24,821 nucleotides of DNA, taken from IMG/VR virus record IMGVR_UViG_3300023290_000014. One strand, written 5' to 3'. Positions 1 to 24,821 of the stretch are shown here, piece by piece. How positions within the stretch are numbered: the first letter of the stretch is position 1; the number at the start of each line of letters is the position of its first letter. This DNA comes from a virus (taxonomy: Duplodnaviria; Heunggongvirae; Uroviricota; Caudoviricetes). The notes beneath the pieces are model-generated. The model was not told the origin of the DNA and did no database searches. It saw only the letters and a list, made by a program, of their open reading frames with translations. The translations under genes and the position numbers were made by a program.

Positions 1-1062
1 TTCTCCCAAACCAAGGTATGCGAGAAGACCAGCTACATCCTTTCCACTCAAATTAGTCAGCGTATTGTCCAGCGGTTGTTTACCTACCAGCGCATTAAGC
101 ATTGTCGTGGCAAAGTTCGGATCATTCCCCAGCGCCGCCGCCAGTTCGTTCAGTGTATCCAGTGCCGCAGGTGCAGAACCCACCATTGCCGCAATCGCCG
201 ATTTCACAAAAGCCGTAGTGGCAATCTGTGTATTGTTGACCGACTGCGCCGCCGTGGGGGCTGTTGGCGTTCCGGTGAGTGCCGGACTCGACAACGGTGC
301 TTTTAGTGCCAGCGCATTGTTAATGGTGGTACTGAAATTCGGATCATTGTTAATGGCTGCGGCTATTTCTTTCAGCGTGTCCAGCGTGGCTGGCGCACCA
401 TTAATAAGGGCCGTCAGTGCCGCCTGTACAAACGCAGTGGTCGCAACCTGCGTGGTATTATTCCCCGCCGCTGGCGTTGGCGCTTTGGGGGTTCCGGTAA
501 ATGTCGGGCTGGCTTTTGGCGCGTACTGTGAATGTGGGTCCTGTGCAGCAAGATGTTTTGCCATCAGGTCATCCACGTACACCTTCAGCTCCAGTACCTT
601 GTCATCCACATACTTGCGGGTTGCCAGCACTACAGCAGGGTCGATTTTCAGGGTGATATTGTCCGTACTGCTGGTAATCAGCACCATGCGCACGGTCTGG
701 GTGCGCCCGCTGCCTTCAGCCAGTTGCGGCTTATAGCTTTCCGGGCAGTTGCCCACGGCAATCAATGCCCCGGACTCATCAAACAGGCCCACTTCACGTA
801 TCCACCAACCGCCCTCGTTTTCAGGGATCACCTGTTCAGCAATAATCTGGCTGCTATTCTGCGGGTCGATATAAAGCATATTCAGCGCAGCCCGGCGTTT
901 CTCATTTACCAGTGCCGTCTGCTTTGCGTCCGGCGTTGGCAATACTCCGCCGCCATCGCCCACCGCCATATGGGTAATTTTTAGCGGCACACCGAGCGCG
1001 GCGGCGCTGGCAAGTTTCGCCGCGCCAATATCCGTCAGCAGGGTATAAAATTTTGTGCTCAT
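1..1062 (-). CDS. H: Tail fiber protein gpH, N-terminal part only (gene continues beyond window start)
   Basis: Minus-strand ATG at 1062 translates MSTKFYTLLTDIGAAKLA..., the conserved N-terminus of P2-family tail fibre H. Start overlaps the stop of upstream gene I (ATGA). Plus-strand ORFs 65..736 and 532..984 are antisense shadows of this gene. Confidence 0.8.
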   Translation of the reverse strand, partial: MSTKFYTLLTDIGAAKLASAAALGVPLKITHMAVGDGGGVLPTPDAKQTALVNEKRRAALNMLYIDPQNSSQIIAEQVIPENEGGWWIREVGLFDESGALIAVGNCPESYKPQLAEGSGRTQTVRMVLITSSTDNITLKIDPAVVLATRKYVDDKVLELKVYVDDLMAKHLAAQDPHSQYAPKASPTFTGTPKAPTPAAGNNTTQVATTAFVQAALTALINGAPATLDTLKEIAAAINNDPNFSTTINNALALKAPLSSPALTGTPTAPTAAQSVNNTQIATTAFVKSAIAAMVGSAPAALDTLNELAAALGNDPNFATTMLNALVGKQPLDNTLTNLSGKDVAGLLAYLGLGE

Positions 1063-1664
1063 GGATTCACTCTCATTGTGTCAATAACATGGACCGCCCC
1101 GCCTTCATGCGCGGTGCCACCGGAAATAATCGTTTCGTTGATATACGGATAGATCGTGATTTCTTCGCCAAGATAGCTGGCGGCTCCCACCCAATGCGGG
1201 CCGCTGGTCTGCAGATTGATGGACATGCCGATCATGTGGCGGCTACATGGTTTGGCATCGCTTATCAGTCGCTCAAGTTCCAGATAGGTATCTTCAGTGA
1301 TGCCCTGGTCCTGCACGCCGATATCCAGGCGAAACGTGCCCGGTGCCTCTCCGGTCTGCCACCACTCAATAATGCGGATCAGAAAGCCGAACGGCTCCAC
1401 CACCCGCCGCACGGCACTGGTGGTCCCTTTATGCTGATGAATATAAAAAGCATCCTTCACCACCTGGCGCTTGACGCTTTCCGTCCAGCTCTCGTCCCAG
1501 CGATCCACAGAGAACGCCCAGGCGAGATAAGGCAGGAAACTGACCGGACAGGTCGCCGGATTCCACAAGTCACGCAGTGGCACCTGCAGATCAGAAATCC
1601 CGCTGCAGGTGTGCGCCAGTCGGCGCTCCAGTGGTGTTGAACCCGGTGGCAGCAGACTATTCAT
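1059..1664 (-). CDS. I: Baseplate assembly protein gpI
   Basis: 201-aa ORF with motifs recalled from P2 gpI (WNPATCP, LPYLAWAFSVDRWDE, GTFRLDIGV). Sits between J and H as in P2. Confidence 0.85.
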   Translation of the reverse strand: MNSLLPPGSTPLERRLAHTCSGISDLQVPLRDLWNPATCPVSFLPYLAWAFSVDRWDESWTESVKRQVVKDAFYIHQHKGTTSAVRRVVEPFGFLIRIIEWWQTGEAPGTFRLDIGVQDQGITEDTYLELERLISDAKPCSRHMIGMSINLQTSGPHWVGAASYLGEEITIYPYINETIISGGTAHEGGAVHVIDTMRVNP

Positions 1665-2565
1665 CCGTTCCCCCGTTGGTCACGCTCCACTGCGTACATG
1701 ATGCCGCCTGCGTTTTGTTCAGGACCACATCCGCCAGCGGGGAAGCCAGTTCCACACGCTGCACACCCTCCACATGCAGGGCGGCAAAAATGGCGCTACG
1801 GCGAATATCCCGACCCAGCCGCGTCTGACTGGCGATGTACCTCTGCAGGCTGGCTTTTGCCGCTGCCATTACCGGCTCTGCTTCCGGCCCCGGATAGAGA
1901 AAAATGGTGGCTTCCACGCGGTACGGGATGATTTCTGCGCTGCGAACCGTCAGACGGTCAGCCACCGGGCGGACGTTCTCACTGTTCAGGGCTTTCTCCA
2001 CCACATCCAGCAGGTCTTTTTCTGCAGTTCCATCGCCTTCGCGGCTAAGGACAGTCAGCACCACCTCTGCAGGTGCCGGGCTGGTTGCACTGGCATCCGC
2101 CACCCGACCGTCAGCGCTTCGTGCATGAAACTCATAAGCTGCAGTTGGCCCCGCAACTGAAAGCCCTTCAAAGGCTGCAGGCACACGCAGGCGTAACGCT
2201 TCATCACTTTCCATCACAGCCGCAACGGGTGGCACAACGTCATTATCAGCAGGCGTCACCGTCAGGCGTTTCACGTTGTAGTTGGCAGCGATTTGGTCCA
2301 GATCGCCGCCCATCGCGTAAGCCACCATCACCGCCTGCGCGGCTTCGTTAATGCGCTGGCGCAGAAGCAACTCACGGTAAGCGTTCTCCTGCAACAATTT
2401 GGTGACGGGTTCAGATTCCAGTTCCAGCGTGCGGATCACGGCTTCCTGCTCATCTTTCGGATGAAGCGCCACAAATTCTGCCTTGCGTTCGGCAAGCAGC
2501 GTCTCAAAGTCAGGCACATCCACAATCTGCGGCGCAGGCAACTGCGAAAGATCAATCACTGCCAT
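1657..2565 (-). CDS. J: Baseplate protein gpJ
   Basis: 302-aa ORF, the length of P2 gpJ, overlapping W and I ends as in the P2 V-W-J-I-H operon. Confidence 0.85.
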   Translation of the reverse strand: MAVIDLSQLPAPQIVDVPDFETLLAERKAEFVALHPKDEQEAVIRTLELESEPVTKLLQENAYRELLLRQRINEAAQAVMVAYAMGGDLDQIAANYNVKRLTVTPADNDVVPPVAAVMESDEALRLRVPAAFEGLSVAGPTAAYEFHARSADGRVADASATSPAPAEVVLTVLSREGDGTAEKDLLDVVEKALNSENVRPVADRLTVRSAEIIPYRVEATIFLYPGPEAEPVMAAAKASLQRYIASQTRLGRDIRRSAIFAALHVEGVQRVELASPLADVVLNKTQAASCTQWSVTNGGTDE

Positions 2566-2911
2566 TCTCTACTCCTGTTGATACGGAAAGGGAAACAGGC
2601 ACACCGTTATTACGCCGCCCGGTCAGCTCCACCACCATTGAACCGTCAAAATTGCCGTTAATGGTGATGGAATCCAGCGTCAGCCGTGGCTCCCAGCGAC
2701 TCAGCGCCACATACACTGCCGACATGACCTGCAGGCGTAACGCCGGATTTTGTGGCTGGTCTATCAGTGCCGACAGCAGGGAACCATATTCCCGGCGGGC
2801 AATGCGGCTGCCCTGCGGTGTCAGCAGAATGTCCCGCACAGACTGGCGCAGATGATCAATATCAGTAATGACTTTGCCGCTGGTATTGTTCATCCCGCTA
2901 TAAAGCGTCAT
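2552..2911 (-). CDS. W: Baseplate protein gpW (gp25-like)
   Basis: 119-aa ORF between V and J, with size and order matching P2 gpW. Exact start (MTLYSG vs MNNTSG) uncertain. Confidence 0.8.
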   Translation of the reverse strand: MTLYSGMNNTSGKVITDIDHLRQSVRDILLTPQGSRIARREYGSLLSALIDQPQNPALRLQVMSAVYVALSRWEPRLTLDSITINGNFDGSMVVELTGRRNNGVPVSLSVSTGVENGSD

Positions 2912-3486
2912 ACCGGGCCTCCGGTTGTATCGCCGCCTTTCAGGACGCCAGTATGCTGATGCGCATCAACCACGATCCCGTTAGAACTCATCGCTCCGCC
3001 GCCCTGGGTAACGCCACCATTGATCACCACTTCGCTGTTAATGCGCGTGCGGTCAGCCTCCAGTACAAACTCAGTGGTTTTCATGGTGATGTTGTCAGCG
3101 GCCTCAATGACCATTGATTTGATGCCCCTGACATACCAGCGCCCGGTGGCGGGTTCGTATTCAAACCAGCCACCGTCAGGATGTTCTGTCACGCAGGCGT
3201 CCGCCGACGTCGACGGTGGAGCGAACTGATTCGAATAGACAGCGGGCAACGCAAAGGCGGTTTCAAGATTGCCGCCCAGACTCAGCAGCACAACCTGTTC
3301 ACCTTCCGATGGTCGCCACCATGTGCGGGCATTCCCGGCACGCAGCGTCAGCCAGCTGATCCAGTTGGTTTCAAGGTCGCCCGTTTTCACCCGGCAAAGC
3401 CAGTTTTCCCGGTCCACTTCGGTGACTACACCTGTGCGGATCAGGTTGGTGATAAGGCGCATGATTTCGGTTAATTGTGCGTTCAT
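2908..3486 (-). CDS. V: Baseplate spike/hub protein gpV
   Basis: 192-aa ORF; the N-terminus (MNAQLTEIMRLITNLIRTG..., WISWLT, RTWWRPSEGEQV) resembles P2 gpV as recalled. First gene downstream of a TGT-N12-ACA late-promoter dyad. Confidence 0.8.
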   Translation of the reverse strand: MNAQLTEIMRLITNLIRTGVVTEVDRENWLCRVKTGDLETNWISWLTLRAGNARTWWRPSEGEQVVLLSLGGNLETAFALPAVYSNQFAPPSTSADACVTEHPDGGWFEYEPATGRWYVRGIKSMVIEAADNITMKTTEFVLEADRTRINSEVVINGGVTQGGGAMSSNGIVVDAHQHTGVLKGGDTTGGPV

Positions 3487-3531
3487 AGGGAAAGGTTGCC
3501 ATCAGGGGAAGAAAGCCGGCAGTGCTGCAAC

Positions 3532-3551
3532 TTGTATCAGTGCTGATACAA
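3532..3551 (-). promoter_or_regulatory. Late-promoter activator dyad TTGTATCAG-tg-CTGATACAA (TGT-N12-ACA) upstream of V
   Basis: Perfect 9+9 inverted repeat in the S-V intergenic region, matching the TGT-N12-ACA motif used by Ogr/B-type activators at P2/186 late promoters. Confidence 0.5.
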
Positions 3552-3554
3552 AGA

Positions 3555-4001
3555 TCACCCCGCCAGCCATTGCAGAATCATGTCGCGGGTCATTGCCTCA
3601 ACATCATCATTTACACCCAGAAGGCGACGCTCTGCGTAACGGACCTCAGGTCCTTTGCGACTGACGCGATCACGTAAGCCGTAGTGATGAACGCGGGCAA
3701 TACGCTGCACCTTACCTTCAAACTGTACGCTGGAAGAATCAGCGCTGGCGGCAGTTTTCAGGTATTTTGTGGTGCGCAGCTTTGCAAACATCTGACGTTT
3801 GATACGGCCTTTTTTACTGCGTGCTGTTAACCGTCGCGGTTCATAGCTGCTGCCGTCAGGATTGCGCTGCATCCTGATATTCTGCTGCTGTGTCCGGCGC
3901 AGTTCCTGCGCCAGCTGGCGCATCATACGGCTTCTTGCGGCTGGCTCCAGATTCGCCAGCAAGGCACTCAGCCAGTCGTCCACTTTCTGCAGTTCAGCCA
4001 C
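3555..4001 (-). CDS. S: Tail completion protein gpS
   Basis: 148-aa ORF downstream of R in the conserved R-S order, with size matching P2 gpS. Confidence 0.75.
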   Translation of the reverse strand: MAELQKVDDWLSALLANLEPAARSRMMRQLAQELRRTQQQNIRMQRNPDGSSYEPRRLTARSKKGRIKRQMFAKLRTTKYLKTAASADSSSVQFEGKVQRIARVHHYGLRDRVSRKGPEVRYAERRLLGVNDDVEAMTRDMILQWLAG

Positions 4002-4446
4002 GTTTCACCGTCCACATTTCTTCAGGTTCATCAGGTTCCGTTATCGCTTCAACGCTCGACACACTGCCGTCAGTGCTGACCAGCACACGCTCCGTCAGTT
4101 GCAGGTTAAGGCTGATATCACAGATATCGTTGCGCAAAATATCCACCTCAAAGGTGAATAACTTTTCCCGTAACGTCGGATTATTGATGGCATCGGGCTG
4201 GTTATTCCGCAGCCACAGCAAAACCGGGGCCATCAGCAGATTCTGGTCGCCGCTGAAATCTTCTATCACCACGTTCAGGGTGTAACGGTACTCCCATGAC
4301 ATGGAGCTGGCCCCCGTGGCAACCAGCGAACCGTTATCCACAAACAGATGCAGTTTGTCCGGGTTATTACGGACATAAGGCACCGCTTTATTGAGGGTGT
4401 GGCGCAGGGATTGTGGTTTGTTCACTGTTTCGCTCCTGACACGCAA
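3994..4446 (-). CDS. R: Tail completion protein gpR
   Basis: 150-aa ORF following the lysis genes, with a segment (LHLFVDNGSLVATGASSMSWEYRYTLNVVIEDFSGD) resembling P2 gpR as recalled. The annotated start overlaps the LysC 3' end, so the true start may be further downstream. Confidence 0.7.
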   Translation of the reverse strand: MRVRSETVNKPQSLRHTLNKAVPYVRNNPDKLHLFVDNGSLVATGASSMSWEYRYTLNVVIEDFSGDQNLLMAPVLLWLRNNQPDAINNPTLREKLFTFEVDILRNDICDISLNLQLTERVLVSTDGSVSSVEAITEPDEPEEMWTVKRG

Positions 4447-4678
4447 TAATCATGTCCACTTTGTCTGCACAGACCGCCCAGGCGGCTTCCGTTTCATCCA
4501 GCAACGCGTTCAGATCACCGTTAGTGCGCGGCGCTGCCTGCTCCAGCCGACACGGCGTCACTCGCGGACAACCACTGACGGTAAGCTGCACCTCCGGTGA
4601 GTACCGGACGTTCCCGCAGCCGGATAATGTCAGCAGGCAAAGGAGTATCAGCCCAGCGGCGTAAATCCTCGTTCTCAC
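4388..4678 (-). CDS. lysC: Outer-membrane spanin lipoprotein (LysC/Rz1-like o-spanin)
   Basis: 96-aa ORF in an alternative frame, starting inside lysB and extending past its stop. Signal peptide with lipobox LTLSGC and a proline-rich mature part, the hallmark of embedded o-spanins. Confidence 0.7.
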   Translation of the reverse strand: MRTRIYAAGLILLCLLTLSGCGNVRYSPEVQLTVSGCPRVTPCRLEQAAPRTNGDLNALLDETEAAWAVCADKVDMIIACQERNSEQTTIPAPHPQ

Positions 4679-4949
4679 GTTTCAGTTCCTCGATCCGGCG
4701 TTGTCGTTGTCTCAGCAGTGCGCTGGTCTGTTCGGCGTCGGCATAAAGCCGCGCCTGCTCCCGGTTGTTGGTTTCAGCCAGAATGGACAGGCTGATAAGC
4801 TGGCTGTTGCTCTTTGCCAGTTCCTGGCTTTTGCTCTGCAGCTCGTCTGCCTGCGTGCTGATGGTCTGGCTGGCATCAGCCAGCCGCCACGTCTGCCAGC
4901 CCAGCGCCGCCAGTAATAACGCCAGCACAACCAGCAGCAACCGGTTCAT
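4521..4949 (-). CDS. lysB: Inner-membrane spanin (LysB/Rz-like i-spanin)
   Basis: 142-aa ORF with N-terminal TM helix (LLLVVLALLLAALGW) followed by a charged coiled-coil region; it contains the embedded lysC frame. Confidence 0.75.
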   Translation of the reverse strand: MNRLLLVVLALLLAALGWQTWRLADASQTISTQADELQSKSQELAKSNSQLISLSILAETNNREQARLYADAEQTSALLRQRQRRIEELKRENEDLRRWADTPLPADIIRLRERPVLTGGAAYRQWLSASDAVSAGAGSAAH

Positions 4950-5323
4950 GCGGCTACCTGTTGCGCCATCTGGTTACGTGTGATCCAGAAGGCAATAACG
5001 GTCAGCAGATAAAAGACCAGGGTAATGGCCCACCCCGTCCAGGCGAGACTGACGACAATCAGCAATCGCATCACCCAGCTGATAAATACGTTTTCTTTTC
5101 GGGTAATGCTCTTCAGCAAAGATGCCCTCAACTCCTGCCAGAGAGGGCCGTTCTTAATTAACGCAGCCAGTGCTACCGGAATTACTGCCCATGTCAGCAG
5201 ACAGGCTACCCAGACACCAGATGCTGCCAGTACCGGAAAAATCCCCTGTGGATACATCATTGTTGCGATCAACAGCCCCATCCATAACATCAGAAACAGC
5301 CCGCTGATTAATTTCTTTTTCAT
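4946..5323 (-). CDS. lysA: LysA-like multi-TM lysis accessory membrane protein
   Basis: Likely start at internal MKKKLISGLF (ATG at 5323), 1 nt after the endolysin stop. Several hydrophobic helices. Position matches P2 lysA between K and lysB. Confidence 0.55.
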   Translation of the reverse strand: MKKKLISGLFLMLWMGLLIATMMYPQGIFPVLAASGVWVACLLTWAVIPVALAALIKNGPLWQELRASLLKSITRKENVFISWVMRLLIVVSLAWTGWAITLVFYLLTVIAFWITRNQMAQQVAA

Positions 5324-5324
5324 T

Positions 5325-5837
5325 TCAGTTTGCTCCCTGTAAGCACCAGGCCATCTCCCGCGCACGGCGGTTATCCAGCCCCTGATTAAAAACACCTTTC
5401 ACATAAACCCAGCGCGGCAACTGTCGGCACGCATCCGCCCAGCGCCGCTGGTTGAGTAATTTCACCAGCGTGGAACTGCAGGCATTGCCCGTTCCCACGT
5501 TGAAGGCAAACGACACCACCGCGTCATACACCTTCTGCGGCGGCTGTTGCTTCACACACCTTTCCAGCGCCCGCTCCACACGCAGCACGTTGGAGATCAG
5601 CCCTTCCGCTGCCTGTCGTTCCGTAATGGTTTTGCCGGGAATGACGCCCGATGTATTACCAATGCCGTCGGTCCAGACACCCGCGCTGCACTGATACGGC
5701 TGCAGACGACAGCCTTCGTAATCGGCAATCAGTTTCAGCCCCTCCACGGAGGTGTGAAGCTGCTGAAAACCCGGCAGCGTGGCAGCAATAGCCAGCACGG
5801 TCCCGACAAGGCAGCGTTTAACGATTGATGGATTCAT
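5325..5837 (-). CDS. Endolysin, GH24 lysozyme with N-terminal SAR-like hydrophobic segment
   Basis: 170 aa with hydrophobic N-terminus (LVGTVLAIAATL) and the T4-lysozyme-type catalytic region (ADYEGCRLQPY...GVWTDGIGNT). Confidence 0.8.
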   Translation of the reverse strand: MNPSIVKRCLVGTVLAIAATLPGFQQLHTSVEGLKLIADYEGCRLQPYQCSAGVWTDGIGNTSGVIPGKTITERQAAEGLISNVLRVERALERCVKQQPPQKVYDAVVSFAFNVGTGNACSSTLVKLLNQRRWADACRQLPRWVYVKGVFNQGLDNRRAREMAWCLQGAN

Positions 5838-6033
5838 AGTCCTCCCGCGAGATCTGCCCGTCGCGCAGAAGCTGGTAGGCTTTGTGTTTGTAGTACCAGT
5901 TGATAGCCAGCATCAGCACACCAATCATCAGGCCGCCCAGCGTTGAGGCATCCTTGATGGACAAATCGCCCAGCCAGGCCAGCACGACGGCGATGCAATA
6001 CGTGATAAAGGCGCTGATTCGCTCAAGCGTCAT
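5818..6033 (-). CDS. Holin (small 2-TM membrane protein)
   Basis: 71 aa with two hydrophobic helices and a charged C-terminus, sitting immediately upstream of and overlapping the endolysin gene. Confidence 0.6.
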   Translation of the reverse strand: MTLERISAFITYCIAVVLAWLGDLSIKDASTLGGLMIGVLMLAINWYYKHKAYQLLRDGQISREDYESINR

Positions 6034-6036
6034 AAT

Positions 6037-6240
6037 TCAGTCCCATAGCTGGACGGTCTGCACGGTGGTGGTGGTCGGAATGTCCGGCAGCTCCACCTGC
6101 AGCCCGTGAGGTAAAAAGGGGCCGTATTCGGCAAGCCCCGGATTTGCCTTCAGTACCTGCTCCGTGACACCCTGCGTGCGCCCGTAATGACGCCAGCAAA
6201 GCGCGTCCACCGTGTCATACTGATGCGCACGCACTTTCAT
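6037..6240 (-). CDS. X: Tail protein X
   Basis: 67-aa ORF, the length of P2 gpX, with recalled motifs (DALCWRHYGRT, ANPGLAE, LPHG..ELPD). Confidence 0.8.
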   Translation of the reverse strand: MKVRAHQYDTVDALCWRHYGRTQGVTEQVLKANPGLAEYGPFLPHGLQVELPDIPTTTTVQTVQLWD

Positions 6241-6767
6241 CAGATAAGCTCCACTGTGCAGTGCGGCGCATCCTGCACCCGGCTGATGGCCCAGCGGGCG
6301 TCACGCCACAAATCACCGCTTGCTTCCGCCAGTTCCTCGCCCCGCTTCACACCGGACGCCGTGGCGTCATAGTCCTGGTAACGTTCGTTGAGCATGGCGC
6401 GTGCCCAACAGTAAACCGCGTTGAAATAGTGCTGAATGCGCTCACTTTTGCCGTCCAGCTGTTCCGCCGGAACCTCTGCCAGCGAGGCATACCCCAGCAT
6501 CTGCTGGCGTCTGCGAAACTCATACAGCTCTGCGTTGACCTCCGAAATTGCCGACAGCGCAACCTGCTTTAAACGCGGCTGCGTCACCGTGCCGTCAGTG
6601 CGCATCACGCTGCGAAACTCCGACAGGTCCACATCAGGCCAGAACGGCGTATTCCTGATGATTTCCGCCTGTTCCGGTGCCTGTTCTGGCGCAACAAACT
6701 TCATGCTGCTTTCTCCTGAAATAGAGGGCGGTGGACGGGGTTTTGATGTGGCAGTGCCTTTCGCCAC
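6240..6767 (-). CDS. L: Head completion/stabilisation protein gpL
   Basis: 175-aa ORF downstream of M, with similarity to P2 gpL as recalled (NAELYEFR, ELWRDARWAISR). Confidence 0.8.
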   Translation of the reverse strand: MAKGTATSKPRPPPSISGESSMKFVAPEQAPEQAEIIRNTPFWPDVDLSEFRSVMRTDGTVTQPRLKQVALSAISEVNAELYEFRRRQQMLGYASLAEVPAEQLDGKSERIQHYFNAVYCWARAMLNERYQDYDATASGVKRGEELAEASGDLWRDARWAISRVQDAPHCTVELI

Positions 6768-6799
6768 CCCGTGCCGCCCGTGCGCGGGGGCACGTTCTG

Positions 6800-7450
6800 T
6801 CAGCGGCTGTCATTGCGCAGTCTGCGCTCCAGCTGCTGTTTGTCTTTTTTCACGCCACAGCGGGGATCGAGCTGTAACGCATGGTTGAGATGATTAAGGG
6901 CGGAAGCCGGGTTGCTTTCACTCAGGACAGCGCCAATCGCTTTATGCAGACGCGCCCGTGACTGGTCCGGCATATCCAGACCGTCTGTCAGCTCCAGCGT
7001 CTGCAGCAACAGATCGGCATCAAAGCCGGTGGCGGCAAGCATTGCGCTCTGCGCCGCGTCTGCCATTTCCTCTGCCAGCACGGTCTGCACGTTGCGGTTA
7101 CCCAGCGGCATCACCCAGCCATGACGCAGGGCATGACGCCCGATCTCCAGCGCCCCGGCATAATCTCCGGCATCAATGCGCCACAGCATCACGTACATCA
7201 GCACGTCATCCTGTTGAGCGCCTCCGGCAGCCAGGACGCCCTCCGCCCAGGCGGCATATTTCGGCAGCAGCTCCACCTTGATTTCCGCTTTTTTCACCGT
7301 GGACTGAACGCCCTTGAGACGGCGGCGGTCTTCCGCCAGTTGCAGCAGCATCAGGTCATAGCCCGACGCGTGGCGAACGCTGCCGCCCTCGCGGGCGGCC
7401 TGTTCAGCCTGAACGCGCAGGCGATGCTGCCGTGCGGGACTCAGGCTCAT
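6800..7450 (-). CDS. M: Terminase endonuclease (small) subunit gpM
   Basis: 216-aa ORF immediately downstream of major capsid gene N, in the conserved O-N-M-L order. Confidence 0.8.
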   Translation of the reverse strand: MSLSPARQHRLRVQAEQAAREGGSVRHASGYDLMLLQLAEDRRRLKGVQSTVKKAEIKVELLPKYAAWAEGVLAAGGAQQDDVLMYVMLWRIDAGDYAGALEIGRHALRHGWVMPLGNRNVQTVLAEEMADAAQSAMLAATGFDADLLLQTLELTDGLDMPDQSRARLHKAIGAVLSESNPASALNHLNHALQLDPRCGVKKDKQQLERRLRNDSR

Positions 7451-7453
7451 GGG

Positions 7454-8512
7454 TTACGCTCCGGCTTCTGCTGCAGCGGCGCTGAAATCGCCAATCTGGA
7501 TGTTTTCCACCAGTGCGGCGCAGCGGTAGTCCTCAACCACATAGGCTTCGTTAACGGATTCAAAATTTTCAATCCGGTCACGTTTCGGGTTGTCGATAAC
7601 TGAACGGCGGCGGGTGTCTTCCTGCCAGTAGATGGACAGGTTATCCAGACGGGTGATCAGCAGCGCATTCGGCGGGAAGAACGGCGCACGCACGGCCTGC
7701 AGGCCACCCATGCGTTTCTGACTGATGATCATATCGGCAGCCAGTTTTTCACTGTTTTCCTGCTCTTTGTTGACCAGCGGGAAATACTTGTCAGACAGCA
7801 GTTCACGACCGCAAATCACCACCAGATCGTCATCGTCCTGGTAGACCACATCGATAAGCTCATTGACGGCATCCATCACTACGGCGTCCAGGTTGGCATA
7901 TTCGCCACCTTTCCCGACTTTCACCACGCCCGGAGTGGTTTCACCGCCCGTGGTGGTGCTGCCCATGACGTGATCCGGTGCATCCTCACGGATTTTCTGC
8001 AGCCAGCCTTTGTTTACATCCTGCAGCAGCGGGTTTTCACTACGGTTGGAGGTTTTCGCACGCTTCACGCCGTTAAAGCCGATCATGATGCGGTCCAGTG
8101 CCTGACGTTTCACGATGGCGTCACGGATGCGCACCTGGAAATCCTGAAACTTCGCCCACAGGTCCAGCTTCGCGTAGGTCAGCACCGTGTCAAAGTTGGT
8201 CTGCTCGCATTTATATTCCACATCAACCATCAGCGTCGGATCGACAGGCTCACGCTCTTTCGCGGTGGTGTCAGTGGTTCCGGCAATGGTGCTGCCAACA
8301 CCCAGACCCAGCAACTGACCAGACTGCTCAGTCACTGGCGTGACGTTAATCAGCGTCAGGAAAGCGGCGGACTGCTGGATCTGGTCTTCCAGCGTCTGCT
8401 GTACAGACGGCTCTACAGTGAACTTGCTGGACAGTTCTTCAACTGCCACACCGTTCAGACGCGCCAGCTGCTGCAGGTAAGCGTTAAAAGCAAAGCGGGT
8501 ATTCTTCTTCAT
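7454..8512 (-). CDS. N: Major capsid protein gpN
   Basis: 352-aa ORF whose N-terminus (MKKNTRFAFNAYLQQLARLNGV...) resembles P2-family major capsid precursor; lies between O and M. Confidence 0.9.
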   Translation of the reverse strand: MKKNTRFAFNAYLQQLARLNGVAVEELSSKFTVEPSVQQTLEDQIQQSAAFLTLINVTPVTEQSGQLLGLGVGSTIAGTTDTTAKEREPVDPTLMVDVEYKCEQTNFDTVLTYAKLDLWAKFQDFQVRIRDAIVKRQALDRIMIGFNGVKRAKTSNRSENPLLQDVNKGWLQKIREDAPDHVMGSTTTGGETTPGVVKVGKGGEYANLDAVVMDAVNELIDVVYQDDDDLVVICGRELLSDKYFPLVNKEQENSEKLAADMIISQKRMGGLQAVRAPFFPPNALLITRLDNLSIYWQEDTRRRSVIDNPKRDRIENFESVNEAYVVEDYRCAALVENIQIGDFSAAAAEAGA

Positions 8513-8528
8513 CGGGTTTTGTGCTCCA

Positions 8529-9362
8529 TCAGCAATTGGTCAGAGTGTCAGCGGGGGCGTTACCGCCTGTTGCACGCTGGCGGTAGTCCTGGCGGCTGTC
8601 TTCATGACTCAGCTTATTCACCAGTTCATTAAAGGCGGTTTGCTGCTTCTGCAGAGCAGACTCCAGTTCAGACAGGCGTTCTTCCTGCTCAGACAGAGAT
8701 TTTTCGGTTCGCGCGTTCAGGTTTTGCTGCTCAGTGGCGACCAGCTCCACGGCCTTATGCACATCAGAGAACCGGGCGTCATCGGACTGCTCTTTTTTGG
8801 TGAACAGCGCCGTGACGCGGGAAAACAGGGACGGTTTGTCGTCCTGGACTTCCTCCAGTTCGATCACCGTTTCCTCTGCAGCGGTAAAGAGATTGGCAGG
8901 ATTCTGCTTGCGGTTTGCCAGCGGGTTATGGGCTGCACTGGCGCTGAATGTCAGCATTTCAGTGCCCAGACTGGCAGGGTCATCAGTGGCAGCCAGGCCG
9001 ACCAGGTAGGCTTTGCCCGTATCAGCGAACTTCGGGCTGACTTCCATAGAGGTGAATAATTTCTGGCCTTTTTTCACCAGTTCCACCAGGGACTCCGTTG
9101 GCTCAACGTCGGCATACAGCGCCATCTTGCCTGCCAGCGGACCTTCCGTGATTTCCTCAGCAAACAGCGCCGTCACCTTGCCGTAGCGGTTAAAGGTGCT
9201 GTCCGGCAGATAAGACTTGATGTGCTCAAGGTTAATCAGCGCGGTATACACCGCCGGGTTGTAGCTGGCTGCCATCTGTTCCAGCCATTCACGCTGGATT
9301 TCGCGTCCGTCGGTGGTGGCACCTTCCACCCCGATGCGAAAACGCTTTGCTTTCACTGTCAT
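8529..9362 (-). CDS. O: Capsid scaffolding protein gpO
   Basis: 277-aa ORF, first gene of the O-N-M-L operon and divergent from P. Acidic, coiled-coil-rich C-terminal half typical of scaffold proteins. Confidence 0.85.
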   Translation of the reverse strand: MTVKAKRFRIGVEGATTDGREIQREWLEQMAASYNPAVYTALINLEHIKSYLPDSTFNRYGKVTALFAEEITEGPLAGKMALYADVEPTESLVELVKKGQKLFTSMEVSPKFADTGKAYLVGLAATDDPASLGTEMLTFSASAAHNPLANRKQNPANLFTAAEETVIELEEVQDDKPSLFSRVTALFTKKEQSDDARFSDVHKAVELVATEQQNLNARTEKSLSEQEERLSELESALQKQQTAFNELVNKLSHEDSRQDYRQRATGGNAPADTLTNC

Positions 9363-9440
9363 GAGCCGTGCTCCGTTAAAAAAAACTTACTGGAGCCTTA
9401 TGGTTGCGGTGATGGGGGTAGTGAAACAATGCGCGGTATT

Positions 9441-9458
9441 TGTACCGACAACCACACA
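9441..9458 (-). promoter_or_regulatory. Late-promoter activator dyad TGT-N12-ACA in the O/P divergent region
   Basis: TGTaccgacaaccacACA in the 142-bp O-P intergenic region, centred about 87 nt upstream of the O start codon. Confidence 0.4.
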
Positions 9459-9504
9459 AACCGCAGGCGGGGAAAGCCTTCATTCAAGGCTGTAGGTTTG
9501 TGCC

Positions 9505-11271
9505 ATGAACACCACACTGACACCCGCAGATCTCGATCCCCGTCGGCAGGCCATGCTGCTGTACTTTCAGGGATACCGCGTAGCCCGCATTGCTGAAATG
9601 CTGGGCGAGAAAGTTGCAACCGTTCACAGCTGGAAAAAACGCGACAAGTGGGGTGACTATGGGCCGCTGGATCAGATGCAGCTCACCACCGCCGCACGCT
9701 ACTGCCAGCTCATTATGAAGGAGCACAAAGAAGGGAAAGATTTCAAAGAGATTGACCTGCTGGCGCGCCAGTCGGAGCGCCACGCGCGGATCGGCAAGTT
9801 TAACAATGGCGGCAACGAAGCCGACTTAAACCCTAACGTCGCCAACCGCAACAAAAGCCCGCGCCGTCAGCCGGAAAAGAATGTTTTCACCGATGAACAG
9901 ATTGAGAAACTGGAAGAAATCTTCCATTCCTCTATGTTCAACTACCAGCGCCACTGGTGGGAAGCCGGAAAAACCAACCGCATCCGCAACCTGCTGAAGT
10001 CACGCCAGATCGGCGCGACCTTTTACTTTGCCCGTGAAGCCCTGATTGACGCCCTTCTGACCGGACGTAACCAGATTTTCCTTTCCGCCAGTAAGGCACA
10101 GGCCCACGTTTTTAAACAGTACATCATCGACTTCGCCAAAGAAGTGGAGGTGGAGCTGAAAGGCGATCCGATGGTGCTTCCCAACGGGGCCACACTGTAT
10201 TTCCTCGGCACCAATGCCCGCACGGCCCAGAGTTACCACGGCAACCTGTATCTGGATGAATATTTCTGGATACCGAAATTCCAGGAGCTGCGCAAAGTGG
10301 CTTCCGGTATGGCTATTCACAAAAAATGGCGACAAACCTATTTTTCCACGCCATCAAGCCTTACCCACAGTGCTTATCCGTTCTGGTCCGGTGCGCTGTT
10401 CAACCGTGGCCGCAACAAAGCCGACAAGGTGGACATTGACCTGTCACACAACAATCTGGCCCCCGGCCTGCTGTGTGCAGACGGGCAATACCGCCAGATA
10501 GTCACCGTGGAAGATGCAGTGCGCGGCGGCTGTAACCTTTTCGACCTCGATCAGTTGCGCATGGAGTACAGCCCGGACGAATACCAGAACCTGCTGATGT
10601 GCGAGTTTGTGGACGATCTCGCGTCCGTGTTCCCGCTCAGCGAGCTGCAGGCGTGCATGGTGGACAGCTGGGAAGTCTGGACCGACTTTCATGCACTGGC
10701 CCTTCGCCCGTTTGGCTGGCGCGAAGTGTGGATCGGTTATGACCCGGCAAAAGGTACGCAGAACGGCGACAGCGCCGGATGCGTGGTGGTGGCACCGCCA
10801 GCCGTGCCGGGCGGTAAGTTCCGCATTCTTGAGCGTCACCAGTGGCGCGGGATGGACTTCCGCGCCCAGGCGGACGCCATCAAAAAATTGACCGAACAGT
10901 ACAACGTGACCTATATCGGCATCGACTCGACCGGCGTCGGTCACGGGGTTTATGAGAACGTGAAAGCGTTCTTTCCTGCCGTCCGGGAGTTTGTCTACAA
11001 CCCCAATGTTAAAAACGCCCTGGTACTCAAGGCCTACGACATTATCAGCCACCGCCGTCTGGAGTTTGACGCCGGGCACACCGACATTGCGCAGTCATTT
11101 ATGGCAATCCGTCGCGCCACCACCGCCAGCGGCAACCGCCCGACCTATGAAGCCAGCCGCAGCGAAGAAGCCAGCCACGCCGATCTGGCCTGGGCAACAA
11201 TGCACGCACTGTTTAACGAACCGCTTCAGGGCGAATCCGCCAATACCAGCAATATTGTGGAGATTTTTTGA
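9505..11271 (+). CDS. P: Terminase ATPase (large) subunit gpP
   Basis: 588-aa ORF divergent from O, with N-terminus (MNTTLTPADLDPRRQAMLLYFQGYRVARIAEMLGE...) matching P2/186 terminase ATPase as recalled. Overlaps Q start (ATGA). Confidence 0.9.
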   Translation: MNTTLTPADLDPRRQAMLLYFQGYRVARIAEMLGEKVATVHSWKKRDKWGDYGPLDQMQLTTAARYCQLIMKEHKEGKDFKEIDLLARQSERHARIGKFNNGGNEADLNPNVANRNKSPRRQPEKNVFTDEQIEKLEEIFHSSMFNYQRHWWEAGKTNRIRNLLKSRQIGATFYFAREALIDALLTGRNQIFLSASKAQAHVFKQYIIDFAKEVEVELKGDPMVLPNGATLYFLGTNARTAQSYHGNLYLDEYFWIPKFQELRKVASGMAIHKKWRQTYFSTPSSLTHSAYPFWSGALFNRGRNKADKVDIDLSHNNLAPGLLCADGQYRQIVTVEDAVRGGCNLFDLDQLRMEYSPDEYQNLLMCEFVDDLASVFPLSELQACMVDSWEVWTDFHALALRPFGWREVWIGYDPAKGTQNGDSAGCVVVAPPAVPGGKFRILERHQWRGMDFRAQADAIKKLTEQYNVTYIGIDSTGVGHGVYENVKAFFPAVREFVYNPNVKNALVLKAYDIISHRRLEFDAGHTDIAQSFMAIRRATTASGNRPTYEASRSEEASHADLAWATMHALFNEPLQGESANTSNIVEIF

Positions 11272-12302
11272 TGGGAAAGAGTAAGAAGAACCGCGCTGCG
11301 GCGACGAAACAGATCCAGCTTAAAAGTCAAACTACAGCCGAAGCATTCAGCTTCGGCGATCCCGTTCCTGTTCTGGACCGCCGAGAACTGCTGGATTATG
11401 TGGAATGCGTACAGATGGACCGCTGGTATGAGCCGCCCGTCAGCTTTGACGGACTGGCGCGCACCTTCCGCGCTGCCGTGCATCATAGTTCCCCGATTGC
11501 AGTAAAGTGCAACATTCTGACCAGCACCTACATCCCTCACCCGCTGCTCAGCCAGCAGGCTTTTTCGCGTTTTGTGCAGGACTATCTGGTATTTGGTAAC
11601 GCCTACCTGGAGAAACGCACGAACCGCTTCGGTGAAGTTATCGCCCTTGAACCTGCCCTGGCAAAATACACCCGACGCGGGTTAGACCTGGATACCTACT
11701 GGTTTGTGCAATACGGTATGACAACCCAGCCGTATCAGTTCACGAAAGGCAGCATTTTTCATCTGATGGAGCCGGACATCAACCAGGAGATCTACGGCCT
11801 GCCCGGTTATCTTTCTGCCATTCCGTCCGCCCTGCTCAACGAGTCCGCCACGCTGTTCCGCCGCAAGTATTACATTAACGGCAGTCATGCAGGCTTCATC
11901 ATGTACATGACCGATGCCGCGCAGAACCAGGAGGATGTGAACAACCTCCGCAATGCGATGAAAAGCGCCAAAGGCCCTGGCAACTTCCGCAATCTGTTTA
12001 TGTACTCGCCTAACGGCAAAAAGGACGGACTTCAGATTATCCCGTTGTCAGAAGTCGCAGCGAAGGATGAGTTTCTGAATATCAAGAACGTGAGCCGTGA
12101 TGACATGATGGCTGCGCACCGCGTGCCGCCGCAAATGATGGGGATAATGCCTAATAATGTTGGGGGGTTTGGGGATGTGGAGAAGGCTAGTAAGGTATTC
12201 GTAAGAAACGAATTGATATCAATGCAAAAACGGATCAAGGAGATTAATGTCTGGTTAGGTACAGATATTATCGCATTTACAGAATATAACTTAGATATGT
12301 AA
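11268..12302 (+). CDS. Q: Portal (capsid vertex) protein gpQ
   Basis: 344-aa ORF, the exact length of P2 gpQ, translationally coupled to P. Confidence 0.9.
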   Translation: MMGKSKKNRAAATKQIQLKSQTTAEAFSFGDPVPVLDRRELLDYVECVQMDRWYEPPVSFDGLARTFRAAVHHSSPIAVKCNILTSTYIPHPLLSQQAFSRFVQDYLVFGNAYLEKRTNRFGEVIALEPALAKYTRRGLDLDTYWFVQYGMTTQPYQFTKGSIFHLMEPDINQEIYGLPGYLSAIPSALLNESATLFRRKYYINGSHAGFIMYMTDAAQNQEDVNNLRNAMKSAKGPGNFRNLFMYSPNGKKDGLQIIPLSEVAAKDEFLNIKNVSRDDMMAAHRVPPQMMGIMPNNVGGFGDVEKASKVFVRNELISMQKRIKEINVWLGTDIIAFTEYNLDM

Positions 12303-12317
12303 TCGTCCCACAATACA

Positions 12318-12341
12318 AGGCAAAGAGCATACTCTTTGCCT
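12318..12341. terminator. Hairpin between convergent Q and reverse transcriptase genes (possible bidirectional terminator)
   Basis: Stem ggcaaagag/ctctttgcc (9 bp) with a 4-nt loop (cata), sitting in the 49-bp gap between the two convergent stop codons. No clear T-run on either side. Confidence 0.35.
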
Positions 12342-12351
12342 GTAATTACAG

Positions 12352-14109
12352 TTATACTTTGCACCTCTTTGAATAATCTGCAATAATTTCCTCAATACCA
12401 TCAAAAATAACTTTAAACCTTTCAAAACTAATTGTTTTACAATTTGCCTTTATAACCTTTGTTGAAAACACATGCTTACCATATTCTGTTTTTGTATCCG
12501 TATCATTAGATTTATTAAATGTCTTTCCATCAAGCACCGTTGATAGTACCGTGCTATCAAATAAATCCTCCATACAAGACTCTTTCCCTCCAGGAAGCAA
12601 TGGTGTTAATAACAAATAGAGATTGTCAAATATGTGGGTATACCTTGCCTTACGAATAGTATCAACATCATTTGGACAATTTTTTACTTTATCCTTTAAG
12701 TGATTTAATAAATCTTTAGGGCCTGAGTCATTATCAAGAAGCATAATAACAGGGTGCTTTGGTTTAAATTTCTCGAACCTCTTTTTTTGTTCTTGGTATC
12801 TTAATATAAATCTTTTGAAGTCTGTAGCACCGCCAGAAATGTCAAGAAAATAGCTTGTTTTTTCAGTTGCTTTAAAAAAATTAACACGATACTCATTTTT
12901 AGAGCTATCATCAGAAGAATTAAACAATAAAGGATATGAATTCGCCAATGACTTCAAAGCACACTTTAAATATACACGGTCTGTTTTACCCTCAGTGAGT
13001 ATTGTTGGCATTTCCATTCCATGAAAATTTTTATAGTATAGAAAATAACTGTAGGCTTTTTCTCTCGAATTCAATTTTGCAGTGTAGTTTAATCCATGAT
13101 TTACACTTTGGTACTTTTCCAACTGTCTTGCGTTCTTTAGTTTTAAATTATTATATTTATCTATTGAGTCAATGAATCCAAAACGGCCTTCTAATTTAGC
13201 ACATGTACCTTTTTCAATCTTTCCTGATTCAGTAACAATAACAAAAGAACCATCTTTATAAAGAGAATGAGCCATGGCACGCGTTACTTTTGCATATTCT
13301 TTGCCAACATTCACTTTTTTATTAACAGTCAACCCAGTAACATCTTGTCGTGATGTTTTATAACAAACCCTTGTCTTTTTATCATTTATTTTAAAGCCAG
13401 CCTTTATAATCTCTTTAATTAAAGTTGGACTTAGGGTTACAGACTCTCCGCCAACATCAGCAATCTCTTTTGGAAATGTTTTTTTATTAGTTGAAAATGT
13501 AAGATCATCAGCATACCGTGAATAATTGCATCCGTATTTCTTTGCTAACTTTGATAATCTTATATCAAGAACTCCACTAATTAAGTTACTTATAATTGGA
13601 GAGCATGGGCTTCCTTGAGGAAGTCCATTCTGAAAACATGCAATTTGTGCGATCGTTGTAGCAACAGTATTATTTAATCTAAAATCTCTGTTTGATAAGA
13701 AAAAACCTCTAACACGTCCAAAATTAAAACTATCAAAATAATCCTCAAGGTCTATATTTAGTAGTAGCGTTTTACCTCTATGCCGTTCAGCATGCGTAAT
13801 AATTGACTTTTCTTTTTCAAACCCATGAGATAAAACTGGATTAATATTATATTTTTTATAAATTTCTGCACGACATAAATATAAAACATCAGCTAATCTA
13901 CGTTGAATATCTTTGAGCTTAGTGGTAGGTGCTGATATGACTCTCGGCGCTCCGTTTTTTTTAGGGATAGTAAATTGTGTATACTGCGTTTCAGCTTTTA
14001 AACGATAAATAACATCCGTAAGAAAAGCAGTTTTAAGATTCAAGATACTAGCCAAATCTTGCCTGTTAGCAGCGTTTTGTAAACGTTCTAAAATTGATAG
14101 GGGTGCCAT
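12352..14109 (-). CDS. Retron-type reverse transcriptase fused to a C-terminal TOPRIM-like domain
   Basis: 585-aa ORF with the RT active-site motif YADD (NYSRYADDLTFS) and the retron-typical VTG motif (QDVTGLTVN). C-terminal extension carries TOPRIM-like acidic motifs (ILTEGKTDRVYL and VIMLLDNDSGPKD). Visibly AT-rich compared with flanking phage genes. Confidence 0.8.
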   Translation of the reverse strand: MAPLSILERLQNAANRQDLASILNLKTAFLTDVIYRLKAETQYTQFTIPKKNGAPRVISAPTTKLKDIQRRLADVLYLCRAEIYKKYNINPVLSHGFEKEKSIITHAERHRGKTLLLNIDLEDYFDSFNFGRVRGFFLSNRDFRLNNTVATTIAQIACFQNGLPQGSPCSPIISNLISGVLDIRLSKLAKKYGCNYSRYADDLTFSTNKKTFPKEIADVGGESVTLSPTLIKEIIKAGFKINDKKTRVCYKTSRQDVTGLTVNKKVNVGKEYAKVTRAMAHSLYKDGSFVIVTESGKIEKGTCAKLEGRFGFIDSIDKYNNLKLKNARQLEKYQSVNHGLNYTAKLNSREKAYSYFLYYKNFHGMEMPTILTEGKTDRVYLKCALKSLANSYPLLFNSSDDSSKNEYRVNFFKATEKTSYFLDISGGATDFKRFILRYQEQKKRFEKFKPKHPVIMLLDNDSGPKDLLNHLKDKVKNCPNDVDTIRKARYTHIFDNLYLLLTPLLPGGKESCMEDLFDSTVLSTVLDGKTFNKSNDTDTKTEYGKHVFSTKVIKANCKTISFERFKVIFDGIEEIIADYSKRCKV

Positions 14110-14144
14110 ATCTAAAAATCAACCTTGATTATCAGTTAGGGTAG

Positions 14145-14275
14145 GCACATGTAGGCACTCTTACGCAAAGCATAGGACAGCCCAAGAATGGCTACAAGGA
14201 TGTCAGAAGGCGAATCCATCTAACATTTAGATCACTGATTGCGATACCACAACCAACAAATCTGCCTACATGTGC
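14145..14275 (-). ncRNA. Candidate retron msr-msd non-coding RNA bounded by a1/a2 inverted repeats
   Basis: Perfect 13-bp inverted repeat (plus strand gcacatgtaggca at 14145-14157 and tgcctacatgtgc at 14263-14275) separated by 105 nt, immediately upstream of the RT start on the same strand. This is the canonical retron arrangement. Exact RNA ends are not determinable from sequence. Confidence 0.5.
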
Positions 14276-14356
14276 ATGCTTAAGCTACCATGATCATTTA
14301 AGAATGTGAAGAACCGTTAACAGTTTTGAAAGAGCCAGATCATAGCATTGCGCGCG

Positions 14357-14375
14357 CTCGTATCCCCGCCACGCC
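14357..14375 (-). other. Candidate cos site (cohesive-end region)
   Basis: Minus strand reads GGCGTGGCGGGGATACGAGCGCGCGC. The first 13 nt match the start of the P2/186 19-nt cohesive end as I recall it (GGCGAGGCGGGGAAAGCAC / GGCGTGGCGGGGAAAGCAT). Orientation relative to Q is as in P2. From memory only. Confidence 0.35.
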
Positions 14376-14420
14376 TGCCCGCTTTGTGTAGTGGTTTTCA
14401 TGCACCTGCATGACATAAGC

Positions 14421-14444
14421 AAAAGCCCGCCAGCTCTGGCGGGC
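14421..14444 (-). terminator. Rho-independent terminator downstream of the HNH-motif gene
   Basis: On the minus strand, GC-rich stem GCCCGCCAG/CTGGCGGGC followed directly by TTTTGCTT. Confidence 0.5.
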
Positions 14445-14557
14445 ATCAGCAAAAACGATCCTCAAACGATCATGCGATTTCATGCGGCATAGACATGCGT
14501 TGGCAAAAATGTACGAAATACTCAGCTTATAGGAAATGGTCTTTTTCCAACCTCCAG

Positions 14558-15277
14558 TTAGCCAAAGCAGAAACCAATATTGCAATTTGAAACTCCACAG
14601 TTGTGAAATTGATGTGGACCTACTCTTAGCTTGTGTTCGTCTCCTACAATCCGAGTCCCCTTAACCAACATATCTAATCTTTCCACAATCAATCTTTCAG
14701 GCGCATCAACTTTAATAATTAAACGAGGACCTTTCCTTTTTTCTATAATAGTTATTCTAGGACCGACAACCTGAACATCCCAATGCCTTGCACTACAAAC
14801 CCACTCATTCTTAATTAATTCAAGATTAACAATACCTTGACTATCGTAAAATTTACCCGAAATAAGAAAAGCATTATTTTCTTTTTCAATGGTTAACAAT
14901 GGCTCATTTTGAAACATTATTGGTACAGTACAGGATTCAAACGTCGCACCACCAAATATTATTGTTGGATGCCTATCAGAAAAGTCCAATATATCGGCCA
15001 CATTCCCTTTTTGTAAGGCTGCAGGAGATTCCATTGCTTTAATTATTTTCTCTTTAGAGTAAAGACGTTTCGTTACTTTCGCATGGCACGTAGGACAAAG
15101 TAGTGCTATTGCATTTGGAGAGTGCTCCTTTGCATCAGCGTATGTGGGAATTACATGCTCATACTCAACAATGGGAGAAGCACAAACAACGCAACCGAAG
15201 CCACAGCGCTGCCTTACCTCCAGTTTTACAGGTTCAGGAATTGTTCTAGATAACCCATGCTTGTTAATAGTTGTCAT
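14558..15277 (-). CDS. Uncharacterised HNH-motif nuclease-like protein (cargo gene)
   Basis: 239-aa ORF with AAGG/AGGT ribosome-binding site 5-8 nt upstream of ATG. N-terminal HNH-like zinc-binding signature (CGFGCVVCASPIVEYEHVIP...NAIALLCPTCHAKV) and a Cys/His-rich C-terminus (HQFHNCGVSNCNIGFC). AT-rich. Confidence 0.6.
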   Translation of the reverse strand: MTTINKHGLSRTIPEPVKLEVRQRCGFGCVVCASPIVEYEHVIPTYADAKEHSPNAIALLCPTCHAKVTKRLYSKEKIIKAMESPAALQKGNVADILDFSDRHPTIIFGGATFESCTVPIMFQNEPLLTIEKENNAFLISGKFYDSQGIVNLELIKNEWVCSARHWDVQVVGPRITIIEKRKGPRLIIKVDAPERLIVERLDMLVKGTRIVGDEHKLRVGPHQFHNCGVSNCNIGFCFG

Positions 15278-15399
15278 AACCTTACCTTAAAACTTCGAGA
15301 AACCTTTTATATATTGATACTATATCAACTAACGCCTCGCACAGCTCGTTGTTCAACCTTGCTGACGCCAGAAGCAAGTTCAGACGCCAGCAACGTTTC

Positions 15400-15633
15400 T
15401 TAATGCAGCCAGCTGTCGTCTTCCCACACCTTCTGCATAATTTTCATCACTTGCTTCCTTTCTTCGTCCAGTTGCAGTCCGGTCAGTTCCACACCGTTAG
15501 AGCTACCTTTGCGGATGCGAATTACCGTTTTTGGATATAGGGGGCGCAGATTGCGGTAAAGCTCGGATTCAAGGGCGTCCAGGGTAGACTGGCTAATCTT
15601 CTGCTCTTTATCGATCATTATTTCAATGCGCAT
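15400..15633 (-). CDS. DinI-like protein (resembles C-terminal module of 186 Tum antirepressor)
   Basis: Start at internal ATG 15633 with GAGGTG ribosome-binding site. The 77-aa product (MRIEIMIDKEQKISQSTLDALESELYRNLRPLYPK...KVWEDDSWLH) has the DinI-family pattern. Confidence 0.65.
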   Translation of the reverse strand: MRIEIMIDKEQKISQSTLDALESELYRNLRPLYPKTVIRIRKGSSNGVELTGLQLDEERKQVMKIMQKVWEDDSWLH

Positions 15634-15643
15634 AAAAGTCACC

Positions 15644-15832
15644 TCAGCTGATGACATCCATTGAGCGGTTGTATTCGTGGGTTCTGATTTTTGCCATGAG
15701 TTCATCTGTCAGTTCAGAAACCCACTGCAAAGCCAGCCCCTTCTCTTCATCACTACACTCACTAGCCGCTACAAGCTTAAGAAAAAAATCAATGCGCTGG
15801 AGCTTCAAAGACTCCAAAAAATAGTCCTGCAT
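15644..15832 (-). CDS. Small protein upstream of DinI-like gene (possible Tum N-terminal module)
   Basis: ATG at 15832 is preceded by GGAGGAAAG. The 62-aa ORF ends 10 nt before the DinI-like start, in a different frame. The longer 96-aa version in the ORF track would run through the LexA box and is less likely. Confidence 0.4.
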   Translation of the reverse strand: MQDYFLESLKLQRIDFFLKLVAASECSDEEKGLALQWVSELTDELMAKIRTHEYNRSMDVIS

Positions 15833-15874
15833 CTTTCCTCCTATGACACCACAAGCAATACTGTATGTATAACC

Positions 15875-15893
15875 ACTGTTTATATTTACAGTA
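15875..15893. promoter_or_regulatory. LexA box (SOS operator) upstream of the tum/DinI-like module
   Basis: aCTGTttatatttACAGta is a perfect CTGT-N8-ACAG with an AT-rich spacer, about 45 bp upstream of the 15832 start codon. Confidence 0.65.
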
Positions 15894-15985
15894 TATAATA
15901 ATCTTACTGATGTAAAACGTTTTTTTACGTTCATCAGCCTGATATGCCTGGTATTATTAAGAGCACGAATTGTTAACCCGCGTAA

Positions 15986-18400
15986 TTAATACAGGTTTCG
16001 CCACTTATCATCTTCCTGCAAACGCTGGTTCCGATAGAAGATACGCAGGCCTGCTCCTGACGGAATACTGCCGCAGCGAAGGAGTAAATCGACCTCTTTC
16101 TCGCTGCCATCAAATCCTCTGGACTTCAGTTCATAGACGAGCTGCTGTCGCTGATGGTCTGTAATTCGCTGTTTGTAGTCTTTACGCCGTTTCGGTTTCA
16201 CCAGGCGTAACCTTGCAGCCAGTTCCCGGCGCTCTTTTTTGCTCATACTGTGCAGGTAATCGTGCAACTCCTTGTCATCCATGCGGGTAATGTCCGTCCT
16301 GGTATCCCCATCAGCTGATTTGTCTTTCCCTTGTTGGTTCAAATTTTCAGCAAGGGGACAGTTATTGCCACGAGTCCAAGGGGCGCAAGCGCCCTGGTCG
16401 GCTGCCGCCTCCTGAACGTCAACGGCCTTACGAACCATTTTCCACTTCACTGCATGAGTGCAGATCTTGCCCTCTGCAATGGGTGACCAGATGCCATAAA
16501 TACGAATACCGTGATCGCCATAGGCGGTTGGCTCTTCGTTGATTTCATAAGCGGTTCTGATGAGGTGATATTTGCGGGGAACCAGTACGCCGCCCTGCTT
16601 CATGATGTAGGTGGCAAAACAACCAGCATCAGCAGCAGCCAGAATGGCATCAAGACGCGGGTTATCCAGTACCGGCGCACCTGCTTTTTTGTCACCCTGT
16701 TGCCTTGCCGCCTGACCAGCCAGCAAGCGAAGTTCACGGTAAGCCTGACGTCCCGGAATACCAAAGAAGCGGAATTGCTGAACACGATGCAGAGACGCCC
16801 AGGCATTAACGTATTCAGCGTTATCACGCAGGGATTTACCCGTTTCCTTGCTGATCTCGCCAGCCAGACCACGCCCGTCAATGTTCTTACTGATGTATTT
16901 CGCGATGTAGCTTGTCGGCGTTCCTTTGCGCGGGTTTATCAGCTCAGATTTAAAGCGTGGACCAGTGTTATTACCCAGTTCCTCGCGGTCTTCACGGATG
17001 GCAAACTTACGCAACAATGCAGTAATGGCGCGGCGGTCTTTTTTGCGCATGAAACACAACAGGTGCCAGTGAACTGTACCGTCATGATGCGGCTCAGCCA
17101 CCCGCACGCCATACCAGCGCAACCCGGCTTTGTGCATCGCCTTACGAAATGCAGCAAACATGCCGACCAGATAATCACTGCTTTGTCTTACCGTCGCATT
17201 TGTCCAGGTTGGGTTTGGTCTGCCGTTATTGAGCGTGGAATGGAAACGTGACGGACAGGTAATGGTGTAGAAAACGGCGCAGTCACCGCGCATTTCCGCG
17301 ATAAGCTCCAGACCTTTAACACAGGCCATCATCTCATTGCGGCGGTGCGCCGGGTTGCTGCTGCTGGCGTTTACCACGTCTTCCATATCCAGCGTGTCGC
17401 CCTCTTCGTTCACCAGTTCATGAGAACGGAAAAACTCCAGTGACTTGCGGCGCTGCTCACGTTTATGCATCACGGCTTCATAGCTGACATAGGGAGATGC
17501 TTTTTTGCTGACCAGGCAGACAGCACGCAACTGCTCTTCCCGCCATTCGCAACGCATTTTCCATAATTTCCGGTACCACCAGTCGGCGCACAACATACGC
17601 GCCAGCGAACCCGGAATGAGTTCATAGGGCACGGGTTTACGGCGGTTTCTTTTCCGACGGAGTTGCTCAAACGCAGGCGGGATGACATCCAGACGCAGGG
17701 TTTCCGCTGCCACCTTTTCCCATGTCTTGCGGATTTCTTCTGGCTTAACGTCATCGGTGGCATACAAATCACCACAAGCTGCATCAAGGCACATGCTCAT
17801 ATGCGCAGCGACAAGGGTAGACAGGCGTTTCACCTGATCCTGACTCATTTCAGGCAGAATCAGCAGGCCGTCCAGCCCTACATGGCTTGCCATAAAACGA
17901 AAAGATGCAGATAGCTGGCTGTCGCGTACATGCTCCAGTCGTTCCAGACATGGCTTAATCGTCTCACGTAAATAGCGGGAATAAGCCTTTGGCCTGCCCA
18001 GGCTGCTGAAGTATTCAATACGTTGCATCAGCGGCTTGCTGATATGGGAGGGCTGGGCGCTGACATCTGCCAGAATGACCATGTCCGGGTTAAAACGCTG
18101 CTGCTCATGCGCCAACTTTGCCCGGCTAATGAGCTTATCCTGCTCTATTTCGCGTTGGACAGGATCACGGGATTCATTAAAGAAATAACGCTCCCAGACC
18201 TGATCACTCAGTGCCTCGCGGCGCAGTTGTTCCTGCTCGTTATCGGCAGCGTACAGAGTGATCAGGTTTGAAAGCGCAGAAACCGGCGCAACTTCCGCCG
18301 GGTCCAGATAAGGGTTAATGGCCTTTTTCGGGCTGTTCCATGAGAACGATGCGGCAGCCTCGTTAAAGCCGCAGCAGTTGCTCATATCGGCATGGCTCAT
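15986..18400 (-). CDS. A: Replication initiation protein gpA (rolling-circle HUH endonuclease)
   Basis: 804-aa ORF with HUH motif (VHWHLLCFM) and a catalytic tyrosine pair (SYIAKYISK). Start overlaps the Dam stop (ATGA). Confidence 0.85.
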
Positions 18401-19254
18401 GCACGTACTCCGTACACGGCAGAACTATCCACGCCACGCGAATAATCAAATCCCACCCAGCAGCGCGGCCCGGAAACAGCAATGATTTCTGTTGCTGATT
18501 TACTCTCACCAGCTGCTACGCCGATGCTGCGTTTTACCTTGATATAGTGGTGAGTAAAATTGCGATACAGCGAACGGATCAGGGATGTGTCACTGTTAGA
18601 AACAATGACCGGATGTCCTTCTGATGACCGATGTTCAAGAACGGATGCCAGGTGATACTGGTCATCTTCAGTAAAGCCGTCAGCGTGATAGCCGGAAAAC
18701 GTACCGTCATAAGGCGGATCGCAATACACCACATCCCCCGCCTTCAACATCGCCAGCGTTTCATCAAAGCTGGCGCAGATAAACGTTGCTCGCTGGGCTT
18801 TTTCTGCAAAAGCGCGAATTTCTTTTTCAGGGAAATACGGATTTTTATAATTACCGTAGGGAATGTTGAAATGCCCGCTCTTGTTATAGCGACATAACCC
18901 ACGGTAACCGTGACGATTGAGATACAGGAAATATACCGCTTTCATGAAATCAGTAATTTCAGTTGAGTAATTAAACTCCTGCCTTATGTTGTAATAAGCC
19001 ACCTCCCTGTTTGCGATCTCAAATAAAACTTTGGCGCGAGATATAAACGATTCACAATCAGCGGCAACCTTTTTATAGAGGTTGATTAAATCAGGATTAA
19101 TATCCGCAACCAGATAGCAGGGATAATCCGTCTCCATCATCACAGCACAGGAACCCGCGAAAGGTTCAACTAGTCGCGGACCAGCAGGAAGATGTTTTTT
19201 CAGTTCGGACATTACGGCGGTTTTATTTCCCGCCCATTTCAAGATGGTGCTCAT
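18397..19254 (-). CDS. dam: DNA adenine methyltransferase (Dam-like)
   Basis: Likely start at [11 protein letters not shown] (ATG 19254, ATGA overlap with the upstream gene). SAM-binding motif EPFAGSCAV and catalytic DPPY ([10 protein letters not shown]). The longer 305-aa ORF would run into the upstream gene. Confidence 0.8.
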
Positions 19255-19478
19255 ACAGCACCTCCGTTGTAATGTTTGCCTTTCAGCTCTGCGATTTCCT
19301 GACATGTAATGCAAAGCTGCACACCCGGAATGGCACGGCGGCGTGCTGGCGGAATTGGCGCTTCACACTCAACGCAAAGCACGCGGGACACGCCCGGCGT
19401 TTTGGCACGGGCAGCACGGATATGGCGCTGGCGTTCTTCTTCAACGCGCTGCTGTACGAGATCCATTGCATCAGCCAT
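19251..19478 (-). CDS. TraR/DksA-family C4 zinc-finger protein
   Basis: 75 aa with CVECEAPIP...CITCQE (two CxxC pairs), the size and pattern of phage TraR-like proteins. TAATG overlap with the upstream ORF. Confidence 0.65.
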   Translation of the reverse strand: MADAMDLVQQRVEEERQRHIRAARAKTPGVSRVLCVECEAPIPPARRRAIPGVQLCITCQEIAELKGKHYNGGAV

Positions 19479-19717
19479 TAGTGGATCTCCTGCGCTTCGT
19501 TCTGGATTGCTTCAGCAGTCACACGCAGCAGTTCTGCCGCTTCCACGTGGTTTAGCTGACGGGATGAGATATGACACGCCAGGCTATCAAGGCGAGCTGC
19601 CATTGCTTCAGCCCTTGCCCGGCGTTCTTCCAGACGAGCCTCTGTCAGTAAAATATTAAGCCCTGCGTCATCCGGTCCGGTTTTAGTCGTGAGGGTTTCA
19701 ATATTACGCATAATCAA
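19478..19717 (-). CDS. Hypothetical early protein
   Basis: 79-aa ORF on the early-operon strand, translationally coupled to the TraR-like gene. No recognisable motif. Confidence 0.4.
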   Translation of the reverse strand: MIMRNIETLTTKTGPDDAGLNILLTEARLEERRARAEAMAARLDSLACHISSRQLNHVEAAELLRVTAEAIQNEAQEIH

Positions 19718-19778
19718 TTCTCCTGAATTTAGATAAAGGGATGCCCGGCGGGTTTACGCCATTAATTTCATTAGTTGG

Positions 19779-20120
19779 TTAATTCGGCATGGTTAGCCGT
19801 CTGGGAAATAAGCTCACCACTGCACGAAAATGATTCATTGCTTTAATCAGCTCCCGCTTTTCGTCAGTGGTCAGCTCATTAATGCTGATGCTATGACGTT
19901 CAGCTGGAATTTTTGCCATAAAGAATATGGCAGCCAGTGCTCGTTTATTTTGTTCATTATTGATATCCCGTGGATCACGCATATCTTTAATAAACCGCTC
20001 AAGCTCTGACTCAATATTCAGGCCAAAAACTTTCGCCCTTAACTCCGCAATGTGATTAAGTCCATTCAGGCGTTCACCGGGGCTTAATGGAACAGTTGCC
20101 GCAGCGCCTTCAATAGCCAT
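19779..20120 (-). CDS. Hypothetical early protein
   Basis: 113-aa ORF in the early operon. No recognisable motif. Confidence 0.4.
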   Translation of the reverse strand: MAIEGAAATVPLSPGERLNGLNHIAELRAKVFGLNIESELERFIKDMRDPRDINNEQNKRALAAIFFMAKIPAERHSISINELTTDEKRELIKAMNHFRAVVSLFPRRLTMPN

Positions 20121-20284
20121 TTGTTCCCCCGTTTTTTCGTAGATAGTTCTGCCAGCAATTCATCCTGTGAACGGCACGGATGCCAGCGTTTACCATCCTC
20201 CCCCATGATCCAGCCGTGACCGTAGTGCATTGCCGGGCTTTGTTTTACCAGCAGCGATGCAAATGATGGTTCTTTCGTCAGCAT
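20084..20284 (-). CDS. Hypothetical small early protein
   Basis: Likely start at MLTKEPSF (ATG about 20284), giving roughly 66 aa. Lies between the CII-like gene and downstream ORFs. Confidence 0.3.
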   Translation of the reverse strand: MLTKEPSFASLLVKQSPAMHYGHGWIMGEDGKRWHPCRSQDELLAELSTKKRGNKWLLKALRQLFH

Positions 20285-20291
20285 AAGCACC

Positions 20292-20801
20292 TCACAGCAA
20301 ACCGAATGAAGCACCGAGGCCAGTAACGGTATCAACTGCACTCGCCATCGCAGGATTAGCCTGTAAACGGGCCTGCAATGAAACAGCGGCCAGCGCCATC
20401 AGCCGTGTTACAGAGTTAATGCTGCTGATAGCATCACGACGACCTGCACTGGTTTTTACATCGCCGGATACCGCACCTGCAGCAACACGCCCGATCTCTG
20501 CGGTTGCACTCATGACATAATGCGGCAGTTTCTCTTTTGCCACCTCATTAATCGGTACACATGGCAGGCAGTGAATCTGTGCCAGAAAGCCATCTACCAG
20601 CGTTGAATCTTCAGTCAGATCGGTAAGCAACCAGATTTCTGGTGCGGTTAATAAATGAGGTTGAGCTGGGTTCAGCTTGTTCCGCAGAATCTGTACATTC
20701 ATGCCTGCACGTTCTGCCAGTTGCACCAGGTTGTGGCGCAGTGCGAATGCACGACAGGCTTCGTCAAAATGTGGATGTTTGGAAACTTGGTAATCAAACA
20801 T
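20292..20801 (-). CDS. cII: CII-like regulatory protein (186 CII / CP76 family)
   Basis: Likely start at [19 protein letters not shown] (ATG about 20801), about 169 aa. Second gene of the pR operon after apl, as in 186. Family assignment is from memory. Confidence 0.5.
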
Positions 20802-20833
20802 AGTCGACACCCCTGATGTATCCCAAAATGGAA

Positions 20834-21055
20834 CTAGTTGAATACAACATTGCAATCAGTAAGTGCATCAACGGTAAGAGCAGCAAGGTTGATCATTACC
20901 TTTTCTCTTTTCTTGTCTTTCCGAAGGCGATGGCGAGGGATGCGACCATCAGCCAGCATATCGTTGATGGTGTCGATAGAAAGACCAGTAAGTTCGCTAT
21001 AACGCTCAATTGTGACATGTGGCGTATTCAGAGTTATTGAAATGTTAGGGGTCAT
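20834..21055 (-). CDS. apl: Apl/Cox-like excisionase and transcriptional regulator
   Basis: Start at MTPNISITL (ATG 21055, AGGAG ribosome-binding site upstream), 73 aa. First gene downstream of pR and divergent from cI. Contains an HTH-like segment ([22 protein letters not shown]). Confidence 0.55.
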
Positions 21056-21128
21056 GATGCAACATCTCCTATTGGCTTGTGGTGAGCCTGTAGTAATCGT
21101 GACAAGTACCCAAATGGGGACAAAATTG

Positions 21129-21157
21129 ATACTAGGATCGCAAAAGAGATATGTCAA
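21129..21157 (-). promoter_or_regulatory. Near-consensus sigma70 promoter (candidate lytic promoter pR)
   Basis: Minus strand reads TTGACA, a 17-nt spacer, then TAGTAT. The -35 hexamer (21152-21157) overlaps the cI start codon; the -10 hexamer is at 21129-21134. It points toward apl. Confidence 0.55.
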
Positions 21158-21747
21158 CATCAAAGTACCCAAATGAAATCAAAATAAATCCCAATAAAGG
21201 TGGTAAGGCTGCGATTGAGCGATTAGTCGAAGCTTATGGCTTTACGACACGACAGGCTTTAGCTGATCACTTGGAAGTATCAAAAAGCACTCTGGCGAAC
21301 AGGTATTTGCGGGATACGTTTCCTGCAGACTGGATAATCCAATGTGCTCTTGAAACAGGAACCTCACTGAAATGGTTAACCACCGGGCAAGGCCTTAAGC
21401 AAAGCTCGCTGACAGCAGCTACAGAAGAGCTTGCCAAGTTTCGCCTTACCGCAGGCAAAATGATTGAAGATGGTTCATATGTCTTCGATTCATCATTTCT
21501 TCCTGCAAATCTTTCATCACCAATTGTTATTCAGGATGGGCTCGTCACATACATTTGTGATCAAAAATTTTCTGAAGTACTTGATGGGCACTGGTTAATC
21601 AACATCGACGGAACCTATTCCATTCGAAAAATCACAAAGCTTCCAAAAGGTATGATTAAAATTACAAGTACAGAGAATAGCTTTGAATGTGCATTTTCTG
21701 ATATTGAAGTAGTTGCTTGTATAAGAAGTACAATAGTTTCAAATTAA
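21151..21747 (+). CDS. cI: CI-type immunity repressor (186 CI-like)
   Basis: 198 aa with an N-terminal HTH region (RLVEAYGFTTRQALADHLEVSKSTLANRYLR) and a C-terminal oligomerisation-like domain. Divergent from apl and upstream of int. Confidence 0.7.
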   Translation: MSTSKYPNEIKINPNKGGKAAIERLVEAYGFTTRQALADHLEVSKSTLANRYLRDTFPADWIIQCALETGTSLKWLTTGQGLKQSSLTAATEELAKFRLTAGKMIEDGSYVFDSSFLPANLSSPIVIQDGLVTYICDQKFSEVLDGHWLINIDGTYSIRKITKLPKGMIKITSTENSFECAFSDIEVVACIRSTIVSN

Positions 21748-21767
21748 TATAGTAAAAGGATTTAAAA

Positions 21768-23444
21768 ATGAATTCATTTTCCATCGTTATATTCTTATTA
21801 GCATTTCTCGCCCCCATTCTAGCTGTAATATTATTTAAGCAAAGCAAAAAACATAAAGCGGCTATAAATACCTTGACAGCTAACAACATAGCCCTTTCCA
21901 ACCAACTGAAAGAAAATCAAGAAGAATTAGCACAGACTGTACGAGATCTATCAGAGCTTGAAGGACGAGCTGCGCCATTATGGCAATACGTAGAATTGCA
22001 CAGCGCAGTGATGGAAGCAGAGAATAAGATAAAAAATGCAGACTCAATAGCCAGGCAAAAAATAGAAGAAGCCCAAATAAAGGCTGCTAAGACAGTAAAC
22101 GAAGCAAATTATCAAGCTCAGATAAAAATAAGCAACGCTAATAGCGAAGCTATAGCAATTACTAAAGACGCTCGCGATGCACGCCTGAAAGCTAAAGAAC
22201 GTCTTGATAATGCCAATAGTAAAGCAAATGAGCTGATCTCAAATGCTAATGACAATGCAGTGAAAATTATTTCCGATGCAGAAGAAAGAGCAAAAGAGAT
22301 TGCTGGTTCAGCATATGAAGCTAAAGAGTTTGCAGAAAAATATGAAGCAGTTGCCAAATCAATGAAAAATAAAATTGAAGGTTATGGTGATGAATGGATC
22401 ATCCCTAACCGTAGCGTTCTCGATGAATTGGCAGAAAATTATGAGTTTACAGATGCAGGTAAGGAATTACAAAAAGCCAGGGAGTTAACAAAATCATTAA
22501 TAAAAACTAATAAAGCTGCTTCGTGTGATTATGTTGAACAAAACAGGCGTAATACTGCTATCAACTTTGTTTTAGATGCCTTCAATGGAAGAGTTGACAG
22601 TATTTTATCAAAAGTCAAACACAACAATTTTGGAAAACTTTCCCAAGAGATAAAAGATGCGTTTCAACTTGTAAATTACAATGGTTCTGCCTTTAGGTCC
22701 GCAAAAATAAGTGACATCTATCTTCAAGCTCGACTCAACGAGCTAAAATGGGGAGTTGCAGTTAATGAAATTATGCTCGAAGAAAAAGAAGAGCAAAGAA
22801 GGATTAAAGAACAACTTCGTGAAGAGGAAAGAGCTCGTAGGGAGTATGAAAAAGCGATAAAAGAAGCTGAAAAAGAAGAGAAAGCTATTCAGCAAGCTAT
22901 AAATAAAGCAACAAAAGAGCTTATGCTTGCAAATGAAGAACAACGCTTAGCTTTAGAGCAAAAAATAGCTGAACTACAGTTAAAATATGAAGAAGCTGAA
23001 GCTAAAAACCAACGAGCTATTTCTATGGCTCAACAAACTAGATCAGGCCACGTTTATATAATTAGTAATATTGGCTCATTTGGCGAAGATGTATATAAAA
23101 TTGGAATGACACGCCGCCTTGAACCACTTGATCGTGTTCGTGAACTCGGTGATGCTAGTGTTCCTTTTTCGTTCGATGTTCATGCGATGATTTATAGTGA
23201 TGATGCACCATCATTAGAAAATCATCTGCATAAAGTCTTCAACGAAAAACAGGTCAATAAAATTAACTCACGAAAAGAGTTTTTCAACGTAAATATTAAA
23301 GAAATTAAGTCTGTTATTGAAGATATGAACATCAACGCACAATGGACAATGTTTGCGGAAGCGAAAGAATATAGAGAGTCACTGGCGATTGAGCAAGAGC
23401 GCAAAGCAGCAACTTCCGCCAACGATGAACTGCATGTTGCTTAG
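21768..23444 (+). CDS. Membrane-anchored coiled-coil protein with C-terminal T5orf172/GIY-YIG-like domain (cargo; candidate defence or abortive-infection gene)
   Basis: 558 aa: N-terminal TM helix (FSIVIFLLAFLAPILAVILF), a long charged coiled coil, and a C-terminus with the T5orf172 pattern (VYIISN...YKIGMTRRLEPLDRVRELGDASVPFSFDVHAMI...KEFFNV). Strongly AT-rich, starting 21 bp after the cI stop. Confidence 0.6.
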   Translation: MNSFSIVIFLLAFLAPILAVILFKQSKKHKAAINTLTANNIALSNQLKENQEELAQTVRDLSELEGRAAPLWQYVELHSAVMEAENKIKNADSIARQKIEEAQIKAAKTVNEANYQAQIKISNANSEAIAITKDARDARLKAKERLDNANSKANELISNANDNAVKIISDAEERAKEIAGSAYEAKEFAEKYEAVAKSMKNKIEGYGDEWIIPNRSVLDELAENYEFTDAGKELQKARELTKSLIKTNKAASCDYVEQNRRNTAINFVLDAFNGRVDSILSKVKHNNFGKLSQEIKDAFQLVNYNGSAFRSAKISDIYLQARLNELKWGVAVNEIMLEEKEEQRRIKEQLREEERARREYEKAIKEAEKEEKAIQQAINKATKELMLANEEQRLALEQKIAELQLKYEEAEAKNQRAISMAQQTRSGHVYIISNIGSFGEDVYKIGMTRRLEPLDRVRELGDASVPFSFDVHAMIYSDDAPSLENHLHKVFNEKQVNKINSRKEFFNVNIKEIKSVIEDMNINAQWTMFAEAKEYRESLAIEQERKAATSANDELHVA

Positions 23445-23503
23445 CAATGTATGTTTCATAGTAATCACACATTGATTACTGGTTGTATATACAGTTAAAT
23501 TTA

Positions 23504-23527
23504 GCCCTCTGATATGAGGGCTTTTTT
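23504..23527 (+). terminator. Rho-independent terminator abutting the int start codon
   Basis: Stem GCCCTC/GAGGGC with a 6-nt loop (tgatat), followed by TTTTTT that runs directly into the int ATG at 23528. Confidence 0.5.
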
Positions 23528-24580
23528 ATGGCAGTACGAAAACTCACCACAGGAAAATGGCTTTGCGAATGTTACCCCGCCGGACGTAGTGGACGTCGTG
23601 TGCGTAAACAATTCGCCACCAAAGGCGAAGCTCTGGCTTTTGAGCGTCACACGATGGAAGAAACCGAAGCAAAGCCCTGGCTGGGTGAATCAGTGGATCG
23701 TCGAACACTGAAAGACGTGGTTGAACTATGGTTCAAACTACATGGTAAATCTCTGACAGCTGGGCAGCATGTCTATGACAAATTGCTGTTGATGGTTGAC
23801 GCTCTGGGCAATCCTCTTGCAACCGATCTCACCTCTAAAATGTTTGCCCACTATCGAGATAAACGCCTGACAGGCGAGATCTACTTCAGCGAGAAATGGA
23901 AGAAAGGAGCAAGCCCGGTCACCATTAACCTGGAGCAAAGCTATCTAAGTAGTGTTTTTAGCGAACTATCCCGTCTGGGCGAATGGTCGTATCCGAACCC
24001 ACTGGAGAACATGCGAAAATTCACCATCGCAGAAAAAGAGATGGCATGGCTTACCCATGAGCAGATTGTTGAATTGCTGGCTGATTGCAAACGTCAGGAC
24101 CCAATTCTGGCACTGGTAGTTAAGATATGCTTAAGCACAGGCGCACGCTGGCGTGAAGCCGTAAATCTTACTCGCTCACAGGTGACCAAATACCGAATTA
24201 CCTTTGTCAGAACGAAGGGGAAGAAAAACAGAAGCATCCCTATCAGTAAAGAGCTTTACGAAGAGATCATGGCGCTTGATGGGTTCAATTTCTTCACAGA
24301 CTGCTATTTTCAATTTTTATCCGTGATGGAAAAAACGTCTATCGTGCTCCCTCGCGGTCAACTCACACACGTTCTGCGCCATACGTTTGCGGCGCACTTC
24401 ATGATGTCGGGTGGAAACATTCTGGCCTTACAAAAAATTCTCGGACACCACGATATAAAAATGACTATGCGTTACGCACATCTGGCACCGGATCATCTGG
24501 AAACGGCGCTCCGTTTCAATCCTCTGGCAACGCTGCCAAGTGGCGACAAAGTGGCGGCAGCGGTTGGCATTACCCCGTAA
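23528..24580 (+). CDS. int: Tyrosine integrase (P2/186 family)
   Basis: 350 aa with the catalytic signature (ARWREA, HVLRHTFAAH, MTMRYAHL). Last phage gene before the flanking sequence. Confidence 0.9.
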   Translation: MAVRKLTTGKWLCECYPAGRSGRRVRKQFATKGEALAFERHTMEETEAKPWLGESVDRRTLKDVVELWFKLHGKSLTAGQHVYDKLLLMVDALGNPLATDLTSKMFAHYRDKRLTGEIYFSEKWKKGASPVTINLEQSYLSSVFSELSRLGEWSYPNPLENMRKFTIAEKEMAWLTHEQIVELLADCKRQDPILALVVKICLSTGARWREAVNLTRSQVTKYRITFVRTKGKKNRSIPISKELYEEIMALDGFNFFTDCYFQFLSVMEKTSIVLPRGQLTHVLRHTFAAHFMMSGGNILALQKILGHHDIKMTMRYAHLAPDHLETALRFNPLATLPSGDKVAAAVGITP

Positions 24581-24603
24581 TAACCACCACTGACCACCAA
24601 CCC

Positions 24604-24635
24604 AACTTATTGTTTTTACTCTAACTTATTGTTTT
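24604..24635 (+). repeat. Two direct copies of AACTTATTGTTTT downstream of int (possible Int arm-type or IHF sites in attP-derived DNA)
   Basis: Identical 13-mers at 24604-24616 and 24623-24635, separated by 6 nt. Confidence 0.35.
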
Positions 24636-24641
24636 CATTAA

Positions 24642-24666
24642 CCCGTTTACATAAATGGGTTTTTTG
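24642..24666 (+). terminator. Hairpin plus T-run downstream of int
   Basis: Stem CCCGTTTA/TAAATGGG (one G-U pair) with a 2-nt loop, followed by TTTTTT. Confidence 0.4.
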
Positions 24667-24683
24667 TTATCTAAAACTTATCT

Positions 24684-24821
24684 ACTACCCTGCAACCCTC
24701 TCAACCATCCTCAAAATCTCCTCGCGCGATAGCGGCTTACGGTCGGTGACAAAATGCAGCGTCATCCCCTCAATAAACGCATCAAGCGCGCGGGCGGTTC
24801 CGGGTTCAAACCATTGTTCGA
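24684..24821 (-). CDS. 3' end of a flanking gene (probably host), identity not recognised
   Basis: Minus-strand frame open to the window edge, translating ...[44 protein letters not shown] with a stop at 24684-24686. GC-rich like the backbone. Confidence 0.4.

What the first reader, a model, noticed from the sequence alone, without database searches (positions are those of the whole stretch)
12352..14290. Retron (RT-TOPRIM fusion plus candidate msr-msd) inserted between cos and the portal gene
The 585-aa protein has the reverse-transcriptase YADD box and the retron-specific VTG motif, plus a C-terminal extension with TOPRIM-like acidic motifs (EGKTD, DNDSG). Immediately upstream on the same strand is a perfect 13-bp inverted repeat spaced 105 nt apart, the signature a1/a2 repeats that bracket retron msr-msd. 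From memory, the a1-proximal sequence (CACATGTAGGCAGATTTGTTGGTTGTG...) closely resembles the start of the retron Ec67 (Eco2) ncRNA, which also has an RT of about 586 aa in a 186-like prophage carrying a Dam gene, while the msd portion looks different. This would be an Ec67-type anti-phage retron, possibly with a divergent msd.
Basis: partly seen in the sequence, partly recalled or inferred. Interest (0 to 1): 0.7.

Follow-up and report, generated by a model that had tools for sequence, protein, structure and literature searches.

The report
Ec67-family retron in a 186-like prophage
This is an intact copy of a known anti-phage device, an Ec67/Eco2-type retron (one reverse transcriptase–nuclease fusion protein plus its small template RNA), sitting at its usual place next to the packaging site of a 186-like prophage; the call is correct but the element is ordinary and already named in public databases.

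Summary
The 585-aa ORF at 14109..12352 (-) is a full-length homologue of the solved retron Ec67/Eco2 RT-TOPRIM protein (E 2e-216, 57% identity). It scores 716 bits on NCBIfam retron_Ec67_fus (cutoff 450) and 734 bits on PADLOC RT-Toprim_I-C. All RT and TOPRIM catalytic residues are kept, and the modelled C-terminal domain has an OLD-type TOPRIM fold. The perfect 13-bp inverted repeat (14275-14263 / 14157-14145) brackets a 131-nt msr-msd RNA. Its msr half is 84% identical to the canonical Ec67 RNA and its msd half 67%. A covariance model built from four E. coli lineages finds the same RNA directly upstream of the RT in 81 of 84 sources, with strong compensatory covariation. The cassette lies 100 nt from cos, between cos and the portal gene, as canonical Ec67 does. 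The likely mechanism, inferred by homology, is that msDNA cages the TOPRIM RNase until a phage nuclease destroys the msDNA, after which tRNA is cut and translation stops. The exact protein is already deposited as "retron Ec67 family" (90% cluster of 886 members, E. coli and Salmonella). Only this lineage's predicted 66-nt msDNA is undescribed. Interest is low.

The parts
14282..14310 (-). Candidate sigma-70 promoter for the msr-msd-RT transcript. TTCACA (14310-14305), a 17-nt spacer ending in TGg, and TAGCTT (14287-14282) form an extended -10 type promoter. The predicted start is at about 14277-14274, at the 5' edge of the inverted repeat.
   Evidence: Read from the sequence. The TG-n-TA--TT positions are invariant in all four E. 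coli retron lineages aligned. The consensus scanner did not report it, because its -10 matches only 3 of 6. This part is inferred, not shown.
14145..14277 (-). Retron non-coding RNA (msr-msd), about 131-133 nt.
   Evidence: It matches model R1 full length at 134 bits. It aligns to the canonical Ec67 RNA. The RNA fold is -54 kcal/mol with z = -6.2.
14263..14275 (-). 5' inverted repeat (IRa2), GCACAUGUAGGCA, which pairs with 14157-14145.
   Evidence: 13/13 complementary. Compensatory changes occur at 4 of the 13 pairs among the four E. coli lineages. In the 81-sequence alignment, helix 1 (16 pairs: the repeat plus three adjacent UUU pairs) has changes on both sides at 13 pairs.
14262..14262 (-). 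Predicted branching guanosine, the homologue of Ec67 rG15, which primes msDNA through a 2'-5' bond.
   Evidence: Positional homology to Ec67 rG15. The motif GCAGATTT is conserved in at least 90% of 81 family RNAs. The chemistry was not tested.
14234..14257 (-). msr stem-loop GUUGGUUGUG-GUAU-CGCAAUCAGU, the homologue of Ec67 rG20-rU42 with a 4-nt loop in place of 3.
   Evidence: All 8 modelled pairs of this helix show changes on both sides across the family.
14159..14224 (-). Predicted msd template (66 nt). The predicted msDNA is 5'-TCTTACGCAAAGCATAGGACAGCCCAAGAATGGCTACAAGGATGTCAGAAGGCGAATCCATCTAAC-3'.
   Evidence: The ends are placed by homology to the Ec67 template, rG52 to rA118, whose ends are experimentally defined. 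Identity to the Ec67 msd is 67%. The ends were not measured here.
14145..14157 (-). 3' inverted repeat (IRa1), UGCCUACAUGUGC.
13009..14109 (-). Reverse-transcriptase domain (residues 1-367) of the fusion protein. F46, R184, YADD 199-202 (13515-13504), VTG 257-259 and H281 are kept.
   Evidence: Pfam RVT_1 at 2.6e-27. Identity to the Ec67 RT domain is 58% and the key residues map one to one. The residues' roles come from the Eco2 structures.
12352..13008 (-). TOPRIM nuclease domain (residues 368-585, plus the stop codon). It contains E373-G-K-T-D377 (12993-12979), D459-N-D461 (12735-12727), E514 and K545.
12318..12341 (-). Hairpin AGGCAAAGAG-UAUG-CUCUUUGCCU followed by a U-rich tail. It is a terminator-like site between the RT stop (12352) and the convergent portal stop (12302).
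   Evidence: It occupies the place of the tW/tQ terminators annotated in phages 186 and P2. Function is inferred.
14357..14375 (-). Prophage cos cohesive-end sequence GGCGTGGCGGGGATACGAG. This is context and marks the left boundary of the retron cassette. Homology to other P2-like phages stops at about 14348.
   Evidence: It aligns to the annotated cos of 186 and P2. The 14348-14498 stretch is 90-97% identical to the listed P2-like phage records. The same cos sequence lies 89-100 nt upstream of the RNA in the Ec67, GF4-3 and Enterobacter loci.

Best explanation
This is an intact type I-C1 (Ec67/Eco2 family) retron carried as a cargo ('moron') gene cassette by a 186-like prophage. What the sequence shows: one transcription unit on the minus strand holds a 131-nt msr-msd RNA, followed 35 nt later by a single 585-aa RT-TOPRIM fusion gene and a terminator hairpin. 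What is inferred by homology to Eco2: the RT binds the folded RNA. It primes from the 2'-OH of the G at 14262 and copies the template 14159-14224 into a roughly 66-nt msDNA that stays joined to the msr RNA. RT-TOPRIM and msDNA assemble into an oligomer (a trimer in Eco2) in which the msDNA covers the TOPRIM active sites. On infection a phage DNA endonuclease (DenB of T-even phages, A1 of T5-like phages) degrades the msDNA. The exposed TOPRIM RNase then cuts tRNA and other RNA, translation stops, and the phage fails to complete its cycle. The benefit goes to the lysogen and its prophage.
For: Protein: the match to solved Ec67 is full length, E 2e-216, at 57% identity. NCBIfam retron_Ec67_fus scores 716 bits against a 450-bit cutoff, and PADLOC RT-Toprim_I-C scores 734 bits and is described as 'single gene'. 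The full AF2 model is closest to the Eco2 cryo-EM chains (E 1e-67). The domain model has a TOPRIM/OLD-type fold. All residues shown by mutation to be needed in Eco2 are present: F46, the YADD aspartates, E373, D377, D459, D461 and E514. RNA: the 13-bp repeat is perfect. The msr half is 84% identical to the Ec67 RNA, which was located verbatim in L004. The RNA model hits directly upstream of the RT in 81 of 84 sources. In those, 92.9% of cells form standard pairs, against 77% in shuffles and 33-51% when partners are slid, and 26 of 32 pairs show changes on both sides. Context: the position relative to cos and portal is the same as for canonical Ec67. The gpA-gpQ region next to cos is a documented defence hotspot of P2-like phages that contains retrons (PMC9122126). 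The mechanism itself comes from PMC12916289 and PMC12405507.
Against: Nothing about function was measured here: not msDNA synthesis, not oligomer state, not trigger, not RNA target. Several points weaken a simple transfer of the Eco2 mechanism. Identity to Eco2 is only 57%. The trimer-contact loop (Ec67 residues 325-347) is largely different, and R332, whose alanine mutant abolishes Eco2 defence, is K here. The residue described as a metal-B ligand, S513, is C512 here and A in the GF4-3 lineage. The middle of the msd differs. Folded alone as DNA, the predicted msDNA is no more stable than shuffles (z 0.17). The same is true of the Ec67 msDNA (z 0.05), so this does not separate the two. The promoter is inferred only. 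About half of the natural copies of this lineage that were sampled carry a frameshifted TOPRIM domain, which suggests the gene is sometimes selected against.
Confidence: 0.87

Rival explanations
1. It is a retron of the Ec67 family by descent, but this copy is inactive or decaying, a remnant carried passively by the prophage.
For: A 500-aa allele of this lineage lacks E514 and K545 because of a 1-nt deletion in an A-run at codon 475. It was seen on 462 contigs, against 510 and 44 contigs for the two full-length sequences with the most. Among the 14 complete E. coli genomes with the locus, 6 show a split annotation. Eco2 expression slows growth even without infection, so loss can be favoured.
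Against: In this window the ORF is uninterrupted at 585 aa, and every catalytic residue of both domains is kept. The inverted repeat is perfect, the branching-G context is intact, and the -10 element is conserved. The exact protein recurs in many genomes.
Confidence: 0.08
2. It is a working Ec67-family retron, but it has a different trigger or assembly from Eco2, because the msd, the trimer loop and one metal-site residue differ. It would therefore defend against a different set of phages.
For: The msd is 67% identical against 84% for msr. The predicted msDNA is 66 nt, not 67. The middle segment, which in Eco2 forms the three-way junction and carries the DenB cut sites at positions 15, 17, 31 and 37, is the most diverged part. 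The trimer loop is diverged and carries R332K, and S513 is C. Three or four diverged lineages coexist at one site in related prophages, which fits diversifying selection.
Against: DenB cuts upstream of dC with little other sequence specificity, and the predicted msDNA still has many dC in its middle. Caging by msDNA need not depend on exact sequence. The conserved msd ends, with the CGC/GCG pairs invariant or nearly so across the family, suggest a shared architecture. No experiment bears on the question.
Confidence: 0.04
3. The RT belongs to another class (group II intron maturase, Abi or DRT/UG reverse transcriptase), and the inverted repeat is coincidental.
For: Weak similarity to those classes exists, as it does for any RT: group II at 56 bits and Drt2 at 41 bits.
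Against: Those scores are far below the models' cutoffs of 300 and 390 bits, while the Ec67 model is far above its own. There are no intron RNA domains and no Rfam hit. The upstream RNA is a conserved, covarying family specific to RT-TOPRIM genes.
Confidence: 0.01

Closest known systems
Retron Ec67 / Retron-Eco2 (type I-C1), E. coli; PDB 9LM3, 9I2F, 9I2G, 9S1F
   Same: The architecture is the same: a single RT-TOPRIM fusion (585 vs 586 aa) preceded by the msr-msd RNA on the same strand. All catalytic residues match. The branching-G context GGCAGAUUU is the same. The msr hairpin has 9 identical pairs and one G-C to G-U change. The msd ends are conserved. The genomic site is the same, just after cos and before the portal gene of a 186-like prophage that also carries dam.
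   Different: Protein identity is 57% (RT 58%, TOPRIM 53%). The msr loop is 4 nt, not 3. The msd is 67% identical and predicted to be 66 nt, not 67. The trimer-contact loop is diverged, with R332K and D331E. S513 is C512. The distance from cos to the RNA is 100 nt, not 89. This lineage has no experimental data.
Other E. coli Ec67-family lineages: the GF4-3 type (L001) and the SE15/ST131 type (L003)
   Same: The family HMM name, architecture and ncRNA family are the same. The GF4-3 type sits at the same site between cos and portal.
   Different: Identity to the window is 55% for GF4-3 and 52% for SE15. The SE15/ST131 type is not in a P2-like prophage. It lies near dhaR, next to ABC-three-component-system genes, and is far more common: 513 of the 541 complete E. 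coli genomes matching the RNA do so at 60-80% identity, and every listed example is of this type.
OLD-family TOPRIM nucleases (class 2 OLD 6NK8, Gabija GajA, PARIS AriB, retron Eco8 OLD)
   Different: There is no ATPase domain, and the TOPRIM is fused to an RT instead. Sequence identity is 13-16%, and no Pfam TOPRIM model detects it. Mestre et al. place the I-C TOPRIM as a separate lineage.
Retron Ec86 / Eco1 (type II-A) and other retrons with a separate effector
   Same: It shares the retron RT core (E 2e-32), the a1/a2 repeats, 2'-5' branch priming and an msDNA that acts as the sensor.
   Different: Those retrons use a separate effector protein, their msr has extra hairpins, and they form no RT-TOPRIM trimer.

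Membership tests
Retron type I-C1 (Ec67/Eco2 family) | A retron-clade reverse transcriptase with the YADD catalytic box and the retron-specific VTG and (N/R)AxxH motifs | tested here: met
   YADD is at 199-202, VTG at 257-259 and RAMAH at 277-281 with H281 aligned to Ec67 H281. Retron RTs are the top PDB hits and non-retron RTs score at E 1e-6 or worse.
Retron type I-C1 (Ec67/Eco2 family) | A TOPRIM domain fused to the RT C-terminus, with motif IV EGxxD and motif V DxD (Mestre et al. 2020; the DxE form defines I-C2) | tested here: met
   [not shown]
Retron type I-C1 (Ec67/Eco2 family) | A full-length match to the curated family model above its cutoff | tested here: met
   NF038237 retron_Ec67_fus scores 716.4 bits against a 450-bit cutoff, covering profile positions 1-572 of 572. 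PADLOC RT-Toprim_I-C scores 734 bits.
Retron type I-C1 (Ec67/Eco2 family) | A cognate ncRNA immediately upstream on the same strand, with terminal inverted repeats, a branching G directly after the 5' repeat, and a single msr hairpin | tested here: met
   The family covariance model scores 134 bits here and hits in 81 of 84 sources, with covariation support.
Retron type I-C1 (Ec67/Eco2 family) | A single-gene system with no separate effector gene | tested here: met
   The RT is followed by a terminator and the convergent portal gene. The gene on the far side of cos varies among carriers: HNH here, SIR2 plus an ATP-binding protein in L002, and a small hypothetical protein in L087. It is therefore not part of the system.
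Retron type I-C1 (Ec67/Eco2 family) | Production of branched msDNA (an RNA-DNA hybrid joined by a 2'-5' bond) | not testable with these tools
   Only predicted, by positional homology to Ec67 rG15 and rG52-rA118.
Retron type I-C1 (Ec67/Eco2 family) | An msDNA-dependent trimer that cages the TOPRIM domains, activated by phage nucleases, with tRNA/RNA cleavage as the output | not testable with these tools
   This is known for Eco2 only. Here the trimer loop is diverged and R332 is K.
Rfam RNA families (any, including retron msr) | A match to a curated covariance model | tested here: not met
   No relevant hit at E <= 1 in 11800-16200. No Rfam family matched this RNA, and this does not count against the retron reading.
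Group II intron RT / DRT / Abi reverse transcriptases | A score above the family cutoff | tested here: not met
   group_II_RT_mat scores 56.5 bits against a 300-bit cutoff and Drt2 scores 41.1 bits against 390.

The most novel reading that the evidence does not exclude
This lineage's nearest neighbour outside its own 90% cluster is only 64% identical. It may be a functionally distinct Eco2-type retron. Its different msd middle segment, diverged trimer-contact loop (R332K) and Cys at the position of Eco2's Ser513 could change which phage nucleases trigger it or how it assembles. Together with the other lineages that occupy the same cos-proximal site, it would then be a natural panel for finding out what in the msDNA sets trigger specificity.
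Probability: 0.2. Interest if true: 0.35.

Novelty: new member of a known kind. Interest (0 to 1): 0.15.

Why it matters
It matters little beyond correct annotation. The locus adds one more diverged, intact member to a retron family whose structure, trigger and effector chemistry were solved in 2025-2026. Two points have modest practical value. First, public records annotate the protein but not the msr-msd RNA, and its coordinates, branching G and predicted 66-nt msDNA are given here. Second, several RT-TOPRIM lineages at 55-70% identity sit at exactly the same site, 89-100 nt from cos, in related prophages. They offer a ready comparison set for asking how msDNA sequence affects trigger specificity, and possible alternative scaffolds for retron-based DNA production.

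Tried and rejected
1. An Rfam scan of 11800-16200 at E <= 1 found no retron or other relevant RNA family. The only hit was a chance lncRNA match at E 0.38.
2. Pfam on the C-terminal 226 aa at E <= 10 found nothing. A PDB sequence search with that domain found only Ec67. The TOPRIM assignment therefore had to come from a fold comparison.
3. I tested a small hairpin near the 3' end of the msd template (GGAGG/CCUCC in Ec67) as a possible conserved element. It pairs in 58% of cells, the same as shuffled and slid controls, so it was rejected.
4. I folded the predicted msDNA as free DNA. It is no more stable than shuffles for either this retron or Ec67, so a stable hairpin cannot serve as evidence either way. 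This fits the report that Eco2 msDNA does not form the classical hairpin in the complex.
5. The phage collection (INPHARED) holds no match to the RT at blastn sensitivity. Only the cos-flanking 150 nt matched.
6. I looked for prior experimental use of this lineage. The supplements of the retron census contain canonical Eco2 but not this RNA or protein. A full-text search for its msd, msDNA, protein N-terminus and WP_023145585 returned no papers. The supplements of Mestre et al. are not held.
7. The consensus promoter scan did not report a promoter upstream of msr. The proposed extended -10 promoter rests on manual reading and four-lineage conservation only.

Full report
**1. The observation**

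The minus strand carries an uninterrupted 585-aa ORF at 14109..12352. YADD is at residues 199-202, VTG at 257-259, EGKTD at 373-377 and DNDSG at 459-463.

A perfect 13-nt inverted repeat lies at 14145-14157 / 14263-14275, with 105 nt between the arms. About 0.0016 such pairs are expected by chance in the 461 nt searched.

**2. The protein**

The whole ORF aligns end to end with the solved retron Ec67 (Eco2) protein: PDB 9LM3/9I2F, E 2e-216, residues 4-579 against 4-580. Other retron RTs follow at 1e-32 to 1e-16. Group II intron RTs and DRT2 appear only at 1e-6 or worse.

- NCBIfam retron_Ec67_fus scores 716 bits against a curated cutoff of 450. The group II and Drt2 models fall far below their own cutoffs.
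- PADLOC gives RT-Toprim_I-C at 734 bits and describes it as a single-gene system.
- Identity to canonical Ec67 is 57% overall, 58% in the RT domain and 53% in the TOPRIM domain.

I mapped the residues that the two Eco2 structure papers tie to function. F46, R184, Y199/A200/D201/D202, H281, E373, D377, D459, D461, E514 and K545 are all kept, and most are invariant in 26 diverse family members. The differences are T249C, R264K, D331E, R332K and S513→C512. The trimer-contact loop (Ec67 residues 325-347) is largely different.

**3. The RNA**

Aligned to it, the window RNA has the following parts:

- the 5' repeat at 14275-14263;
- the branching G at 14262, within the conserved GGCAGAUUU;
- the msr hairpin at 14257-14234, with the same ten pairs except one G-C to G-U change and a 4-nt loop;
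- a single-stranded GAUCUAAAU;
- a 66-nt template at 14224-14159;
- the 3' repeat at 14157-14145.

The msr half is 84% identical to Ec67 and the msd 67%. Both msd ends are conserved and the middle differs. The RNA folds at -54 kcal/mol, z = -6.2 against shuffles.

Four E. coli lineages (this one, Ec67, GF4-3 and SE15) already show compensatory changes at four pairs of the terminal stem. I built a covariance model from those four. It found a full-length match directly upstream of the RT gene in 81 of 84 sources, including 77 of 80 loci from genomes across many phyla.

On that alignment 92.9% of cells form standard pairs, against 77% in shuffles and 33-51% when partners are slid. Changes on both sides occur at 26 of 32 pairs, including 13 of 16 in the terminal stem and 8 of 8 in the msr hairpin. 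The alignment is fitted to the model, which favours pairing. Even so, the size of the effect and the slid controls leave little doubt. Family-wide conserved strings (GCAGATTT, and GCGtAaGAGTgcC at the 3' end of the msd) are all present in the window.

**4. Context**

The window is a 186-like prophage. It encodes integrase, CI, CII, Fil, a Dam methylase (18397-19314, PF02086), replication protein A, DinI, then the retron, portal, terminase and the head, lysis and tail genes.

The minus-strand sequence GGCGTGGCGGGGATACGAG at 14375-14357 aligns with the annotated 19-nt cohesive ends of 186 and P2. In those phages only about 170 nt, including a terminator, separate cos from the portal stop. Here the gap is 2,054 nt, and homology to other P2-like phages ends at about 14348. 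The cassette therefore lies between cos and portal, as the title says.

Canonical Ec67, the GF4-3 lineage and an Enterobacter homologue lie at the same place, with cos 89-100 nt upstream of the RNA. The gpA-gpQ region next to cos is a documented hotspot of defence genes in P2-like phages, retrons included (PMC9122126).

The gene on the other side of cos varies among carriers of this same retron. It is an HNH protein here, SIR2 plus an ATP-binding protein in L002, and a small hypothetical protein in L087. It is not part of the system.

A hairpin terminator follows the RT at 12341-12318. A likely extended -10 promoter (TTCACA-N17-TGgTAGCTT, 14310-14282) precedes the RNA. Its -10 positions are invariant in the four lineages. 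The scanner did not call it, so it remains an inference.

**5. Mechanism**

The sequence shows one transcription unit with the RNA and the RT-TOPRIM gene, both intact. The rest is inferred from Eco2 (PMC12405507 and PMC12916289).

- The RT primes on the 2'-OH of the branching G and copies the msd into msDNA.
- RT-TOPRIM and msDNA form a trimer in which the msDNA cages the TOPRIM sites.
- Phage DNA endonucleases (DenB, and probably A1) cut the msDNA.
- The freed TOPRIM domain cleaves tRNA and other RNA, and translation stops.

Conservation of all catalytic residues and of the RNA architecture makes the same scheme the best explanation here (about 0.87). The diverged trimer loop, R332K, C512 and the different msd middle leave room for a different trigger range or assembly.

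**6. Comparison and novelty**

All sequence-testable defining features of type I-C1 (Mestre et al. 2020) are met. msDNA production, oligomer state and defence could not be tested.

The exact protein is already in public databases as [quoted passage not shown]. Its 90% cluster has 886 members from E. coli and Salmonella. Fourteen of 5,426 complete E. coli genomes carry the locus at about 99% identity.

The next nearest protein among 5.8 billion is 64% identical. The lineage is therefore distinct, and I found no paper that holds its sequences. The ncRNA is unannotated in the records.

Noticed in passing
window 21768-23444 (+): A 558-aa DUF4041/T5orf172 protein lies between the CI repressor and the integrase. 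It matches PADLOC PD-Lambda-1 at 400 bits, and PGAP calls its homologue 'SNIPE associated domain-containing protein'. This is a second anti-phage gene in the same prophage.
   Followed up: partly
window 14558-15277 (-): A 239-aa protein with an N-terminal HNH motif (Pfam 2.4e-5) lies in the gpA-cos side of the hotspot. It matches phrog_6544 (unknown function, 372 bits) and has no PADLOC or NCBIfam hit. None of the 14 complete E. coli genomes carrying this retron has it next to the retron, while other genomes have it without the retron. The two sides of cos therefore assort independently. It is a candidate uncharacterised defence or exclusion gene.
   Followed up: partly
L087 12353-14109 (E. 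coli 13E0780), equivalent to window codon 475 (about 12685): A 1-nt deletion in an A-run frameshifts the TOPRIM domain after the DxD motif, giving a 500-aa product that lacks E514 and K545. That truncated allele was seen on 462 contigs, similar in number to the full-length alleles. This suggests recurrent or clonally spread inactivation of the nuclease.
   Followed up: partly
L004 3909/3998, L001 5124/5213, L002 6132/6232, L009 2247/2337: RT-TOPRIM lineages that are only 55-70% identical to one another occupy exactly the same site, with the RNA starting 89-100 nt after an identical cos sequence. This looks like cassette exchange at a fixed junction rather than independent insertions.
   Followed up: partly
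L003 (E. coli SE15) 4001-5918, and 513 genomes: The commonest Ec67-family retron in complete E. coli genomes (the ST131/SE15 type, about 50% identical to Ec67) is not in a P2-like prophage. It lies near dhaR, next to genes annotated 'ABC-three component system'.
   Followed up: no
[not shown]
   Followed up: no
Ec67 residue numbering: PMC12405507 names 'K562' as the catalytic lysine of Eco2 TOPRIM. In my alignment Ec67 position 562 is Asp. The family-invariant lysine is Ec67 K546, which is K545 here. The paper may have carried over the numbering of the Burkholderia OLD protein it compared with.
   Followed up: no
window 14159-14224 (predicted msDNA) and Ec67 msDNA: Folded alone as DNA, neither msDNA is more stable than shuffled sequence (z 0.17 and 0.05). 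This agrees with the cryo-EM report that Eco2 msDNA does not adopt the textbook hairpin.
   Followed up: partly
window 14425-14444 (-): A strong terminator-like hairpin, GCCCGCCAGAGCTGGCGGGC followed by TTTT, lies between the HNH gene and cos, inside the stretch conserved in P2-like phages. It is probably the terminator of the early or hotspot operon.
   Followed up: no
window 18397-19314 (-): A Dam-type N6-adenine methyltransferase (PF02086, 252 bits; PADLOC orphan MTase) lies immediately upstream of the replication gene A, as in the Ec67-carrying prophages L001 and L004.
   Followed up: partly

What the first reader, a model, noticed from the sequence alone, without database searches (positions are those of the whole stretch)
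15400..15893. Near-consensus LexA box driving a tum/DinI-like module that is split into two ORFs
A textbook LexA operator (aCTGTttatatttACAGta) sits about 45 bp upstream of a small ORF with a strong ribosome-binding site, followed 10 nt later, in another frame, by a DinI-like ORF with its own site. In 186 the SOS-inducible antirepressor Tum is a single protein of about 146 aa with a DinI-like C-terminal half that is also made from an internal start (from memory). Here the combined length is similar, but the two halves are in different frames. Either this is a genuine two-gene variant, or a frameshift has split tum; the DinI-like half would still be expressed. This is the likely SOS induction switch of the prophage.
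Basis: partly seen in the sequence, partly recalled or inferred. Interest (0 to 1): 0.5.

Follow-up and report, generated by a model that had tools for sequence, protein, structure and literature searches.

The report
Split tum SOS switch of Fels-2-like prophage
This is the already described two-gene form (tumA antirepressor plus tumB DinI-like gene) of the LexA-controlled induction switch of 186/Fels-2-type prophages; it is a genuine, very common arrangement and not a frameshift.

Summary
On the minus strand, a LexA box (15893..15874) lies 41 nt upstream of a 62-codon ORF (15832..15644). Ten nt further on, in another frame, comes a 77-codon DinI-family ORF (15633..15400).

The two proteins are 98% and 100% identical to Fels-2 STM2728 and STM2726.1. 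They correspond to tumA and tumB of phage PSP3. Lemire et al. 2011 (PMC3121763) already state that Fels-2 and PSP3 have tum split in two by a stop codon, with the upstream gene encoding the antirepressor.

It is not a frameshift or a sequencing error:
- 34 of 38 related loci keep exactly 62 codons.
- The spacer before tumB is 9, 10, 11 or 12 nt, covering all three relative frames.
- Median dN/dS of tumA is 0.07.
- The module occurs in 1125 of 5426 complete E. coli genomes.

ORF1 is a remote homologue of the N-terminal half of 186 Tum (PHROG cross-hit 5.9e-6; hhalign 4e-4).

The operator is double: a second box (15878..15859) overlaps the first, as in colicin promoters, and it is kept in 25 of 36 relatives. 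Also, nearly identical TumA proteins are paired with CI repressors only 33-57% identical.

Verdict: already known, low interest.

The parts
15911..15916 (-). Candidate -35 hexamer TTTACA of the tum promoter
   Evidence: It lies 17 nt upstream of TACTGT (15893..15888). TTTACA is kept at the same distance in most related loci, with one-base variants in some. In 186 the annotated p95 -10 is likewise the TACTGT of the LexA box. The simple promoter scan did not call it, because the -10 matches only 3 of 6 positions. This part is inferred.
15874..15893 (-). LexA box 1 (TACTGTAAATATAAACAGTG), overlapping the candidate -10
   Evidence: It is unique in the window, with 0.00 expected by chance. A CTG-N10-CAG box is present upstream of tumA in 36 of 38 related loci. 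Positions 3-5 and 16-19 are invariant while the spacer varies.
15859..15878 (-). LexA box 2 (CAGTGGTTATACATACAGTA), sharing CAGTG with box 1: a colicin-type double SOS operator
   Evidence: It has 5 mismatches to the consensus, including GTG in place of CTG. It is kept at the same 15-nt offset in 25 of 36 relatives. A 39-nt stretch is 87% identical to the operators upstream of colicin genes on Col plasmids.
15837..15842 (-). Shine-Dalgarno AGGAGG of tumA
   Evidence: Read directly from the sequence. GGAGG is conserved in the relatives.
15644..15832 (-). tumA: 62-aa predicted antirepressor, homologous to the N-terminal half of 186 Tum
   Evidence: 98.4% identical to Fels-2 STM2728. Matches phrog_698 at 3.6e-38; 186 Tum residues 1-70 hit the same family at 5.9e-6 and the PSP3 TumA family at 1.5e-23. 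hhalign gives 4e-4 over columns 4-43, ungapped. Median dN/dS is 0.07. AlphaFold predicts a two-helix hairpin with pLDDT 90.5.
15639..15645 (-). Shine-Dalgarno GAGGTGA of tumB, overlapping the tumA stop codon
   Evidence: Read directly from the sequence. A weak local hairpin covers it, but its folding energy is no better than that of shuffled sequence (z -0.14).
15400..15633 (-). tumB: 77-aa DinI-family protein
   Evidence: Pfam DinI 6.6e-23. 100% identical to Fels-2 STM2726.1 and 78% to PSP3 TumB. 41% identical to 186 Tum residues 71-145. Matches E. coli DinI structure 1GHH at 2.7e-6.
15355..15397 (-). GC-rich hairpin directly after tumB, without a U tract; it lies where 186 has the partial terminator t95a
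   Evidence: The 186 annotation is. Its function is inferred.
14558..15277 (-). 239-aa HNH-motif protein, possibly the distal gene of the SOS operon (the orf97 position in 186, but not homologous to orf97)
   Evidence: Pfam HNH 2.4e-5. phrog_6544 at 2.5e-111. No similarity to 186 Orf97. Membership of the operon is inferred from the position of the terminator.
14425..14444 (-). First intrinsic-terminator-like site downstream of the tum promoter (GCCCGCCAGAGCTGGCGGGC followed by TTTTGCTT)
21151..21747 (+). 186-type CI immunity repressor, the presumed target of TumA
   Evidence: Pfam Phage_CI_repr 8.1e-32 and Phage_CI_C 4.1e-27, with no Peptidase_S24 match. 33% identical to 186 CI and 40% to Fels-2 CI.

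Best explanation
The region is the SOS operon of a Fels-2-like (186-type, P2-family) prophage, in its two-gene form.

In the lysogen, host LexA occupies a double operator (two overlapping 20-bp boxes, 15893..15859) that covers the -10 and start region of the tum promoter. This keeps the operon silent.

DNA damage leads to RecA-stimulated LexA self-cleavage, and the promoter opens. It transcribes tumA, tumB and probably the downstream 239-aa HNH-motif gene.

TumA is a 62-aa helical hairpin homologous to the N-terminal half of 186 Tum. It binds the prophage's non-cleavable 186-type CI repressor and stops it binding DNA. The early lytic promoter then fires and the prophage is induced.

TumB is a DinI-family protein translated from its own ribosome-binding site, which overlaps the tumA stop codon. 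It is an accessory modulator of RecA filaments and SOS, and is not needed for derepression.

Shown here: the sequence features, the homologies, the conservation and the purifying selection. Taken from the literature on close relatives: LexA control of 186 p95, antirepressor activity of 186 Tum and PSP3 TumA, and lexA-null lethality caused by Fels-2. Inferred: that this TumA acts on this CI, that both boxes bind LexA, and that the HNH-motif gene belongs to the operon.
For: - ORF1 is 98.4% and ORF2 100% identical to Fels-2 STM2728 and STM2726.1.
- PSP3 annotates the equivalent pair as tumA ('similar to 5' end 186 tum; UV induction of prophage') and tumB.
[quoted passage not shown] - 186 annotation: p95 is LexA-controlled, and tum follows gene A, as here.
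- Homology of ORF1 to the Tum N-terminal half: PHROG cross-hits and hhalign.
- DinI family membership of ORF2.
- LexA box statistics and conservation.
- Double operator of the colicin type. PMC2994835 states that the two overlapping SOS boxes of colicin genes bind two LexA dimers.
- A 186-type CI without a peptidase domain, and a CII, are present in the window.
- Genuine two-gene status: 34 of 38 loci have exactly 62 codons. Spacers of 9-12 nt occur in all three relative frames. dN/dS is 0.07 with pS 0.58. None of 66 representative clusters carries a C-terminal DinI fusion. The module is in 1125 of 5426 E. coli genomes.
Against: - No experiment on this allele is available to me. The statement that PSP3 TumA is the antirepressor is a personal communication cited second-hand, and ORF1 is only 22% identical to PSP3 TumA.
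- BLASTP finds no similarity between ORF1 and 186 Tum. The homology rests on profile methods with modest scores.
- Near-identical TumA proteins are paired with CI repressors only 33-57% identical. This is not what a simple one-to-one cognate pair predicts.
- Box 2 lacks the canonical CTG (it has GTG), and it is absent from 11 of 36 relatives.
- The promoter hexamers are weak and were not called by the consensus scan.
Confidence: 0.85

Rival explanations
1. A 186-like single tum gene was recently broken by a frameshift or by a homopolymer sequencing error. On this view ORF1 is a remnant and only the DinI-like part is functional.
For: The combined length (62 + 77 aa) is close to the 146 aa of 186 Tum, and the two ORFs are in different frames.
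Against: - 34 of 38 related loci from many genera keep exactly 62 codons.
- The spacer is 9, 10, 11 or 12 nt, in all three relative frames. In-frame cases are still separated by a stop codon.
- Both ORFs have their own ribosome-binding site.
- tumA is under strong purifying selection: median dN/dS 0.07 with synonymous sites nearly saturated.
- No DinI-fused member was found among 66 representative clusters.
- The same sequence is found in 1125 E. coli genomes.
- About a third of the loci, and the ESSI-2 and YenM phages, carry the tumA-like gene alone.
- The 186 linker (residues about 47-70) has no counterpart here.
Confidence: 0.02
2. ORF1 is an SOS-induced small protein with a role other than inactivating CI, for example acting on a host or competitor target. 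Induction of this prophage would then depend on something else.
For: - ORF1 is annotated 'hypothetical protein' in the E. coli RefSeq genomes listed, and 'hypothetical protein' or 'unknown' in most phage records.
- It has no Pfam or PDB match.
- The fold search returned only generic helical hairpins.
- TumA is far more conserved than the CI it is supposed to match. For example, 100% TumA goes with 57% CI in L013, and 98% TumA with 40% CI in Fels-2.
Against: - Profile homology to the N-terminal half of 186 Tum and to the PSP3 TumA family.
- The same position after gene A and the same LexA control as tum in 186 and PSP3.
- It always travels with a 186-type CI that has no autocleavage domain. Such a phage needs an antirepressor to be SOS-inducible.
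- The lethality of lexA null mutations caused by Fels-2 shows that a LexA-repressed phage function induces that phage.
Confidence: 0.1
3. The 'LexA box' is a chance AT-rich palindrome in an intergenic region, and the operon is not under SOS control.
For: The region is AT-rich. CTGT-N8-ACAG alone is expected 0.37 times per window by chance.
Against: - The 20-mer match is expected 0.00 times by chance.
- The box is conserved in 36 of 38 loci, with invariant CTG and CAG and a variable spacer. It sits at a fixed distance from a conserved TTTACA.
- It is also present in the distant relatives 186, PSP3, ESSI-2 and YenM.
- In 186 it is the annotated LexA site of the SOS-dependent p95 promoter.
Confidence: 0.01

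Closest known systems
Fels-2 STM2728 / STM2726.1 (Salmonella LT2 prophage) and the same pair in SopEPhi, RE2010 and many Klebsiella and E. coli Peduoviridae
   Same: The gene pair is essentially identical (98.4% and 100% aa). The position after gene A is the same, as are the double LexA operator, the ribosome-binding sites and the 10-nt spacer.
   Different: The CI repressor of this prophage is only 40% identical to Fels-2 CI. The downstream cargo genes also differ. Box 2 differs at two spacer positions (ACAT against ATGT).
PSP3 tumA / tumB
   Same: It has the same two-gene architecture after gene A, behind a LexA box. TumB is 78% identical. TumA is stated to carry the antirepressor activity (PMC3121763; annotation).
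   Different: TumA is only 22% identical and belongs to a different PHROG family (1993 against 698). The two families are linked through 186 Tum and phrog_8554. PSP3 has a single LexA box and a 3-nt spacer.
Coliphage 186 Tum (p95 SOS operon)
   Same: Tum is a LexA-repressed antirepressor of a 186-type CI. It has an N-terminal antirepressor part and a C-terminal DinI-like part, and the DinI part is also made on its own. An operon follows gene A, with a partial terminator and then a further gene (PMC7708051).
   Different: In 186 the two parts are fused in one 146-aa protein with a linker of about 25 residues. There is a single LexA box. The distal gene, orf97, is unrelated to the HNH-motif gene here.
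Colicin operon double SOS box (ColE1-type plasmids)
   Same: Two 20-bp LexA boxes overlap through a shared CAGTG. The outer half-sites are consensus and the inner ones degenerate. A 39-nt stretch is 87% identical to operators upstream of colicin-like genes on pCKO3 and pF2_18C_Col. In colicins this arrangement binds two LexA dimers and prevents untimely expression of a lethal function (PMC2994835).
   Different: Here it controls a phage antirepressor rather than a bacteriocin. The -35 spacing differs. LexA occupancy of box 2 has not been tested here.
Gifsy-1/2/3 dinI-gfoA/gftA-irsA SOS operon
   Same: It is a LexA-controlled operon that combines a small antirepressor with a DinI homologue. The antirepressors act in trans across prophages (PMC3121763).
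   Different: The gene order is reversed, with dinI first. The antirepressors and repressors are unrelated, and the phages are lambdoid.

Membership tests
Tum-type LexA-controlled antirepressor (186 Tum N-terminal half / PSP3 TumA) | Sequence homology to the N-terminal, non-DinI part of 186 Tum | tested here: met
   BLASTP finds nothing. With profiles, 186 Tum residues 1-70 hit ORF1's family phrog_698 at 5.9e-6, and both proteins hit phrog_8554 and phrog_1993. hhalign gives E 4e-4 over 40 ungapped columns. The homology is remote but reciprocal.
Tum-type LexA-controlled antirepressor (186 Tum N-terminal half / PSP3 TumA) | Promoter overlapped by a LexA operator | tested here: met
   By sequence only. 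LexA binding itself cannot be tested with these tools.
Tum-type LexA-controlled antirepressor (186 Tum N-terminal half / PSP3 TumA) | Located just downstream of replication gene A in a P2-family phage that has a 186-type CI/Apl/CII switch | tested here: met
   gpA lies at 15986-18400(-), CII at 20292-20855(-) and CI at 21151-21747(+). The order is the same as in 186, Fels-2 and PSP3.
Tum-type LexA-controlled antirepressor (186 Tum N-terminal half / PSP3 TumA) | The cognate repressor lacks a RecA-dependent autocleavage domain | tested here: met
   CI has only Phage_CI_repr and Phage_CI_C, with no Peptidase_S24 match at E <= 0.001.
Tum-type LexA-controlled antirepressor (186 Tum N-terminal half / PSP3 TumA) | Binds CI and prevents operator binding; required for SOS induction | not testable with these tools
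   Known for 186 Tum (Shearwin et al. 1998, as cited in PMC3121763 and PMC7708051). Reported for PSP3 TumA only as a personal communication.
DinI family (PF06183) | Match to the DinI profile above the curated threshold over the whole domain | tested here: met
   81.3 bits against a cut-off of 24.2, covering profile positions 1-63 of 63. Matches 1GHH DinI at 2.7e-6 over residues 1-75.
DinI family (PF06183) | Binds and modulates RecA filaments | not testable with these tools
   An acidic C-terminal helix (KVWEDDSW) is present, as in DinI. Activity was not tested.
Colicin-type double SOS operator | Two 20-bp LexA-type boxes overlapping by a few bases, with a CAG half-site at each outer end | tested here: met
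   Boxes at 15893..15874 and 15878..15859 form a pseudo-palindrome. They align column for column with colicin operators.
Colicin-type double SOS operator | Occupancy by two LexA dimers | not testable with these tools
   Requires footprinting. Box 2 has GTG in place of CTG, as the aligned colicin boxes do.

The most novel reading that the evidence does not exclude
The Fels-2-type TumA may be a generalist antirepressor. It would recognise the conserved N-terminal DNA-binding domain of many otherwise heteroimmune 186-type CI repressors.

The evidence is indirect. TumA is 71-100% identical across 33 loci and is under strong purifying selection. The paired CI proteins are mostly 33-57% identical, with the N-terminal domain at 47-93% and the C-terminal domain mostly at 28-41%.

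If this is right, co-resident or incoming Fels-2-like phages would cross-induce one another, as Gifsy prophages do. The colicin-type double LexA operator would then set a high SOS threshold for this shared trigger.
Probability: 0.35. Interest if true: 0.4.

Novelty: already known. Interest (0 to 1): 0.2.

Why it matters
The switch decides when a very common family of E. coli, Salmonella and Klebsiella prophages leaves lysogeny after DNA damage. About one complete E. coli genome in five carries this module. These prophages also carry cargo; here that is a PD-Lambda-1 defence gene and a retron-type reverse transcriptase.

The biology is established for 186, PSP3 and Fels-2, so the finding mainly gives a correct annotation. 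In RefSeq, tumA is still labelled 'hypothetical protein'.

Two side observations could be tested cheaply and may be of modest interest: the colicin-like double LexA operator, and the mismatch between a highly conserved TumA and highly divergent CI repressors.

Tried and rejected
- BLASTP of ORF1 against 186 Tum found nothing. Profiles were needed to see the relationship.
- ORF1 has no Pfam, PADLOC or PDB sequence match.
- The AlphaFold model of TumA is confident (pLDDT 90.5). However, Foldseek against the PDB returned only generic two-helix hairpins, none with E <= 0.001. The fold search says nothing about mechanism.
- The idea that tumB's ribosome-binding site is sequestered in a regulatory hairpin was dropped. 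The local fold is no better than shuffled sequence (z -0.14).
- The 239-aa downstream ORF was tested as an orf97 homologue and is not one.
- The consensus promoter scan did not call the tum promoter. The hexamers given are by analogy with 186 and from conservation.
- Rfam found nothing in the window.
- Bunny et al. 2002 (PMC151935), the primary source for the split tum in Fels-2, is not held in the library. It is cited only through PMC3121763 and PMC8072944. I therefore could not check whether the double LexA box was already noted there.
- The P2-like regulatory-gene phylogeny paper PMC3448106 does not mention tum.
- A heterology index for the boxes was not computed, because I did not have the published frequency table.

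Full report
**1. What is in the sequence.** The module reads on the minus strand.

- Downstream of the P2/186-type replication gene A (15986-18400, Pfam Phage_GPA 2e-127) lies an AT-rich intergenic region. It contains TACTGTAAATATAAACAGTG (15893..15874).
- This is the only site in the window within 3 mismatches of the 20-mer LexA consensus; 0.00 are expected from 100 shuffles. It is also the only CTGT-N8-ACAG, where 0.37 is expected.
- An AGGAGG sequence (15842..15837) follows 41 nt after the box, then a 62-codon ORF (15832..15644).
- The TGA stop of this ORF is embedded in a GAGGTGA ribosome-binding site. After a 10-nt spacer, and in the +1 frame, comes a 77-codon ORF (15633..15400). It is a full-length DinI-family protein: Pfam 6.6e-23 and 1GHH at 2.7e-6.

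- CAGTGGTTATACATACAGTA (15878..15859) shares its first five bases with the end of box 1. The two make a 37-nt pseudo-palindrome.
- A 42-nt query from this operator found 962 plasmid records. The two I inspected are small Col-type plasmids, where the match lies directly upstream of colicin-like genes.
- The alignment is column for column with the colicin double SOS box, including the inner GTG half-site.
- Among 36 related tumA loci with box 1, 25 also keep box 2 at the same offset. The Pantoea, Erwinia and Tatumella relatives, and also 186, PSP3, ESSI-2 and YenM, have a single box.
- A TTTACA hexamer (15916..15911) is found 17 nt upstream of the TACTGT of box 1 in most relatives. In 186 the annotated -10 of p95 is the same TACTGT. 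The promoter assignment here is by analogy, and the consensus scan did not call it.

**3. What the two ORFs are.**

- ORF1 is 98.4% identical to Fels-2 STM2728 and ORF2 is 100% identical to Fels-2 STM2726.1.
- The same pair occurs in SopEPhi, RE2010 and dozens of Klebsiella and Escherichia Peduoviridae.
- Phage PSP3 annotates the equivalent genes as tumA ('similar to 5' end 186 tum; UV induction of prophage') and tumB ('similar to dinI and 3' end of 186 tum').
- ORF2 is 41% identical to residues 71-145 of 186 Tum.
- ORF1 gives no BLASTP alignment to 186 Tum, but profiles connect them. The first 70 residues of 186 Tum hit ORF1's family phrog_698 at 5.9e-6, over residues 6-44. They also hit the PSP3 TumA family phrog_1993 at 1.5e-23. 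ORF1 hits phrog_8554 and phrog_1993 in return.
- hhalign of a 43-sequence ORF1 alignment against the Tum N-terminal part gives E 4e-4 over 40 ungapped columns.
- The shared core is a hydrophobic helix, a turn containing a conserved Cys, and a motif of the form (L/I)A(L/I)xx(I/V)(S/A)E(L/I).
- AlphaFold predicts a two-helix hairpin (helices 2-23 and 28-61, pLDDT 90.5). The fold search gave only generic hairpins.

**4. Frameshift or genuine two-gene form?** It is genuine.

- I analysed 38 tumA loci: this window, four of the phage loci (Fels-2, SopEPhi and two Klebsiella phages) and 33 genome loci from Escherichia, Citrobacter, Enterobacter, Klebsiella, Kluyvera, Raoultella, Serratia, Pantoea, Tatumella, Erwinia and others. 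In 34 of them the ORF is exactly 62 codons.
- Where tumB follows, the spacer is 9, 10, 11 or 12 nt. All three relative frames therefore occur, and the in-frame cases are still separated by a stop codon.
- About a third of the loci lack tumB altogether. The ESSI-2-type and Yersinia YenM phages carry a tumA-like gene alone.
- Pairwise Nei-Gojobori analysis of 34 distinct tumA sequences gives median pS 0.58, pN 0.08 and dN/dS 0.07.
- An exhaustive phmmer search of 1.84 billion cluster representatives found 66 clusters. Nearly all are short, and none has a DinI extension at its C-terminal end.
- The 561-bp module is present in 1125 of 5426 complete E. coli genomes, in most of them at 95-99% identity.
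- The antirepressor and DinI modules therefore occur alone, adjacent or fused. The fused 186 form is the exception, not the ancestor broken here.

**5. Mechanism.** For 186, LexA represses p95. After DNA damage Tum is made, sequesters CI and prevents it from repressing pR (PMC7708051; PMC3121763).

- For Fels-2, lexA null mutations are lethal because the prophage is induced (PMC8072944).
- The window carries the matching switch. There is a 186-type CI (Phage_CI_repr plus Phage_CI_C, with no S24 peptidase domain), a CII (CP76) and an integrase.
- I therefore read the region as follows. The double LexA operator holds the promoter off. The SOS response opens it. TumA inactivates CI, and TumB modulates RecA and SOS.
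- A GC-rich hairpin without a U tract follows tumB (15397..15355), at the position of the 186 partial terminator t95a. The first terminator-like site on this strand is at 14444..14425, after the 239-aa HNH-motif ORF. That gene may therefore be the distal member of the operon, as orf97 is in 186, although the two proteins are unrelated.
- The steps involving LexA binding, the TumA-CI interaction and the extent of the operon are inferred, not shown.

**6. An unexplained detail.** TumA is much more conserved than its presumed partner.

- This window's CI is 40% identical to Fels-2 CI although TumA is 98% identical.
- L013 has a 100% identical TumA and TumB but a 57% identical CI.
- Across the loci where a CI was found, CI is mostly 33-57% identical. 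Its N-terminal domain is 47-93% identical and its C-terminal domain mostly 28-41%.
- In an alignment of 28 such CI proteins, residues 21-82 are clearly the conserved part: mean top-residue frequency 0.76, against 0.50 for the rest.
- This would fit TumA binding the DNA-binding domain and acting across immunity types. It could equally be ordinary modular mosaicism combined with a generally conserved helix-turn-helix domain. It is a lead, not a result.

**7. Comparison and verdict.** The closest known systems are the following.

- Fels-2 STM2728/STM2726.1: essentially identical.
- PSP3 tumA/tumB: the same architecture with a divergent TumA.
- 186 Tum: the fused form with a single box.
- Colicin operators: the same double-box design.

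All sequence-testable membership criteria for a Tum-type antirepressor module and for DinI are met. The biochemical ones cannot be tested here. The finding is correct, but it describes an already published arrangement that is common in enterobacterial genomes. Interest is low. The double operator and the TumA/CI discordance are minor additions, and I could not check whether they are already in print.

Noticed in passing
window 21768-23444 (+): A 558-aa protein lies between cI and int. It matches the PD-Lambda-1 anti-phage defence protein (PADLOC 4.7e-120; Pfam DUF4041 plus T5orf172/MUG113). It looks like a defence cargo gene in a P2-family hotspot.
   Followed up: partly
window 12352-14109 (-) and upstream 14110-14420: A 585-aa reverse transcriptase matches retron-type RT-Toprim (type I-C) models at 2e-221. 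The region just upstream is unusually structured (fold z -2.6) and could hold the retron msr/msd RNA. Rfam has no match for it.
   Followed up: partly
window 14558-15277 (-): A 239-aa protein with an N-terminal HNH motif (Pfam 2.4e-5; phrog_6544 at 2.5e-111, function unknown) occupies the orf97 position of 186 but is unrelated to Orf97. The first terminator-like site after the tum promoter lies beyond it, at 14444..14425, so it may be SOS-induced.
   Followed up: partly
window 21151-21747 (+) versus L002, L013-L045: Near-identical TumA proteins are paired with CI repressors only 33-57% identical. The CI N-terminal domain is conserved and the C-terminal domain mostly is not. This may mean TumA acts across immunity types.
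   Followed up: partly
loci L007, L008, L009 and about 12 of L013-L045: tumA-like genes behind a LexA box occur without any DinI-like gene. This is seen in the ESSI-2-type and Yersinia YenM phages and in the Pantoea, Erwinia and Tatumella prophages. The DinI module is therefore optional.
   Followed up: partly
E. coli RefSeq genomes: The module is present in 1125 of 5426 complete E. coli genomes. In the listed records tumA is annotated only as 'hypothetical protein', and some sources call it 'levan regulatory protein'. This is an annotation gap.
   Followed up: no
window 18397-19314 (-): A 305-aa D12-class N6-adenine DNA methyltransferase lies upstream of gene A, as in Fels-2.
   Followed up: no
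locus L043 (Siccibacter turicensis): The tumA homologue is truncated to 20 codons and no LexA box is found within 140 nt upstream. It is probably a decayed copy.
   Followed up: no

What the first reader, a model, noticed from the sequence alone, without database searches (positions are those of the whole stretch)
21768..23444. AT-rich cargo gene between repressor and integrase: TM + coiled coil + T5orf172/GIY-YIG-like domain
In P2/186 the repressor and integrase genes are adjacent, as I recall. Here a 558-aa gene of strikingly different (AT-rich) composition sits between them, co-oriented with cI and so plausibly expressed in the lysogen. It encodes a single N-terminal transmembrane helix, a long charged coiled coil, and a C-terminal domain with the T5orf172 pattern (a GIY-YIG-like putative nuclease fold). 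A membrane-tethered nuclease-like protein expressed from a prophage immunity region is the profile of a superinfection-exclusion or abortive-infection effector. I know of no characterised system with this exact architecture, but I cannot exclude one.
Basis: partly seen in the sequence, partly recalled or inferred. Interest (0 to 1): 0.8.

Follow-up and report, generated by a model that had tools for sequence, protein, structure and literature searches.

The report
Prophage SNIPE membrane nuclease defence gene

Summary
ORF 21768-23444 (+) encodes 558 aa at 36.8% GC, against 49.9% for the window. It has an N-terminal transmembrane helix, about 200 residues of long helix, a DUF4041 domain and a C-terminal T5orf172/GIY-YIG domain. 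It lies 20 bp after cI and 83 bp before int.

The architecture is already characterised. PADLOC matches PD-Lambda-1 at E=4.7e-120. That system was found by Vassallo 2022 and renamed SNIPE by Saxton 2026 (Nature), who showed an inner-membrane-anchored GIY-YIG nuclease that cleaves siphovirus DNA during injection. It gives direct defence, not abortive infection. RefSeq already labels this gene "SNIPE associated domain-containing protein".

It is cargo, not core. About 1135 of 5426 complete E. coli genomes carry this integrase and 166 carry the gene. It travels with one cI allele as an AT-rich block (cI C-terminal domain plus SNIPE), also in Klebsiella and Salmonella.

Verdict: a correct find of a known kind, of low novelty.

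The parts
21099..21126 (+). Promoter-like site (GTGACA-16-CAAAAT) just upstream of cI. It is the candidate pL-type lysogenic promoter that would drive cI and the downstream SNIPE gene.
   Evidence: Consensus scan only. Sites in the region are not enriched over shuffles (4 found, 8.3 expected). The position matches the pL-cI-int operon annotated in phage 186. Inferred, not shown.
21151..21747 (+). cI immunity repressor, 198 aa. Its C-terminal half from about 21400 belongs to the same AT-rich variable block as the SNIPE gene.
   Evidence: Phage_CI_repr 8e-32 and Phage_CI_C 4e-27. GC is 45.3% in the N-terminal half and 34.0% in the C-terminal half. Homology to other cI alleles stops at 21392-21403. 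This allele is in 171 E. coli genomes, against 166 for the SNIPE gene.
21768..23444 (+). SNIPE / PD-lambda-1 family gene, 558 aa.
   Evidence: ORF. PADLOC PD-Lambda-1 at 4.7e-120 and 2.1e-116. PHROG 1847 at 4e-132. BLASTP to the reference-type SNIPE gives 49% identity over 293 aa, E=5e-77. RefSeq names it 'DUF4041 / SNIPE associated domain-containing protein'.
21777..21836 (+). Transmembrane helix, aa 4-23 (FSIVIFLLAFLAPILAVILF), followed by KQSKKHK. [quoted passage not shown]
   Evidence: Kyte-Doolittle mean 2.99 over 19 residues; coordinates. The same position and topology were shown experimentally for reference SNIPE with PhoA-LacZalpha fusions.
21837..22379 (+). Cytoplasmic helical stalk, aa 24-204, with an 11-residue repeat across roughly aa 85-185. 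This is the variable 'adapter' region of the family.
   Evidence: AF2 helices 3-133 and 138-204. Self-identity at lag 11 is 0.27, against a background of about 0.08. Identity to reference SNIPE is 13 of 95 aligned residues. No Pfam family reaches its cut-off. Relatives of aa 25-264 number 322 cluster representatives, and all 10 sampled are DUF4041 proteins.
22416..22733 (+). DUF4041 (now Pfam 'SNIPE') domain region. The Pfam core is aa 267-322 (22566-22733). In the reference protein this domain binds DNA and contacts the tape measure protein.
   Evidence: PF13250 at 3.1e-12. AF2 shows a compact helix/strand domain at aa 217-315. Identity to the reference in this region is only 24/122. The domain's function comes from Saxton 2026.
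22713..23042 (+). Long charged linker helices, aa 316-425.
   Evidence: AF2 helices 316-387 and 390-425. Identity to the reference is 46/95.
23046..23351 (+). GIY-YIG (T5orf172) nuclease domain, aa 427-528. The catalytic Glu E484 is encoded at 23217-23219.
23503..23522 (+). Terminator-like hairpin (AGCCCTC-TGATAT-GAGGGCT followed by TTTTT) ending 5 nt before the int ATG. It may limit read-through from cI-SNIPE into int.
   Evidence: Pattern scan and sequence. It lies in the int-upstream DNA that is shared at 96-98% identity with relatives lacking SNIPE, so it belongs to the int module and not to the cargo. Its function is inferred.
23528..24580 (+). Tyrosine integrase, 350 aa, marking the right-hand edge of the variable slot.
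   Evidence: Int_N 3e-32 and Phage_integrase 7e-22. It is present in about 1135 of 5426 complete E. coli genomes. Homology with relatives resumes at 23445-23465.

Best explanation
The gene encodes a SNIPE-family (PD-lambda-1) direct-defence nuclease carried as lysogenic-conversion cargo by a 186-like (P2-family) prophage of E. coli.

Proposed mechanism:
1. The gene is transcribed with cI from the lysogenic promoter, so the protein is made constitutively in the lysogen.
2. [quoted passage not shown]
3. Anchoring keeps the GIY-YIG nuclease away from the chromosome.
4. When a phage that injects through a tape-measure-protein channel delivers its DNA, the stalk and DUF4041 region dock at the injection site and bind the incoming DNA. 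In the reference system the susceptible phages are siphoviruses.
5. The GIY-YIG domain, with catalytic Glu E484, cuts that DNA. The infection fails and the cell survives.

The carrier is a myovirus, a class the reference SNIPE does not restrict.

Shown here: the architecture, the conserved catalytic residues, the GIY-YIG fold, family membership by profile and the cargo status. Shown only for the reference homologue: membrane localisation, cleavage during injection and tape-measure contact. Inferred: co-transcription with cI and the phage range of this variant.
For: Family and domains:
- PADLOC PD-Lambda-1 at E=4.7e-120, covering profile positions 35-481 of 491.
- Pfam DUF4041, T5orf172 and MUG113, all above cut-off.
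- 49% identity, E=5e-77, to the 500-aa E. coli protein. That protein matches all nine residues named in Saxton 2026 and the 1503-nt length of PD-lambda-1.
- E484 aligns with the catalytic E414, and the GIY/YIG/R/E/N positions are invariant in 86 homologues.
- The TM helix is at aa 4-23 with a positively charged C-terminal flank, as in the reference.
- The full-length model is elongated: TM, helices, DUF4041, helices, nuclease. This matches the published description.

Published mechanism.

Context:
- A 20-nt gap after cI, with an SD-like AAGGA before the ATG.
- In 186, cI and int form one lysogenic operon.
- The gene is in 166 of 5426 E. coli genomes, against about 1135 with this integrase.
- The same cI-SNIPE-int order occurs in Klebsiella and Salmonella.
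Against: - No experiment exists for this 558-aa subfamily.
- Overall identity to the tested protein is only 35%.
- The parts thought to set specificity are very divergent: the N-terminal stalk at 13/95 identical and the DUF4041 region at 24/122, with a 12-residue deletion. Phage range, ManYZ association and tape-measure contact therefore cannot be transferred.
- Structure confidence is moderate, with pLDDT 72.6 for the whole protein and 73.4 for the domain.
- Co-transcription with cI rests on spacing and analogy. The promoter scan is not enriched over shuffles.
Confidence: 0.88

Rival explanations
1. The protein belongs to the SNIPE family but has a different target. Its divergent stalk and DUF4041 region would direct the nuclease to another DNA-entry route, such as other phage morphotypes, a different inner-membrane receptor than ManYZ, or conjugative DNA.
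For: The N-terminal stalk is about 14% identical to the reference and the DUF4041 region about 20%. Saxton 2026 argue that these regions diversify to set specificity. At the position of W257, where W257R strengthened Bas14 tape-measure binding, this protein has Lys (K327).
Against: No direct evidence. [quoted passage not shown] The simplest expectation is therefore siphovirus targeting again.
Confidence: 0.25
2. The protein is an abortive-infection or toxic effector. On infection the nuclease is released or activated against the host chromosome and kills the cell.
For: Reference SNIPE without its TM helix is highly toxic and cuts host DNA, so the nuclease can act on the chromosome.
Against: With the TM helix intact, the reference gives full cell survival at high multiplicity of infection and was explicitly contrasted with the Abi system PD-lambda-3. 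The TM helix is present here.
Confidence: 0.05
3. The gene has no defence role. It would be a 'chromosome segregation ATPase', as the GenBank phage records label it, or a selfish homing-type GIY-YIG endonuclease gene that inserted next to cI.
For: GenBank records for phages KP12 and vB_EcoM-813R9 call it 'chromosome segregation ATPase'. There are weak sub-threshold hits to SMC and DivIVA profiles. The AT-rich composition suggests foreign origin.
Against: There is no Walker A motif. The SMC and DivIVA scores are far below their cut-offs, 15.5 against 729 and 23 against 260, which is typical coiled-coil noise. The full-length profile match to a tested defence protein is strong. The membrane anchor and DUF4041 are not features of homing endonucleases. 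The left boundary of the variable block lies inside cI, which points to module exchange and not to site-specific insertion.
Confidence: 0.03

Closest known systems
SNIPE (PD-lambda-1) of E. coli ECOR26. Vassallo et al. 2022 Nat Microbiol (PMC9519451); Saxton et al. 2026 Nature (PMC13190303).
   Same: - The same order of parts: N-terminal TM helix, helical region, DUF4041, long linker helix, C-terminal GIY-YIG/T5orf172.
- The catalytic Glu is conserved (E484 = E414).
- The nuclease domain is 67% identical and the linker 48%.
- It is a single-gene system.
- It is prophage-borne.
   Different: - 558 aa against 500 aa.
- The stalk is about 70 residues longer and carries 11-residue repeats.
- The stalk and the DUF4041 region are only about 14% and 20% identical, and a 12-residue stretch before the DUF4041 core is missing.
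- It sits in the cI-int slot of a 186-like myovirus prophage. The reference-type copy examined here sits in a lambdoid prophage next to ren.
- It has not been tested experimentally.
Defence hotspot between the cI repressor and integrase in K139-like P2-related Vibrio prophages (Rousset et al. 2022, PMC9122126).
   Same: The slot has the same position, between cI and int, in a P2-family temperate phage, and it holds interchangeable defence cargo.
   Different: This case is the enterobacterial 186-like lineage. The variable block also includes the C-terminal domain of cI, so each cargo is tied to a cI allele. The other occupants seen here, a 63-aa ORF and 314/349-aa proteins, have no PADLOC or Pfam match.
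Classical P2 lysogenic-conversion loci (tin/old between the replication endonuclease and the portal; Z/fun).
   Same: They are prophage cargo that protects the lysogen from other phages. The first of these loci is also occupied in this window, by a retron RT-Toprim.
   Different: The locus, the gene family and the mechanism are all different.
Other GIY-YIG/T5orf172 defence proteins (PADLOC PDC-S57; PD-T4-3).
   Different: Only the nuclease domain matches. The matches do not extend to the TM helix, the stalk or DUF4041.

Membership tests
SNIPE / PD-lambda-1 | Full-length profile match to the family model | tested here: met
   PADLOC PDLC03976 at E=4.7e-120, aa 114-550 against profile positions 35-481 of 491. 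PDLC03977 at 2.1e-116.
SNIPE / PD-lambda-1 | Central DUF4041 (Pfam PF13250, now named SNIPE) domain | tested here: met
   PF13250 at aa 267-322, E=3.1e-12, 46.6 bits against a cut-off of 27. The new Pfam name appears.
SNIPE / PD-lambda-1 | C-terminal GIY-YIG nuclease domain with the catalytic Glu (E414 in the reference) | tested here: met
SNIPE / PD-lambda-1 | Membrane targeting by an N-terminal TM helix (present in about 66% of homologues) | tested here: met
   Hydropathy of 2.99 over aa 4-23, with a Lys-rich flank after it. This is a prediction only; localisation was not tested.
SNIPE / PD-lambda-1 | Significant pairwise similarity to the experimentally tested protein | tested here: met
   BLASTP gives 49% identity over 293 aa, E=5e-77, to the 500-aa protein that carries all nine residues cited in the paper. 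No pairwise similarity is detectable in aa 1-264.
SNIPE / PD-lambda-1 | Direct, non-abortive protection against phage that depends on the nuclease; cleavage of DNA during injection | not testable with these tools
   Needs plaque assays, an E484A mutant and labelled-DNA injection assays.
SNIPE / PD-lambda-1 | Association with tape measure protein or ManYZ | not testable with these tools
   The regions implicated are only 14-20% identical to the reference.
GIY-YIG nuclease superfamily | beta-beta-alpha-beta-alpha core with GIY and YIG motifs, Arg, Glu and Asn | tested here: met
SMC / chromosome segregation ATPase (the GenBank label on the phage copies) | Walker A ATPase head and a score above the family cut-off | tested here: not met
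   No Walker A motif. SMC_prok_A scores 15.5 bits against a cut-off of 729.

The most novel reading that the evidence does not exclude
This widespread 558-aa subfamily could be a functionally distinct SNIPE. Its hendecad-repeat stalk and strongly diverged DUF4041 region might recognise a different injection apparatus or inner-membrane partner, giving a phage range the reference lacks. Its fixed linkage to one cI allele, through a shared AT-rich block of cI C-terminal domain plus SNIPE, might reflect a functional coupling between immunity type and defence cargo and not mere hitch-hiking.
Probability: 0.2. Interest if true: 0.45.

Novelty: already known. Interest (0 to 1): 0.15.

Why it matters
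The case shows that a reader working from sequence alone can recognise a real defence gene by its architecture. The gene family, its mechanism and its database labels already exist.

Two points add modest value.
- A divergent SNIPE subfamily, common in Enterobacteriaceae, is fixed in the lysogenic operon of 186-like prophages. It offers a natural test of how the variable stalk and DUF4041 regions set phage specificity.
- The cI-int slot of enterobacterial 186-like prophages is a variable cargo locus whose other frequent occupants match nothing known. They are candidates for undiscovered defence genes.

Tried and rejected
- NCBIfam: only sub-threshold coiled-coil hits to DivIVA_Wag31 and SMC. 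Rejected as composition noise.
- Pfam on the N-terminal 264 aa at E<=10: nothing near a cut-off.
- PDB sequence search with the family profile: only coiled-coil noise and no solved relative.
- Rfam over the whole window: no hits.
- DNA tandem-repeat search for the 11-residue protein repeat: only a trivial 12-bp array. The repeat is visible only at protein level.
- The accession RCP76574.1 of the original PD-lambda-1 could not be confirmed among the few accessions listed. Identity of the comparison protein rests on length and the 9/9 residues named in the paper.
- WP_001084068 was not found in the stored supplements of Saxton 2026. Whether this exact protein is in their homologue list is unknown.
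- 'Chromosome segregation ATPase' and homing-endonuclease readings were rejected; see the rival explanations.

Full report
**1. Observation**

It runs 21768..23444 on the + strand, starts with ATG and encodes 558 aa. It begins 20 nt after the stop codon of a cI repressor gene at 21151..21747, which matches Phage_CI_repr and Phage_CI_C. It ends 83 nt before a tyrosine integrase gene at 23528..24580. An AAGGA sits 9 nt upstream of the ATG.

The gene is 36.8% GC, against 49.9% for the window and 48.6% for int. The C-terminal half of cI is 34.0% GC and its N-terminal half is 45.3%.

In phage 186 itself, cI and int abut with no gene between them.

**2. Anatomy of the protein**

- Residues 4-23 (FSIVIFLLAFLAPILAVILF) have a Kyte-Doolittle mean of 2.99 and are followed by KQSKKHK. 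This predicts a single-pass anchor with the bulk of the protein in the cytoplasm.
- An AlphaFold2 model built on 86 homologues (mean pLDDT 72.6) shows these elements, in order:
  - continuous helices at 3-133 and 138-204;
  - a compact helix/strand domain at about 217-315;
  - two long helices at 316-387 and 390-425;
  - a beta-beta-alpha-beta-alpha domain at 427-528.
- Pfam places DUF4041 at 267-322 (3e-12), T5orf172 at 427-520 (9e-17) and MUG113 at 443-520 (2e-19).
- The stalk carries an 11-residue repeat across roughly aa 85-185. Self-identity at lag 11 is 0.27, against a background of about 0.08.
- There is no Walker A motif. The label 'chromosome segregation ATPase' on the phage GenBank copies is therefore a misannotation driven by coiled-coil composition.

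**3. What it is**

PADLOC matches PD-Lambda-1 at E=4.7e-120 and 2.1e-116 over nearly the whole profile. PD-lambda-1 came out of the functional selection of Vassallo et al. 2022. [quoted passage not shown]

Saxton et al. 2026 (Nature) renamed it SNIPE. Their main findings were these:
- The DUF4041 domain binds DNA.
- E414A in the GIY-YIG domain abolishes defence.
- Removing the TM helix makes the nuclease attack the chromosome.
- The protein cleaves phage DNA during injection.
- It associates with ManYZ and with the tape measure protein.
- It protects against siphoviruses but not myoviruses or podoviruses.
- Defence is direct and not abortive.

RefSeq already names copies of the window gene 'SNIPE associated domain-containing protein'. 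Pfam PF13250 now carries the name SNIPE.

**4. Direct comparison with the tested protein**

I used a 500-aa DUF4041 protein from a lambdoid prophage of E. coli 118UI as the reference. Its gene has the same 1503-nt length as PD-lambda-1. The protein has all nine residues named in the paper: E223, N250, L253, W257, E264, K305, I308, T319 and E414.

BLASTP of the window protein against it gives 49% identity over aa 265-555, E=5e-77, and nothing before residue 265. Identity by region, from a multiple alignment:

| Region | Identical / aligned |
|---|---|
| TM helix | 6/28 |
| Stalk | 13/95 |
| DUF4041 region | 24/122 |
| Linker | 46/95 |
| GIY-YIG | 70/105 |

The divergent N-terminal part is not foreign to the family. 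Residues 25-264 have 322 cluster representatives at E<=1e-3, and all ten sampled carry DUF4041. This fits the published finding that the N-terminal region is the most variable part of SNIPE homologues in both sequence and length.

**5. Context: cargo or core?**

The window is a 186-like (Peduoviridae) prophage of E. coli integrated beside rcdA. The SNIPE gene is 100% identical to that of strain L73.

Counts among 5426 complete E. coli genomes:

| Feature | Genomes |
|---|---|
| This integrase type | 1135 |
| SNIPE gene | 166 |
| This cI allele | 171 |
| 63-aa ORF type from the same slot | 628 |
| 314-aa type from the same slot | 116 |

Adjacency to int was checked only in the sampled loci. Relatives at the same attachment site carry other cargo between cI and int:
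- a 63-aa ORF with a 189-aa cI;
- a 314-aa protein with a 292-aa cI;
- in Klebsiella phage 4LV2017, a 349-aa protein with a 313-aa cI.

Homology with these relatives breaks at 21392-21403, inside cI at the junction between the HTH domain and the C-terminal domain. It resumes at 23445-23465, just after the SNIPE stop codon. The exchanged unit is therefore the cI C-terminal domain plus SNIPE, which is exactly the AT-rich block.

The same order of 198-aa cI, 558-aa SNIPE and int occurs in Klebsiella and Salmonella at 84-85% protein identity. Two sequenced phages carry it at 96-97% DNA identity. The gene is cargo, but it is tightly linked to one immunity allele.

A cI-int defence hotspot has already been reported for K139-like P2-related Vibrio phages.

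**6. Expression**

The 20-nt spacing, the shared orientation, the SD-like sequence and the pL-cI-int operon of 186 argue for co-transcription with cI in the lysogen. A promoter-like site lies upstream of cI at 21099-21126. However, the scan is not enriched over shuffles and found no separate site upstream of the SNIPE gene.

A terminator-like hairpin at 23503-23522 sits immediately before the int ATG. It lies in DNA shared with relatives that lack SNIPE.

All of this section is inference.

**7. Mechanism and rivals**

The best explanation (confidence 0.88) is a SNIPE-type membrane-anchored nuclease that cuts incoming phage DNA at the injection site and spares the cell.

- The main open point is specificity, because the stalk and the DUF4041 region are so divergent. 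A different target range is the most interesting rival (about 0.25, and compatible with family membership).
- Abortive infection is unlikely, given the reference phenotype and the intact TM helix (0.05).
- Non-defence readings are rejected (0.03).

**8. Novelty and score**

The kind of system, its mechanism and its database labels are all published.

I rate it 'already known', with interest 0.15. The residual value lies in this untested, common subfamily and in the uncharacterised alternative occupants of the same slot.

Noticed in passing
window 12352-14109 (-): A 585-aa reverse transcriptase matches PADLOC retron RT-Toprim type I-C at E=2e-221. It lies in the classical P2 defence hotspot between the portal gene (11268-12302) and the replication endonuclease gene (15986-18400). 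Strain L73, whose SNIPE gene is identical, carries three different genes at this spot. Rfam found no msr/msd RNA.
   Followed up: partly
window 14558-15277 (-): A 239-aa HNH endonuclease (PF01844, 2e-5) with no PADLOC match lies next to the retron in the same hotspot.
   Followed up: partly
window 21392-21403 and 23445-23465: These are the breakpoints of the variable module. cI is mosaic: its HTH half is 82-85% identical to other alleles, while its AT-rich C-terminal half is exchanged together with the downstream cargo gene.
   Followed up: yes
window 23503-23522 (+): A strong terminator-like hairpin with a T-run overlaps the int start region. It is conserved in relatives lacking SNIPE and could uncouple int from the cI transcript, unlike in phage 186, where cI and int abut.
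   Followed up: partly
L005 4121-4312; L007 3465-4409; L002 2268-3317: The same cI-int slot in related prophages holds a 63-aa ORF (628 E. coli genomes), a 314-aa protein (116 genomes) or a 349-aa protein (Klebsiella phage 4LV2017). None has a Pfam or PADLOC match. They are possible uncharacterised defence or exclusion genes. The 292-aa cI that accompanies the 314-aa protein has two Phage_CI_repr HTH stretches.
   Followed up: partly
window 22020-22325 (aa ~85-185 of the SNIPE protein): An 11-residue (hendecad) repeat of the form xAxxxAxxxIx occurs in the helical stalk. It is visible at protein level (lag-11 identity 0.27) but not as a DNA tandem repeat.
   Followed up: partly
OM835953.1 and ON470620.1 (L001 3769-5445): GenBank phage records annotate this gene as 'chromosome segregation ATPase', and JGI names relatives 'vacuolar-type H+-ATPase subunit H'. 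Both labels are coiled-coil artefacts, since there is no Walker A motif.
   Followed up: yes
P0304 (565 aa): This relative of the N-terminal region has DUF4041 at aa 222-277 but no T5orf172/MUG113 hit at E<=1e-4. It may be a SNIPE-like protein with a different C-terminal effector.
   Followed up: no
P0052 and P0066 (477 aa): Many database entries (164 member sequences) call a shorter 477-aa form that starts downstream and lacks the TM helix. The 558-aa form is the one conserved across genera, so the short calls look like start-codon misannotations.
   Followed up: no
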